Shown here one piece after another: positions 1 to 45,117 of a stretch of DNA of 45,117 bases. A program made the position numbers and the translations under genes. The DNA comes from Nitrospinales bacterium (lineage in GTDB: Bacteria; Nitrospinota_A; UBA7883; JACRGQ01): contig JAHFEJ010000005.1 of assembly GCA_023248535.1 (NCBI GenBank), positions 19,456 to 64,572 of the forward strand, in the 5' to 3' direction. Under the pieces are notes generated by a model. The model saw nothing but the letters and a program-made list of their open reading frames with translations. It did not search any database and was not told the DNA's origin. Every line of letters starts with the position of its first letter. Position 1 is the stretch's first letter.

Positions 1-1
1 C

Positions 2-1021
2 GAGACGGTGAAACGGAGCGGCATAACCGCAACCCATTTCGGCGTGCACATCACGAAGAAACAGAAGAGCCGCGATTACGCCGTGATACGCAAACTCATC
101 GAAACAAGCACGCTGGATACGGCGGTGAAAGAAACCGCGCTTGCCATCTTTAAAAAAATCGCCGAGGCCGAGGCGAAGGTGCACAGCCAAAGCATCGAGA
201 AGGTGCACTTCCACGAGGTGGGGGCGGTGGATAGCATTGTCGATATTACAGTGGCGGCCCTCGGCTTTCACCGGCTTGGCATCACCCGCTTTGCCTGCTC
301 GCCGATCCCGACCGGCGGCGGTATGGTTGATACCATGCACGGCATGATGCCGGTGCCGGCCCCTGCCACGCTGCTGATGCTGAAAGGAATTCCATTAACG
401 CCGGACGCGGCGCCGATGGAGCTGACCACCCCCACCGGGGCGGCCATCGCATCCGTGCTTGCCGAAAACTTCGGGCCGATGCCCGTCATGAAGCCGCTGG
501 CTGTTGGTTACGGAGCCGGGACAAAAATCCGGCAGGACAGGGTGCCGAATCTTTTCCGCATTGTGTTGGGAGAACCGGCGGGACGCGCCAAACGGCTGAT
601 GGTGCTGGAAACGAACCTTGACGACGCCACGCCCGAAAGCCTCGGCTACGCCACGCTGAAAATGCTCGGCGCGGGGGCGCTCGACGTGTGGGTGGCCGGC
701 GTGACGATGAAAAAGGGGCGGCAGGCGTTTTTGCTTTCCGTGCTTTGCGATCCGCTGAAAGCGGCGGATCTTCGCAATCTGATGTTGGAGGAGACTCCCA
801 CGCTTGGCGTGCGGCAGTACGAGGTGGAACGGTTCGAGTTGGAGCGCAAGATCATCAAGGTGAAAACGAAATTCGGCGAGGTGCGGGTGAAGGAAGCGGT
901 TACCCCCGGCGGACAGCGGCGGCTGAAACCGGAGTATGATGATTGCAAAACGCTTGCGGAAAAAGCGAAAGCGCCGTTCGACGCCGTTTATCGCGCGGCT
1001 CTCAGCGTTGTGCTGAAATAA
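2..1021 (+). CDS. larC: Nickel-pincer cofactor nickel insertase LarC (5'-partial, runs off window)
   Basis: Motifs VHFHEVGAVDSIVDI, HGMMPVPAPAT, ELTTPTGAA, LETNLDD, MKKGR, TLGVR and KPEYDDC; frame is open to the window edge. Confidence 0.93.
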   Translation, partial: ETVKRSGITATHFGVHITKKQKSRDYAVIRKLIETSTLDTAVKETALAIFKKIAEAEAKVHSQSIEKVHFHEVGAVDSIVDITVAALGFHRLGITRFACSPIPTGGGMVDTMHGMMPVPAPATLLMLKGIPLTPDAAPMELTTPTGAAIASVLAENFGPMPVMKPLAVGYGAGTKIRQDRVPNLFRIVLGEPAGRAKRLMVLETNLDDATPESLGYATLKMLGAGALDVWVAGVTMKKGRQAFLLSVLCDPLKAADLRNLMLEETPTLGVRQYEVERFELERKIIKVKTKFGEVRVKEAVTPGGQRRLKPEYDDCKTLAEKAKAPFDAVYRAALSVVLK

Positions 1022-1139
1022 CAATCGCTTTCCCTGTATTTACAAATAGCTTGTTAGGGTTATTCCATTCATCTTGGCAAACTTATATACTTTCATTACA
1101 TAACAAAACGATACGGCTAAATAGCCACGGGGGGAGTAA

Positions 1140-3281
1140 GTGATGGTTTATGTTGTCCGCATGGGGCGGATTATTTTGTTGGCCGCACTACTGCATTTTT
1201 CATTTGTTGCCACCGCGTTTGCCGGTGATCAGATGGCTTCCAATGGTGAAGAATCGATGTACTTCACGCCCGAGGAAATGAACTCCATAAGTTCGTTCCG
1301 GCCAAAACCGGTGCCCGAATCGCCGGGGTTCATCACGGTCATCACTTCCAAAACGATTGCCGCGATGGCGGCAAAGGATTTGGCCGATGTTTTGAATACC
1401 ATTCCCGGATTTCATATCGCCCACTCCAATTCCGCGGAAACCCAGCTGGCCGTCCGCGGATTGCAGACACCCTCCGATATTTTGGTGATGATCGACGGAC
1501 ACCGTCTCAATAATTTCTATGATGGGGCCGCGTTATACGATATTCCCGTGGATGGCATCGAAAAAGTTGAGGTCATCCGCGGCCCGGGATCGGCGTTGTA
1601 TGGCACCAACGCGGTAGCGGCGGTTATCAATATCATCACGAAAAAGGCCGGTCATGGGCGCATCAAGGCCGGTGGCGGCACGTTGCATACATATAAACTG
1701 AATGCCGGTTACGGCGATGTAGGGGAAAATGACCGGGTATCCGCCTTCGCCGAGCTGTATGGCACTGGCGGCGGCGAGGCCTCCATCCCGTGGGATCGCC
1801 TTTCCAACAACACTGCTGCCGCGCCTTATTCCAAAGCCCCGGCGGCCATGAAGGGAAACCAGCGGAAGCTGATGGGGGATGTCCAGTGGGATCATGGGGA
1901 AACAAATACAAAATTCACTTTTTACAGCGATGACCGGGGGCCGGGATTTGCCTATCAGAATATCGTGGCCGATGCTTCAAAGTCGGCTTCCAGCTACTTT
2001 TCCCTTGATATTTCCCGCCCGTGGGGAAGCGAGAAAACTTTATTATTGGAACCCCGGCTGTATAGCGATGTATGGATGGTTGACAGGAAAATCCAGCTAT
2101 ATCCCGATGGCTACACCGATAATCGCGATTTGAACGGGGATGGGCAGCCGGAATATTTTCCGAACGGCATGTTGCTTCAAAAGAAATATGACGTGCTTAC
2201 CAACGGCTTTGAGTTGCGGGGCCGCTCCATGATCGGGGACGAGAATTATGTGACCGCCGGCATTGTGCTGGAAGATGCCAGCATCCGCAATCCCCAGGTG
2301 TTAACCAACTATGCCGGCGAACCGGACGTGGGGGCCGTTCCCCAGGCGTATTTATCCAACTGGAACGGCTATTCGTTCCCTTCGAGATACCGGACCATTT
2401 ATGCCGCGTACCTCCAGAATGATTGGACGCCCAGCCGGTATTTCAATCTGGTGGGCGGGATCCGGTACGATCATTACAGCGATTTCGGCGATACCGTCAA
2501 CCCGCGGGCGGCGATGGCTTTTTATCCGCTTGCCGGGCTTGATATCAAGCTGCAATACGCCACCGCCTTCCGCGCTCCGACGTTCAGGGAGCTTTATGAC
2601 GAAACCGATTTGCAGTTCGCGGGCAACTCTTCCTTGCATCCGGAAAAGATCGAGACGGTGGAAGCGGGAGCCGGTTATACCTATGGGGCGAACAGTTTTG
2701 TGCGGCTCAACGCCTACCGTGAAACGTTGACCGATTACATCACCACGCTATTCAACACCTCAATGGCATCGATCACCCGTTACCAAAACAGCGGCAAGCT
2801 GGAGATAACCGGCGCAGGGATTGAGGCGAAGCACACATTTGAAGCCGGATCGTTTTTCATGTGGAATGTTTTCCTTTTTAACGCCAAGGACGTCATTTCG
2901 GACAGCTATTTAACTCAGGTTCCGCAGTTGCGGGGGAACGTGGTTGCGGGAATGGACCTTCCTGCCGGATTTAACGGCACGCTCACCTACAATTACTATG
3001 GCACGAGCAAGGCCAATGCCCGCACTTCACAAGAGATCATCCAGGGACAAGCCAACTCGGAAGGACCATTCAACATCGTGAACCTGGCGTTATCAAAGAA
3101 GAACCTGATGCAGGGCGTCAACATCAAGATGACGGCATTTAATCTGCTCAATGCCGACTACCGGGAAATCTATTCCGACCTCCGGTACCGGTTCCCCACA
3201 GTTCCTGACAATGGAACCGGCAAGAACCACATCCAAACCAACCAGCGAATGTTCCTTTTTGAAGTGGAAAAGGAGTTTTGA
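1140..3281 (+). CDS. TonB-dependent outer-membrane receptor
   Basis: Signal peptide; plug motifs (LADVLNTIPG, VMIDG, IEKVEVIRGPGSALYGTNAVAAVINIITK); barrel motifs (GIRYDHYSDFG, AFRAPTFRELY, FNLLN); C-terminal F; RBS GGGGAG. Confidence 0.93.
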   Translation: MMVYVVRMGRIILLAALLHFSFVATAFAGDQMASNGEESMYFTPEEMNSISSFRPKPVPESPGFITVITSKTIAAMAAKDLADVLNTIPGFHIAHSNSAETQLAVRGLQTPSDILVMIDGHRLNNFYDGAALYDIPVDGIEKVEVIRGPGSALYGTNAVAAVINIITKKAGHGRIKAGGGTLHTYKLNAGYGDVGENDRVSAFAELYGTGGGEASIPWDRLSNNTAAAPYSKAPAAMKGNQRKLMGDVQWDHGETNTKFTFYSDDRGPGFAYQNIVADASKSASSYFSLDISRPWGSEKTLLLEPRLYSDVWMVDRKIQLYPDGYTDNRDLNGDGQPEYFPNGMLLQKKYDVLTNGFELRGRSMIGDENYVTAGIVLEDASIRNPQVLTNYAGEPDVGAVPQAYLSNWNGYSFPSRYRTIYAAYLQNDWTPSRYFNLVGGIRYDHYSDFGDTVNPRAAMAFYPLAGLDIKLQYATAFRAPTFRELYDETDLQFAGNSSLHPEKIETVEAGAGYTYGANSFVRLNAYRETLTDYITTLFNTSMASITRYQNSGKLEITGAGIEAKHTFEAGSFFMWNVFLFNAKDVISDSYLTQVPQLRGNVVAGMDLPAGFNGTLTYNYYGTSKANARTSQEIIQGQANSEGPFNIVNLALSKKNLMQGVNIKMTAFNLLNADYREIYSDLRYRFPTVPDNGTGKNHIQTNQRMFLFEVEKEF

Positions 3282-3283
3282 CG

Positions 3284-4171
3284 GTGAACCGGAAAAACAG
3301 GGGACGAATATTTTCCGCAATGATGATGGTCCTTTTTGCCGTGCAGGGGTGCGGAGGCATGAATGTTAAAAACAACGATGAAAAATACACGCCGTATACC
3401 GATAATACCGTCATCGGGAGCACCAGAAACGGCCTTACTACGTACTATTCATATATGGCTAGCTGCCAAACGGGCCTGGGAACCCTTGTCGCTGATTCGA
3501 TGCGGTGGAAAACAGGCGCTGATTTTGCCGTGGTGAATGCGGGAACCGTCCGGTGGAATCCTCCCGACCCGGCGGGCGATACGTTGCCTTCCGGCCTCAT
3601 TACCAAGGGAAATGTAGCCCGCTTTCTCCCCTATGACAACCTCAGCGGCATTGCTCCGGCTACCCATCCGGCAACCGTTGTCACCCTGAACTTGAGTGGC
3701 GTGGTGATTAAGCAGATGTTTGAAAACAGCTTCAGCCGTATGTTGGCAAGCGGTGCGCCGGGCACCAGTTATGGAAGGTTTTTGCAGGTATCCGAAGATA
3801 TTCAGGTTTTCGCCGATGTCACACAGCCTGTCGGCTCCCGCATTACCATGATCAAAATAAAGAGTCCCTCTTCTACATCATGGGATTTGACGACGTATAC
3901 CCCGATAGATACCACCGATACCACCAAGCTGTACCGCGTGGCGGTGCTGAAAAAATATATTAAGAATACGCCCGGCTTTGCGGATTACGATAAATATTGG
4001 GATATCCTCGCTCAGGGAGCTAATGTGGTGGATACCAACATTTATCTTTACGACCTGGAGGTGGAAGTGTTTTTAACCTTTTCGCCTATTGTGATTGCAG
4101 ATTCCGGTGCCTGCGGTAATCCCGCCCTCAGCGCTGATACAAACCAAAACCTTGTCATTACCCATCAATAG
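3284..4171 (+). CDS. Lipoprotein with only a 5'-nucleotidase C-terminal (substrate-binding) domain
   Basis: GTG start after AAGGAG; basic n-region and lipobox-like AVQG|C; LGTLVADSMR, ADFAVVNAGTVR, G.IT...LPYDN, LSG...FENS, FLQVS and YRVA match the 5'-nucleotidase C domain; no metallophosphoesterase motifs. Confidence 0.75.
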   Translation: MNRKNRGRIFSAMMMVLFAVQGCGGMNVKNNDEKYTPYTDNTVIGSTRNGLTTYYSYMASCQTGLGTLVADSMRWKTGADFAVVNAGTVRWNPPDPAGDTLPSGLITKGNVARFLPYDNLSGIAPATHPATVVTLNLSGVVIKQMFENSFSRMLASGAPGTSYGRFLQVSEDIQVFADVTQPVGSRITMIKIKSPSSTSWDLTTYTPIDTTDTTKLYRVAVLKKYIKNTPGFADYDKYWDILAQGANVVDTNIYLYDLEVEVFLTFSPIVIADSGACGNPALSADTNQNLVITHQ

Positions 4172-4230
4172 GAGGTTTGTGCGAGGGGGTTCCGGAAGGT
4201 GCAGTCTTTGGCGCTTTAAAGGAGGAACGT

Positions 4231-5169
4231 TTGTCCGCTAATATGCGTTTTAGCCGCATTTTAGGGTTTGTGGCATGTTTTGCCATAACGGCCGGCGCCA
4301 CTCCCGCTTTTCCGGCGGAAATCGCCATCCTCGTTTCACAGGATATCCCGCCATACAAACAGGTGATTTCCTCGTTCACCGCCGGCGTGGGGAAGGTGCC
4401 GGTCTCCATTCATGACATGAAAGGCGATCTTGCCGATGGCAGGAATTATCTCGGAGGCGCGGCGGAGAGGGGCGCGCGGTTGATCGTGGCCGTTGGAAGC
4501 AAGGCGGTGGCCGCCGCCTCTGTTTTCGCGGATCGCCTGCCCGTAATGGCCCTGATGGCGCCGGAGCCCGCAAAGATTCTTGAATCCGCAAGAATGGGTT
4601 TTGGCATCACGCTGACTTCCAATCCATCCGATCAATTCGATTTTTTGCATGAGCTGCTCCCGGAAGCAAAAACGATCGGCGTCATATACAATTCGGAGCT
4701 GATATCGGATGAGTTAAGCGATGGCTTGACCGCGGCGCGCGCCCGGTATCGGCACCGATACCGGGTTGTGGAAGAAAAGATAACTTCGCCTGACGAGGCG
4801 CCGGGCGCCTTTCGCCGCGCGGTGGAGACCTCCGATGCGATATGGCTGGTGTTCGATGAAACGGTGGTTACGGAGCAAGCCATCAAGTACCTTTTTGAAT
4901 TGGCCTTGGGCAAAGGAATTCCGGTAATCGGTTTTTCCAAAAAAACGGTTCAAAAGGGGGCGTTGTTCACCGCATATTCCGATTATGGCGAAATTGGCCC
5001 TCAAGCCGCCAAACTTGCAAAAAAGGTGCTGGCGGGAAGCGCCCCGGCCGACATTGGATTTATGTACCCCGAAACGAACGGATACTACGTCAACCGGCGC
5101 GTTGCGGAACACCTGAGAATTCCCCTGGTCAAGCGTTTTGCGGGGATGTGGGTGGAATATTATGAGTAA
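4231..5169 (+). CDS. Periplasmic ABC-type substrate-binding protein (putative Trp/Tyr-binding-like family)
   Basis: Signal peptide ending PAFPA; LIVAVGSKA, LLPEAKTIGVIYN, DAIWL, IPVIGF..KTVQKGAL, IG.QAAKLAKKVLAG, VNRRVAEHLRI; start TTG 4231 after AAGGAGG (ATG 4243 is an alternative). Confidence 0.82.
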   Translation: MSANMRFSRILGFVACFAITAGATPAFPAEIAILVSQDIPPYKQVISSFTAGVGKVPVSIHDMKGDLADGRNYLGGAAERGARLIVAVGSKAVAAASVFADRLPVMALMAPEPAKILESARMGFGITLTSNPSDQFDFLHELLPEAKTIGVIYNSELISDELSDGLTAARARYRHRYRVVEEKITSPDEAPGAFRRAVETSDAIWLVFDETVVTEQAIKYLFELALGKGIPVIGFSKKTVQKGALFTAYSDYGEIGPQAAKLAKKVLAGSAPADIGFMYPETNGYYVNRRVAEHLRIPLVKRFAGMWVEYYE

Positions 5170-6748
5170 ATCGATGAAATTTAGTCCTTACGGGCTGCGG
5201 TTTTACTTCGCCATCCGTTTGGCTCTCGTTTTCATGCTGGTGGCCACCATCATGATTTACACAGCCATGTCCTACATTTCTGCCACGATGATTGAGAATC
5301 ATTTCGAACTGGCGCAGGTATTGGCCGAAGAAATCGCCGCGAACAGCGAATACGGCTTCCTTACGGGTGACAAAGTAATTCTGGGAAAAATGCTTGAGGG
5401 GGTGAAGCGCCAAAAAGACGTTGTATATGCCGCTATCCTCGAAAAGGAAGGCGCCGATGGGATACTGTTCGAATTTTCGCGCAGTGGATATAGTCCGCGG
5501 CCCGTTGCGCCGTTGCCCGCCAGTGTTCAAAAGGAAAAATTCACTCTTGGAAAACACCACATGGTGGTCGGCGTCACATGCCCGGTATACACCACATCGG
5601 CCCCAAATGAAGCCGAGTCATTGCTGTTTGAGGGCGCGGAGGGATTGCCGGCGACGAAGAAAAAAACGTTGCATGGGGCGGTTCGGGTTTTCATTTCGCT
5701 TGACCATGAGTTGGTGGAAATCGGGCGGTTGGGCGTGCTGATAGCCAGCGGCGTCGTAGCCGGTCTTTTATTGCTGGTTTTCGTGCTTTACGCCATGTTG
5801 TCACGGCAGGTTGTTTGGCCTCTGGGCGAGTTTATCCGCGGCGTTCGCGAGATCGAAAAGGGAAACCTGGATTATCGTATCCCGCTGCTGTCCAAAAGTG
5901 AAATAAAGGAGCTGGTCGAGGCGTTCAATGATTCGGTGGAAAAACGGCAACATGTTTCAAAGGAACTGGCCCTGCATCAGGAACATCTCGAGGACTTGGT
6001 CAGAGAGAGGACGAAGGAGTTGCTGGCCGCGCGAAATCAGGCGGAGGATGCAACGCGGCTAAAAGACAAATTTGTCGCCGCCGCTTCCCACGATTTGCGC
6101 TCCCCCGTCGGCTCCTTGCAGGTGCTAATCCGGTTTATTCAAGGACGGCCCGAAATCCAGGTAAATCCGGAAACCAGCAGGTTGTTTGCAGCCGCCTATA
6201 AAAACACCCAGGGCATTTTAAAATTGATAGACAATTTGCTGGATTTAAATCGCATTCAAATGGGCAAACTCACCTATCATTATAAAAATTGCGATGTCTC
6301 CGCCATCGTCGCGGCCGCCATAGAACCGCTTCGGGCCCTCGCCGAAGCTAAAAATATCGCCATCCACGTTTCATTATCGCCGGGGACGGTCATAAAGGTG
6401 GACGAGAGCCTTATTATTCAGGCGATCCAGAACCTTATTTCCAACGCGATAAAATATTGCGGAAGCGGTGGTGAAATATCGCTAACGGAGGAAACGGCCC
6501 CTCAGGGATTTGTGTTAAAGGTTAAGGATACCGGCACCGGAATTTCGCCTGAAGTGCTGAACCGGCTCTTTACCGACAATATCCTTCAAAGCATACCGGG
6601 AACTGCGGGAGAACAGGGGAGCGGCCTGGGGCTTCAACTCTGTTATGATATCATCAAGGCGCATGGCGGAACAATAACCGCCGAAAGCATTGTGGGTGAG
6701 GGAACCACGTTCACCGTTTGTCTTCCTAATCTCGGATTCCGAAGGTAG
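5162..6748 (+). CDS. Membrane sensor histidine kinase (TM-periplasmic-TM-HAMP-HisKA-HATPase)
   Basis: Two TM segments; HAMP (PL...VREIEKGNLDYRI...EIKELVEAFN); H-box SHDLRSP; N-box NLISNAIKY; G1 DTGTG; G2 GSGLGL; start overlaps the upstream stop. Confidence 0.92.
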   Translation: MSKSMKFSPYGLRFYFAIRLALVFMLVATIMIYTAMSYISATMIENHFELAQVLAEEIAANSEYGFLTGDKVILGKMLEGVKRQKDVVYAAILEKEGADGILFEFSRSGYSPRPVAPLPASVQKEKFTLGKHHMVVGVTCPVYTTSAPNEAESLLFEGAEGLPATKKKTLHGAVRVFISLDHELVEIGRLGVLIASGVVAGLLLLVFVLYAMLSRQVVWPLGEFIRGVREIEKGNLDYRIPLLSKSEIKELVEAFNDSVEKRQHVSKELALHQEHLEDLVRERTKELLAARNQAEDATRLKDKFVAAASHDLRSPVGSLQVLIRFIQGRPEIQVNPETSRLFAAAYKNTQGILKLIDNLLDLNRIQMGKLTYHYKNCDVSAIVAAAIEPLRALAEAKNIAIHVSLSPGTVIKVDESLIIQAIQNLISNAIKYCGSGGEISLTEETAPQGFVLKVKDTGTGISPEVLNRLFTDNILQSIPGTAGEQGSGLGLQLCYDIIKAHGGTITAESIVGEGTTFTVCLPNLGFRR

Positions 6749-6870
6749 GTGAACAGGCCGTACCGGATTAAATTTCGGGCGGCGGCGGGGAAAAACGTTA
6801 CTCTTTCCAAGCCGTCACCACCCGTTGCCAGCGGAACCGGTAGGCGTAGGCCAATTCCGGTAAAAGCCGC

Positions 6871-7182
6871 TTATACCTGCATCCTCATTACTTCCTGATA
6901 TGCGTCGAGAACTTTGTTCCGCACCTGCACCGTCATGCGGAAAGCCAGATCGGCTTTCGACAGGGCGATCATCGTTCCGTGAATGTCCTTGTTCTCCCCG
7001 CTGACCAGCGCTTCGATGGATTTGTCGGCGTCCAGCTGGAGATTGTTCACTTCGTTCATGGATTCTTTCAACGCGTCGCCAAAACTTTTTCCGGCGGAGG
7101 TCCCCGCGGCATTCGCCGTCTTGATACCGAGGTCGGCCCCCAGCGGCTTAAAATTGGTGTTCAGCGCGGATATTTTCATCAT
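6871..7182 (-). CDS. fliE: Flagellar hook-basal body complex protein FliE
   Basis: SFGDALKESMNEVNNLQ...DIHGTMIALSKADLAFRMTVQVRNKVLDAYQEVMRMQV. Confidence 0.95.
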   Translation of the reverse strand: MMKISALNTNFKPLGADLGIKTANAAGTSAGKSFGDALKESMNEVNNLQLDADKSIEALVSGENKDIHGTMIALSKADLAFRMTVQVRNKVLDAYQEVMRMQV

Positions 7183-7189
7183 CTATTCC

Positions 7190-7609
7190 TTATTTCACGT
7201 CGGTGATGGCCGACCGGAGGATGCCGGTCCGCTTGTTCATCGCAGTGATCGCCGCATCGTATGACATCTGCGTTTCGGAAAACGCCGTAACCTCTTTTTC
7301 CATGTCAACGTTGTTGCCGTCGATACGCCCTTGGGTCAAGTCGACATCGGTTACTCCCTGGATACCCTGGATATCCTGTACCGGAGAGCCGAAGTGGCCG
7401 GCGTGGGTCGCTTTTAGCGGCATGGCAGATCCATCCAATGCCCCGCGCAATATCCCTTCGAATTCAAATCGCGAAGCCTTGAATCCCGGGGTTTCGGCGT
7501 TGGCGATATTGGCGGCATGAACCGATGCTTTTTGGGCGTTGAGATCCAGCGACCTCTTCAACAGCGCCGGCGTGCGGTCGCTAAACAGTAACGAGTTAAT
7601 AAGTCCCAT
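7190..7609 (-). CDS. flgB: Flagellar basal-body rod protein FlgB
   Basis: AANIANAETPGFK and DGNNVDMEKE motifs; ATG 7609 with RBS GAGGA. Confidence 0.93.
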   Translation of the reverse strand: MGLINSLLFSDRTPALLKRSLDLNAQKASVHAANIANAETPGFKASRFEFEGILRGALDGSAMPLKATHAGHFGSPVQDIQGIQGVTDVDLTQGRIDGNNVDMEKEVTAFSETQMSYDAAITAMNKRTGILRSAITDVK

Positions 7610-7636
7610 GTTTTTTCCTCTTACCCATGTCAAAAT

Positions 7637-7652
7637 TGCAAGCTATGTGCCA
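7637..7652 (-). promoter_or_regulatory. sigma54 (RpoN) -24/-12 promoter of flgB-fliE
   Basis: Minus strand reads TGGCACATAGCTTGCA, matching TGGCAC-N5-TTGCW, 27 nt upstream of the flgB ATG. Confidence 0.88.
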
Positions 7653-7774
7653 TTCGACATATTTTTTGCAAGTCGTTTTATAACAGTATGATGCAGATAT
7701 GACGATTGCTAATGAACCGTCAAATAGGAAGGATTTTCCCCAATTATTTGACGCCTTTCAAAATAAGGGAGCGT

Positions 7775-9202
7775 CTACTTCCATACCACAGAAACGGAGC
7801 CTTGGGCGACGATGTCGGCGCGGAACCCTTTTTGTCCCATATAAAATCGGCGTACGTACAACTCGTTGACTTCCGCCTGCAGGGTAGTGTGTTCATCAAG
7901 CGCGATATTGAGCGCCCGTTCGATTTTTCCTTTGGCGTCTTTCAGGCCGGTATCCATCCGCCACTGGGCCTGCTTTCGCATCTGGCCGCGGAAGTCGTCG
8001 TGAAGAAGCCATTCGGCGGCGGCCTGCAGGGCGCTTTCGGTTTCCAACGTGTAGTCGAGTTTGGCAAGATGTAAAAGTCCCTTTTCCTCATCGTAAACCG
8101 GTTCACCCGAGAAAAAAATGGCTCCGTTCACATCCCCCTTCAGTCCCAGTTGAATCACGCAACGCCCTTTCGACGAATAAACCGAGGCGCTGGTGATGAC
8201 CACCTTCCGCGTACCCAAAATCACCGGTTTTTCCGAAAGGCGGCGGAAAAGCTGTTCCGCCGCCGCATCGAAATCCAGCGCCGCTTTCAGCGCCACATTA
8301 AATCTGCCGCTTGCCTTGGGGCCTGTTTTCAATTCCGGCAGCGTTGTGGTTCCGGGAGCGGGCATTGTGCCCACCGTCATCACTGGCGTGCCCGTGATGC
8401 CGATGCCGGTCACCAATGTGTCGCCGGAGCCATCTATGGCGGTTACATGTATATCGCGCGGATTTGGCAACAGCCAGACATCCTTTTCCAGTTGCAGCGG
8501 CGTCTGTATTTTTTTCCAAGCTTCTTCAGCGGTGTTTTTGAAATCGGCCGCCGCCGGTATCCGTTCGTCAATCAACTTCGCCGCCTCCTCCAGCCGGGGG
8601 CGTATTTTGCCGTCGACCGCATGGGTGATATCGAAATTGAGCGCCGTCACCCCGCAGCGATTGGGATAGAGATTCGGCAACAGCCTCGTTTTTGAGCGAA
8701 CCTTCCAGTCCGGGGTCCAGTCCAGCGCGGTCTCCATGCTGAAGACCGCTTCCCGCGGGCCTTCGCCGCCATCGCCGCATTGGCCGAACTGCATCCACGG
8801 GGACTGGCCGCCGCCCAATATGCCCGTCTTGAGCCTATGGGCCACCGCCAGCGAATAGGAGACACGCGCGGTGATTCTCACTTTGTTGCCGGCCAGAACC
8901 GCCTGCAACGGGGCGCGCCAGACGCGGTATTTTACTCCAATGTCACCGACAGCGCTGGCGCCAACGGTTTCCCATCCGTTGCTGTTGAATTCCAGCGGGA
9001 CCTTTTCCTCCGCCTTCCGCAGAATCGGCCCCAGATGCACGGTGATCGGAATTTCAATTCCGCTCTCCTCCGGCGGGATATCCGGCTCTGGGGCCGCCGC
9101 CTCAAAGGCCGGCTTCGGCACGCCGAGTCCGCCGCCGCATCCAGCCATGCAGGCGAGCAACAGCGCCCCGATAACGGCGGGGAGGGGAAAATTGCGCTTC
9201 AT
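7775..9202 (-). CDS. DUF4403-family lipoprotein
   Basis: Lipobox LLACMAG|C; 475 aa; patterns such as S.IEIPI, LDWTPDW, AW..IQ.P....DVWL..NP and G.P.YD resemble DUF4403. Confidence 0.72.
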   Translation of the reverse strand: MKRNFPLPAVIGALLLACMAGCGGGLGVPKPAFEAAAPEPDIPPEESGIEIPITVHLGPILRKAEEKVPLEFNSNGWETVGASAVGDIGVKYRVWRAPLQAVLAGNKVRITARVSYSLAVAHRLKTGILGGGQSPWMQFGQCGDGGEGPREAVFSMETALDWTPDWKVRSKTRLLPNLYPNRCGVTALNFDITHAVDGKIRPRLEEAAKLIDERIPAAADFKNTAEEAWKKIQTPLQLEKDVWLLPNPRDIHVTAIDGSGDTLVTGIGITGTPVMTVGTMPAPGTTTLPELKTGPKASGRFNVALKAALDFDAAAEQLFRRLSEKPVILGTRKVVITSASVYSSKGRCVIQLGLKGDVNGAIFFSGEPVYDEEKGLLHLAKLDYTLETESALQAAAEWLLHDDFRGQMRKQAQWRMDTGLKDAKGKIERALNIALDEHTTLQAEVNELYVRRFYMGQKGFRADIVAQGSVSVVWK

Positions 9203-9209
9203 CCAGCCG

Positions 9210-9215
9210 ATTATA
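9210..9215 (-). promoter_or_regulatory. sigma70 -10 box (TATAAT), probable leaderless start of the DUF4403 gene
   Basis: Perfect TATAAT 7 nt before the ATG; no Shine-Dalgarno. Confidence 0.6.
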
Positions 9216-9271
9216 CCCCGCCATCCGCCACTGCGTTTTTTGGTCTTTAACTGGCAATGGATAATGAACGA

Positions 9272-9390
9272 GCCACAGAGGCACCGGGAAAACTGTTTAC
9301 ATTAAAGGTACCGGCCTGAGGTTTTAATTCCGTACTTTCAATACAAAGAGACTTGTCTTGTAACTCTGTGCCTCTGCGTCTCTCGTGGTT
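9272..9390. repeat. Small inverted-repeat element (CCACAGAGGCAC ... GTGCCTCTGCGTCTCTCGTGG)
   Basis: CAGAGGCAC (9276-9284) is the reverse complement of GTGCCTCTG (9368-9376); ends resemble the widespread ACCACAGAG/CTCTGTGGT intergenic repeat type. Confidence 0.6.
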
Positions 9391-9431
9391 ATATTCATCT
9401 ACAGAAATGCTGGATGAGCCGGGACAAACCT

Positions 9432-9460
9432 TTGCGCGGGAAAACCGAAAAGTGGATAAT
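9432..9460 (+). promoter_or_regulatory. sigma70-type promoter, probable leaderless start of aldehyde dehydrogenase
   Basis: TTGCGC-N17-GATAAT, ending 6 nt before ATG 9467. Confidence 0.55.
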
Positions 9461-9466
9461 AGGCAA

Positions 9467-10891
9467 ATGCGCGAACATCGGATTTATGTTGGGGGGCGTT
9501 TCACGGCCACTCCCCGCAAAACCGCCGTCACCGCGCCATTCAACGGCGAAACGATAGGGGAGGTTTTCCTCGCGGGCGCGGCAGAGGTGGAGTCCGCCAC
9601 CGCCGCCGCGCAGGCTTCTTTTGAAGAGACGAAAAAGCTTGCGCCGGCGGACCGTGCCGCGATTTTAATGGCGATCCATAACGGGATTGCCGCGCGCGCC
9701 GAAGAGTTGGCCCGCGTTATCGCGCGGGAAGCGGGGAAACCGGTTCTCAACGCGCGGCAGGAGGTGCAACGGAGCCTATTCACGTTTCTGACGGCGGCGG
9801 AAGAGGCGAAACGCATTTCGGGGGAAGTGCTGCCGCTTGATATCCATCCGCTGGCCAAAGGGCGGCAATGCTTTGTGAAACGCTTCCCCATCGGTCCCAT
9901 CCTTGGCATCTCGCCTTTTAATTTTCCGCTCAACCTCGTTGCCCACAAAGCCGCCCCCGCCTTGGCGGCGGGAAACCCCATTGTGATAAAACCGGCCACA
10001 CGGACGCCGTTGACCGCGCTGCTTCTGGCGGAGATTGTTGACGCATCCGGCTGGCCCAAGGGGGCGTTCTCGGTATTGCCCACCACCAATGAATTGGCGG
10101 AAACGATGGTGCGGGATGAACGGTACAAAATGGTCTCGTTCACCGGCAGTCCTGCCGTGGGGTGGATGCTGAAGAATATCGCGGGGAAAAAGAAGGTGGC
10201 GCTGGAACTGGGGGGCAACGCGGGGGTCATCGTGCATGACGATGCCGACCTCGACTACGCCGCCGGGCGGATTGTCACCGGCGGATTCAGTTATGCGGGG
10301 CAGACCTGCATTTCAGTGCAACGCGTCTTCGTACAACAAACGGTGTACGAAAAATTCAAGGCGCTTTTCATCCCGAAAGTGGCGGCCCTGAAAACCGGCG
10401 ATCCGCTGGACGAAGCGGTCAACGTCGGCCCCCTTATCTCGGCGGGCGAGGTTCAGCGCATCCTCGGCTGGATGGACGAGGCGGTGAAGGGGGGGGCGAA
10501 ACTCCTCTGCGGCGGAAAAGCGGAGGGGAACGTTCTCCAGCCGTCCGTGCTGGAGCAAACCACCCCGGAAATGAAAGTTAACTGCATGGAAGTTTTTGGA
10601 CCGGTGGTGACGCTTATCCCCTACGGCGCCATGGATGAAGCGCTGGCGCTTCTGAACGATAGCGAATTCGGCCTTCAGGCCGGCGTTTTTACCAACGATC
10701 TCCGTGGCGCGTTCGACGCGTGGGAAACGCTGGACGTGGGGGGGGTGATGATAGGGGATGTGCCGACCTTCCGCATCGATCACATGCCATACGGCGGCGT
10801 GAAAAGCTCCGGCCTCGGCCGCGAGGGGTTGCGCTGGGCCATTGAGGAAATGACCGAACCGAAATCCCTCGTCATCAACCTTCCGGGGTAG
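9467..10891 (+). CDS. NAD(P)-dependent aldehyde dehydrogenase family protein
   Basis: ISPFNFPLNL, KPA, FTGSPAVG, LELGGN (catalytic Glu), AGQTCIS (catalytic Cys), EVFGPV, PYGGVKSSGLGREG. Confidence 0.95.
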   Translation: MREHRIYVGGRFTATPRKTAVTAPFNGETIGEVFLAGAAEVESATAAAQASFEETKKLAPADRAAILMAIHNGIAARAEELARVIAREAGKPVLNARQEVQRSLFTFLTAAEEAKRISGEVLPLDIHPLAKGRQCFVKRFPIGPILGISPFNFPLNLVAHKAAPALAAGNPIVIKPATRTPLTALLLAEIVDASGWPKGAFSVLPTTNELAETMVRDERYKMVSFTGSPAVGWMLKNIAGKKKVALELGGNAGVIVHDDADLDYAAGRIVTGGFSYAGQTCISVQRVFVQQTVYEKFKALFIPKVAALKTGDPLDEAVNVGPLISAGEVQRILGWMDEAVKGGAKLLCGGKAEGNVLQPSVLEQTTPEMKVNCMEVFGPVVTLIPYGAMDEALALLNDSEFGLQAGVFTNDLRGAFDAWETLDVGGVMIGDVPTFRIDHMPYGGVKSSGLGREGLRWAIEEMTEPKSLVINLPG

Positions 10892-10970
10892 GGCGCGCTT
10901 CCTGTCATTGTTCCACTAGGGGGATGAAAGGTCCGCTCTTGCCACTGTACAGGCAGGACGCCATGCGTAA

Positions 10971-11107
10971 AAGAGAGAGCTTTGAAAATATAACTGGGTG
11001 CCGTGCCCTTCAAGGGCACCCCCGCGGCGGGTTGTGTGCGGCAGGCTCCGCAGGCTTCGCCGCCGCATGTTTATTTCCGCCGCTCCCAAGTCAAGCCCGG
11101 CATGACA
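10971..11107. repeat. Partial GTC-tagged REP-like palindromic element, same family as 29291-29500
   Basis: 10974-10991 AGAGAGCTTTGAAAATAT is the exact reverse complement of 29322-29339; followed by CTGGGTGCCG and a terminal TCAAGCCCGGCATGACA. Confidence 0.72.
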
Positions 11108-11128
11108 TAGGCAGGGGCGGAAAGGGTG

Positions 11129-13273
11129 TTATGCGGCGGCGCCGCGCGGGCCTGTGTAGCGCTTTGCCAGGATGAGCAGTTCCCTTTCGGCGTCCTGCTT
11201 TTGCAGGAAGTGATTGGCTCCCGCCCGAATGAACTTCGCTTTATCCGCCGCGTCGGTCGTGCTTCCCGCGATGATGAGCGGTGTGCGCGCATATTCATCG
11301 GATTCGCGCAGCGCGGTAAGGAAGTTCAGGGTGTTGCCGTTGCCTCCCTCATTGGCAATGATGATGAATTCCGGGGATCCCCCCCTGGCGGTGGCTTTAA
11401 TAAGCGCATAGGGCGTATCGACCTCCACCATTTCCACATCCAGATTCCTGGCGAAAAAGCTTTCAAGGCGGTATTTGAACTGGCTGTCGTCGCACATGAT
11501 GGCGGCGTAGGGGCGGCGGTACGGGAGGGTGATCGTGAATTTGCTTCCATTTCCCGGTATCGATTCCACGGTAATCGTGCCGGCATGTGCGCCGATGATG
11601 TCGGCGACCAAGGGGAGGCCCAGCCCGGTTCCCCGTTCGCCCGCGGTGCCAGCCCGGCTGGTTTTTTCCTCATGCTTGAAGACTTTTCCCAGCAGCGTTT
11701 CCGGAATGCCGATGCCGTTGTCCTTGACGGTGACGACGCCGTTCTTGCCGAATACAGTGCCCACTTCCACCCGTCCTTCGTTCTTTTTGCAGAATTTGAT
11801 GGAGTTGTTGATCAGGTTGTGGAACACCTCTTCCATCAGGTTGGGGTCGGCATAGAACCGCATGCCGGCGGGAACGGCGTTTACCAGGGTGGCCCCTTTT
11901 TCTTCGGCCTGTTGGGCCACCCGTTCGAACACCAGATCGACCGCGCGCCGTACGTCCATAAATTCGCGCTTCACCCCCAGCTTGCCGCTCTTGATGCGGT
12001 TTATGTTCAGGATTTCTTCGGTCATCCGCATCAGGTTTTCAACAATCTGGATAACCCGTGAGATGGTCGAACGGTATGCGGCGGGGGCGGATTCCGTGCC
12101 GCTTCCGGCCCGTTTCAAAAGTGAAAGGATGGTGCTGAAACCGCCGCGCAGGTCGTGTGCGACAAGTGAAAGGAGCTTGTTCTTCGTTTCCGTCGCCTTC
12201 TCGGCTTCGCTTTTTTCAATTTCCAGTTTGCCATGCGCGGCTTTCTGCCAGAGGATGAGGCCGAATACGGCCAATGCCGATAGAAACACCAGCAGATATA
12301 ATCCGGCGCGGAAGACCGCGCGGCCGCGGATCTCATTTACCCCGCCCTTGGATATTTCACCCACCGCACGGGATATTTCCAGCCCGGAATCGATGGCGTC
12401 GGTGGCTTTGGCCAGCCAGACTTCCCCGGAAAGGGAGTATGGCGCGTGCGCCGCCGATGCGGCATATACCGCTTTGCGCGTGTTTTCATAATCCGTTAAG
12501 AAGACCTTTTCAAAATGATCAATGGCCGCCCGAAGCGGCGCGGGGGTTTCCTCCAGAGCGCGCAGCTCCAGTACTTTGGCGGCGGCCTCATCCACAATGA
12601 CCCGGTAGGCTTTGAGCATCTCCCCGGTTTCCGGCGGAATGGGCCGTCCCGCCGCTATCAACCCCCCCAACAGCGCCCGCTCGCGTCCGGCGAATTCGCA
12701 CAGCTTGGCGATATTGGCGCGGATCACGATGTTGTAGTACATGATTTTTTCCCCGGTTTCGTGGGGGGCGAATACCGTATCGCGAAGGCGGAATTCGCTT
12801 TCGATATTGCCGGAAGCAACGGCTACCCATTCCCCGGATTTGATGTTATGCGCGATGATCCTTTTTCGGGCGGTATCAAGTTCCGCCAGACGCTGTTTCC
12901 ATGCGGCCTGCTGGCGCTCCACATCCCTGTCGGGTTCCAACTTCAAATGTTCGCGGAGGTCCTCCATCGCGGCGCTTGTTTCCACATCGCCTTTCCCGCC
13001 GATTTCATTGAACCGCTGGATCATCGCCGAGGTGGGGAAGTCCGTGCCGAGGATGGTGTTGCCGATCCCGCGTTCCAGCGCATGAAGGCTGGCCGCATTG
13101 TTCAGGTGCCCCGCCACCTTGTCCATCAGGCGGTAGTGTTCCGCCCGCCGCATCTCCTTGCGCTCTTCTATCATGAGCACGGCGGCAAGGCCGAGGGCGA
13201 AAAGAAAAACAAGGAACACCAGCCTTTGCATACGGAGAAAAACTTCTCTCGTGAAAACTTCTTTCGCCGGCAT
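11129..13273 (-). CDS. Hybrid sensor histidine kinase with NIT (nitrate/nitrite-sensing) domain and degenerate C-terminal receiver
   Basis: TM, then HALERG and EFAGRERA NIT signatures, then TM; H-box AHDLRG; NLINNSIKF; DNGIG; GTGLGL; receiver-like tail lacks the acceptor Asp; start uncertain (13273 or 13354). Confidence 0.82.
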   Translation of the reverse strand: MPAKEVFTREVFLRMQRLVFLVFLFALGLAAVLMIEERKEMRRAEHYRLMDKVAGHLNNAASLHALERGIGNTILGTDFPTSAMIQRFNEIGGKGDVETSAAMEDLREHLKLEPDRDVERQQAAWKQRLAELDTARKRIIAHNIKSGEWVAVASGNIESEFRLRDTVFAPHETGEKIMYYNIVIRANIAKLCEFAGRERALLGGLIAAGRPIPPETGEMLKAYRVIVDEAAAKVLELRALEETPAPLRAAIDHFEKVFLTDYENTRKAVYAASAAHAPYSLSGEVWLAKATDAIDSGLEISRAVGEISKGGVNEIRGRAVFRAGLYLLVFLSALAVFGLILWQKAAHGKLEIEKSEAEKATETKNKLLSLVAHDLRGGFSTILSLLKRAGSGTESAPAAYRSTISRVIQIVENLMRMTEEILNINRIKSGKLGVKREFMDVRRAVDLVFERVAQQAEEKGATLVNAVPAGMRFYADPNLMEEVFHNLINNSIKFCKKNEGRVEVGTVFGKNGVVTVKDNGIGIPETLLGKVFKHEEKTSRAGTAGERGTGLGLPLVADIIGAHAGTITVESIPGNGSKFTITLPYRRPYAAIMCDDSQFKYRLESFFARNLDVEMVEVDTPYALIKATARGGSPEFIIIANEGGNGNTLNFLTALRESDEYARTPLIIAGSTTDAADKAKFIRAGANHFLQKQDAERELLILAKRYTGPRGAAA

Positions 13274-13481
13274 TTCCGTCCCTATTAATCCGCCGCATTC
13301 ACGGCGCACACCCAATGCCATCTGTGAATAACAGATGGCCAGCCCCCAATTCACCCCACAGGACTATATCACAGCTAACCCTGGGGGGTTATCTGATAAA
13401 ATGCTTTTAGGCCGCTATCCGGTCGACTTGAATATCTTCAGTATTCCAACCCGGATATTTGCGGTACAATCCAAGCGGATT

Positions 13482-14225
13482 ATGGCAAAACTGGGCGTAA
13501 ACGTTGATCATGTGGCCACATTGCGCCAGGCGCGCCGCGCCGCGTATCCCGATCCGGCGGCGGCCGCGAAAATGGCGCTGGAGGAAGGGGTTTCCTGCAT
13601 CACCGTTCACCTCCGCGAAGACCGCCGCCACATCCAGGATGCCGACTTGCTCGCGATCCGCAAACTTCCCGGCTGCCGTCTGAATCTGGAGATGTCCGCC
13701 GCGGAGGATATCATCGCTATCGCCCTCAACCTCCGGCCCGAACAGGTTACCATCGTGCCGGAACGAAGGCAGGAATTGACCACCGAGGGGGGGCTGGACG
13801 TGGCGGCACGCCCGGAGTTTTACCGTGATTTAACCAAGACCTTTTCCTCCGCCGGAATCGCCCTTTCTTTTTTCATCGATCCCGACCAGCGGCAAATCGA
13901 CGCTTGTGCCGCCACCCAGGCGTTGGCCGTGGAGATCAACACCGCCGCCTACAGCGAAGCCGTGAGCGATAAGGATACCGCCAAAACCCTGCGCGAAGTG
14001 CAACGTGCGGCGTATACGGCGCGCAACCTGGGGCTGGCCGTACACGCCGGCCACGGATTGAACTACCGGAATGTCACTTCCATCGCCGCCATTGAAGGGC
14101 TGGAGGAGCTTAACATCGGCCACAGCATCGTGGCGCAGTCGGTGTATGTCGGGTTCCCTTCCGCGGTTGCCAGCATGAAAAGGCTGATCGAAGCCGCCTC
14201 CCAAAAAAAACGGGCCGCGGGGTGA
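13482..14225 (+). CDS. pdxJ: Pyridoxine 5'-phosphate synthase
   Basis: MAKLGVNVDHVATLRQAR, ITVHLREDRRHIQD, TTEGGLD, HAGHGLNY, ELNIGHSI. Confidence 0.97.
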   Translation: MAKLGVNVDHVATLRQARRAAYPDPAAAAKMALEEGVSCITVHLREDRRHIQDADLLAIRKLPGCRLNLEMSAAEDIIAIALNLRPEQVTIVPERRQELTTEGGLDVAARPEFYRDLTKTFSSAGIALSFFIDPDQRQIDACAATQALAVEINTAAYSEAVSDKDTAKTLREVQRAAYTARNLGLAVHAGHGLNYRNVTSIAAIEGLEELNIGHSIVAQSVYVGFPSAVASMKRLIEAASQKKRAAG

Positions 14226-14230
14226 ACTAA

Positions 14231-14524
14231 GTGATCCGCCATATCGTGCTGTTCAAACTGAAAGAGGGGATCTCCGGCGCGGAGGCGAAGGAGCTGGCAA
14301 ACCAACTCGCCGCCCTGCGGCACAATACGGGCGGGTTGATGAAAGAGGCGGAAGTCGCCTTTGACGTTGTTCACGCCCATAATTCCCACGATATTGTGCT
14401 TAACTCCGTTTTTGAAGATACCGAGCGGCTGAAAGAGTACCAAATTCACCCCGAACATGTAAAAGTACTTGATTTGATTAAGAAAATCTGCTTAGCTACT
14501 GTAAAGGCAGATTACGTGATTTAA
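14231..14524 (+). CDS. Dabb / stress-responsive A/B barrel protein
   Basis: MIRHIVLFKLK...F.D...L..YQ.HP.H...DY pattern. Confidence 0.88.
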   Translation: MIRHIVLFKLKEGISGAEAKELANQLAALRHNTGGLMKEAEVAFDVVHAHNSHDIVLNSVFEDTERLKEYQIHPEHVKVLDLIKKICLATVKADYVI

Positions 14525-14639
14525 AGAGGAGTTGGGGAAGGGCTTCCCATCGGAGCCATAATCCCCGGCATATCGTCCGGATAGGGCAGAATGCCCGTGT
14601 ATGCGGCGGTATTCGTTTTGTCTTTAGGGAGGTTGCTAG

Positions 14640-16913
14640 TTGATGGAACAGGAAAAGATAGCCGCGCACGGAAGTGCGCAACTGACGCGGGAAGATATTA
14701 ACCGTTTTGCGGATCTGGTGAAAGAAGCCGACGCGCAGCGCAAGAGCCTCAACCTCCTCGTGGAATACATCCAGAACAACATCGAGAAGGTGAACCTGAA
14801 CGTCACCACGATGAAGAACCTCGAAAGCAAAATTCCCTTTTTCAACGAATTCGCCGAAAAGATGGGGGGGAAATTCGAGGAGCTGCGGAATCTCGAGATC
14901 CGCGTGAAAGACATCTCCGCGGGCGTGGAAGAGGGCGCCGGGCGCCTGCACGAACACCGCATGGCGGTGGACGAGGTTTCGCTGATCGCCGAACACGTGA
15001 AAAGCAAAGTGAAGGCGTTGAACCAGCAGCGGCTGGTGGTGGAAAAAGCCAACGAAGAGGCCGGCAAGCTCAACATTCTGATCTGGGACATGGAAGCCAA
15101 GGTCAAGAAGCTCACCGAAGAGAACAAGCTGGTCAAGCAGACCGAAAAGAACGTCATCCGCCTCGAGGAGATGCTGGACAAGGTCGCCGACCGGATGCAA
15201 GATATCGAAACCTTCAAGGGGTTGCTCAAAACCTCGGACGAGCAGATCGGCCGTTTGCAAGGTATCAGCCGCGAACTTGAGGATAAAATCGGCCGCATCG
15301 CCCGTCAAAAGGAAGAGATCGACGGCTACGGGAAGGACATCGAAAAGATCGGGCAGACCATCGGCCGCCTGCAGGCAAGCAGCGAGGATCTGCTGCGCCA
15401 GAATGCGCTGGTGACCCAGATGAACCGCGATGTGGCCCAACTGATCAAGGACATGAATGCGTTGCGCGTGGAAACCGGCAATATCATGATGAAAGAAGAC
15501 ATGATCAAGCGCATCAGCGGCAAGCTGAAGCAGCTTGAGGAGATGAACAGCGAGCTGGAGGTGAATATCACCCGCGTTCGCGAAGACAAGGACGTGGTGG
15601 CGGCCACCGAGGAGAAGATCAACAAGCTCAATGTGTTCCTTATCGACTCCATCGGCAACAAGATGAAGATACTCAAAGACGACATGGGCGCCGTGGAAAC
15701 CGCCCGCGAAAAAATGGCCCGCTTCCAGCAAGAGGCGGACGACCTCGAACTCAAGCTCCAGCGTTTCCGCGAAGATATCAAGATCAGCGAAGACATCGAG
15801 GTGAAGCTCAAGAAAATGGGGAGCATGCATGAAGTGCTCAACGCCCAGATCAACGACCTTTCCGCGCGCCGCAATATCGTCGACCAGGTGGAGAAAAAGG
15901 TCAATGCCCTCTCATCAACGGTCATTAATCTCGATGTGAAGATGGAAAACCAGCTCCAGCGCAAGGGGCTGGTCGAAAAGCTGGAGAAAAAGCTGGACGG
16001 CCTCGATTACTACATCGAAGACGCCACGCTGAAAGCGGACCGTATCAACAAAAAGGTCGAATTCCTCGAGAACCTCGACAAGAAGGTGGAGGACCTGCGC
16101 GAGATCACCCGCCAGGTGGAAGAAAAGATATTGGACATCACGCGCGAAAAAAGCGTCATCGACGCGCAGGAGCGCCGCCTCCAGATGCTCGGCAGCAAGC
16201 TGGTGGTCATCGAGGAAAACGTATCGGGCAAACTTGAAGAGGTGCGGGAAGGGAACAACCTCCTGCAGGGGATCATCAAGGCCAAGGAAGAGCTTATGCC
16301 GGTGGTTGACAAGGTGGATGGCCAGATAAGCGGGCTTGTGGCGCGCAGCCAGCAGCTCACCGGTTCCGAAGAGCGGCTGACCGGCGCGCAGACCCGGTTG
16401 GACGATCTGGAAAAACGGCTGGCAAATGTCCGCGACGAGGAGGAACTCCTCATCGAAACGGAAAAGCGGCTTAACATGCTGGGCAACATGATGGAAAAAA
16501 CCTCGCGCCAGGCCGACCAGATCGGCAAGGAGGAGGCGCTCATCAAGAAAGTCCAGGAAGACATTCTCGTCCTCACCTCGCAGATAGAAGACCTCCGTTC
16601 GCAGGAACGGAAGATCGCCAAGCATCAGGAATCGTTCGGGGAGATATCGGACAAGATCAGGTCCCTCTCGGCCATTATGAACGAAGCCGAAACCAAGATC
16701 GACGTGCTCAACTCCCGCATGGTGCTTATCAACCGCACCGAGCAGCGGCTCAACGACCTGAACATTCTCGCCGAAGACATCAAGACCAAGCTCAAGGTGC
16801 TTTCCTCCGAGGAAAAGATCATCGATAAGGCCGCCGGCCAAATCACCGAGCTTCGCTTCCTGTTGGGCGAAATCGAAAAAAAGATCAGCGACCAAAAGGC
16901 GGAGCGGGAATAG
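14640..16913 (+). CDS. Long all-coiled-coil protein built of 31-residue repeats (hypothetical)
   Basis: 757 aa, E/K/L/I-rich, only 2 Pro, no TM, signal peptide or Walker motifs; RBS GGGAGG; own terminator. Confidence 0.85.
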   Translation: MMEQEKIAAHGSAQLTREDINRFADLVKEADAQRKSLNLLVEYIQNNIEKVNLNVTTMKNLESKIPFFNEFAEKMGGKFEELRNLEIRVKDISAGVEEGAGRLHEHRMAVDEVSLIAEHVKSKVKALNQQRLVVEKANEEAGKLNILIWDMEAKVKKLTEENKLVKQTEKNVIRLEEMLDKVADRMQDIETFKGLLKTSDEQIGRLQGISRELEDKIGRIARQKEEIDGYGKDIEKIGQTIGRLQASSEDLLRQNALVTQMNRDVAQLIKDMNALRVETGNIMMKEDMIKRISGKLKQLEEMNSELEVNITRVREDKDVVAATEEKINKLNVFLIDSIGNKMKILKDDMGAVETAREKMARFQQEADDLELKLQRFREDIKISEDIEVKLKKMGSMHEVLNAQINDLSARRNIVDQVEKKVNALSSTVINLDVKMENQLQRKGLVEKLEKKLDGLDYYIEDATLKADRINKKVEFLENLDKKVEDLREITRQVEEKILDITREKSVIDAQERRLQMLGSKLVVIEENVSGKLEEVREGNNLLQGIIKAKEELMPVVDKVDGQISGLVARSQQLTGSEERLTGAQTRLDDLEKRLANVRDEEELLIETEKRLNMLGNMMEKTSRQADQIGKEEALIKKVQEDILVLTSQIEDLRSQERKIAKHQESFGEISDKIRSLSAIMNEAETKIDVLNSRMVLINRTEQRLNDLNILAEDIKTKLKVLSSEEKIIDKAAGQITELRFLLGEIEKKISDQKAERE

Positions 16914-16932
16914 TCCCGCTCTTTCCCTTTTT
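16902..16932 (+). terminator. Intrinsic terminator after the coiled-coil gene
   Basis: GAGCGGGA-ATAG-TCCCGCTC hairpin followed by TTTCCCTTTTT. Confidence 0.65.
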
Positions 16933-16961
16933 CACAAAACCCCATTCACGGAGCGCGATAC

Positions 16962-17834
16962 ATGGCGATAGGTGTTATAGGCGGCAGCGGCCTTTACGGC
17001 ATGAAAGAGCTGAAGATAAAAAAAACCAAAAAGCTCAGGACTCCTTTCGGCAACCCCTCGGACGAATACGTTTTCGGCGAGTTGAACGGCAAGGAGCTGA
17101 TCTTTCTTCCCCGCCACGGCCGGGGGCACCGGATTCTCCCCAGCGAACTTAATTTCCGCGCCAACATCTACGGCTTCAAGATGCTGGGGGTGAAAAAAAT
17201 CCTTTCCGTCTCCGCCGTCGGCTCCCTCAAGGAGGAAATCGAGCCGGGCCATATCGTGTTTCCCGATCAGTTTATCGACCGCACGTTCGCGCGCACCAGC
17301 ACTTTTTTCGGCAACGGCGTGGTTGCCCACGTTTCCTTCGCCGATCCCGTGTGCAAGCACCTCATCGGCGTAACCTCCGCGGCGGCCAAGCGCGCCGGGG
17401 CCGTCACCCATGTTGGCGGCACATATGTCAATATGGAGGGGCCGCAGTTCTCGACCCGCGCCGAATCCCGCATGTACCGCTCGTGGGGCGCATCCGTCAT
17501 CGGCATGACCAACCTCAACGAAGCCAAGCTCGCCCGCGAGGCGGAACTCTGCTATGTCACCATTGCCCTCTCCACCGATTACGACTGCTGGTACGAAGGG
17601 CATGAAGAGGTGAGTACCGCCGCCATTCTGGAGATCATCCACAAGAATGTGGAGATGTCGCAAAAGATCATCAAGGAAGCGGTGGCGAAAATTGACGATG
17701 GCGCCGATTGCCCCGCCGGGTGCAACCATATGTTGGCGCACACCATCATGACCGACCCGAAGAAAATCCCGCCGAAGACCAAATTGGCCCTGAAGCCGAT
17801 CATCGGCAAATATTTGAACCCGAAGAAGCAGTAA
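16962..17834 (+). CDS. mtnP: S-methyl-5'-thioadenosine phosphorylase
   Basis: IGVIGGSGLY, FLPRHGRGH, NFRANI, SAVGSL, EGPQFSTRAES, IGMT, EAKLAREAE, STDYDCW. Confidence 0.95.
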   Translation: MAIGVIGGSGLYGMKELKIKKTKKLRTPFGNPSDEYVFGELNGKELIFLPRHGRGHRILPSELNFRANIYGFKMLGVKKILSVSAVGSLKEEIEPGHIVFPDQFIDRTFARTSTFFGNGVVAHVSFADPVCKHLIGVTSAAAKRAGAVTHVGGTYVNMEGPQFSTRAESRMYRSWGASVIGMTNLNEAKLAREAELCYVTIALSTDYDCWYEGHEEVSTAAILEIIHKNVEMSQKIIKEAVAKIDDGADCPAGCNHMLAHTIMTDPKKIPPKTKLALKPIIGKYLNPKKQ

Positions 17835-17843
17835 GGAAGACGC

Positions 17844-19121
17844 ATGAGCCGCTCAAAGGAACTGTTTGAAAAAGCGAAAACCCTGATGCCCGGCGGGGTG
17901 AACAGCCCCGTCCGCGCTTTCAAAAGCGTGGGGCGTGACCCGATTTTCATCAAGCGCGCCAAAGGCAGCGCCATCACCGACGTGGACGGCCGCACGTATA
18001 TTGATTATGTGGGATCGTGGGGGCCTATGATCACCGGCCACGCCGACGAGCGCATTCTGGCCGCCATAGCCAAAGCCGCGGAGGATGGCACCAGTTTCGG
18101 CGCGCCGCACGAGCGCGAAATAGAACTGGCCCAAATGGTTATCGACGCGGTTCCCTCCATCGAGATGTGCCGCATGGTCAGCAGCGGCACCGAGGCGGTG
18201 ATGAGCGCCATCCGCCTGGCCCGCGGTTTCACCGGGCGCGACATGATCCTCAAATTTGAAGGATGCTATCACGGCCACGGCGACAGCATGTTGGTGAAAG
18301 CCGGCAGCGGCGTGGAAACGCTCGGCTTGCCGGACAGTCCCGGCGTGCCGTCCGGGATCGCGAATAACACCCTTACGGCGAAATACAACGACCTGAAGAG
18401 CGTGGAAGAGTTGTTCGCCGCGCAGCCCGGCAAGATCGCCTGCGTGATTTTGGAAGCGGTGGTCGGCAATATGGGCGTGTGGATACCGGAGCCGGGCTTC
18501 TTGCAGGGGCTTCGTGCATTGTGCGACAAGCATGGCGCATTGCTCATATTCGACGAGGTTATCACCGGCTTCCGTTTGGCCTACGGCGGCGCACAGCAGT
18601 ACTACGGCGTGAAGCCCGATCTCACCACGCTGGGCAAGATCATCGGCGGCGGCCTGCCCGTCGGCTGCTTTGGCGGGCGCAAGGATATTATGAAGATGAT
18701 GGCCCCCGAAGGGCCGGTTTACCAGGCCGGAACGCTGAGCGGCAATCCGCTGGCGATGGCCGCGGGGATCGCCACGCTTAATATCCTGAAAACGCCCGGC
18801 GTGTACGATCAGCTTGAACAGAAGAGCAGAAAACTGGCCGATGGCCTTGCGGCCGCCGCCCAAAAAGCCGGGCACAAGACCACCAGCAACCGGGTTGGGG
18901 CGATGTTCTCGCTTTTCTTTACTGATAAGAAGGTGTTCGATTATCCTTCATCAAAAACTTCAGACACGAAGAAGTTCGCCAAATACTTTGGGCTGATGCT
19001 TGAGAATGGCGTTTATCTGGCGCCTTCGCAGTTTGAAGCGGGATTCATGTCGTTGGCCCACAGCGAGGCCGATATCGCCAAGACCATCGCCGCCGCCGAG
19101 TCCGCTTTCAGCCAGCTCTGA
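17844..19121 (+). CDS. hemL: Glutamate-1-semialdehyde 2,1-aminomutase
   Basis: [50 protein letters not shown] (PLP Lys), [17 protein letters not shown]. Confidence 0.97.
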
Positions 19122-19244
19122 TACCCGTTTTCTCAACCCGCCCTCAAGGAGCATACGGCGGGTTGCATGGTAGAATGCCCGGCACAGGCATATCCAGGCT
19201 TCCGGGCGCAGTGGTTCCATGCCGGTGATGGAAAAGGGGTGACG

Positions 19245-20954
19245 ATGAAAATGGGCGAAGGCAGGCGTCTGTTCATCCTTATCAGCATTTTGTTGGTGGC
19301 GGGGTTCCTTGCAACCAGCCTTGCCAGCTATTTGATATCCAAGGCGGGGGTGCGCGAGGCAATCATCGCCCGCGAACTGCCGATCACCAGCGACAACATC
19401 TATTCGGAAATCCAGCGCGATCTTTTGCGCCCGATCTCAATTTCCTCATTCATGGCCAACGATACGTTTTTGCGCGATTGGACGTTGCGCGGCGAGCGCG
19501 AAACCGGCGAAGTGACGAGGTATCTCAAGGAAGTATCGAACAGGTATGGCGCGCTCACCTCGTTCTTCGTATCGGAAAAGACGGGCGTTTACTACCATGG
19601 GAACGGCATCCTGAAAAAAGTGCGGGAGGATGAACCGCGCGACATATGGTATTACCGTGTGCGGAACATGGCCCCGGATTATGAGATCAACGTCGATCTG
19701 GATATGGCGAACCGCGACACCATGACTATTTTCATCAACCACCGCGTGTTCGATTACAGCGGCCATTTCATCGGCGCCACCGGCGTCGGACTGGCGGTCG
19801 ATTCGGCGCGTCAGGTTATTGAAAATTATCAGAGGCGCTACGGCCGGAACATCTATTTTGTGGATCGCTCCGGGAAGGTGGTGCTGAAGGGGCGCGGCAG
19901 CACCGATTCGTACCGCACCATTCTTGAAAGGCCGGGCCTCAAGACAATCGCCCCCGCCATTCTTTCATCGGAGCAGGGGTCGTTTGAATATCGGCATCAG
20001 GGGAAGACGTTGCTGGTAAACGCCCGTTTCATAAAAGAGCTGCAATGGTATCTGATGGTTGAGCAGGATGTGGATCCCTCGCTCGCCAGTTTACGGAGAA
20101 CGCTATACGGCAATCTGGCGGTCTGCTTCGTTATCACTTTAATAGTTCTGACCGCTACCCGTTTCACTGTGGGCCGCTACCAGCGGCGCGTGGAAGAGCG
20201 CACCGAAGAGCTGCGGGTGGCGAAGGAACTGGCGGAAGACGCCACGCGCCTCAAGGACCGGTTTGTGGCGCTGGTCTCGCATAACCTCCGGGAACCGCTG
20301 GCGACGATCAAGGGGTATATCCAGCTTTCCCGCCAGGCGAATGACGGCGGCGAGGGCAATAAAACCGATTTTGGCGGTTGGCTGTCCACCTCGGAAAAGA
20401 TCGCCGATGATTTAATGGAGAGTGTTGGGAAGATACTTGATACAAGCCGGTTGCAGGCCGGCCAAATCAGTCTCAACAAAAGCCGCATTAACGTTCATGA
20501 CTTTGCGCAACGGTGGATGGACAAAGTATCCATCGCGGCGGCGCAAAAAGGGATCACGATACATAACGAAATCCCCCAAACATCCACGTTAACGGGTGAT
20601 GCCGACCTGCTTGGCGAAGTATTATTGAACCTTCTCACCAACGCCATCAAGTTCACCCGGCAGGGGGGAACCGTTACCCTTTCATCGCCCGCTCCCCATA
20701 TCCTAACCGTCAGGGATTCGGGCATCGGTGTCCACGAAGCCGTATTGCCCGATATCTTCAAGTATGAAGTGATGACCAGCACCAAAGGGACGGCCGGGGA
20801 ACGGGGAACCGGTTTTGGCCTGCCCTACTGCCAGGACATAATGAAAATCCACGGCGGCGTTTTACGGGTTGAAACATCCCCCTCGGGATCCGTTTTTTTC
20901 ATGGAATTTCCGCAAGAAAAGGCTTCCCCGCCTTCGGCCCCCTCAAACGGCTGA
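19245..20954 (+). CDS. Sensor histidine kinase with extracytoplasmic dCache-like domain
   Basis: TM, Cache-like region (D.WYY, IFINHRV, IGATGVGL), TM; H-box SHNLREP; NLLTNAIKF; DSGIG; GTGFGL; extended -10 TGGTAGAAT at 19168-19176. Confidence 0.9.
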   Translation: MKMGEGRRLFILISILLVAGFLATSLASYLISKAGVREAIIARELPITSDNIYSEIQRDLLRPISISSFMANDTFLRDWTLRGERETGEVTRYLKEVSNRYGALTSFFVSEKTGVYYHGNGILKKVREDEPRDIWYYRVRNMAPDYEINVDLDMANRDTMTIFINHRVFDYSGHFIGATGVGLAVDSARQVIENYQRRYGRNIYFVDRSGKVVLKGRGSTDSYRTILERPGLKTIAPAILSSEQGSFEYRHQGKTLLVNARFIKELQWYLMVEQDVDPSLASLRRTLYGNLAVCFVITLIVLTATRFTVGRYQRRVEERTEELRVAKELAEDATRLKDRFVALVSHNLREPLATIKGYIQLSRQANDGGEGNKTDFGGWLSTSEKIADDLMESVGKILDTSRLQAGQISLNKSRINVHDFAQRWMDKVSIAAAQKGITIHNEIPQTSTLTGDADLLGEVLLNLLTNAIKFTRQGGTVTLSSPAPHILTVRDSGIGVHEAVLPDIFKYEVMTSTKGTAGERGTGFGLPYCQDIMKIHGGVLRVETSPSGSVFFMEFPQEKASPPSAPSNG

Positions 20955-21060
20955 ACCTGCCGGGGTATCCCCTTTCGTCACTTAAAAAATCCATCCCCCG
21001 GAATCAAAAAGTAAAACTTTAGTTCCTGCAGTTCTTTCTTCCGTACCCCAAATAAGGCCT

Positions 21061-21087
21061 TATGGGAAATTTTTGCCGGGTCGATAA
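21061..21087 (+). promoter_or_regulatory. Possible sigma28 (FliA) promoter of flagellin
   Basis: -10 GTCGATAA (21080-21087) matches GCCGATAA at 7/8; the -35 (TATG at N15) is poor. Confidence 0.35.
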
Positions 21088-21107
21088 GTTATCTAGATAA
21101 AAGTAGA

Positions 21108-21499
21108 GAAGCGCCACGGGGTAAACAGCTGGCGTTTCGCAACGTAGGGTTTCAAAGGCCAGAACGCCGGGGGTACGGTGTTCCGCCGGTGGGTAACAAC
21201 CATCAACGGATACACGTCCCTCCGCCCGTTCTCCCTTAAAAAACTCCCGCCTGCGAACCGCGGCGAACGGGGCAATTCTCAAACGTAGGAACCGGATGGG
21301 GATCGACAAAACTTCATCCCAACTGCAAGGAGGAGTGCGGCCAAAAAAGAGCCTTTGAAACAGTTTCACAACATTTCCGGCTGGGGTGGCTGGAAATGCG
21401 GGCGCGCCGCCACGCGCGCCCGGCCGCCGTTTTGCGGCGGGACGCGGAAATTCCGCGATGGCAAGGCAAGGAAGCCAATTTTTCAAGGAGGATACGGTC
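21108..21499 (+). ncRNA. Candidate highly structured 5' leader / cis-regulatory RNA of flagellin (unassigned family)
   Basis: About 11 stems, including a perfect 11-bp long-range helix 21149-21159/21351-21361 that encloses four hairpins; several G-U pairs on the + strand. Confidence 0.55.
21465..21493 (+). promoter_or_regulatory. Putative CsrA/RsmA binding sites at the flagellin RBS
   Basis: GGC-AAGGAA-GCC hairpin with GGA in the loop, followed by CAAGGAGGA overlapping the Shine-Dalgarno; same arrangement as CsrA-regulated flagellin (hag) leaders. Confidence 0.65.
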
Positions 21500-22351
21500 A
21501 TGGCTTTACGAGTTTATAACAACCTTTTCTCGGTCAACGCGCAAAGAAACCTGGCGACGAACAGCAGCAACCTGGGTTCATCGCTGGAAAAACTCTCTTC
21601 AGGTATGCGGATAAACAAGGCGGCGGACGACGCGGCCGGGTTGTCCATTTCAGAAGGTCTGCGGTCGCAGATCCGCTCGCTGAACCAGGCTACCCGCAAC
21701 GGCAATGACGGCATCAGCCTCATCAACACGGCGGAAGGGGCGCTCTCCGAGCAGTCCTCGATCCTCGTCCGTATGCGCGAACTGGCCTCGCAGGCCGCTA
21801 CCGGCACCGTCGGCAGCACCGAACGCAGAACGATTGACCGCGAATTCCAGGCGCTTAAGCAGGAAGTCGACCGTATCGCCTCGGTGACGGAATTTAACGG
21901 CCAAAAGCTGGTTGACGGTTCGCTTAGCTCCGCCGCGACTTCTTCGGTGGTTATTCAGGTCGGTATCCGCGCGACTACCAACGACCGGCTCAACCTGAAC
22001 ACCGCAGTCGACCTGACCGCCATCACCACCACCGGGCTGGCGGTACAGAACACCAACGTGCTCACCGCGCAATCCGCATTGGCTTCGCTGGGGAGCATCG
22101 ACAGCGCCATCAGCAAAGTGACGGATGGCCGCGGCCGCCTTGGCGCCGTGCAGAACCGCTTGGTGCACACGCTGGCCAACCTGTCGGTATCGGCTGAAAA
22201 CCTGACCGCCGCCGAATCGCAGATCCGCGACGCGGACTATGCGACGGAAATCTCGAAGTTCACCCGGAACCAGATACTGGTGCAGGCTTCGACTTCGATC
22301 TTGGCACAGGCGAACATGGTGCCCCAGACCGTGCTGCAGCTCCTTGGCTGA
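21500..22351 (+). CDS. fliC: Flagellin (short, 283 aa)
   Basis: SLEKLSSGMRINKAADDAAGLSISE, NDGISLINTAEGAL, RMRELASQAA, LGAVQNRL, ESQIRDADYA, SILAQAN; ATG 21500 after AAGGAGG. Confidence 0.97.
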   Translation: MALRVYNNLFSVNAQRNLATNSSNLGSSLEKLSSGMRINKAADDAAGLSISEGLRSQIRSLNQATRNGNDGISLINTAEGALSEQSSILVRMRELASQAATGTVGSTERRTIDREFQALKQEVDRIASVTEFNGQKLVDGSLSSAATSSVVIQVGIRATTNDRLNLNTAVDLTAITTTGLAVQNTNVLTAQSALASLGSIDSAISKVTDGRGRLGAVQNRLVHTLANLSVSAENLTAAESQIRDADYATEISKFTRNQILVQASTSILAQANMVPQTVLQLLG

Positions 22352-22367
22352 TTCCACAAACGCAGAC

Positions 22368-22391
22368 CGCGCCCCGCGAAAGCGGGGCGCG
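22368..22391 (+). terminator. Strong GC hairpin between convergent fliC and ispD (terminator or 3' stabiliser)
   Basis: CGCGCCCCGC-GAAA-GCGGGGCGCG; no U-tract. Confidence 0.5.
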
Positions 22392-22420
22392 TAACGGCGC
22401 GCCCTAAACAGGGAGGCTTT

Positions 22421-23134
22421 CTAAATGCGGGCGGGGCCCTTCACAAAAGGGCTCCGCTCCGCTATTACCTGCGCCAGCCGGAAATCGTCCGGCATGGTGA
22501 TCTTCATATTCGCGATTTCGCCCGGAACCCACGCGACCTTTATCCCGGCCTGCTGCAGTAGCGAGGTTTCGTCGGTCCATTCCTTCCCTTCGTTCTTCAG
22601 CCGCTCGTGTGCGGTGATGATGTCCGCCGCGCGGAAGACTTGCGGTGTCTGAATGAGCAGCGCCGCGGCGCGGTCGAGCGGTTGTCCCAAAAAATCGCCG
22701 TCGCGCATTTTCAGCGTGTCATACACGGGCAGGGCGGCGGTGGCGGCGCCGTGCCGCAGCGCGGCTTCGATGGTGCGGCGCACCAGCGTGGGAGTGACGA
22801 ATGGGCGCGCCGCATCGTGCGCCAAAATCCATTCGGTGCCAGCGGCCCGCACCCCGTTATAAACCGAATTGGCGCGTGTGGCGCCCCCCGCGGCAACGCG
22901 GGATACTTTCGGCCAGCGGGGATTTCCCACGTATTTTTCGGTCATGCGCGCCACATCATCCGGCGGAGCCACCAGGATGATGGATGTTATTTCCGCGGCG
23001 TGGGAAATGGCGGCAAGCGTCCAATCGAGAAGGGGATGCCCATTCAGCTCCATAAACTGTTTGGGAACGGCGGAGGCCATGCGGCTGCCGGATCCGGCGG
23101 CGGGGATTACCGCCGTGACGGGGGGGGGGCCCAC
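22421..23134 (-). CDS. ispD: 2-C-methyl-D-erythritol 4-phosphate cytidylyltransferase
   Basis: PAAGSGSRM..PKQF, GGATRANSV, HDAARPF, DTLK, QTPQVF, TDE, N.KIT..D. Confidence 0.95.
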   Translation of the reverse strand: MGPPPVTAVIPAAGSGSRMASAVPKQFMELNGHPLLDWTLAAISHAAEITSIILVAPPDDVARMTEKYVGNPRWPKVSRVAAGGATRANSVYNGVRAAGTEWILAHDAARPFVTPTLVRRTIEAALRHGAATAALPVYDTLKMRDGDFLGQPLDRAAALLIQTPQVFRAADIITAHERLKNEGKEWTDETSLLQQAGIKVAWVPGEIANMKITMPDDFRLAQVIAERSPFVKGPARI

Positions 23135-23141
23135 AGCGAAC

Positions 23142-24188
23142 TTATTCCCTTTCAGCGGCGCTGGCCACGCCGGGTTCCGAAAGGAATTTCGCGAATATCA
23201 TCCGTCCCGTGGGGGTTTGCAGCACGGAGGTTACCTGCACATTCACCTTGTGGCCGATCCGCTTGCGGGCGTTATCCACCACCACCATGGTGCCGTCTTC
23301 CAGATAGGCAAGCCCCTGGCCCGGCTCTTTGCCTTCCTTCACCACCAACATGGAGGGGAGTTCTTCGCCCGGCAACAGCAGCGGCCGGGTGGAGGTGGCG
23401 AGAAGATTGAGGTTCACCACGCCGACGTTGTGCAGTTCGGCGAGTTTGTTAAGGTTGAAATCGTTGGTGACTATTTTGCCGTCGATCTTTTTGCACAGCT
23501 CTATCAGTTTGTGATCCACTTCTTTGATACGCGGGAAATCCTCGTTCACTATCCGCACGTCGAACTGGGCGTTCTGCTGGAGGCGGTGCACCACTTCAAT
23601 TCCGCGCCGGCCACGGGTTTTTTTCAGTTCATCGTCCGAGTCTGCGATCTGGTGCAGCTCGGCCAGCACGAACGCGGGAACCACAATGGTTCCATCCATA
23701 AAACCGGTTTCCGCCACGTCGGCGATCCGTCCATCAATAAGCACACTGGTATCCAGCACTTTCGGCAAAAGGCCGAAATCCGATTTTCCCCTGATGATCT
23801 TGCCGATGATGGTAAGGTCCACCTCCTCAATGATACGCAGGCCGATGGAGGCGCCGATGAACGCGGCGGTGAGATTCACCATGAGGATGAGGGTGCGGTT
23901 TCCCGTGGAAGGGGTGAGCGAAAGGCCGGTCAGCGCGTAGGTCAGGAGGTTGGCCAGGATGAGCGCCGTGAATATGCCGAACGCCGCTCCGGCGATGGAC
24001 CGGAGTTTCAGCGTGCGGAGCTTCATTTCCACGGCCACCGCCAGTCCGGCTATCACAATGCCAAAAACCGCCCCTTCGGCGATGGAGAGGATGCGAAGGG
24101 TGTAATAAACGCCGCTGGCCCCCAAGTGGCCGATAAAGCCGCCAAGAACGGCCCCGACAAGGATGAAGAGCAGGCGGAACATCAACAT
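23142..24188 (-). CDS. Membrane PIN/TRAM domain protein (YacL-like)
   Basis: Four TM segments; KVLDTSVLIDGRI, RGRRG, TNDFNLNK, GKEPGQGLAYLEDGTMVVV, VTSVLQTPTGRMIF. Confidence 0.92.
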   Translation of the reverse strand: MLMFRLLFILVGAVLGGFIGHLGASGVYYTLRILSIAEGAVFGIVIAGLAVAVEMKLRTLKLRSIAGAAFGIFTALILANLLTYALTGLSLTPSTGNRTLILMVNLTAAFIGASIGLRIIEEVDLTIIGKIIRGKSDFGLLPKVLDTSVLIDGRIADVAETGFMDGTIVVPAFVLAELHQIADSDDELKKTRGRRGIEVVHRLQQNAQFDVRIVNEDFPRIKEVDHKLIELCKKIDGKIVTNDFNLNKLAELHNVGVVNLNLLATSTRPLLLPGEELPSMLVVKEGKEPGQGLAYLEDGTMVVVDNARKRIGHKVNVQVTSVLQTPTGRMIFAKFLSEPGVASAAERE

Positions 24189-24213
24189 CGGGATGCCTTA
24201 CCCGCGGATTTCG

Positions 24214-24717
24214 TCAGGCGGTGAACGCCTTATCGAGCAATTTGGCGGCGGCGTCCTTCTCGATTCCCTTTGCCTCGGCAATTTCCATCACCATAAGCTG
24301 CCGGACATTGTCGTACATCCGCTGCTCGCCGAAGGAAAGTTCCTTCTTTGCCTGGATGAGGGTAAGCTCACGCAGTATCTCCGCCAGTTCCAGAACCGAG
24401 CCGGATTTAATGCGGTCGATGTAGCTTTTTTGCCGCTTGTGCCAGTTTACGCCGTTGGCAACTTTTCCTTTTTCGCGCAACAGCTTAAGAACTTTACGCA
24501 CTTCCCCTTCGGACATCACGTTGCGGATGCCGACCTGCTGGGCGCGGGAGGAGGGAACGCGGATCGTCATGCCCGATTCGTCAATTCTGATCGTATAAAA
24601 CTGAACCGCCGCGCCGTTCGTTTTTATTTTCTCGATCTTCTCGATTATGCCAACGCCATGCGCGGGATAAACAACGCGCGCGCCTCTTTTCAGTTCCGAA
24701 AACTCTTTCTCTTCCAA
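24214..24717 (-). CDS. carD: CarD-family RNA polymerase-binding transcription factor
   Basis: VVYPAHGVG.IE.IE, I.VP, NWHKR (conserved Trp), LSFGE; TTG start after GAGGT. Confidence 0.9.
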   Translation of the reverse strand: MEEKEFSELKRGARVVYPAHGVGIIEKIEKIKTNGAAVQFYTIRIDESGMTIRVPSSRAQQVGIRNVMSEGEVRKVLKLLREKGKVANGVNWHKRQKSYIDRIKSGSVLELAEILRELTLIQAKKELSFGEQRMYDNVRQLMVMEIAEAKGIEKDAAAKLLDKAFTA

Positions 24718-24771
24718 CTGCTGCCACCTCTCTGGAATCGTGAATTGACGCGGTAAGATATTGTGGAAATG

Positions 24772-24800
24772 ATAATAACACCAACTTAACATTAAGTCAA
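24772..24800 (-). promoter_or_regulatory. sigma70 promoter of carD-yacL-ispD
   Basis: Minus strand TTGACT-N17-TATTAT with an extended TG motif. Confidence 0.7.
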
Positions 24801-25063
24801 TGAAATGTGGTGTCAGGGGGCGCTATCGCATGAAACTTGCTATGGACACTAGGTAGCTATAAACAATTAGATAGGCGCAATATCATAATAACTCACAATA
24901 ATTATGGAATAATACATAGTCGGCTGTCTTGGCGTATCTCTTTGTTTCTACGAGGTTTATATTTATGTGCCGATTTTTCCCCCCTTTTTGGGGGTTATTC
25001 TAAAAATAGTTGATTTTTAATGTGATAAGCGGGTAAAGTTATTCCATTGCGAAAAATTGAAAT

Positions 25064-25930
25064 ATGATTGAAAAACCATTATTTAAAACCGCTGTTATCA
25101 TCGGTGTGGGGCTTATCGGCGGATCGATAGCTCGGGTTTTGAAAAATCGCGGGGTGGCCAAGCGGGTAATTGGTGTGGGACGGAGCGAGGCGAACCTGAA
25201 GGCCGCCCTCGACCTTGGCATTATCGATGCCGCGCTTCCCGCCGCCGAGGCGGTAAAGGAAGCCGATTTTATCGTGCTCTGCGTTCCGGTACTTTCCATT
25301 ATCCCAACCCTTGAAGCGATTGCGCCGCACATTAAAAACGGGGCGCTGGTCTCCGATGGCGGTTCCACAAAGAAAGAGATCGTGGAACGCGGAGAGAAGA
25401 TCGCCGACGGACGGTTTGTGTTTATCGGCTCGCATCCGGTCGCCGGCACCGAAAAGTCGGGGGCCGCGTCATCGTTTGAAACGCTTTTTGACAACCATCT
25501 CTGTATAATCACCCCCACCCCGAACACGCCCGCCGAACCGCTGGAAAAACTGACGGCTTTCTGGCATGCGGCGGGAATGAAGACTGTCCGGATGGATCCC
25601 TCCAGGCACGATACCGTTATGGGGGCGGTGAGCCACCTGCCGCATCTGGTAGCGTTTGCGCTGACGAACACCGTAAGCCAATTCGACGAAGGGGAGAACC
25701 TTCTGGGTTTCGCCGCCGGAGGATTCCGCGATACCACCCGCATCGCCAGCTCGCCTCCCGATATGTGGGCCGATATCGCGCTGGCGAACAGAGCCGAGAT
25801 GATGAAGATGTCCGCCACCATGCGGAAAAACCTCGCCGCCATCGAAAGCGCGATCCAATCGGGCGACCGCGAAGCGCTTATGCGGATGTTCAAGCAGGCG
25901 AACGAATTCAGGGAAAAACTGAAAAAGTGA
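25064..25930 (+). CDS. tyrA: Prephenate/arogenate dehydrogenase
   Basis: IIGVGLIGGS, DGGSTK, FIGSHPVAGTEKSG, HD...VSHLPH, GGFRDTTRIASS.P.MW. Confidence 0.93.
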   Translation: MIEKPLFKTAVIIGVGLIGGSIARVLKNRGVAKRVIGVGRSEANLKAALDLGIIDAALPAAEAVKEADFIVLCVPVLSIIPTLEAIAPHIKNGALVSDGGSTKKEIVERGEKIADGRFVFIGSHPVAGTEKSGAASSFETLFDNHLCIITPTPNTPAEPLEKLTAFWHAAGMKTVRMDPSRHDTVMGAVSHLPHLVAFALTNTVSQFDEGENLLGFAAGGFRDTTRIASSPPDMWADIALANRAEMMKMSATMRKNLAAIESAIQSGDREALMRMFKQANEFREKLKK

Positions 25931-26574
25931 TCATCACGCTTGATGGGCCGGCGGGAAGCGGAAAGAGCACCACCGCGCGCGCATTGGCGAAAAAACTGGG
26001 GGGGGTCTATCTGGATACCGGGGCTATGTACCGCTCGGTGACGTTGATAGCCCTTGAAAGCAAAATAAATCTTGCCGACGCGGTGAAAGTGGACGCCATT
26101 GCCCGCTCGATCGCCATCGATTTTAAGGAATCGGAGAACGGCCAAAAAGTGTTCATCAACGGACGCGATGTCACCGCCGCCATCCGCGCTCCGGAAGTCG
26201 ATGCCAGCGTGTCCACCGTCTCGGCGCACCCCGGCGTCCGGGAAAAAATGGTGGCCCAGCAGCGCAGTATCGCGCAAAAACACAAAACGGTTATTGTGGA
26301 AGGGCGCGACACCGGAAGCGTCGTTTTCCCGAATGCCGACCATAAATTCTTTCTCAACGCCAATCCATCCGAGCGGGGCAAACGGCGGGCTTTGCAGACG
26401 GGGCAAGCTGTAGACAAGGTGCAAGACATTGCAAAACAGATAGTTGAGCGTGATTCCAAGGATTCCAGCCGGTTAGTCTCTCCGCTGGTGGTTCCGTCCG
26501 GCGCGGTTGAAATAGATAATTCCCAATTAAGCCTTGACGAGACTCTACAAAAAATCTTACAATTTCTCGCTTAA
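25927..26574 (+). CDS. cmk: Cytidylate kinase
   Basis: ITLDGPAGSGKST, YLDTGAMYR, EGRDTGSVVFP; GTGA overlap with the tyrA stop. Confidence 0.96.
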   Translation: MIITLDGPAGSGKSTTARALAKKLGGVYLDTGAMYRSVTLIALESKINLADAVKVDAIARSIAIDFKESENGQKVFINGRDVTAAIRAPEVDASVSTVSAHPGVREKMVAQQRSIAQKHKTVIVEGRDTGSVVFPNADHKFFLNANPSERGKRRALQTGQAVDKVQDIAKQIVERDSKDSSRLVSPLVVPSGAVEIDNSQLSLDETLQKILQFLA

Positions 26575-26620
26575 TGCGGCAGGCGCCGCAAATATTCAAT
26601 AACAGGAGGTTCTAAACGTA

Positions 26621-28294
<1,674 letters not shown>

Positions 28295-28306
28295 CCGAAC
28301 TGAATA

Positions 28307-29227
28307 ATGGAAAACCCGGCCACTAGCTCCAATAAAAAAGGGCTGCTGGCCGGGTTTATTCTTTTAATAGCCCTTTCCGCGGGCTTCATAGCCCTCATCT
28401 CCATCCTTCCTTTCGGCGGTGGCGGCAGTGAAAAAATCGCTTCCATCGGCAAGGATAAGATCGGCGTGGTCGAAGTCTTCGGCGCCATTATGACCGCCGA
28501 AGAGACCGTGAAGCAGATCAAGGAATACGCCAACGACAAGTCGATCAAGGCCATCATCATCCGCATCGATTCCCCCGGCGGGGCCGTCGCCCCCTCGCAG
28601 GAGATTCACGACGCCATCATCGCCGCGCGGCAGAAGAAAAAAGTGGTCGCCAGCATGGCCACCCTCGGCGCGTCCGGCGGCTATTACATCGCCGTGGCGG
28701 CCGATAAGATCATCTGCAACCCCGGCACGCTCACCGGCTCCATCGGCGTCATCATGAACCTGATGAACGTGCAGGAACTGATGGGGAAGATCGGCGTTCA
28801 GCCGATGGTGGTGAAAAGCGGCGAGTTCAAGGATACCGGCTCCGCCTTCCGCCCAATGACCGACCGCGAAAAGAAGGTGGTGCAGGATATGATCGACGAC
28901 GTGTACGGCCAGTTCGTAGCCGCCGTCGCCAAAGGGCGCAACATGCCCGAAGCGAAGGTGCGCGAGCTTGCCGACGGACGGGTGTATACCGGCAACCAGG
29001 CGAAGAACAACGGCATGGTGGACGCCCTGGGCGGCATGGAAGAGGCGGTGAAACTCACCGCGCAGCTTGCCGGTATCAGCGGCGAACCGGCGCTGGTGCG
29101 CCACGAGGAGAAAATGCTCTGGCTGAAAGAGCTGATGAGCGAAAAAATGGCCGGCAAATTCGATTGGCTGCTCAATGAAGTCGCCGTCCACAAGCCGGGC
29201 GTCTACTACCTCTGGTCGATGAACTGA
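28307..29227 (+). CDS. sppA: Signal peptide peptidase SppA (S49, short form)
   Basis: N-terminal TM; RIDSPGG, ASGGYYIA, TGSIGV, KSGEFKD, ADGRVYTG. Confidence 0.94.
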   Translation: MENPATSSNKKGLLAGFILLIALSAGFIALISILPFGGGGSEKIASIGKDKIGVVEVFGAIMTAEETVKQIKEYANDKSIKAIIIRIDSPGGAVAPSQEIHDAIIAARQKKKVVASMATLGASGGYYIAVAADKIICNPGTLTGSIGVIMNLMNVQELMGKIGVQPMVVKSGEFKDTGSAFRPMTDREKKVVQDMIDDVYGQFVAAVAKGRNMPEAKVRELADGRVYTGNQAKNNGMVDALGGMEEAVKLTAQLAGISGEPALVRHEEKMLWLKELMSEKMAGKFDWLLNEVAVHKPGVYYLWSMN

Positions 29228-29242
29228 CCTCAATCTTTCTTG

Positions 29243-29500
29243 GTGAGTACATGCTCACAGCATGTACATTGGCGCAAAGCGCCGATTGCTTGTCATCCCG
29301 CACTTGATGCAGGATCCAGACATATTTTCAAAGCTCTCTTATTCCACTTAGTGGGTACCCAATTTATTGGGTACATTGGCCCAAAGGGCCGACTTCTCTT
29401 GGCGCTGCACGCCAATGTACCCAATAAATTGTGTATTCACCTATATTGAAGAAAGTTTTGATAATATTTCTGGGTGCCGGGTTATAAACCCGGCGCGACA
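29243..29500. repeat. Composite REP-like palindrome cluster (REP doublet nested inside a GTC-tagged element, plus an extra REP copy)
   Basis: GTGrrTAC-hairpin-GTACATTGGC copies at 29243-29285, 29351-29392 and inverted at 29411-29440 (27/30 identity); outer arms TGTCATCCCGCACTTGATGCAGGATCCAG (29291-29319) and CTGGGTGCCGGGTTATAAACCCGGCGCGACA (29470-29500). Confidence 0.85.
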
Positions 29501-29515
29501 TCCATAACCAAAGGG

Positions 29516-29544
29516 TTGGCAAAGGGGCGGCACATACCTATAAT
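29516..29544 (+). promoter_or_regulatory. sigma70 promoter, probable leaderless start of the HDAC-family gene
   Basis: TTGGCA-N17-TATAAT, 6 nt before ATG 29551; no Shine-Dalgarno. Confidence 0.7.
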
Positions 29545-29550
29545 CCCCAC

Positions 29551-30471
29551 ATGGGGGTTTGGTATTTCTTTTCGCCGCTATTCCTGGAGCACGATACGGG
29601 GAATCACCCGGAGAACCCGGAGCGGTTACGCGTCATCAACCGTGAGATCGAAAAGCTGATCCCGGTCGAGCAATGGATCGAGCCTGCGGACGCCACCATA
29701 GACCAGATAGCGGCCATTCACGACCGCGAATATATACAGGACGTAGAAAAAGCGTGCGCACTGGGGGCTGATGCGTTGGATATCGACACCCCCATCTGCC
29801 CAAAAAGTTACGCCGCCGCCCTGCGCGCCGCCGGGGCGGCCTGCAACGCGGTGGAGGCCGTTCTTGCGGGGAAAACCAAACACGCATTCTGCGCCGTCCG
29901 CCCGCCGGGGCACCACGCCGAGCAGGCCATCGGCATGGGCTTTTGCCTTTTCAACAACGTCGCTATCGCGGCGCGTTACGCGCAATCGCTTGGGGCGAAC
30001 AAAATAGCCATCGTCGATTGGGACGTTCACCACGGCAACGGTACCCAGCACTCGTTCGAGCGCGACCCATCGGTTCTTTTTATCTCCATCCACCATTGGG
30101 GCATCTATCCCGGAACCGGACACGACCACGAGATCGGCAAGGAGGAGGGGACCGGTTACTCGTTGAATTACCCGTTGCCCGCGTATTCCGGCGACAGCAC
30201 CTATCTCACGCTTTTCGAGCACTCCCTCATTCCGCAGATAAAGAAATTCCACCCCGACCTCATCCTTATTTCCGCGGGGTTCGACGCACACGAAAGCGAT
30301 CCGCTCGGCGGCATGAAAGTCACCGATGACGGTTTTGCCGCCATGACGAAAATGCTGGTCGATGCCGCGGACGAAACGTGCGGCGGAAAGATCGTATCGC
30401 TGCTCGAAGGGGGCTATAATCTGAACACGCTGGGGGCCACGGTGGCCCGCCATGTGAAGGAGCTTATGTAA
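29551..30471 (+). CDS. Histone deacetylase family (Zn-dependent amidohydrolase)
   Basis: [54 protein letters not shown]. Confidence 0.95.
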
Positions 30472-31472
30472 TGCCGCAACAGCCGCTGCTTTCGGTTCAG
30501 AACCTCACGATACAGTTCCGCACGGACGATGGATTGGGCAAAGCGGTCGACGGCGTATCGTTCGACCTTTATCCCAACGAAACGCTCGGCATCGTGGGGG
30601 AGAGCGGCTGCGGCAAGACGGTGACCGCCCTTTCCATCCTGCGGCTTATCCAAAGCCCCCCCGGCGAGATTTCATCGGGCAAGATACTGTTTGACGGCAC
30701 GGACATTCTCACGCTGAACGAAAACGAGCTGCGCGCCATACGGGGCAACCGCATAGCGATGGTCTTTCAGGAGCCGATGACCGCCCTCAATCCCGTCTTC
30801 ACCATCGGCGATCAGATAGGTGAGGTGTTCCGCATTCATCAAAAATCATCGAAGGCCGAGGCGCGTGCCAAGTCAATCGAGATGCTCCGCCAGGTGGGCA
30901 TCCCCGACCCGGAAAAGCGGGTGGACGAATACCCGCATCAGTTGAGCGGCGGCATGCGGCAGCGCGCCATGATAGCGATGGCGCTTGGCTGCAAGCCGGT
31001 CATTTTGATAGCCGACGAGCCGACAACCGCGCTGGATGTCACCATTCAGGCGCAGATACTCGACCTGATGGACGAGTTGAAGCGGAAATTTGACGCGTCG
31101 ATCATCCTCATCACGCACGATTTAGGGGTGGTGGCGAATTACGCTCAGCGGATCGCGGTGATGTACGCCGGGAAGATCGTGGAAAGCTGCACGGTATCGC
31201 AGATTTTTTCCAACCCGAAACATCCCTACACGGTCGGGCTGATGGAATCGATCCCCGCCATTCAGGATGAGGGGGACAAGCCGGTGCGGCTGCGCGAGAT
31301 AAAGGGGATTGTGCCGCCGTTGCACGACATGCCGCCAGGGTGCCCCTTTCACCCGCGTTGCCACAGAAGATTCGAGCCTTGCGATAAAGAAACGCCGCAG
31401 CTGCTGGAGGTGGGCGCCGGCCACTTGTGCGCATGCCATCTCCACATCGGTTGTGTAAAGCCGCCTGCCTGA
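30471..31472 (+). CDS. Peptide/nickel ABC transporter ATP-binding protein (OppD/DppD-like)
   Basis: [44 protein letters not shown]-terminal CPFHPRC...C...C. Confidence 0.95.
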
Positions 31473-31499
31473 TATTCTTCTTTCCGCATCCCGTGGACA

Positions 31500-32381
31500 T
31501 TACAGGGTAACGGTCGCCAGCACCTCGTTCCCTTTTCCCAGATATTCAAGGCGGTCGAAACTCATCATGCGGGACATGGCAATCCCGCGTCCATGGCTGT
31601 CGCAGGCCCGTTCCGAACTGATCTCAAGGTATGAACGCCAATCGAACCCCCTTCCCTCATCCCTGATAAGAAACCGTATCTCGCCGATTTTCTTTTCGTA
31701 TTCCAGCCTGACCTTCTTTCCGGCATTTTCGGGCAATGTGGCCCGGCGGTCTAATTCCTTCCGATAGCTGTCGGCCGCGATCAACTTCGATTTTTCGTTG
31801 TAACTCATGCCGAGACTGCCATATTCGACAGCGTTCAACAGAAGTTCCGACAGCCCGACCGCGACCATAGCCGGATTGGGACAGTTCTGGGCCAACAGGC
31901 TGGATAATATCCGCGTTTCGTCGACGGTGCGGATGCCAAACCGGCCGTTCTCGATATAGGTGACAAAAGCCGCAATTTCACGGGCCTCATGTTTTACCGC
32001 GCTGTACCGCGAATAATCGTTAACCGCGGTTTTCACTATGGCAAGCAGGGTTTCTTGCAAAAACGGTTTCGTAAGATAGTAGTAGGCGCCCGCTTTAAGT
32101 CCTTCAAGAATCTCTTCCCTGGAGTCTTTGGCCGTCTCCATGATTACCGGCAAGGTTTGCAAAGCGGCGTCGCTTTTAATGTGTTTGAGGACTTCCAGCC
32201 CTTCCATACGCGGCATCGCGCGGTCAAGGATAATGGCGTGGAATTGGTCGGGATTTGCACGCAGGGCGGTTAATGCATCCAGGCCATTGTTGTATGATTC
32301 CGTTTTGTAATCGGCGGCGGTCAACGTTTTTTCGATCCGGAGCCGAGTTGTGTCATCGTCCTCTGCTATCAGTATTTTCAT
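31500..32381 (-). CDS. Response regulator with RsbW-like HATPase output domain
   Basis: REC (IAEDD, IILD, YLTKPF) plus ELLLNAVEYG, IRDEGRGFD, HGRGI. Confidence 0.85.
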   Translation of the reverse strand: MKILIAEDDDTTRLRIEKTLTAADYKTESYNNGLDALTALRANPDQFHAIILDRAMPRMEGLEVLKHIKSDAALQTLPVIMETAKDSREEILEGLKAGAYYYLTKPFLQETLLAIVKTAVNDYSRYSAVKHEAREIAAFVTYIENGRFGIRTVDETRILSSLLAQNCPNPAMVAVGLSELLLNAVEYGSLGMSYNEKSKLIAADSYRKELDRRATLPENAGKKVRLEYEKKIGEIRFLIRDEGRGFDWRSYLEISSERACDSHGRGIAMSRMMSFDRLEYLGKGNEVLATVTL

Positions 32382-35300
32382 TTCATCCCCCTTCCCGAAA
32401 TACCGGCTAAGACCGTTTTCAGTTTTTCAATTTCTTTTTCCAGGATGTTATACGGTACGGCCGCTTCTTTGCAACGCCCATTCAAGGCTTCAATCTCAAG
32501 CCGGGCGGAAACCGTGTATGCGCTGTTGGGGCCGAAATTGGAGAGCGCCCCTTTAAGCTTGTGGGCGGCGGCGGATAGCATTTCCATATCATTCCGCCTG
32601 ACGCCTTCCCGCACGGCGTCCATGTAGGTATCAACGCCGGTCAAAAACGACGCGGCCACATACTTCAATAATTCTTCGTCCCCGCTGAGTTGGTCGAGCG
32701 CCATTTTCCGGAACCCCTCAAAATCGGTTTCAGTCCCGCTTGGCCGGCCGGCATCAAGCTCCCTGCGGATTGGTTGTCCTCCGCCCGCGATATTATCGAT
32801 GGCATCCCGCAGGTCTCTCCCCTTTACCGGCTTGGAGATATAGGAATCCATACCGACACTTAAACATTTATCCTTGTCCTTTTTGAATGCGAGGGCCGTA
32901 AGGCCGATGATGGGAATATGCGCACCCGTTTTTTTCTCCATTTCCCGTATCGCCGCCGTTGCCTGGAATCCGTCCATCTCCGGCATGTTGACGTCCATCA
33001 GAATCAATCCAAAGGCTTTTCCGGAATACATATCCACCGCTTCTTTGCCGTTGTTGGCGATGGTGACTTCGTGCCCGAAACCTTCCAGCATTTTTACCGC
33101 CACTTTCTGGTTTATCGGGTCGTCTTCGACAAGGAGTATTTTCAGGGACACCGCCGACTTCCCCTTAACCGGGGCATCCTCCGATTTGCGCGGCATCGGG
33201 GCAGACAAGGCATCGTTCTTTATAGTTCCTTTTTCAACAAGCACTTTAATGATTTTGTTATAAAGAGCCGATCTTTTGACCGGTTTTACCAGGTAATGGC
33301 TTATTCCCACTTCTTTGCTTTGTGCAATATGTCCATCGCGGTTATCGGAGGTAAGCATCATGATGGATACCCCAGCCAACGCGGGATTTGCCCGCACCCG
33401 CCGGGCGACCTCAAAACCGTCCATCTCCGGCATGCGGCAATCGAGGAGTATCAAATCGAATGGGGCCGCCGCGGTTTTGGGACTGCCGAGCAGCGATAAT
33501 GCGCCCTTTCCGCCGGATGCCTCGAAAACCACCGTTCCCCAACTGCCAAGTGCTTCCCGCAGGATCAACCGGTTGGTTGCATTGTCATCCACTATCAGCA
33601 CCTTTAGGCCGAACAAGGCCGACGCATTCGCCGCCACATGTTCTCCGGTCTTTTCCTTTTCCGCCCCGATGTTAAATTGAGCGGTGAAATTAAATGTGCT
33701 TCCTTTTCCCAGGGAGCTTTCCACCCACATTCTGCCCCCCATTTTTTCGGCCAGCTTTTTCGATATGGTCAGGCCAAGGCCCGTCCCGCCGTATTTCCGG
33801 GTTGTGGACGAATCGGCCTGGGTGAAATCCTCAAAAATGGTTTCCTGTTTGCTTTTATCGATTCCTATTCCGGTATCCATCACGGAAAACAGCAGCGTGG
33901 CGCTATTGGCTCGTTTTTCATGCAACCCGACTTCAATGAAGACTTCCCCCCCTTCGGTGAACTTGACCGCGTTCCCCATAAGGTTGACCAGTATCTGCCG
34001 CAGCCGGTTCGGATCTCCGATAAGGTTTACCGGGACTTCGTCCCACACATGGCAATTCAGCTCAAGTTTTTTGGAGTGCGCCCGGATGGCCATTATTTCG
34101 CATACCCTGTCAATAAGGTCTTGCAGGTCAAATTCCATATTCTCAAGCTCAAGATGCCCCGCTTCGATTTTGGAAAGATCCAATATGTCATCTATAAGCC
34201 GTAACAGGTTATCCCCGGCGTTTTGGAATATCCCCACATATTCTTCCTGTTCCCGGGTAAGGTTGGTCTGTTTTAAAAGGTCCGCCATTCCGATAATGGC
34301 ATTCATCGGCGTCCGTATTTCATGGCTCATCGAAGCCAGAAATTCGCTCTTGGCCTGGTTGGCAAGTTCCGCCCCCTCTTTTGCGACGCGAAGCATCTCT
34401 TCCGCCTGTTTCCTTTCGGAAATATCGCTCACCACGGATACGAATTGAATAATGTTGCCCGCCTCATCCCTTACGGCGCTGATGGAAGTGTCTTGCGCGT
34501 ATAAACCGCCGTCCTTGCGTTTGTTCCATATTTCACCTCTCCATAATCCTTCCTTAAGAAGGCCGGCCCACATCCCTTGATAAAATGCCTGATCATGTTT
34601 TCCCGATTTCAGGATGCTGGGATTTTGCCCGATAACTTCGCTGGCGCTATAGCCGGTAATTTTCTCAAAAGCCTTGTTGACCGATTGTATCAAGCCGGAC
34701 TCATCCGCGATGATGATGCCTTCCGCGGTGTTATCAAACACCGTGGTATGGAGCTTTAACTTCTCTTCCATTTTCTTCCGGCTGGAAATATCGCGCGCGA
34801 AGGAGATAACGGTATTCCCGCCGTTGAGCGTAAAAAGGTTGGCGTTGACCTCCACCGGTATTTCCCGTCCGTCTTTGGTGACATGAACACTTTCAACCAG
34901 CAGGGTTTTTTTTGCCATGAGCGTTTTGAGGAGGCCGGGAAGATTCACGCCCGCCTTCGAGTCCCTTTTGGTGAGGGCTTTTGGGGAAATGTGGCTGAAC
35001 TCTTCCCTGGAATACCCGTATCTGCGGCAGGCAATATCGTTGACTTCGATAAAATTGCCGAATACGCCGTTATCGCCGATTGGCGAAACCAATATGGCGT
35101 CGTTGGCGCTTTCAAAAAACGAGCGGTAGCGCTTTTCGTTTTCATACTTCGCCTCTTCGGCTTCTTTCCGCTCTTTGTCCGCCTTTATTAATTCGTCCAT
35201 CGTTGCTTCCAGCCGCTGGTTTGTGATCTGCACCTCCCGTGTGCGGCGTTGCAACTGGTATACAAGCATGTTGATAATGCCCGCCGAAAACAGGAAAATC

Positions 35301-35620
35301 GTGAGGATGGGAAGGTGGATAAGCGGGGATTTCAGCGTCCAAAACGGCGGCATAAATATGTAATGTCCCGTGATGAGGCTCATCGCCACCACCAGAATTC
35401 CCGGCCCCACGCCGCAGAAGTAGGCCGTAATCGCCATGGCCGGATAAAAAGTCAGAAACGCCAGGCCATCTTCCACCGGGAACATGAGAAGACGGATGGC
35501 CAAAGAAACGGCGAATATCATTGCCGCCAACAGGTATCGCATCCACGGTTTCATGGACTGAAACGGTTTGAACATACCGCTAACCGGCATTTTATCCGAC
35601 ATTTCCCGGATGGCAACCAT
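32378..35620 (-). CDS. Hybrid histidine kinase (membrane DUF4118-like domain, 2 PAS, HisKA-HATPase, 2 REC, HPt)
   Basis: Four TM segments; two PAS domains; SHEIRTPMN; NLMGNAVKF; GGTGLGL; LILLDCRMP and LILMDVNMP; AHKLKG HPt; ATG 35620 after AAGGA. Confidence 0.93.
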   Translation of the reverse strand: MVAIREMSDKMPVSGMFKPFQSMKPWMRYLLAAMIFAVSLAIRLLMFPVEDGLAFLTFYPAMAITAYFCGVGPGILVVAMSLITGHYIFMPPFWTLKSPLIHLPILTIFLFSAGIINMLVYQLQRRTREVQITNQRLEATMDELIKADKERKEAEEAKYENEKRYRSFFESANDAILVSPIGDNGVFGNFIEVNDIACRRYGYSREEFSHISPKALTKRDSKAGVNLPGLLKTLMAKKTLLVESVHVTKDGREIPVEVNANLFTLNGGNTVISFARDISSRKKMEEKLKLHTTVFDNTAEGIIIADESGLIQSVNKAFEKITGYSASEVIGQNPSILKSGKHDQAFYQGMWAGLLKEGLWRGEIWNKRKDGGLYAQDTSISAVRDEAGNIIQFVSVVSDISERKQAEEMLRVAKEGAELANQAKSEFLASMSHEIRTPMNAIIGMADLLKQTNLTREQEEYVGIFQNAGDNLLRLIDDILDLSKIEAGHLELENMEFDLQDLIDRVCEIMAIRAHSKKLELNCHVWDEVPVNLIGDPNRLRQILVNLMGNAVKFTEGGEVFIEVGLHEKRANSATLLFSVMDTGIGIDKSKQETIFEDFTQADSSTTRKYGGTGLGLTISKKLAEKMGGRMWVESSLGKGSTFNFTAQFNIGAEKEKTGEHVAANASALFGLKVLIVDDNATNRLILREALGSWGTVVFEASGGKGALSLLGSPKTAAAPFDLILLDCRMPEMDGFEVARRVRANPALAGVSIMMLTSDNRDGHIAQSKEVGISHYLVKPVKRSALYNKIIKVLVEKGTIKNDALSAPMPRKSEDAPVKGKSAVSLKILLVEDDPINQKVAVKMLEGFGHEVTIANNGKEAVDMYSGKAFGLILMDVNMPEMDGFQATAAIREMEKKTGAHIPIIGLTALAFKKDKDKCLSVGMDSYISKPVKGRDLRDAIDNIAGGGQPIRRELDAGRPSGTETDFEGFRKMALDQLSGDEELLKYVAASFLTGVDTYMDAVREGVRRNDMEMLSAAAHKLKGALSNFGPNSAYTVSARLEIEALNGRCKEAAVPYNILEKEIEKLKTVLAGISGRGMK

Positions 35621-35733
35621 GTTCAATTCCTTGGCTGAAGGACCGGCCCGCTATCACCGTTCCGGCCTATTCCGTCAATGACGGGGGACGGGAAAGCGGC
35701 TCCTTTGAAACCGCCGGGTGTCGGGCGCCGCCA

Positions 35734-36852
35734 TCAGCGGCCGGGCGGGTCGGGAATGGTTTTGAGGAACTCCAGATTGCTCTTGGCCTGGCCGAATTTT
35801 TCAAGGAACATCTTGTATTTTTCGCCGCGGCGGTCGTCCAGCAGGGCGCGCCGCAGCATGGCGGATTTGCGCAACACTTCGGACGACAGCAGTTTTTCCT
35901 CTTTGCGGGTGCCCGACTTCTGGAAGTCGATGGCGGGGAATATCCGCTGGTCGGCAAAATTGCGATCCAGCACGATTTCGCTATTGCCGGTCCCCTTGAA
36001 TTCCTGGAATATCAGTTCATCCATCCGGCTACCGGTGTCAACAAGGATGCTGGCGATGATGGTCAGGCTGCCGCCGTGCTCGATGTTCCGGGCGGAACCG
36101 TAGAATTTGCGCGGGAATTCCAGCGCGCCGGCGGAAAGGCCGCCGGACATCGTTTTGCCCCGGCTGTCGAAATCGCGGTTAAAGGCTCGTCCCATGCGGG
36201 TAAGCGAGTCGATCATAAGCACCACGTCGCGTCCCGCTTCAACCAGGCTTTTGGCCCGTTCAAAGACCATGTACGACGCGCGGATATGTTCTTTCTGGGG
36301 CTGGTCGAAATCGGTCGCCACCACTTCGCCGCCCACGGCGCGGCGGAAGTGGGTGCTTTCCTCGGGGCGTTCATCGATAAGGAAAATGATCAGGTGCGCG
36401 TCCGGGTTGTTCGTTTTGATCCCCTTGCTGATGTTTTCGATGATGGTGGTTTTTCCGCTCTTGGGAGGGGCCACGATCAGCATCCGCTGTCCTTTGCCGA
36501 CGGGGATGAACATGTCGATGATGCGGGTGTCCAGCGGCTGCTGGCCGGTTTCCAGCCGGAACTGGTCAAGCGGGTCGATGGCGGTGAGCCGCGCGAAGGG
36601 GATGCGCCCCGCCGCGTCCTGCGGATCCCGCCCGTCGATCAGGTCGACCTTTTCGATGGATATGTTCGGCTGGTTTTTTAGCGCTTTGCCGCTGCCGGTG
36701 ATATGCATGCCGGTTTTCAGGCGCAACTGCTGCACCAGTTTGGGCGAAATGTACGGATCCTGCGGCGAAATCCGGAACCCGCTTTCGATGTCGCGCAGGA
36801 AGCCGTAGCCTTTTTGAACTATTTCAAGTACACCCGATACGGAATTTTCCAC
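35734..36852 (-). CDS. rho: Transcription termination factor Rho, short form lacking the N-terminal helical domain
   Basis: GVLEI...YGFLR, GKGQR.LIVAPPKSGKT, LIDERPEE, DSLTR, SGG, EFKGTGNSE, FPAID...SGTRKEE; 372 aa. Confidence 0.9.
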   Translation of the reverse strand: MENSVSGVLEIVQKGYGFLRDIESGFRISPQDPYISPKLVQQLRLKTGMHITGSGKALKNQPNISIEKVDLIDGRDPQDAAGRIPFARLTAIDPLDQFRLETGQQPLDTRIIDMFIPVGKGQRMLIVAPPKSGKTTIIENISKGIKTNNPDAHLIIFLIDERPEESTHFRRAVGGEVVATDFDQPQKEHIRASYMVFERAKSLVEAGRDVVLMIDSLTRMGRAFNRDFDSRGKTMSGGLSAGALEFPRKFYGSARNIEHGGSLTIIASILVDTGSRMDELIFQEFKGTGNSEIVLDRNFADQRIFPAIDFQKSGTRKEEKLLSSEVLRKSAMLRRALLDDRRGEKYKMFLEKFGQAKSNLEFLKTIPDPPGR

Positions 36853-36915
36853 GTGAATAAAGCCTTTTTATATAAAAACGTTCTCAAGTTTGCGCGCATT
36901 TTCAGGGCGCGCGGT

Positions 36916-36939
36916 AAAATGCGGGGCGCCACGCCCCGC
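36916..36939 (-). terminator. Possible intrinsic terminator after fliN
   Basis: GCGGGGCG-TGG-CGCCCCGC followed by ATTTT on the minus strand. Confidence 0.45.
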
Positions 36940-36955
36940 GTTATGGGAAGAGCCC

Positions 36956-37387
36956 TTACGAGCCCATCGATTGTATGCGGTCAGCGGGACTTATCACCTC
37001 GGTAAGCCGGATGCCGAATTTTTCATTGTTCACGACAACGACTTCCCCCCGGGCAATCAGTTTTTCGTTGACGAAAACATCCAGCGGTTCTCCCACCAGC
37101 TTGGTCAATTCTATAACAGAACCCTGTCCAAGTTGAAGCAGATCGTTTATAAGCATTTTCGAGCGTCCCATTTCCACCGACAGGCTTAACGGGATGTCGA
37201 GGATCATCTCGAGCTTTTTGTCGTCCACGCTCGTCATTGACGAGGGCCGCCCGGCCGCCACGGCCGTTGCCGCCGGCGCGGCCGCCGCGGGTTCCTCCTT
37301 CGGCTTCTGCGCCTCGGTGCGCAGCATTTTCCGCTGCTCTTCGAGGTCTTCGGCCGCCGCCGCCCAGAGGTCTTCTTCGTTGCTCAA
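36956..37387 (-). CDS. fliN: Flagellar motor switch protein FliN
   Basis: LEMILDIPLSLSVEMGR, LGQGSVIEL, GEPLDVFVN..IARGEVVVV, FGIRLTE. Confidence 0.95.
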   Translation of the reverse strand: MSNEEDLWAAAAEDLEEQRKMLRTEAQKPKEEPAAAAPAATAVAAGRPSSMTSVDDKKLEMILDIPLSLSVEMGRSKMLINDLLQLGQGSVIELTKLVGEPLDVFVNEKLIARGEVVVVNNEKFGIRLTEVISPADRIQSMGS

Positions 37388-37416
37388 ATCTTCGTCCTTC
37401 GCTTTGCTATTTTATA

Positions 37417-38397
37417 TCAGGTTTCACGCTTCATTACCCGCGTGATTTTTATCGCCTTGTTGCCGCGCACCACGCCGGGCACCCCCATGTATTTCGGCAC
37501 GCCCCCCACGGTGACCATCAACTCGTCGGAAATGTCCGTTCCCAGGGTAAGCACATCCCCGGCTTTAATGTTGACGAAATCGCGGGAGGTAACGGTCGCC
37601 TCGCCCAACTTCACCCGGCACTCCACCTCCGCCATCGCCAGGCGTTCGCGCAGCCGCCGCACCCAGGCAAGGTCCACTTCCAACTGGTCGCTCTGAAAGC
37701 CGGCCTTCAGCTTGCCGATGATCGGTTCGATGGTCGAATACGGCAGGCATACGGTCAGGGTTCCGCTGAACTGGTCCATCTCGACTTCATACAGGATAAC
37801 CACCACCACATCGGTCGGCGGAACGATCGCGGCGAATTGCGGGTTGACCTCGGAGCGGACGAAGGCCATCTCCACCGGATGAACCGGCATCCATGCCTTT
37901 TGCAGGTCGGCCAGCGCCATGATGATGACGTTTTTGATGATCCGCTGTTCGATGGTGGTGAAATCGCGCCCTTCGATCTTCATCTTCGCTTCCCCGCTGC
38001 CGCCGAAGAAGCTGTCCACCAGCGCAAAAACCATTTTCGATTCCGCTACCAGCAGCGCGAAACCCCGCAACGGGATCATCCTGAAAATGTGCAGCGAGGC
38101 GGGCACCGGCAGCGATTTGATGAATTCGCCGAATTTCACCGTATCGGTGGAAACCGCGCTCACATCCAGCACTTTGCGCAGCGCCGAGGAAAGCGAATTG
38201 CGGAACAGCCGCGAGAAACGCTGGTTGATGATGTCCAGCGTCGGCATTCTGCCGCGTATGATCCGTTCCTGGCTGGTAAGGTCGTACGCAACAACGCCGC
38301 TTTCGTCGCCGAGGTCTTCCGCCTCGGTTTCGATCTCTCCGTCGCTGACGCCGCGTAACAGCGCGTCGACTTCTTCCTGCGATAATATTTGGCTCAT
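37417..38397 (-). CDS. fliM: Flagellar motor switch protein FliM
   Basis: MSQILSQEEVDALL (CheY-binding), YDL...RGRMPTL, FGGSG..R.FT.IE, SEVNPQFA, C-terminal SpoA domain. Confidence 0.97.
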   Translation of the reverse strand: MSQILSQEEVDALLRGVSDGEIETEAEDLGDESGVVAYDLTSQERIIRGRMPTLDIINQRFSRLFRNSLSSALRKVLDVSAVSTDTVKFGEFIKSLPVPASLHIFRMIPLRGFALLVAESKMVFALVDSFFGGSGEAKMKIEGRDFTTIEQRIIKNVIIMALADLQKAWMPVHPVEMAFVRSEVNPQFAAIVPPTDVVVVILYEVEMDQFSGTLTVCLPYSTIEPIIGKLKAGFQSDQLEVDLAWVRRLRERLAMAEVECRVKLGEATVTSRDFVNIKAGDVLTLGTDISDELMVTVGGVPKYMGVPGVVRGNKAIKITRVMKRET

Positions 38398-38443
38398 GGC
38401 CGGTGCACATTACTCCCTGTTGCCGGCGGCGGCGCCGCCAGGG

Positions 38444-39028
38444 TCATTGTATGACGAATTCCACGAAAAAGATGTTTTTTACCACCCCGTTGGTGAGGGT
38501 GTTGTTGATCCGCGTGAGCACCTGCTCTTTCAGGCGGAATTTACCTTCAATGGTCAGCAGATCCTCGGCCGATTTGGAAGAGAGCACGGTTATGACCGCG
38601 TCCTTTATCTGCGGCATCCGGTTGGTCACTTCGGCCGTCATGTCCGGCCGCGCCAGTTCCAGCTGCATGGTTATTTTCAGATAGCGTTTGCCCGCGTCCG
38701 AGGCGAGGTTGACAATGAAGGGATCAAGCGAGACGAATACCCCCATCTTTCCTTCGCCGCCCGCTTCACCGCCGCCGCCGCCACCGCCGCCGTGTTCGCC
38801 GCCCTTCGCTTCGCCGCCGCCCGCTTCACCTTCGGCCGCCGGAGCGCCATGTTCCGCGCCCCCTTTGGCGGCTTTTTTGCCTCCAAGCATGGTGACGGCC
38901 AGATAGCCCCCCACGCCGATAAGCCCCACCAGCAATACACCGATGATAATGATAAGCGCCAGCTTGCTCTTGGCCTTTTTTGGCGCGGACGGCGCGTCGC
39001 CGCCTTCAGGCGCCTCTTCAATCGCCAT
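38444..39028 (-). CDS. fliL: Flagellar basal body-associated protein FliL
   Basis: Single TM; Gly/Glu linker; LDPFIVNL, RYLK, P.IKD, GK..LK, IFF.EFVIQ; RBS GGAGG. Confidence 0.93.
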   Translation of the reverse strand: MAIEEAPEGGDAPSAPKKAKSKLALIIIIGVLLVGLIGVGGYLAVTMLGGKKAAKGGAEHGAPAAEGEAGGGEAKGGEHGGGGGGGGEAGGEGKMGVFVSLDPFIVNLASDAGKRYLKITMQLELARPDMTAEVTNRMPQIKDAVITVLSSKSAEDLLTIEGKFRLKEQVLTRINNTLTNGVVKNIFFVEFVIQ

Positions 39029-39362
39029 TTAAGTACCTCCTAAATCGGTTTTGTGGCGGGTTGTTTGCTGACATGTTCAACCCCGCGGCCGCGTGTGCGG
39101 CATTCTTTGCTGATATTTTTGCCTTGGCGCCGCGGCGGCAATCCCCTTTGGCCTGTTTTCGCGTTCACCAATAATCTGCCCGTATGCCCTACCATTATGA
39201 TTTGATTATGTGAAAAAGCAAGTATTTCCGTGAATTTCAACCCGGCCGCTCCAATTCCCCGGCCTTGCCGCCGCCGCTTTTCACATGGTTGTCCAATCAC
39301 TTATCGGATGTGGAAGCCGATAACCTGAGGGGGGGGGTGGCAAGCCTTGCCTCCAGGAAATT

Positions 39363-40706
39363 TTAATGGGACGGGGGAGGGGGCACAAAACCGCGCCGAA
39401 GGGTTGATTCTTCCTGTTTAAATGCCTCCCCGGCCTGAATCAAGGCCCTCTTGAAGACAATTGGGCCGATGATTTCGCAGATGGTTATCTCGGCAATGAT
39501 GAGGGTGGCCAGCGTTTCACCCCACCCGGGAATCCGATCACGGACAATGAGTGCAAGCCCCAGCGAGACCCCCGCCTGGGAAACAAAACCCCTCCAAAGC
39601 AGCCGCCGCAGAAGGGGGGAAGCGTCCAACAGCCGCGTGGCGAAAGCGGTCGCCGCGTACATCAGCATTACCCGCACCACGAAATAGATCAGCGCCACCG
39701 CCCACATTTGCCGCAGGGCCTCGGTATTGAGGGATGCACCCGTGAGGGAAAAGAAAACGATGAAGATCGGCAATGCCCCCTTTTCCACGGCGCGGACGAA
39801 TTTGTGCCCCTCGGCGCTGAAGTTGCGCACCACAAATCCGGTGGTGACGCACAGCAACAGCACGTTGAGGTGCATCAGCGTGCTGAGCGCGCCGGAGATG
39901 ACCGCCACGCCGAAGCTGAAAAGGAGCATCAGGTTGCCCATCGTCTTGAGATAGAACGCCACGAACGCCCCCAGCAACGCTCCGGCAAGCAGTGAAAAGC
40001 CCGTTTCCGCAATGATGGCATGGAGCACTTCATCGACCGGAAGCGGCTCGCCTTGGCCGCCGCCGCGGATCCAGGCCAGGATCATCGTGAACAGGGCAAT
40101 CACGAGAATATCCTTGATGACGACGATGCCGAGCGTATTTTCGGTCAGCTCTCCCCTTGCGCGTGTTTCGTTCACGATGGCTCCCGTGGCGGCGGGAGAG
40201 GAGGTGGCCCCGATCGCCGCCATGATAAGCGCGGCCCCCACGGCCGCACCCAACGGCACAGACGAAAATCCGGGGAAGCCGAAATGAATAAGCGGGTAGA
40301 ACACCATCAGGATGCCGGTGAAAACGATAAAAACGTTGACCATGCCGATGCCCAGCATTTTCTTTCCCTGCCGCTTGAGGAAATCCCATTCGATCTCGGC
40401 CCCGACCGAAAGGGCGATGTAGGCGAAGGCAAGCGTGTTGATGAGGGAAAATTCGGCGATGCGGGGCCGCTCGATGATGTTAAGCGCGGCGGGCCCCGCC
40501 AGCACGCCGAATAAAAGGTAGCCCGTGAGCAGGGGCAGCGCCATCCGTTCCGCAAGTTTGGAGACGAAAAAACCCCCCAGCAAGATGAAGCCGAGCGTGA
40601 TGGTGACCGCGGAAGCGCCGGTGAAGCTTTTTCCCCCGAGGAAGAAGGAGAGGTTCCCCATGATGACAAAGATGATCGTCAGCGCCAGTACCTGCCGTTT
40701 GATCAT
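39363..40706 (-). CDS. Cation:proton antiporter (CPA superfamily) membrane subunit
   Basis: About 12-13 TM; LP..TGYL..G...GP, ATSSPA, G.VVIKD, FF...GASL, QAGVSLGL, EIIGP. Confidence 0.85.
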   Translation of the reverse strand: MIKRQVLALTIIFVIMGNLSFFLGGKSFTGASAVTITLGFILLGGFFVSKLAERMALPLLTGYLLFGVLAGPAALNIIERPRIAEFSLINTLAFAYIALSVGAEIEWDFLKRQGKKMLGIGMVNVFIVFTGILMVFYPLIHFGFPGFSSVPLGAAVGAALIMAAIGATSSPAATGAIVNETRARGELTENTLGIVVIKDILVIALFTMILAWIRGGGQGEPLPVDEVLHAIIAETGFSLLAGALLGAFVAFYLKTMGNLMLLFSFGVAVISGALSTLMHLNVLLLCVTTGFVVRNFSAEGHKFVRAVEKGALPIFIVFFSLTGASLNTEALRQMWAVALIYFVVRVMLMYAATAFATRLLDASPLLRRLLWRGFVSQAGVSLGLALIVRDRIPGWGETLATLIIAEITICEIIGPIVFKRALIQAGEAFKQEESTLRRGFVPPPPSH

Positions 40707-41884
40707 TGCTTCGCCGCCAGAACACGGCCAATGAGAAATGGCGCGGCAATTTCATTAAATATGACGCAAAGGGCGATGATGGAAAAAACGCCCCGGCCCA
40801 TGCCGCCGTTTTCGACCGAGAGATAGGCGAACCCGATGACCAGCGCCATCGCCCCCTGCGATGCCAGCGCCAGCCCCCCGTTTTTGGGGAAAGGGGAGGG
40901 CGCGGCGCCGCGGCCCATCAGCCAGTTAAGCGAATACTGTTTTCCCAAAAGCCGCACCGGCGCCACCACGAAGGCAATGGCAAAGGTTATGGGCGAGGGG
41001 ACGAACATGAGTCCGGCCAGCAGGAGCATGATGATGTAAAAAGGGCGCTCCGTATTGGAAGCCGCGCGGTAAAGCGGGTCGTCCGGACGCAGCGTATTGG
41101 CCAGAAACACCCCGGCGATAAAGCTGATGACCAGCGGCGACACCGACAGCACCCCCCCGACCCCCGCGGTGAAAAAAACAAAGCCGATCATCAGCACCAG
41201 TTGTTCTTTGTCTTTCAGTTTTTCGCGCGGCAGGTGGCGGAAGAAAAAGCCCAGCAGCAGGCCGGTGCCGGCGGCTTGCGCCAGATACTTAAGGCCGAGC
41301 GTGAAGGAAACCAGGCCGTGACGGAGCAGGGTCAGGGAAAGCGCCATCAGCACAACCGCCACCATCGCATCAAGGCCGGAGATGACATTGAGAAGCTGGC
41401 GGACCGATGCTTCAAAGCGCCGCTCTTTTCCCAGCAGCGCCAGGACGGTGGGGGACGAAACCGCCGCCGCGGCGGCCAGCACCGCCGCGGCCACCACGGC
41501 TTCCCCGGCGCCCCATCGGTAGAGATAATGAAGCGGCAGATAGGCCGCCAGCATCACCAAAAGACCGCAAAAGAGGGCCTGATAGAGGGTGACCCGCAAT
41601 TGCCAGCGTTCCACGCGGGCCAAGTCGGTCAGCCGCATTTGGGCGCCGACCAGCAACCCCACCCAGCCAAGCCCCAGGTGAATGACCGGCTCAAGTTCGC
41701 GCAAAAGAAATTCAGGAAAAAAATCGAGCACGGAGGGGCCGATGATAATGCCGATAAGCATGAATTCCCAGCCGGTATAAAATAGGTACCGGATGAGGGG
41801 GGGGAGCTTTTCCTTGGAAAAGATATGAAGGGAGCCGGCATAGGCTACCGCCGAAAGCAGGATCAGGCCGAGGATGGCGCTCAT
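40703..41884 (-). CDS. Second, divergent cation:proton antiporter-like membrane subunit
   Basis: About 11-12 TM; IGIIIGP, GLGWVGL..G, AVSSP, VSPL...F.AG..LAN, ERP, SQG..AL, NEI.AP; ATGA overlap with the downstream gene. Confidence 0.75.
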   Translation of the reverse strand: MSAILGLILLSAVAYAGSLHIFSKEKLPPLIRYLFYTGWEFMLIGIIIGPSVLDFFPEFLLRELEPVIHLGLGWVGLLVGAQMRLTDLARVERWQLRVTLYQALFCGLLVMLAAYLPLHYLYRWGAGEAVVAAAVLAAAAAVSSPTVLALLGKERRFEASVRQLLNVISGLDAMVAVVLMALSLTLLRHGLVSFTLGLKYLAQAAGTGLLLGFFFRHLPREKLKDKEQLVLMIGFVFFTAGVGGVLSVSPLVISFIAGVFLANTLRPDDPLYRAASNTERPFYIIMLLLAGLMFVPSPITFAIAFVVAPVRLLGKQYSLNWLMGRGAAPSPFPKNGGLALASQGAMALVIGFAYLSVENGGMGRGVFSIIALCVIFNEIAAPFLIGRVLAAKQ

Positions 41885-41905
41885 GCCGCCCCCCGCGCCG
41901 CCCCG

Positions 41906-42241
41906 CTATTGCGGCTTGGGGTCGTAATAATGGGTGACGGGGAGGGTGAAAAAAATGCCGGCGTCGTGTTCTTCCATGCCGGAAAAAATTTCTTTGACGA
42001 TCTTAATGGCATCTTCAAGCGTTTTTGTATCCTGTATTACCGAAAAAACCGTGTAGTTCGATTCGCGCACGCCGTTGAAAAGATTTTTAAAACCGGAAAA
42101 AATCGGAACCTCGTTGGCGATAATGGTTCCCATTCCCTTGCTGTCGATAACGGTGCAGCCGCTAACGCCAACCTCGATAAAACCCGCGAGAACATCTTCA
42201 AGGAGTTTCGGCTTGTTAATGACACAAACCAGAAGTTCCAC
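41906..42241 (-). CDS. PII-like (GlnB-fold) regulatory protein
   Basis: 111 aa; GVSGCTVIDSKGMG and GIFFTLPV are typical of PII-like proteins; lacks the canonical GlnB T-loop YRG. Confidence 0.75.
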   Translation of the reverse strand: MELLVCVINKPKLLEDVLAGFIEVGVSGCTVIDSKGMGTIIANEVPIFSGFKNLFNGVRESNYTVFSVIQDTKTLEDAIKIVKEIFSGMEEHDAGIFFTLPVTHYYDPKPQ

Positions 42242-42703
42242 TCAGTTATCCACCTGACGGATGGCCTCCAACGCTTCCAGGGGAGTGGATGCCATCTGCA
42301 CTTTCTTGATCAGCTCCTTGTTGCGGCAGAGGCGGACGATCCGGGCGAGGATCTGGATATGAAGGCGCGGCACCGCCTGGGATCCGATGATCATGAATAC
42401 CACCTTGACCGGCTGGCCGTCCACCGACGAGAAATCGACCCCCTCCGGGAGCACGCCGATGAGTATGACCGTTTCGCTGAACCCTTCAAGGGATGCGTGT
42501 GGAATGGCGATTGATTCGCCCACGCCGGTGGTGCTCAGTTTTTCGCGTTCCTCCAGCTTGCGGATGAGCACTTCGGCGTTCGCCTTGTCGAGCAGGCCGG
42601 TGGATTCCAGGCAACCGGTAAGCTCCGCGAATACGTCGTGCCGGGTCTGCGCCTTCATATTGAGCGCCACATATTCAGGCTTTATATAGTCACCGATGCT
42701 CAT
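42242..42703 (-). CDS. PTS EIIA (Ntr/fructose-type) domain protein
   Basis: EREKLSTTGVGESIAIPHA (phospho-His), GVDFSSVDGQPV, H...LARI. Confidence 0.92.
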   Translation of the reverse strand: MSIGDYIKPEYVALNMKAQTRHDVFAELTGCLESTGLLDKANAEVLIRKLEEREKLSTTGVGESIAIPHASLEGFSETVILIGVLPEGVDFSSVDGQPVKVVFMIIGSQAVPRLHIQILARIVRLCRNKELIKKVQMASTPLEALEAIRQVDN

Positions 42704-42845
42704 CGTCTATTTCTCCCTTTTCCCCATGTTCCCTGTTTTCACCGGTGGAGCTTTTTTTCATTTGCATCATCAAGTGGAAACCGTGCCCCAGCAGCCAGAT
42801 AATAATTACGAAGATCAGTCCGGCTGCTACCCATCCAAACATCGC

Positions 42846-43655
42846 CTATTTCAGGCCCAACACGTCCTGCATATCATACAGGCCGTTTTTTTGCCCCGCC
42901 AGCCACTCCGCGGCCCGTACCGCCCCGGCGGCGAAATTGCGGCGGCTGGTGGCCTTGTGGGTTAACTCCACCCGCTCCCCCTGCCCGGCGAAATATACCG
43001 TGTGTTCCCCGACAACATCCCCCATCCGCAACGCCATGACGGCGATCTCGTCTTTTGTCCGTTCGCCGGTGATGCCGTGGCGGCCGTAAACGCCAACCTT
43101 GCCGAGGTCGCGCCCCGTTTCGCGGGCGCATATCTCGGCCAGCCGCATCGCCGTGCCGGAAGGGGAGTCTTTTTTCAGGTTGTGGTGAATTTCCATGATC
43201 TCGATGTCATAACTCTTTCCCAGGATGCGGGCGGTGTCCGCCAGCACCTTGAACAGCACGTTCACGCCGATGCTCATGTTCGGCGCGCGCACGCAGCGGA
43301 TGGCGGCGCGGTGCGAATCCATCTCTTTCACCTGTCCGGCGGAAAAGCCGGTGGTGCCGATGACGATCCCTTTGCCCGCCGCGCGGCAGATGGCAAAGTG
43401 TTCCATGGTCGCTTCGGGGGTGGAGAAGTCGATGATCACATCGACATCGTTGATGATCTCTTTGAGGTGGGCGGCGATTTTTGGCCCGCCCGCGCCGCGG
43501 CCCAACGGCCCGAAGGCGTCAGCGCCGATCAGCGCATGGCCGGGGCGTTCCGTCCCTCCGCCCAGACGCAGACCGGGGTTCTCAAGAATACAATTGGCGA
43601 TCTCCCGCCCCATCCGGCCCGCTATGCCGGTAACGCCAACCCTGACAATGCCCAC
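42846..43655 (-). CDS. dapB: 4-hydroxy-tetrahydrodipicolinate reductase
   Basis: GIAGRMG, IDFS, VIGTTG, APNMSIGV, EIHHNLKKDSPSGTA, GEHTV, FAAGA; GTG start at 43655 inferred. Confidence 0.96.
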   Translation of the reverse strand: MGIVRVGVTGIAGRMGREIANCILENPGLRLGGGTERPGHALIGADAFGPLGRGAGGPKIAAHLKEIINDVDVIIDFSTPEATMEHFAICRAAGKGIVIGTTGFSAGQVKEMDSHRAAIRCVRAPNMSIGVNVLFKVLADTARILGKSYDIEIMEIHHNLKKDSPSGTAMRLAEICARETGRDLGKVGVYGRHGITGERTKDEIAVMALRMGDVVGEHTVYFAGQGERVELTHKATSRRNFAAGAVRAAEWLAGQKNGLYDMQDVLGLK

Positions 43656-43687
43656 TGTTACCCCACTTCCATTAAAACGAAGCCTTG

Positions 43688-43715
43688 ATTGTACCCCCAA
43701 GCTACATTTCGTCAA
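43688..43715 (-). promoter_or_regulatory. sigma70 promoter of dapB
   Basis: Minus strand TTGACG-N16-TACAAT. Confidence 0.6.
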
Positions 43716-43733
43716 CAGCTAAAAAGGCCTGAT

Positions 43734-44516
43734 TCAACACTCCAGCAGTTTCAGCAAGTTAGCGTGGATGCCCGGTGTGGCGGCGCAGATATGTTTCCCC
43801 AGCAGGTCGAGTTTGTTCCCTTTCATGTCGGTGATCACTCCTCCCGCCTCGGTTACCATCAGCGCGCCGGCCGCCATATCCCACGCGTAGAGGTACTGTT
43901 CCCAAAAACCGTCAAAGCGGCCCCGCGCGGTCCATGCCAGGTCGATGGCGGCGGCGCCGCACCGCCGGATCGCGCGGCATTGGGGCGCCACGCGGTTGAA
44001 ATTTTCCATGTTGTTGGCTTTCAGCGTTTTGATTTCGTATGGAAACCCGGTGGCCAACACCGCCCCTTCAAGACGCGCGGTGGCAGAGACTTTCATCCGT
44101 TTACCGTTGAGGTAGGCGCCTTCACCTTTGACGGCGCTGAACATCTCGTCGCGCATCGGATCGTACACCGCGCCGGCCAGCGGCTCGCCGTCTTTCACCA
44201 GCGCGATGGAGGGGCCGAAGACCGGCACGCCGTGGGCGTAGTTGGTGGTGCCGTCCAGCGGATCGACGTACCAGGTATAGCCGCTGCCGGTGCTGGTGTC
44301 GGTACCTTCTTCGGCCACCACGTTGTGTTCGGGAAATTCGCCGCGCAGCGCGGCGGTGATGAGCCGCTCGCATTCAACATCCACCTCGGTCACAAGGTTG
44401 ATGCTCCCCTTCAGCTCCACCTTTACGTTCGTTTCGTATTTCGCGCGCTGAATCTCCCCCGCCGCGCGGGCCAGCCTTATGGCGGCTTCCGCGGCTTTGC
44501 CGATATCAAATTTCAT
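43734..44516 (-). CDS. suhB: Inositol monophosphatase family protein (SuhB-like)
   Basis: LVTEVD, AEE, WYVDPLDGTTNYAHG, TGFPY, RRCGAAAIDL, WDMAAG. Confidence 0.9.
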   Translation of the reverse strand: MKFDIGKAAEAAIRLARAAGEIQRAKYETNVKVELKGSINLVTEVDVECERLITAALRGEFPEHNVVAEEGTDTSTGSGYTWYVDPLDGTTNYAHGVPVFGPSIALVKDGEPLAGAVYDPMRDEMFSAVKGEGAYLNGKRMKVSATARLEGAVLATGFPYEIKTLKANNMENFNRVAPQCRAIRRCGAAAIDLAWTARGRFDGFWEQYLYAWDMAAGALMVTEAGGVITDMKGNKLDLLGKHICAATPGIHANLLKLLEC

Positions 44517-45117
44517 TTATGCTCCGTTGTCTGCCATTGAAAAACGTTCTATCCATCCGCCTCCCGTCACGATGTTGTCACGGTAAAAAACCGCCGCCTG
44601 CCCCGGGGCCACCGCCCGTTCCGGCTTGTCAAACCGCACTTCCGCCACGCCTTCCGGCGTGAAGTGGATCATGCCTTTGACCGGCGCGCGCCGGTGCCGC
44701 AGCTGTACCGCCACCGGGCCGTCGCGCAACTCCTCGTGCAGCGTCAGGTTTTTTATTTCCATCGATCCGGCGAGAAGCTCGTCTTCCGGGCCGAGGGTGA
44801 TGGCGTTTTTTTCCGCGTTGAGGTTGGTGACGTACAGGCGGCCTTCCGCCGCCACTCCCAACCCCCGGCGCTGCCCCACGGTGTAAAAGGGGATTCCCTT
44901 GTGCGCGCCGAGCCTCTTTCCCGCTTTGTCCACGAAGTCGCCGGGGGGGATGTTGAGCTCGAGGCTGGCGATGAATTTCTGGTAATCATCGTCCGGCACG
45001 AAGCATATTTCCTGGCTGTCCGGCTTTTGCGCCGTCTTGAGCTTGTGCCGGGCCGCCACCGCGCGGGTTTCATCTTTGGTCAGTTCCCCCACCGGGAAGA
45101 GGACGTGTTCCAGTATT
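44517..45117 (-). CDS. mnmA: tRNA 2-thiouridylase MnmA (5'-partial, runs off window)
   Basis: LFPVGELTK, KPDSQEICF, YTVGQRRGLG, AVAPGQAAVFY, GGGWI. Confidence 0.95.
   Translation of the reverse strand, partial: ILEHVLFPVGELTKDETRAVAARHKLKTAQKPDSQEICFVPDDDYQKFIASLELNIPPGDFVDKAGKRLGAHKGIPFYTVGQRRGLGVAAEGRLYVTNLNAEKNAITLGPEDELLAGSMEIKNLTLHEELRDGPVAVQLRHRRAPVKGMIHFTPEGVAEVRFDKPERAVAPGQAAVFYRDNIVTGGGWIERFSMADNGA

Follow-up and report, generated by a model that had tools for sequence, protein, structure and literature searches.

A candidate overwound coiled-coil rod built from tandem 31-residue repeats in Nitrospinota

Is the long protein encoded at this locus a regular array of 31-residue units from end to end, and which structure would such an array make? 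The window, meaning the whole stretch of 45,117 nucleotides analysed here, comes from a groundwater Nitrospinota MAG. The initial annotation had described the gene product as a rod of tandem 31-residue coiled-coil repeats, and had proposed an abundant cytoplasmic fibre, possibly of an undescribed kind.

The gene and its repeat array

The ORF extends from 14640 to 16913 on the forward strand, and it had been read as 757 amino acids starting at 14640. The ORF is indeed there, but its likely start is the ATG at 14643, giving 756 residues up to the stop at 16913. Close relatives do not share the TTG one codon upstream of this ATG and all begin at the ATG, which is preceded by an AGGAGG-type site at the same place in the orthologues. 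The protein has no cysteine, one tryptophan, and two prolines. As the initial annotation had noticed, the gene has a strong ribosome-binding site and a terminator of its own (Table 1), and it lies alone between the two. The terminator-like hairpin has nine pairs, six of which are G-C, with the stop codon inside the loop and a folding energy of -21.5 kcal/mol (z = -5.1). The rpsA-like codon usage was also borne out; the codon adaptation index is 0.70, the 99th percentile among 1823 ORFs of at least 200 amino acids in the genome, while rpsA itself has 0.74 (reference set: fusA, rpsG, and rpsA). Judging from this codon adaptation, the gene is probably highly expressed. Scans of the whole window for tRNA genes and Rfam families gave no match.

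Table 1. Positions of the features in the window
Feature	Position	Strand	Remarks
Shine-Dalgarno-like site AGGGAGG	14626..14632	+	10 nt before ATG; read from sequence
CDS, 756 aa + stop	14643..16913	+	86.7 kDa, pI 5.4, net charge -18
Array of 24 tandem units, about 31 residues each (residues 2-756)	14646..16910	+	Dynamic-programming parse
Conserved N-terminal segment, residues 28-46	14724..14780	+	A29, Y42, N46 invariant (Nitrospinota alignment)
Unit 3, 35 residues (64-98), five heptads without stammer	14832..14936	+	Parse; Pro65 and a Gly-Gly pair
Most conserved block, residues 117-162	14991..15128	+	Invariant G141, W148-D149-M150-E151
Unit 11, 32 residues (316-347), one extra residue	15588..15683	+	Parse, family alignment
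Second conserved block, residues 429-460	15927..16022	+	14 invariant residues L430-K450; G453 nearly invariant
Unit 17, 35 residues (503-537), five heptads	16149..16253	+	Parse
Conserved C-terminal segment, residues 700-745	16740..16877	+	E700, R702, L706, L740, L741 invariant
Intrinsic-terminator-like hairpin and T-rich tail	16901..16932	+	Hairpin itself 16901-16922

The tandem repeat was confirmed and turned out to be wider than had been claimed. The 20 units reported from residue 131 onward were reproduced (18 of 31 residues, one of 32, and one of 35), but the first 130 residues, which had been left outside the array, form four more such units. In the whole parse, 20 of the 23 unit steps are exactly 31 residues, while unit 11 has 32 and units 3 and 17 have 35. 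The parse also recovered the core at unit positions 4, 7, 11, 14, 18, 21, 25, and 28, which are occupied by L, I, V, M, or F in 55-87% of cases. Polar residues occupy position 1, where the "a" position of the stammer would be expected, and the flanking positions 3 and 17 are partly hydrophobic (50-55%). A canonical unit runs through four a/d heptads and then has a 3-3 spacing, and the proposal of one stammer per repeat agrees with the hydrophobic period of 3.455-3.46 described below. As for the irregular units, the helix is broken at unit 3 in one of two AlphaFold2 models, residue 332 in unit 11 lies in an alignment column gapped in more than 20% of 187 relatives, and unit 17 looks like the counterpart of a 35-residue unit, unit 22, in a branch of about 900 residues, to judge from the collinear offset.

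Two statistics were used for the periodicity. In a BLOSUM62 autocorrelation of the whole protein, the peak lies at lag 31 (0.32), followed by lags 62 and 93, while lags other than multiples of 31 score 0.027 at most. In 1000 full shuffles, no lag gave a value above -0.283, and none of 1000 shuffles preserving the hydrophobic/polar pattern reached the observed value (lag-31 mean 0.063, maximum 0.240). The hydrophobic Fourier spectrum of residues 131-756 peaks at 3.46 residues with a power of 11.4, compared with 0.37 at 3.5 and with a 99th percentile of 2.1 for the shuffle maxima; the family-mean profile peaks at 3.455 with a power of 17.5, compared with 0.06 at 3.5. The period of 31 residues, or about 3.44 per turn, that the initial annotation had put up for checking is therefore present in both statistics beyond the shuffles. 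A canonical heptad coiled coil was rejected, the power at 3.5 being only 0.06-0.37 against 11-17.5 at 3.455-3.46. No significant long-range charge periodicity was found (best peak power 3.1, shuffle 99th percentile 3.7). As a candidate for a higher-order internal duplication, lag 439 scores 0.234 on the family profile, which corresponds to 14 units plus five inserted residues and is based on only 317 positions.

Distribution, conserved blocks, and gene neighbourhoods

Is this protein confined to one lineage? A search of 33 Nitrospinota genomes gave a single-copy orthologue in 26 of them and in 23 of 26 genera. The gene was not found in the other seven, including one 99%-complete genome and all three genomes of one genus, and is thus dispensable in some lineages. 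Complete Nitrospinota orthologues are 754-767 residues long, and their alignment is nearly free of indels at 32-39% identity, which fits a length-constrained rod. In a word-based homologue search, at least six proteins were among the matches listed, while residues 105-170 alone gave no match. A profile search gave 345 cluster representatives at E <= 1e-10, and relatives of about 825, 880, and 900 residues align collinearly with the same period. In the superfamily alignment of 187 sequences, gaps exceed 20% in just 15 of the 756 reference columns. All of the 139 related proteins of at least 400 residues, a set that includes cluster-mates and is not independent, have a period of 3.43-3.475, and lag 31 is the best lag in 103 of them. 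The branch of about 900 residues parses into 29 units, mostly of 31 residues. The homologue search that the initial annotation had suggested thus gives the same period in the relatives examined. The family occurs in Nitrospinota and Fibrobacterota and, by atlas labels, in Acidobacteriota, Gemmatimonadota, Pseudomonadota, and Eiseniibacteriota.

The protein had been called undescribed, and this holds in so far as no characterised member was found; it is not an isolated oddity, however, but belongs to a large multi-phylum family with a marginal match to the SpiroCoCo models (see below). A literature search on 31-residue coiled repeats found nothing, one on a Nitrospina coiled-coil cytoskeleton found nothing relevant as judged from titles, and one on surveys of coiled-coil-rich proteins gave no title on this family among the matches listed.

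Four blocks stand out in the alignment of Nitrospinota orthologues, from which all the invariant positions in Table 1 were taken. The block at residues 117-162 is recognisable in Fibrobacterota and in the relatives of about 825 and 900 residues, and the D-G pair of the block at residues 429-460 is kept in the branch of about 900 residues. The N-termini of the 825-910-residue relatives align at the segment of residues 28-46, while the C-termini of distant relatives align at that of residues 700-745.

The gene neighbourhoods revealed no conserved functional partner, and the neighbours vary between clades. In Nitrospinota, the gene is flanked by PdxJ, a Dabb-domain gene, a PNP_UDP_1-family phosphorylase (taken to be MTAP), a class-III aminotransferase (taken to be hemL), or an Nnr gene. 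Six of 13 distant Nitrospinota loci have a divergent HU-family gene upstream. In the branch of about 900 residues, 80 loci were compared, with one example per cluster annotated; the sequence extends beyond 1.5 kb on the upstream side in 39 of these loci and on the downstream side in 32. A ComM/YifB-like gene is found upstream in 37 of the 80, a CDP-alcohol phosphatidyltransferase gene is the immediate upstream neighbour, on the same strand, in 22, and an SLT + LysM lytic transglycosylase gene lies convergently downstream in 23. Since these neighbours are housekeeping genes that differ by clade, the context lends no support to a cytoskeletal role. No defence genes were seen nearby, and PADLOC gave only weak partial matches to coiled-coil parts (DruC, 42 bits; LmuB, 30 bits).

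A predicted rod and its alternatives

What would such an array look like? The Pfam scan gave no ATPase or other domain above the cut-off, and no transmembrane segment was found (maximum Kyte-Doolittle value of a 19-residue window, 0.63), in agreement with the lack of an ATPase head, hinge, and transmembrane segment noted initially. On informal inspection, no membrane-targeting helix was noticed. Searching the PDB by sequence and by profile yielded nothing beyond generic coiled-coil matches with E values of at least 8e-6, and Foldseek searches of the PDB with both AlphaFold2 models gave no match at E <= 0.001. In the two AlphaFold2 monomer runs, helices of 90-261 residues pass through the unit boundaries without a break. 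Thus, a spectrin-like bundle for each repeat, which had been named as an outcome that would speak against a rod, is not supported by these models of moderate confidence (pLDDT 65-69). The two models have three or four helix breaks each, and only the break at residues 277-286 is common to both; together with the pTM values of 0.19 and 0.26, the differing break positions indicate that no defined fold is predicted. A homodimer prediction with two copies of residues 161-440, run without controls, had a score of 0.00 and gives no verdict for or against. The data support a cytoplasmic protein that is helical throughout, departs from the heptad period, and lacks a head, hinge, or transmembrane segment. 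The fibre proposed by the initial annotation is in part supported as well, namely in its cytoplasmic and all-helical nature and its high-expression codon usage, and an abundant coiled-coil rod or scaffold is plausible.

The gene may well encode an abundant cytoplasmic alpha-helical rod acting as a homo-oligomeric structural scaffold or filament of fixed length. Residues 2-756 would form one coiled-coil-forming array, whose canonical unit of four heptads plus a three-residue stammer makes 31 residues in nine turns and hence a hydrophobic seam with a period of about 3.45. Such a seam would be wound to the left more tightly than that of a heptad coiled coil, and the chains may pair through it, in the simplest case as two strands, to give a homo-oligomeric rod of at most about 110 nm (0.148 nm for each of about 740 residues). 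The four conserved blocks, at the N-terminal end, residues 117-162, residues 429-460, and the C-terminal end, might be rod-rod or partner contacts, and such contacts would make the rod a structural scaffold or a filament of fixed length. According to the passages available from one study, stammers reduce the periodicity and add to the left-handedness, the lower limit is put at 3.33, and known non-heptad coiled coils mostly lie above 3.5 (PMC4786415).

The same data were weighed against a chain that folds back at a few conserved Gly- or Pro-containing hinges into an intramolecular antiparallel bundle of about 25-55 nm, either SMC-arm-like or a multi-segment hairpin, in which the conserved length reflects the matching of arms rather than a ruler. 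Both monomer models do consist of four or five long segments with the recurrent break mentioned above, and in the first model the places with low pLDDT or a break contain Gly or Pro, among them the blocks near G141 and G453. Matched antiparallel arms would also demand the strict avoidance of indels that is seen, and the partly hydrophobic positions 3 and 17 make the seam broader, as it is in bundles of three or more helices. However, the other breaks differ between the models, and it is general knowledge that monomer prediction tends to fold a chain back and bury an exposed seam, whatever the true state. Mean-field DCA covariation of 170 sequences (about 115 effective), intended to tell a hairpin from parallel packing, gave alignment-shift artefacts as its top pairs and one broad anti-diagonal peak centred at about residue 521, which adjoins the 35-residue unit and the alignment-shift region and is uninformative at this number of effective sequences. 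A folded-back bundle is considered unlikely.

A role at the nucleoid instead of in a cytoskeleton, either as a DNA-associated protein like the Leptospira Scc or as an aid to chromosome organisation, seems quite improbable. The match to the spirochaete LA_3659 and SpiroCoCo_N models (75.5 bits) would favour it, although LA_3659 is only presumed to be the Leptospira Scc. The passages available from PMC2680258 describe Scc of Leptospira interrogans as a DNA-binding protein that forms filaments. The HU-family and ComM/YifB-like neighbours point in the same direction but are not conserved across clades, the protein is acidic with no recognisable DNA-binding domain, and SMC, Rad50, and SbcC models match far under their cut-offs and with coiled-coil parts only. 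It is likewise improbable that the protein is an envelope-associated tether or spacer beneath the inner membrane, tied to lipid or cell-wall growth. The phosphatidyltransferase and transglycosylase genes next to it in the branch of about 900 residues would suit such a tether, but these neighbours are absent in Nitrospinota, and the protein lacks a transmembrane segment.

Returning to the overwound rod, it is possible, if rather doubtful at present, that the family is an undescribed and ancient cytoskeletal or scaffold family, in which a 31/9 rod of clade-fixed length with conserved end and internal blocks makes abundant filaments or a spacer of defined length. If this is true, a regular 31/9 supercoil (about 3.45) would be a geometry not yet documented as a long-range design. 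Keeping a stammer in every 31 residues along some 750-900 residues, with hardly any indels across phyla, the family would be a natural test case for overwound coiled coils, and it could show how strongly overwound coiled coils form and why their length stays constant. Coiled-coil rods underlie several bacterial cytoskeletal systems, and this probably abundant, single-copy, uncharacterised protein is present in poorly studied phyla that include marine nitrite oxidisers. Its function, once known, may add a new cell-organising element, or would at least correct misleading names such as "chromosome segregation ATPase".

Comparison with known coiled-coil proteins

Such names, including "SbcCD ATPase subunit", were given automatically by JGI to relatives of the protein. 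SMC, Rad50, and SbcC have a helical region of similar size, but the corresponding NCBIfam models score only 17-47 bits against cut-offs of 567-1087, with weak matches of 26-47 bits to their coiled-coil parts. No ATPase head, hinge, or zinc hook was matched and the scores fall 500-1000 bits short, so that an SMC-type identity was rejected, as the initial annotation had done, and the automatic names are most likely coiled-coil artefacts. Spectrin is also a long protein of tandem helical repeats, but its repeat has about 106 residues. Three-helix repeats of this kind were rejected, given the unit of 31 residues, the lack of a Pfam match, and helices that span many units.

The rods of myosin, paramyosin, and tropomyosin resemble the array in having a long-period repeat over heptads with a few conserved discontinuities, within a two-stranded rod of defined length. 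In myosin and paramyosin, however, the repeat is 28 residues with skip residues rather than 31, and the charge periodicity that drives the staggered packing of myosin rods has no significant counterpart here. The tropomyosin Pfam model matched one relative only, with 31 bits against a cut-off of 38.6.

Crescentin, FilP, and Scy share a long rod domain and the lack of an enzymatic domain, and Scy and FilP have an unusual long-period repeat of 51 residues. In IF proteins, conserved motifs mark the two ends of the rod, and the 31-residue-period family is likewise conserved at both ends. Among bacterial coiled-coil-rich rod proteins, some form filaments, as stated in the passages available from PMC2680258. 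The protein of the window differs from crescentin, FilP, and Scy in that stammers bring its period to below 3.5, whereas stutters or hendecads take theirs above it, and it has no head-rod-tail layout as in crescentin and IF proteins, the repeats spanning residue 2 to the C-terminus. The Rod_CreS Pfam model did not match it, and one relative of about 900 residues scored 23 bits against a cut-off of 100.

The nearest named proteins are the SpiroCoCo proteins of spirochaetes, which are also long coiled-coil proteins and whose NCBIfam models are unpublished; no paper using the name was found in the literature. On the C model (NF047515), the protein scores 130.7 bits, above the whole-protein cut-off of 125 by a thin margin, and its 75.5 bits on the N (NF047514) and LA_3659 (NF047516) models lie above a cut-off of 75 or 36, just barely so for the former. 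The C model scored 90-153 bits in all 20 distant relatives scanned. The scores of the protein itself are sums over overlapping repeat matches, with 51.9 bits for the best single stretch, and the model region 5-170 matches at least three overlapping places. The matches are not collinear; the C model aligns in six stretches and the N model in seven, the best stretch of the latter lies at residues 149-254 and not at the N-terminus, and in relatives the match shifts from place to place along the chain. The SpiroCoCo name was absent from the best 150 of 1487 profile matches. The hosts also differ, Nitrospinota against spirochaetes, and the comparison was made through the NCBIfam models. The spirochaete SpiroCoCo proteins may be relatives of the 31-residue-period family.

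The 31-residue repeat of the rod protein

The start of the rod gene was taken as the ATG at 14643, giving 756 aa, since close relatives start there too, downstream of AGGAGG-type sites, and have no TTG before it. The 3′ hairpin folds at -21.5 kcal/mol (z = -5.1). The product (86.7 kDa, pI 5.4, net charge -18) contains many E, L, K, and I residues, lacks Cys, and has a single Trp and two Pro. It has no transmembrane segment, as the highest 19-residue Kyte-Doolittle mean is just 0.63. Two antisense ORFs of 444 aa and 326 aa lie in the rod gene, and their translations even give BLAST matches in the loci of relatives. Both were taken to be shadow ORFs, not genes, of a sense strand that is purine-rich and periodic (AT skew 0.22-0.25 here).

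The 31-residue repeat is real. Self-similarity of the protein is maximal (0.32) at lag 31, the next peaks being lags 62 and 93, and the best lag outside the multiples of 31 reaches 0.027. Full shuffling never came close in 1000 trials. Nor was the score reached in 1000 shuffles with every hydrophobic and polar position fixed (maximum 0.240); thus, the units are alike beyond their hydrophobic pattern. Fourier analysis of hydrophobicity peaks at 3.455-3.46 with a power of 11.4 (residues 131-756), against 0.37 at 3.5 and 2.1 for the 99th percentile of shuffle maxima, and the power rises to 17.5 in the family-mean profile. The initial annotation had proposed just such a period (31 and 3.44), with 20 units running from residue 131 to the end. 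A dynamic-programming parse of the family hydrophobicity profile gave the same count from residue 130, while the array itself was found to begin at residue 2: residues 1-130 form four further units, making 24 units over residues 2-756. The steps are 31 residues (20 times), 32 (unit 11), and 35 (units 3 and 17, five heptads each).

The core of each unit occupies positions 4, 7, 11, 14, 18, 21, 25, and 28, exactly as first read. Position 1, the expected 'a', is polar and the next core residue is at position 4, which gives the 3-3 spacing of a stammer, so that the proposal of one stammer per 31-residue unit also holds. The mean period is 3.455 rather than 31/9 = 3.444 because of the few extra residues of units 3, 11, and 17. 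PMC4786415 describes stammers as reducing periodicity and making the supercoil more left-handed, takes 3.33 as the lower limit of periodicity, and places most known heptad deviations above 3.5; on these figures, a long-range period of 3.45 is unusual but allowed. By my own arithmetic from an undistorted helix of 3.63 residues, the supercoil pitch is estimated at ~100-107 Å, versus ~146 Å for heptads.

Features of the rod gene, its product, and the window (nucleotide positions in the window unless residues are stated)
Feature	Position	Strand	Remark	Basis
Histidine kinase, 741 aa	11129-13354	-	HATPase_c; NIT domain
PdxJ gene	13335-14225		upstream of rod gene	domain annotation
Dabb-domain gene	14231-14524		upstream of rod gene	domain annotation
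Antisense ORF, 444 aa	14496-15830	-	taken to be a shadow ORF
AGGGAGG site	10 nt 5′ of ATG 14643	+		sequence
Coiled-coil rod ORF	14640-16913	+		ORF scan of window
Antisense ORF, 326 aa	15915-16895	-	taken to be a shadow ORF
Hairpin, 9 pairs, then T-run	16901-16922	+	overlaps stop codon	sequence
PNP_UDP_1-family phosphorylase gene	16962-17834		downstream of rod gene	domain annotation
Aminotransferase class-III gene	17844-19121		downstream of rod gene	domain annotation
Second kinase	19167-20954		Cache and HisKA domains
rpsA, 557-aa ORF	26621-28294	+	six S1 matches	domain scan
Conserved block	residues 28-46			orthologue alignment
Conserved block	residues 117-162		G141 and W-D-M-E 148-151 invariant	orthologue alignment
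Conserved block	residues 429-460		G453 nearly invariant	orthologue alignment
Conserved block	residues 700-745			orthologue alignment

Conservation in Nitrospinota and beyond

The genome containing the window (2.87 Mb, 132 contigs) is 98% complete, and loci nearly identical or related to this one in the collection of species genomes come from groundwater MAGs named 'Nitrospinales bacterium' or 'Nitrospinota bacterium'. In a family profile search, a single copy of the rod gene was found in 26 of 33 Nitrospinota genomes (23 of 26 genera; 17 of the 22 high-quality genomes). It was not found by this search in any of the three genomes of one genus, in a 99%-complete genome of 1.7 Mb, or in three others. 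The 25 orthologue loci gave 23 complete proteins of 754-767 aa, one further locus being truncated by a contig end. The remaining one (L030:103-2439, - strand; 779 aa) is wholly unlike the family past about residue 706; possible causes are a frameshift, a chimeric assembly, and a genuine replacement of the C-terminus. With identity down to 32%, the 25-sequence alignment is essentially indel-free across residues ~20-750; a single member has a 3-residue and a 1-residue gap.

The family is real and widespread. When 1.84 billion cluster representatives were searched with a profile, 1487 matched at E<=1e-3, of which 345 reached E<=1e-10 and 76 reached E<=1e-30; the weakest matches could represent generic coiled coils. 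Among the best 150 of the 1487, many are 896-917, 873-892, or 825 aa long, and these align collinearly with 650-700 query residues. Of the relatives of at least 400 aa, a set that includes close kin and cluster-mates of the query, all 139 have the hydrophobic peak at 3.43-3.475 and 103 have lag 31 as the best lag. The initial annotation had called for repeat counts in homologues, and for the ~900-aa branch a parse of 10 aligned sequences gave 29 units with mostly 31-residue steps (31 x21, 28 x5, 35 x1, 27 x1). Its 35-residue unit looks to be at the place corresponding to unit 17. More than 20% gaps occur in only 15 of 756 reference columns of a 187-sequence alignment, and a 95-sequence alignment extends to both termini, the longer branches carrying their additional residues in the N-terminal third.

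A Fibrobacterota MAG contributes one member, an 865-aa 'hypothetical protein'. In the protein atlas, the clusters nearest by language-model features carry labels of being most frequent in Nitrospinota, Acidobacteriota, Pseudomonadota, Gemmatimonadota, and Ca. Eiseniibacteriota, labels that are a lead only, with few members behind each. Relatives are named 'hypothetical protein', or automatically 'chromosome segregation ATPase' or 'SbcCD ATPase subunit'; JGI gave ATPase names to P0004, P0006, P0016, P0018, P0019, P0022, P0024, P0027, P0046, P0091, and others (one in full: 'DNA repair exonuclease SbcCD ATPase subunit'). Since no ATPase head was found in the window protein or the scanned members (P0018, P0046, P0091, and others), these names are probably coiled-coil artefacts. 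P0042, a 1163-aa protein of a MAG named 'bacterium', has an N-terminal PD40/TolB-like beta-propeller followed by ~400 residues of repeat array; thus, the repeat module also occurs fused to another domain.

Gene neighbourhood

The downstream phosphorylase and aminotransferase genes, taken to be MTAP and hemL, keep adjoining the rod gene in eight loci of the same GTDB family. In other Nitrospinota families, the downstream neighbour is a gene for NAD(P)H-hydrate repair (YjeF_N and Carb_kinase) in 9 of 13 loci, and in 6 of 13 the upstream one is a divergent HU-family gene. Four of the 13 also encode, close to the rod gene, a protein of 1175-1275 aa that matches nothing in Pfam (for example L020:72-3599 and L029:449-4276, both +). 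The ~900-aa branch, annotated from one example per cluster, has in 80 metagenomic loci a ComM/YifB-like Mg-chelatase-family gene (37 loci, in most of them upstream and divergent), a CDP-alcohol phosphatidyltransferase gene (23, of which 22 directly upstream on the same strand), and an SLT and LysM transglycosylase gene (23, convergent downstream). No neighbour is common across the clades, and the context thus offers no firm functional clue.

Two kinase genes also lie in the window. The NIT nitrate/nitrite-sensing domain of the first (32 bits; cut-off 24.9) could be of interest, the phylum being known for nitrite oxidation. No tRNA gene or Rfam family at gathering score was found in the whole window (1-45117).

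Possible structural role and known families

The CAI reference set comprised fusA, found via its GTP_EFTU match, the adjacent ORF, taken to be rpsG from position and size, and rpsA. The rod gene has a CAI of 0.70, which falls among the reference genes (rpsA 0.74, fusA 0.73), so that the codon usage does resemble that of rpsA as initially noticed. Against 1823 non-overlapping ORFs of 200 aa or more (median 0.49, 95th percentile 0.64) this is the 99th percentile, a rank somewhat inflated by spurious ORFs in the set. The end-to-end regular amphipathic repeats, the strict conservation of length and register, and this highly-expressed type of codon usage suggest a structural element under functional constraint along its entire length.

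The simplest physical model would be a homo-oligomeric coiled coil that runs without interruption and has one stammer in every unit. AlphaFold2 predicted helices at 16-276, 281-451, 456-661, and 666-755 with the 25-row alignment (pLDDT 64.9, pTM 0.19), and at 16-61, 80-276, 287-407, 423-568, and 587-755 with 95 rows (pLDDT 69.1, pTM 0.26). These long helices run unbroken through unit boundaries and span many units, which argues against one spectrin-like bundle per repeat. The main competing model, an intramolecular bundle formed by folding back, may also fit the data but draws no firm support from them; the only helix break common to both AlphaFold2 models is at 277-286, and neither has a confident tertiary arrangement. 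A DNA-associated or an envelope-associated role is a weaker alternative. The four conserved blocks, one at each end and two internal, are candidate rod-rod or partner contacts; conserved motifs at rod ends are known in intermediate filaments, and the end blocks may resemble them. The fibre or scaffold originally proposed is supported in part: a helical, non-heptad, and probably abundant rod stands, and a filament, scaffold, or ruler role is a candidate.

Foldseek found no PDB match for either model, PDB sequence and profile searches gave only generic coiled coils, and Pfam gave nothing above cut-off for the window protein. SMC, Rad50, and SbcC models fall hundreds of bits under their cut-offs, matching by coiled-coil parts only, and PADLOC gave weak partial matches. 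The NCBIfam models of spirochaete coiled-coil proteins do pass: SpiroCoCo_C at 130.7 bits (cut-off 125), and SpiroCoCo_N and LA_3659 at 75.5 bits each (cut-offs 75 and 36), all as sums across several overlapping repeat matches. In the genome search, the highest-scoring single stretch gives 51.9 bits, and one model segment fits three parts of the protein. In 20 distant relatives scanned, the match is 90-153 bits and its position slides along the protein. These matches are read as suggesting that the repeat units are homologous, or at least alike, not as proof of spirochaete orthology. The name SpiroCoCo was absent from the literature searched, and as far as these searches show the family is undescribed in print, bar the NCBIfam name for possible spirochaete relatives. 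The family of the window protein is rated as a variant within the bacterial coiled-coil-rich proteins.
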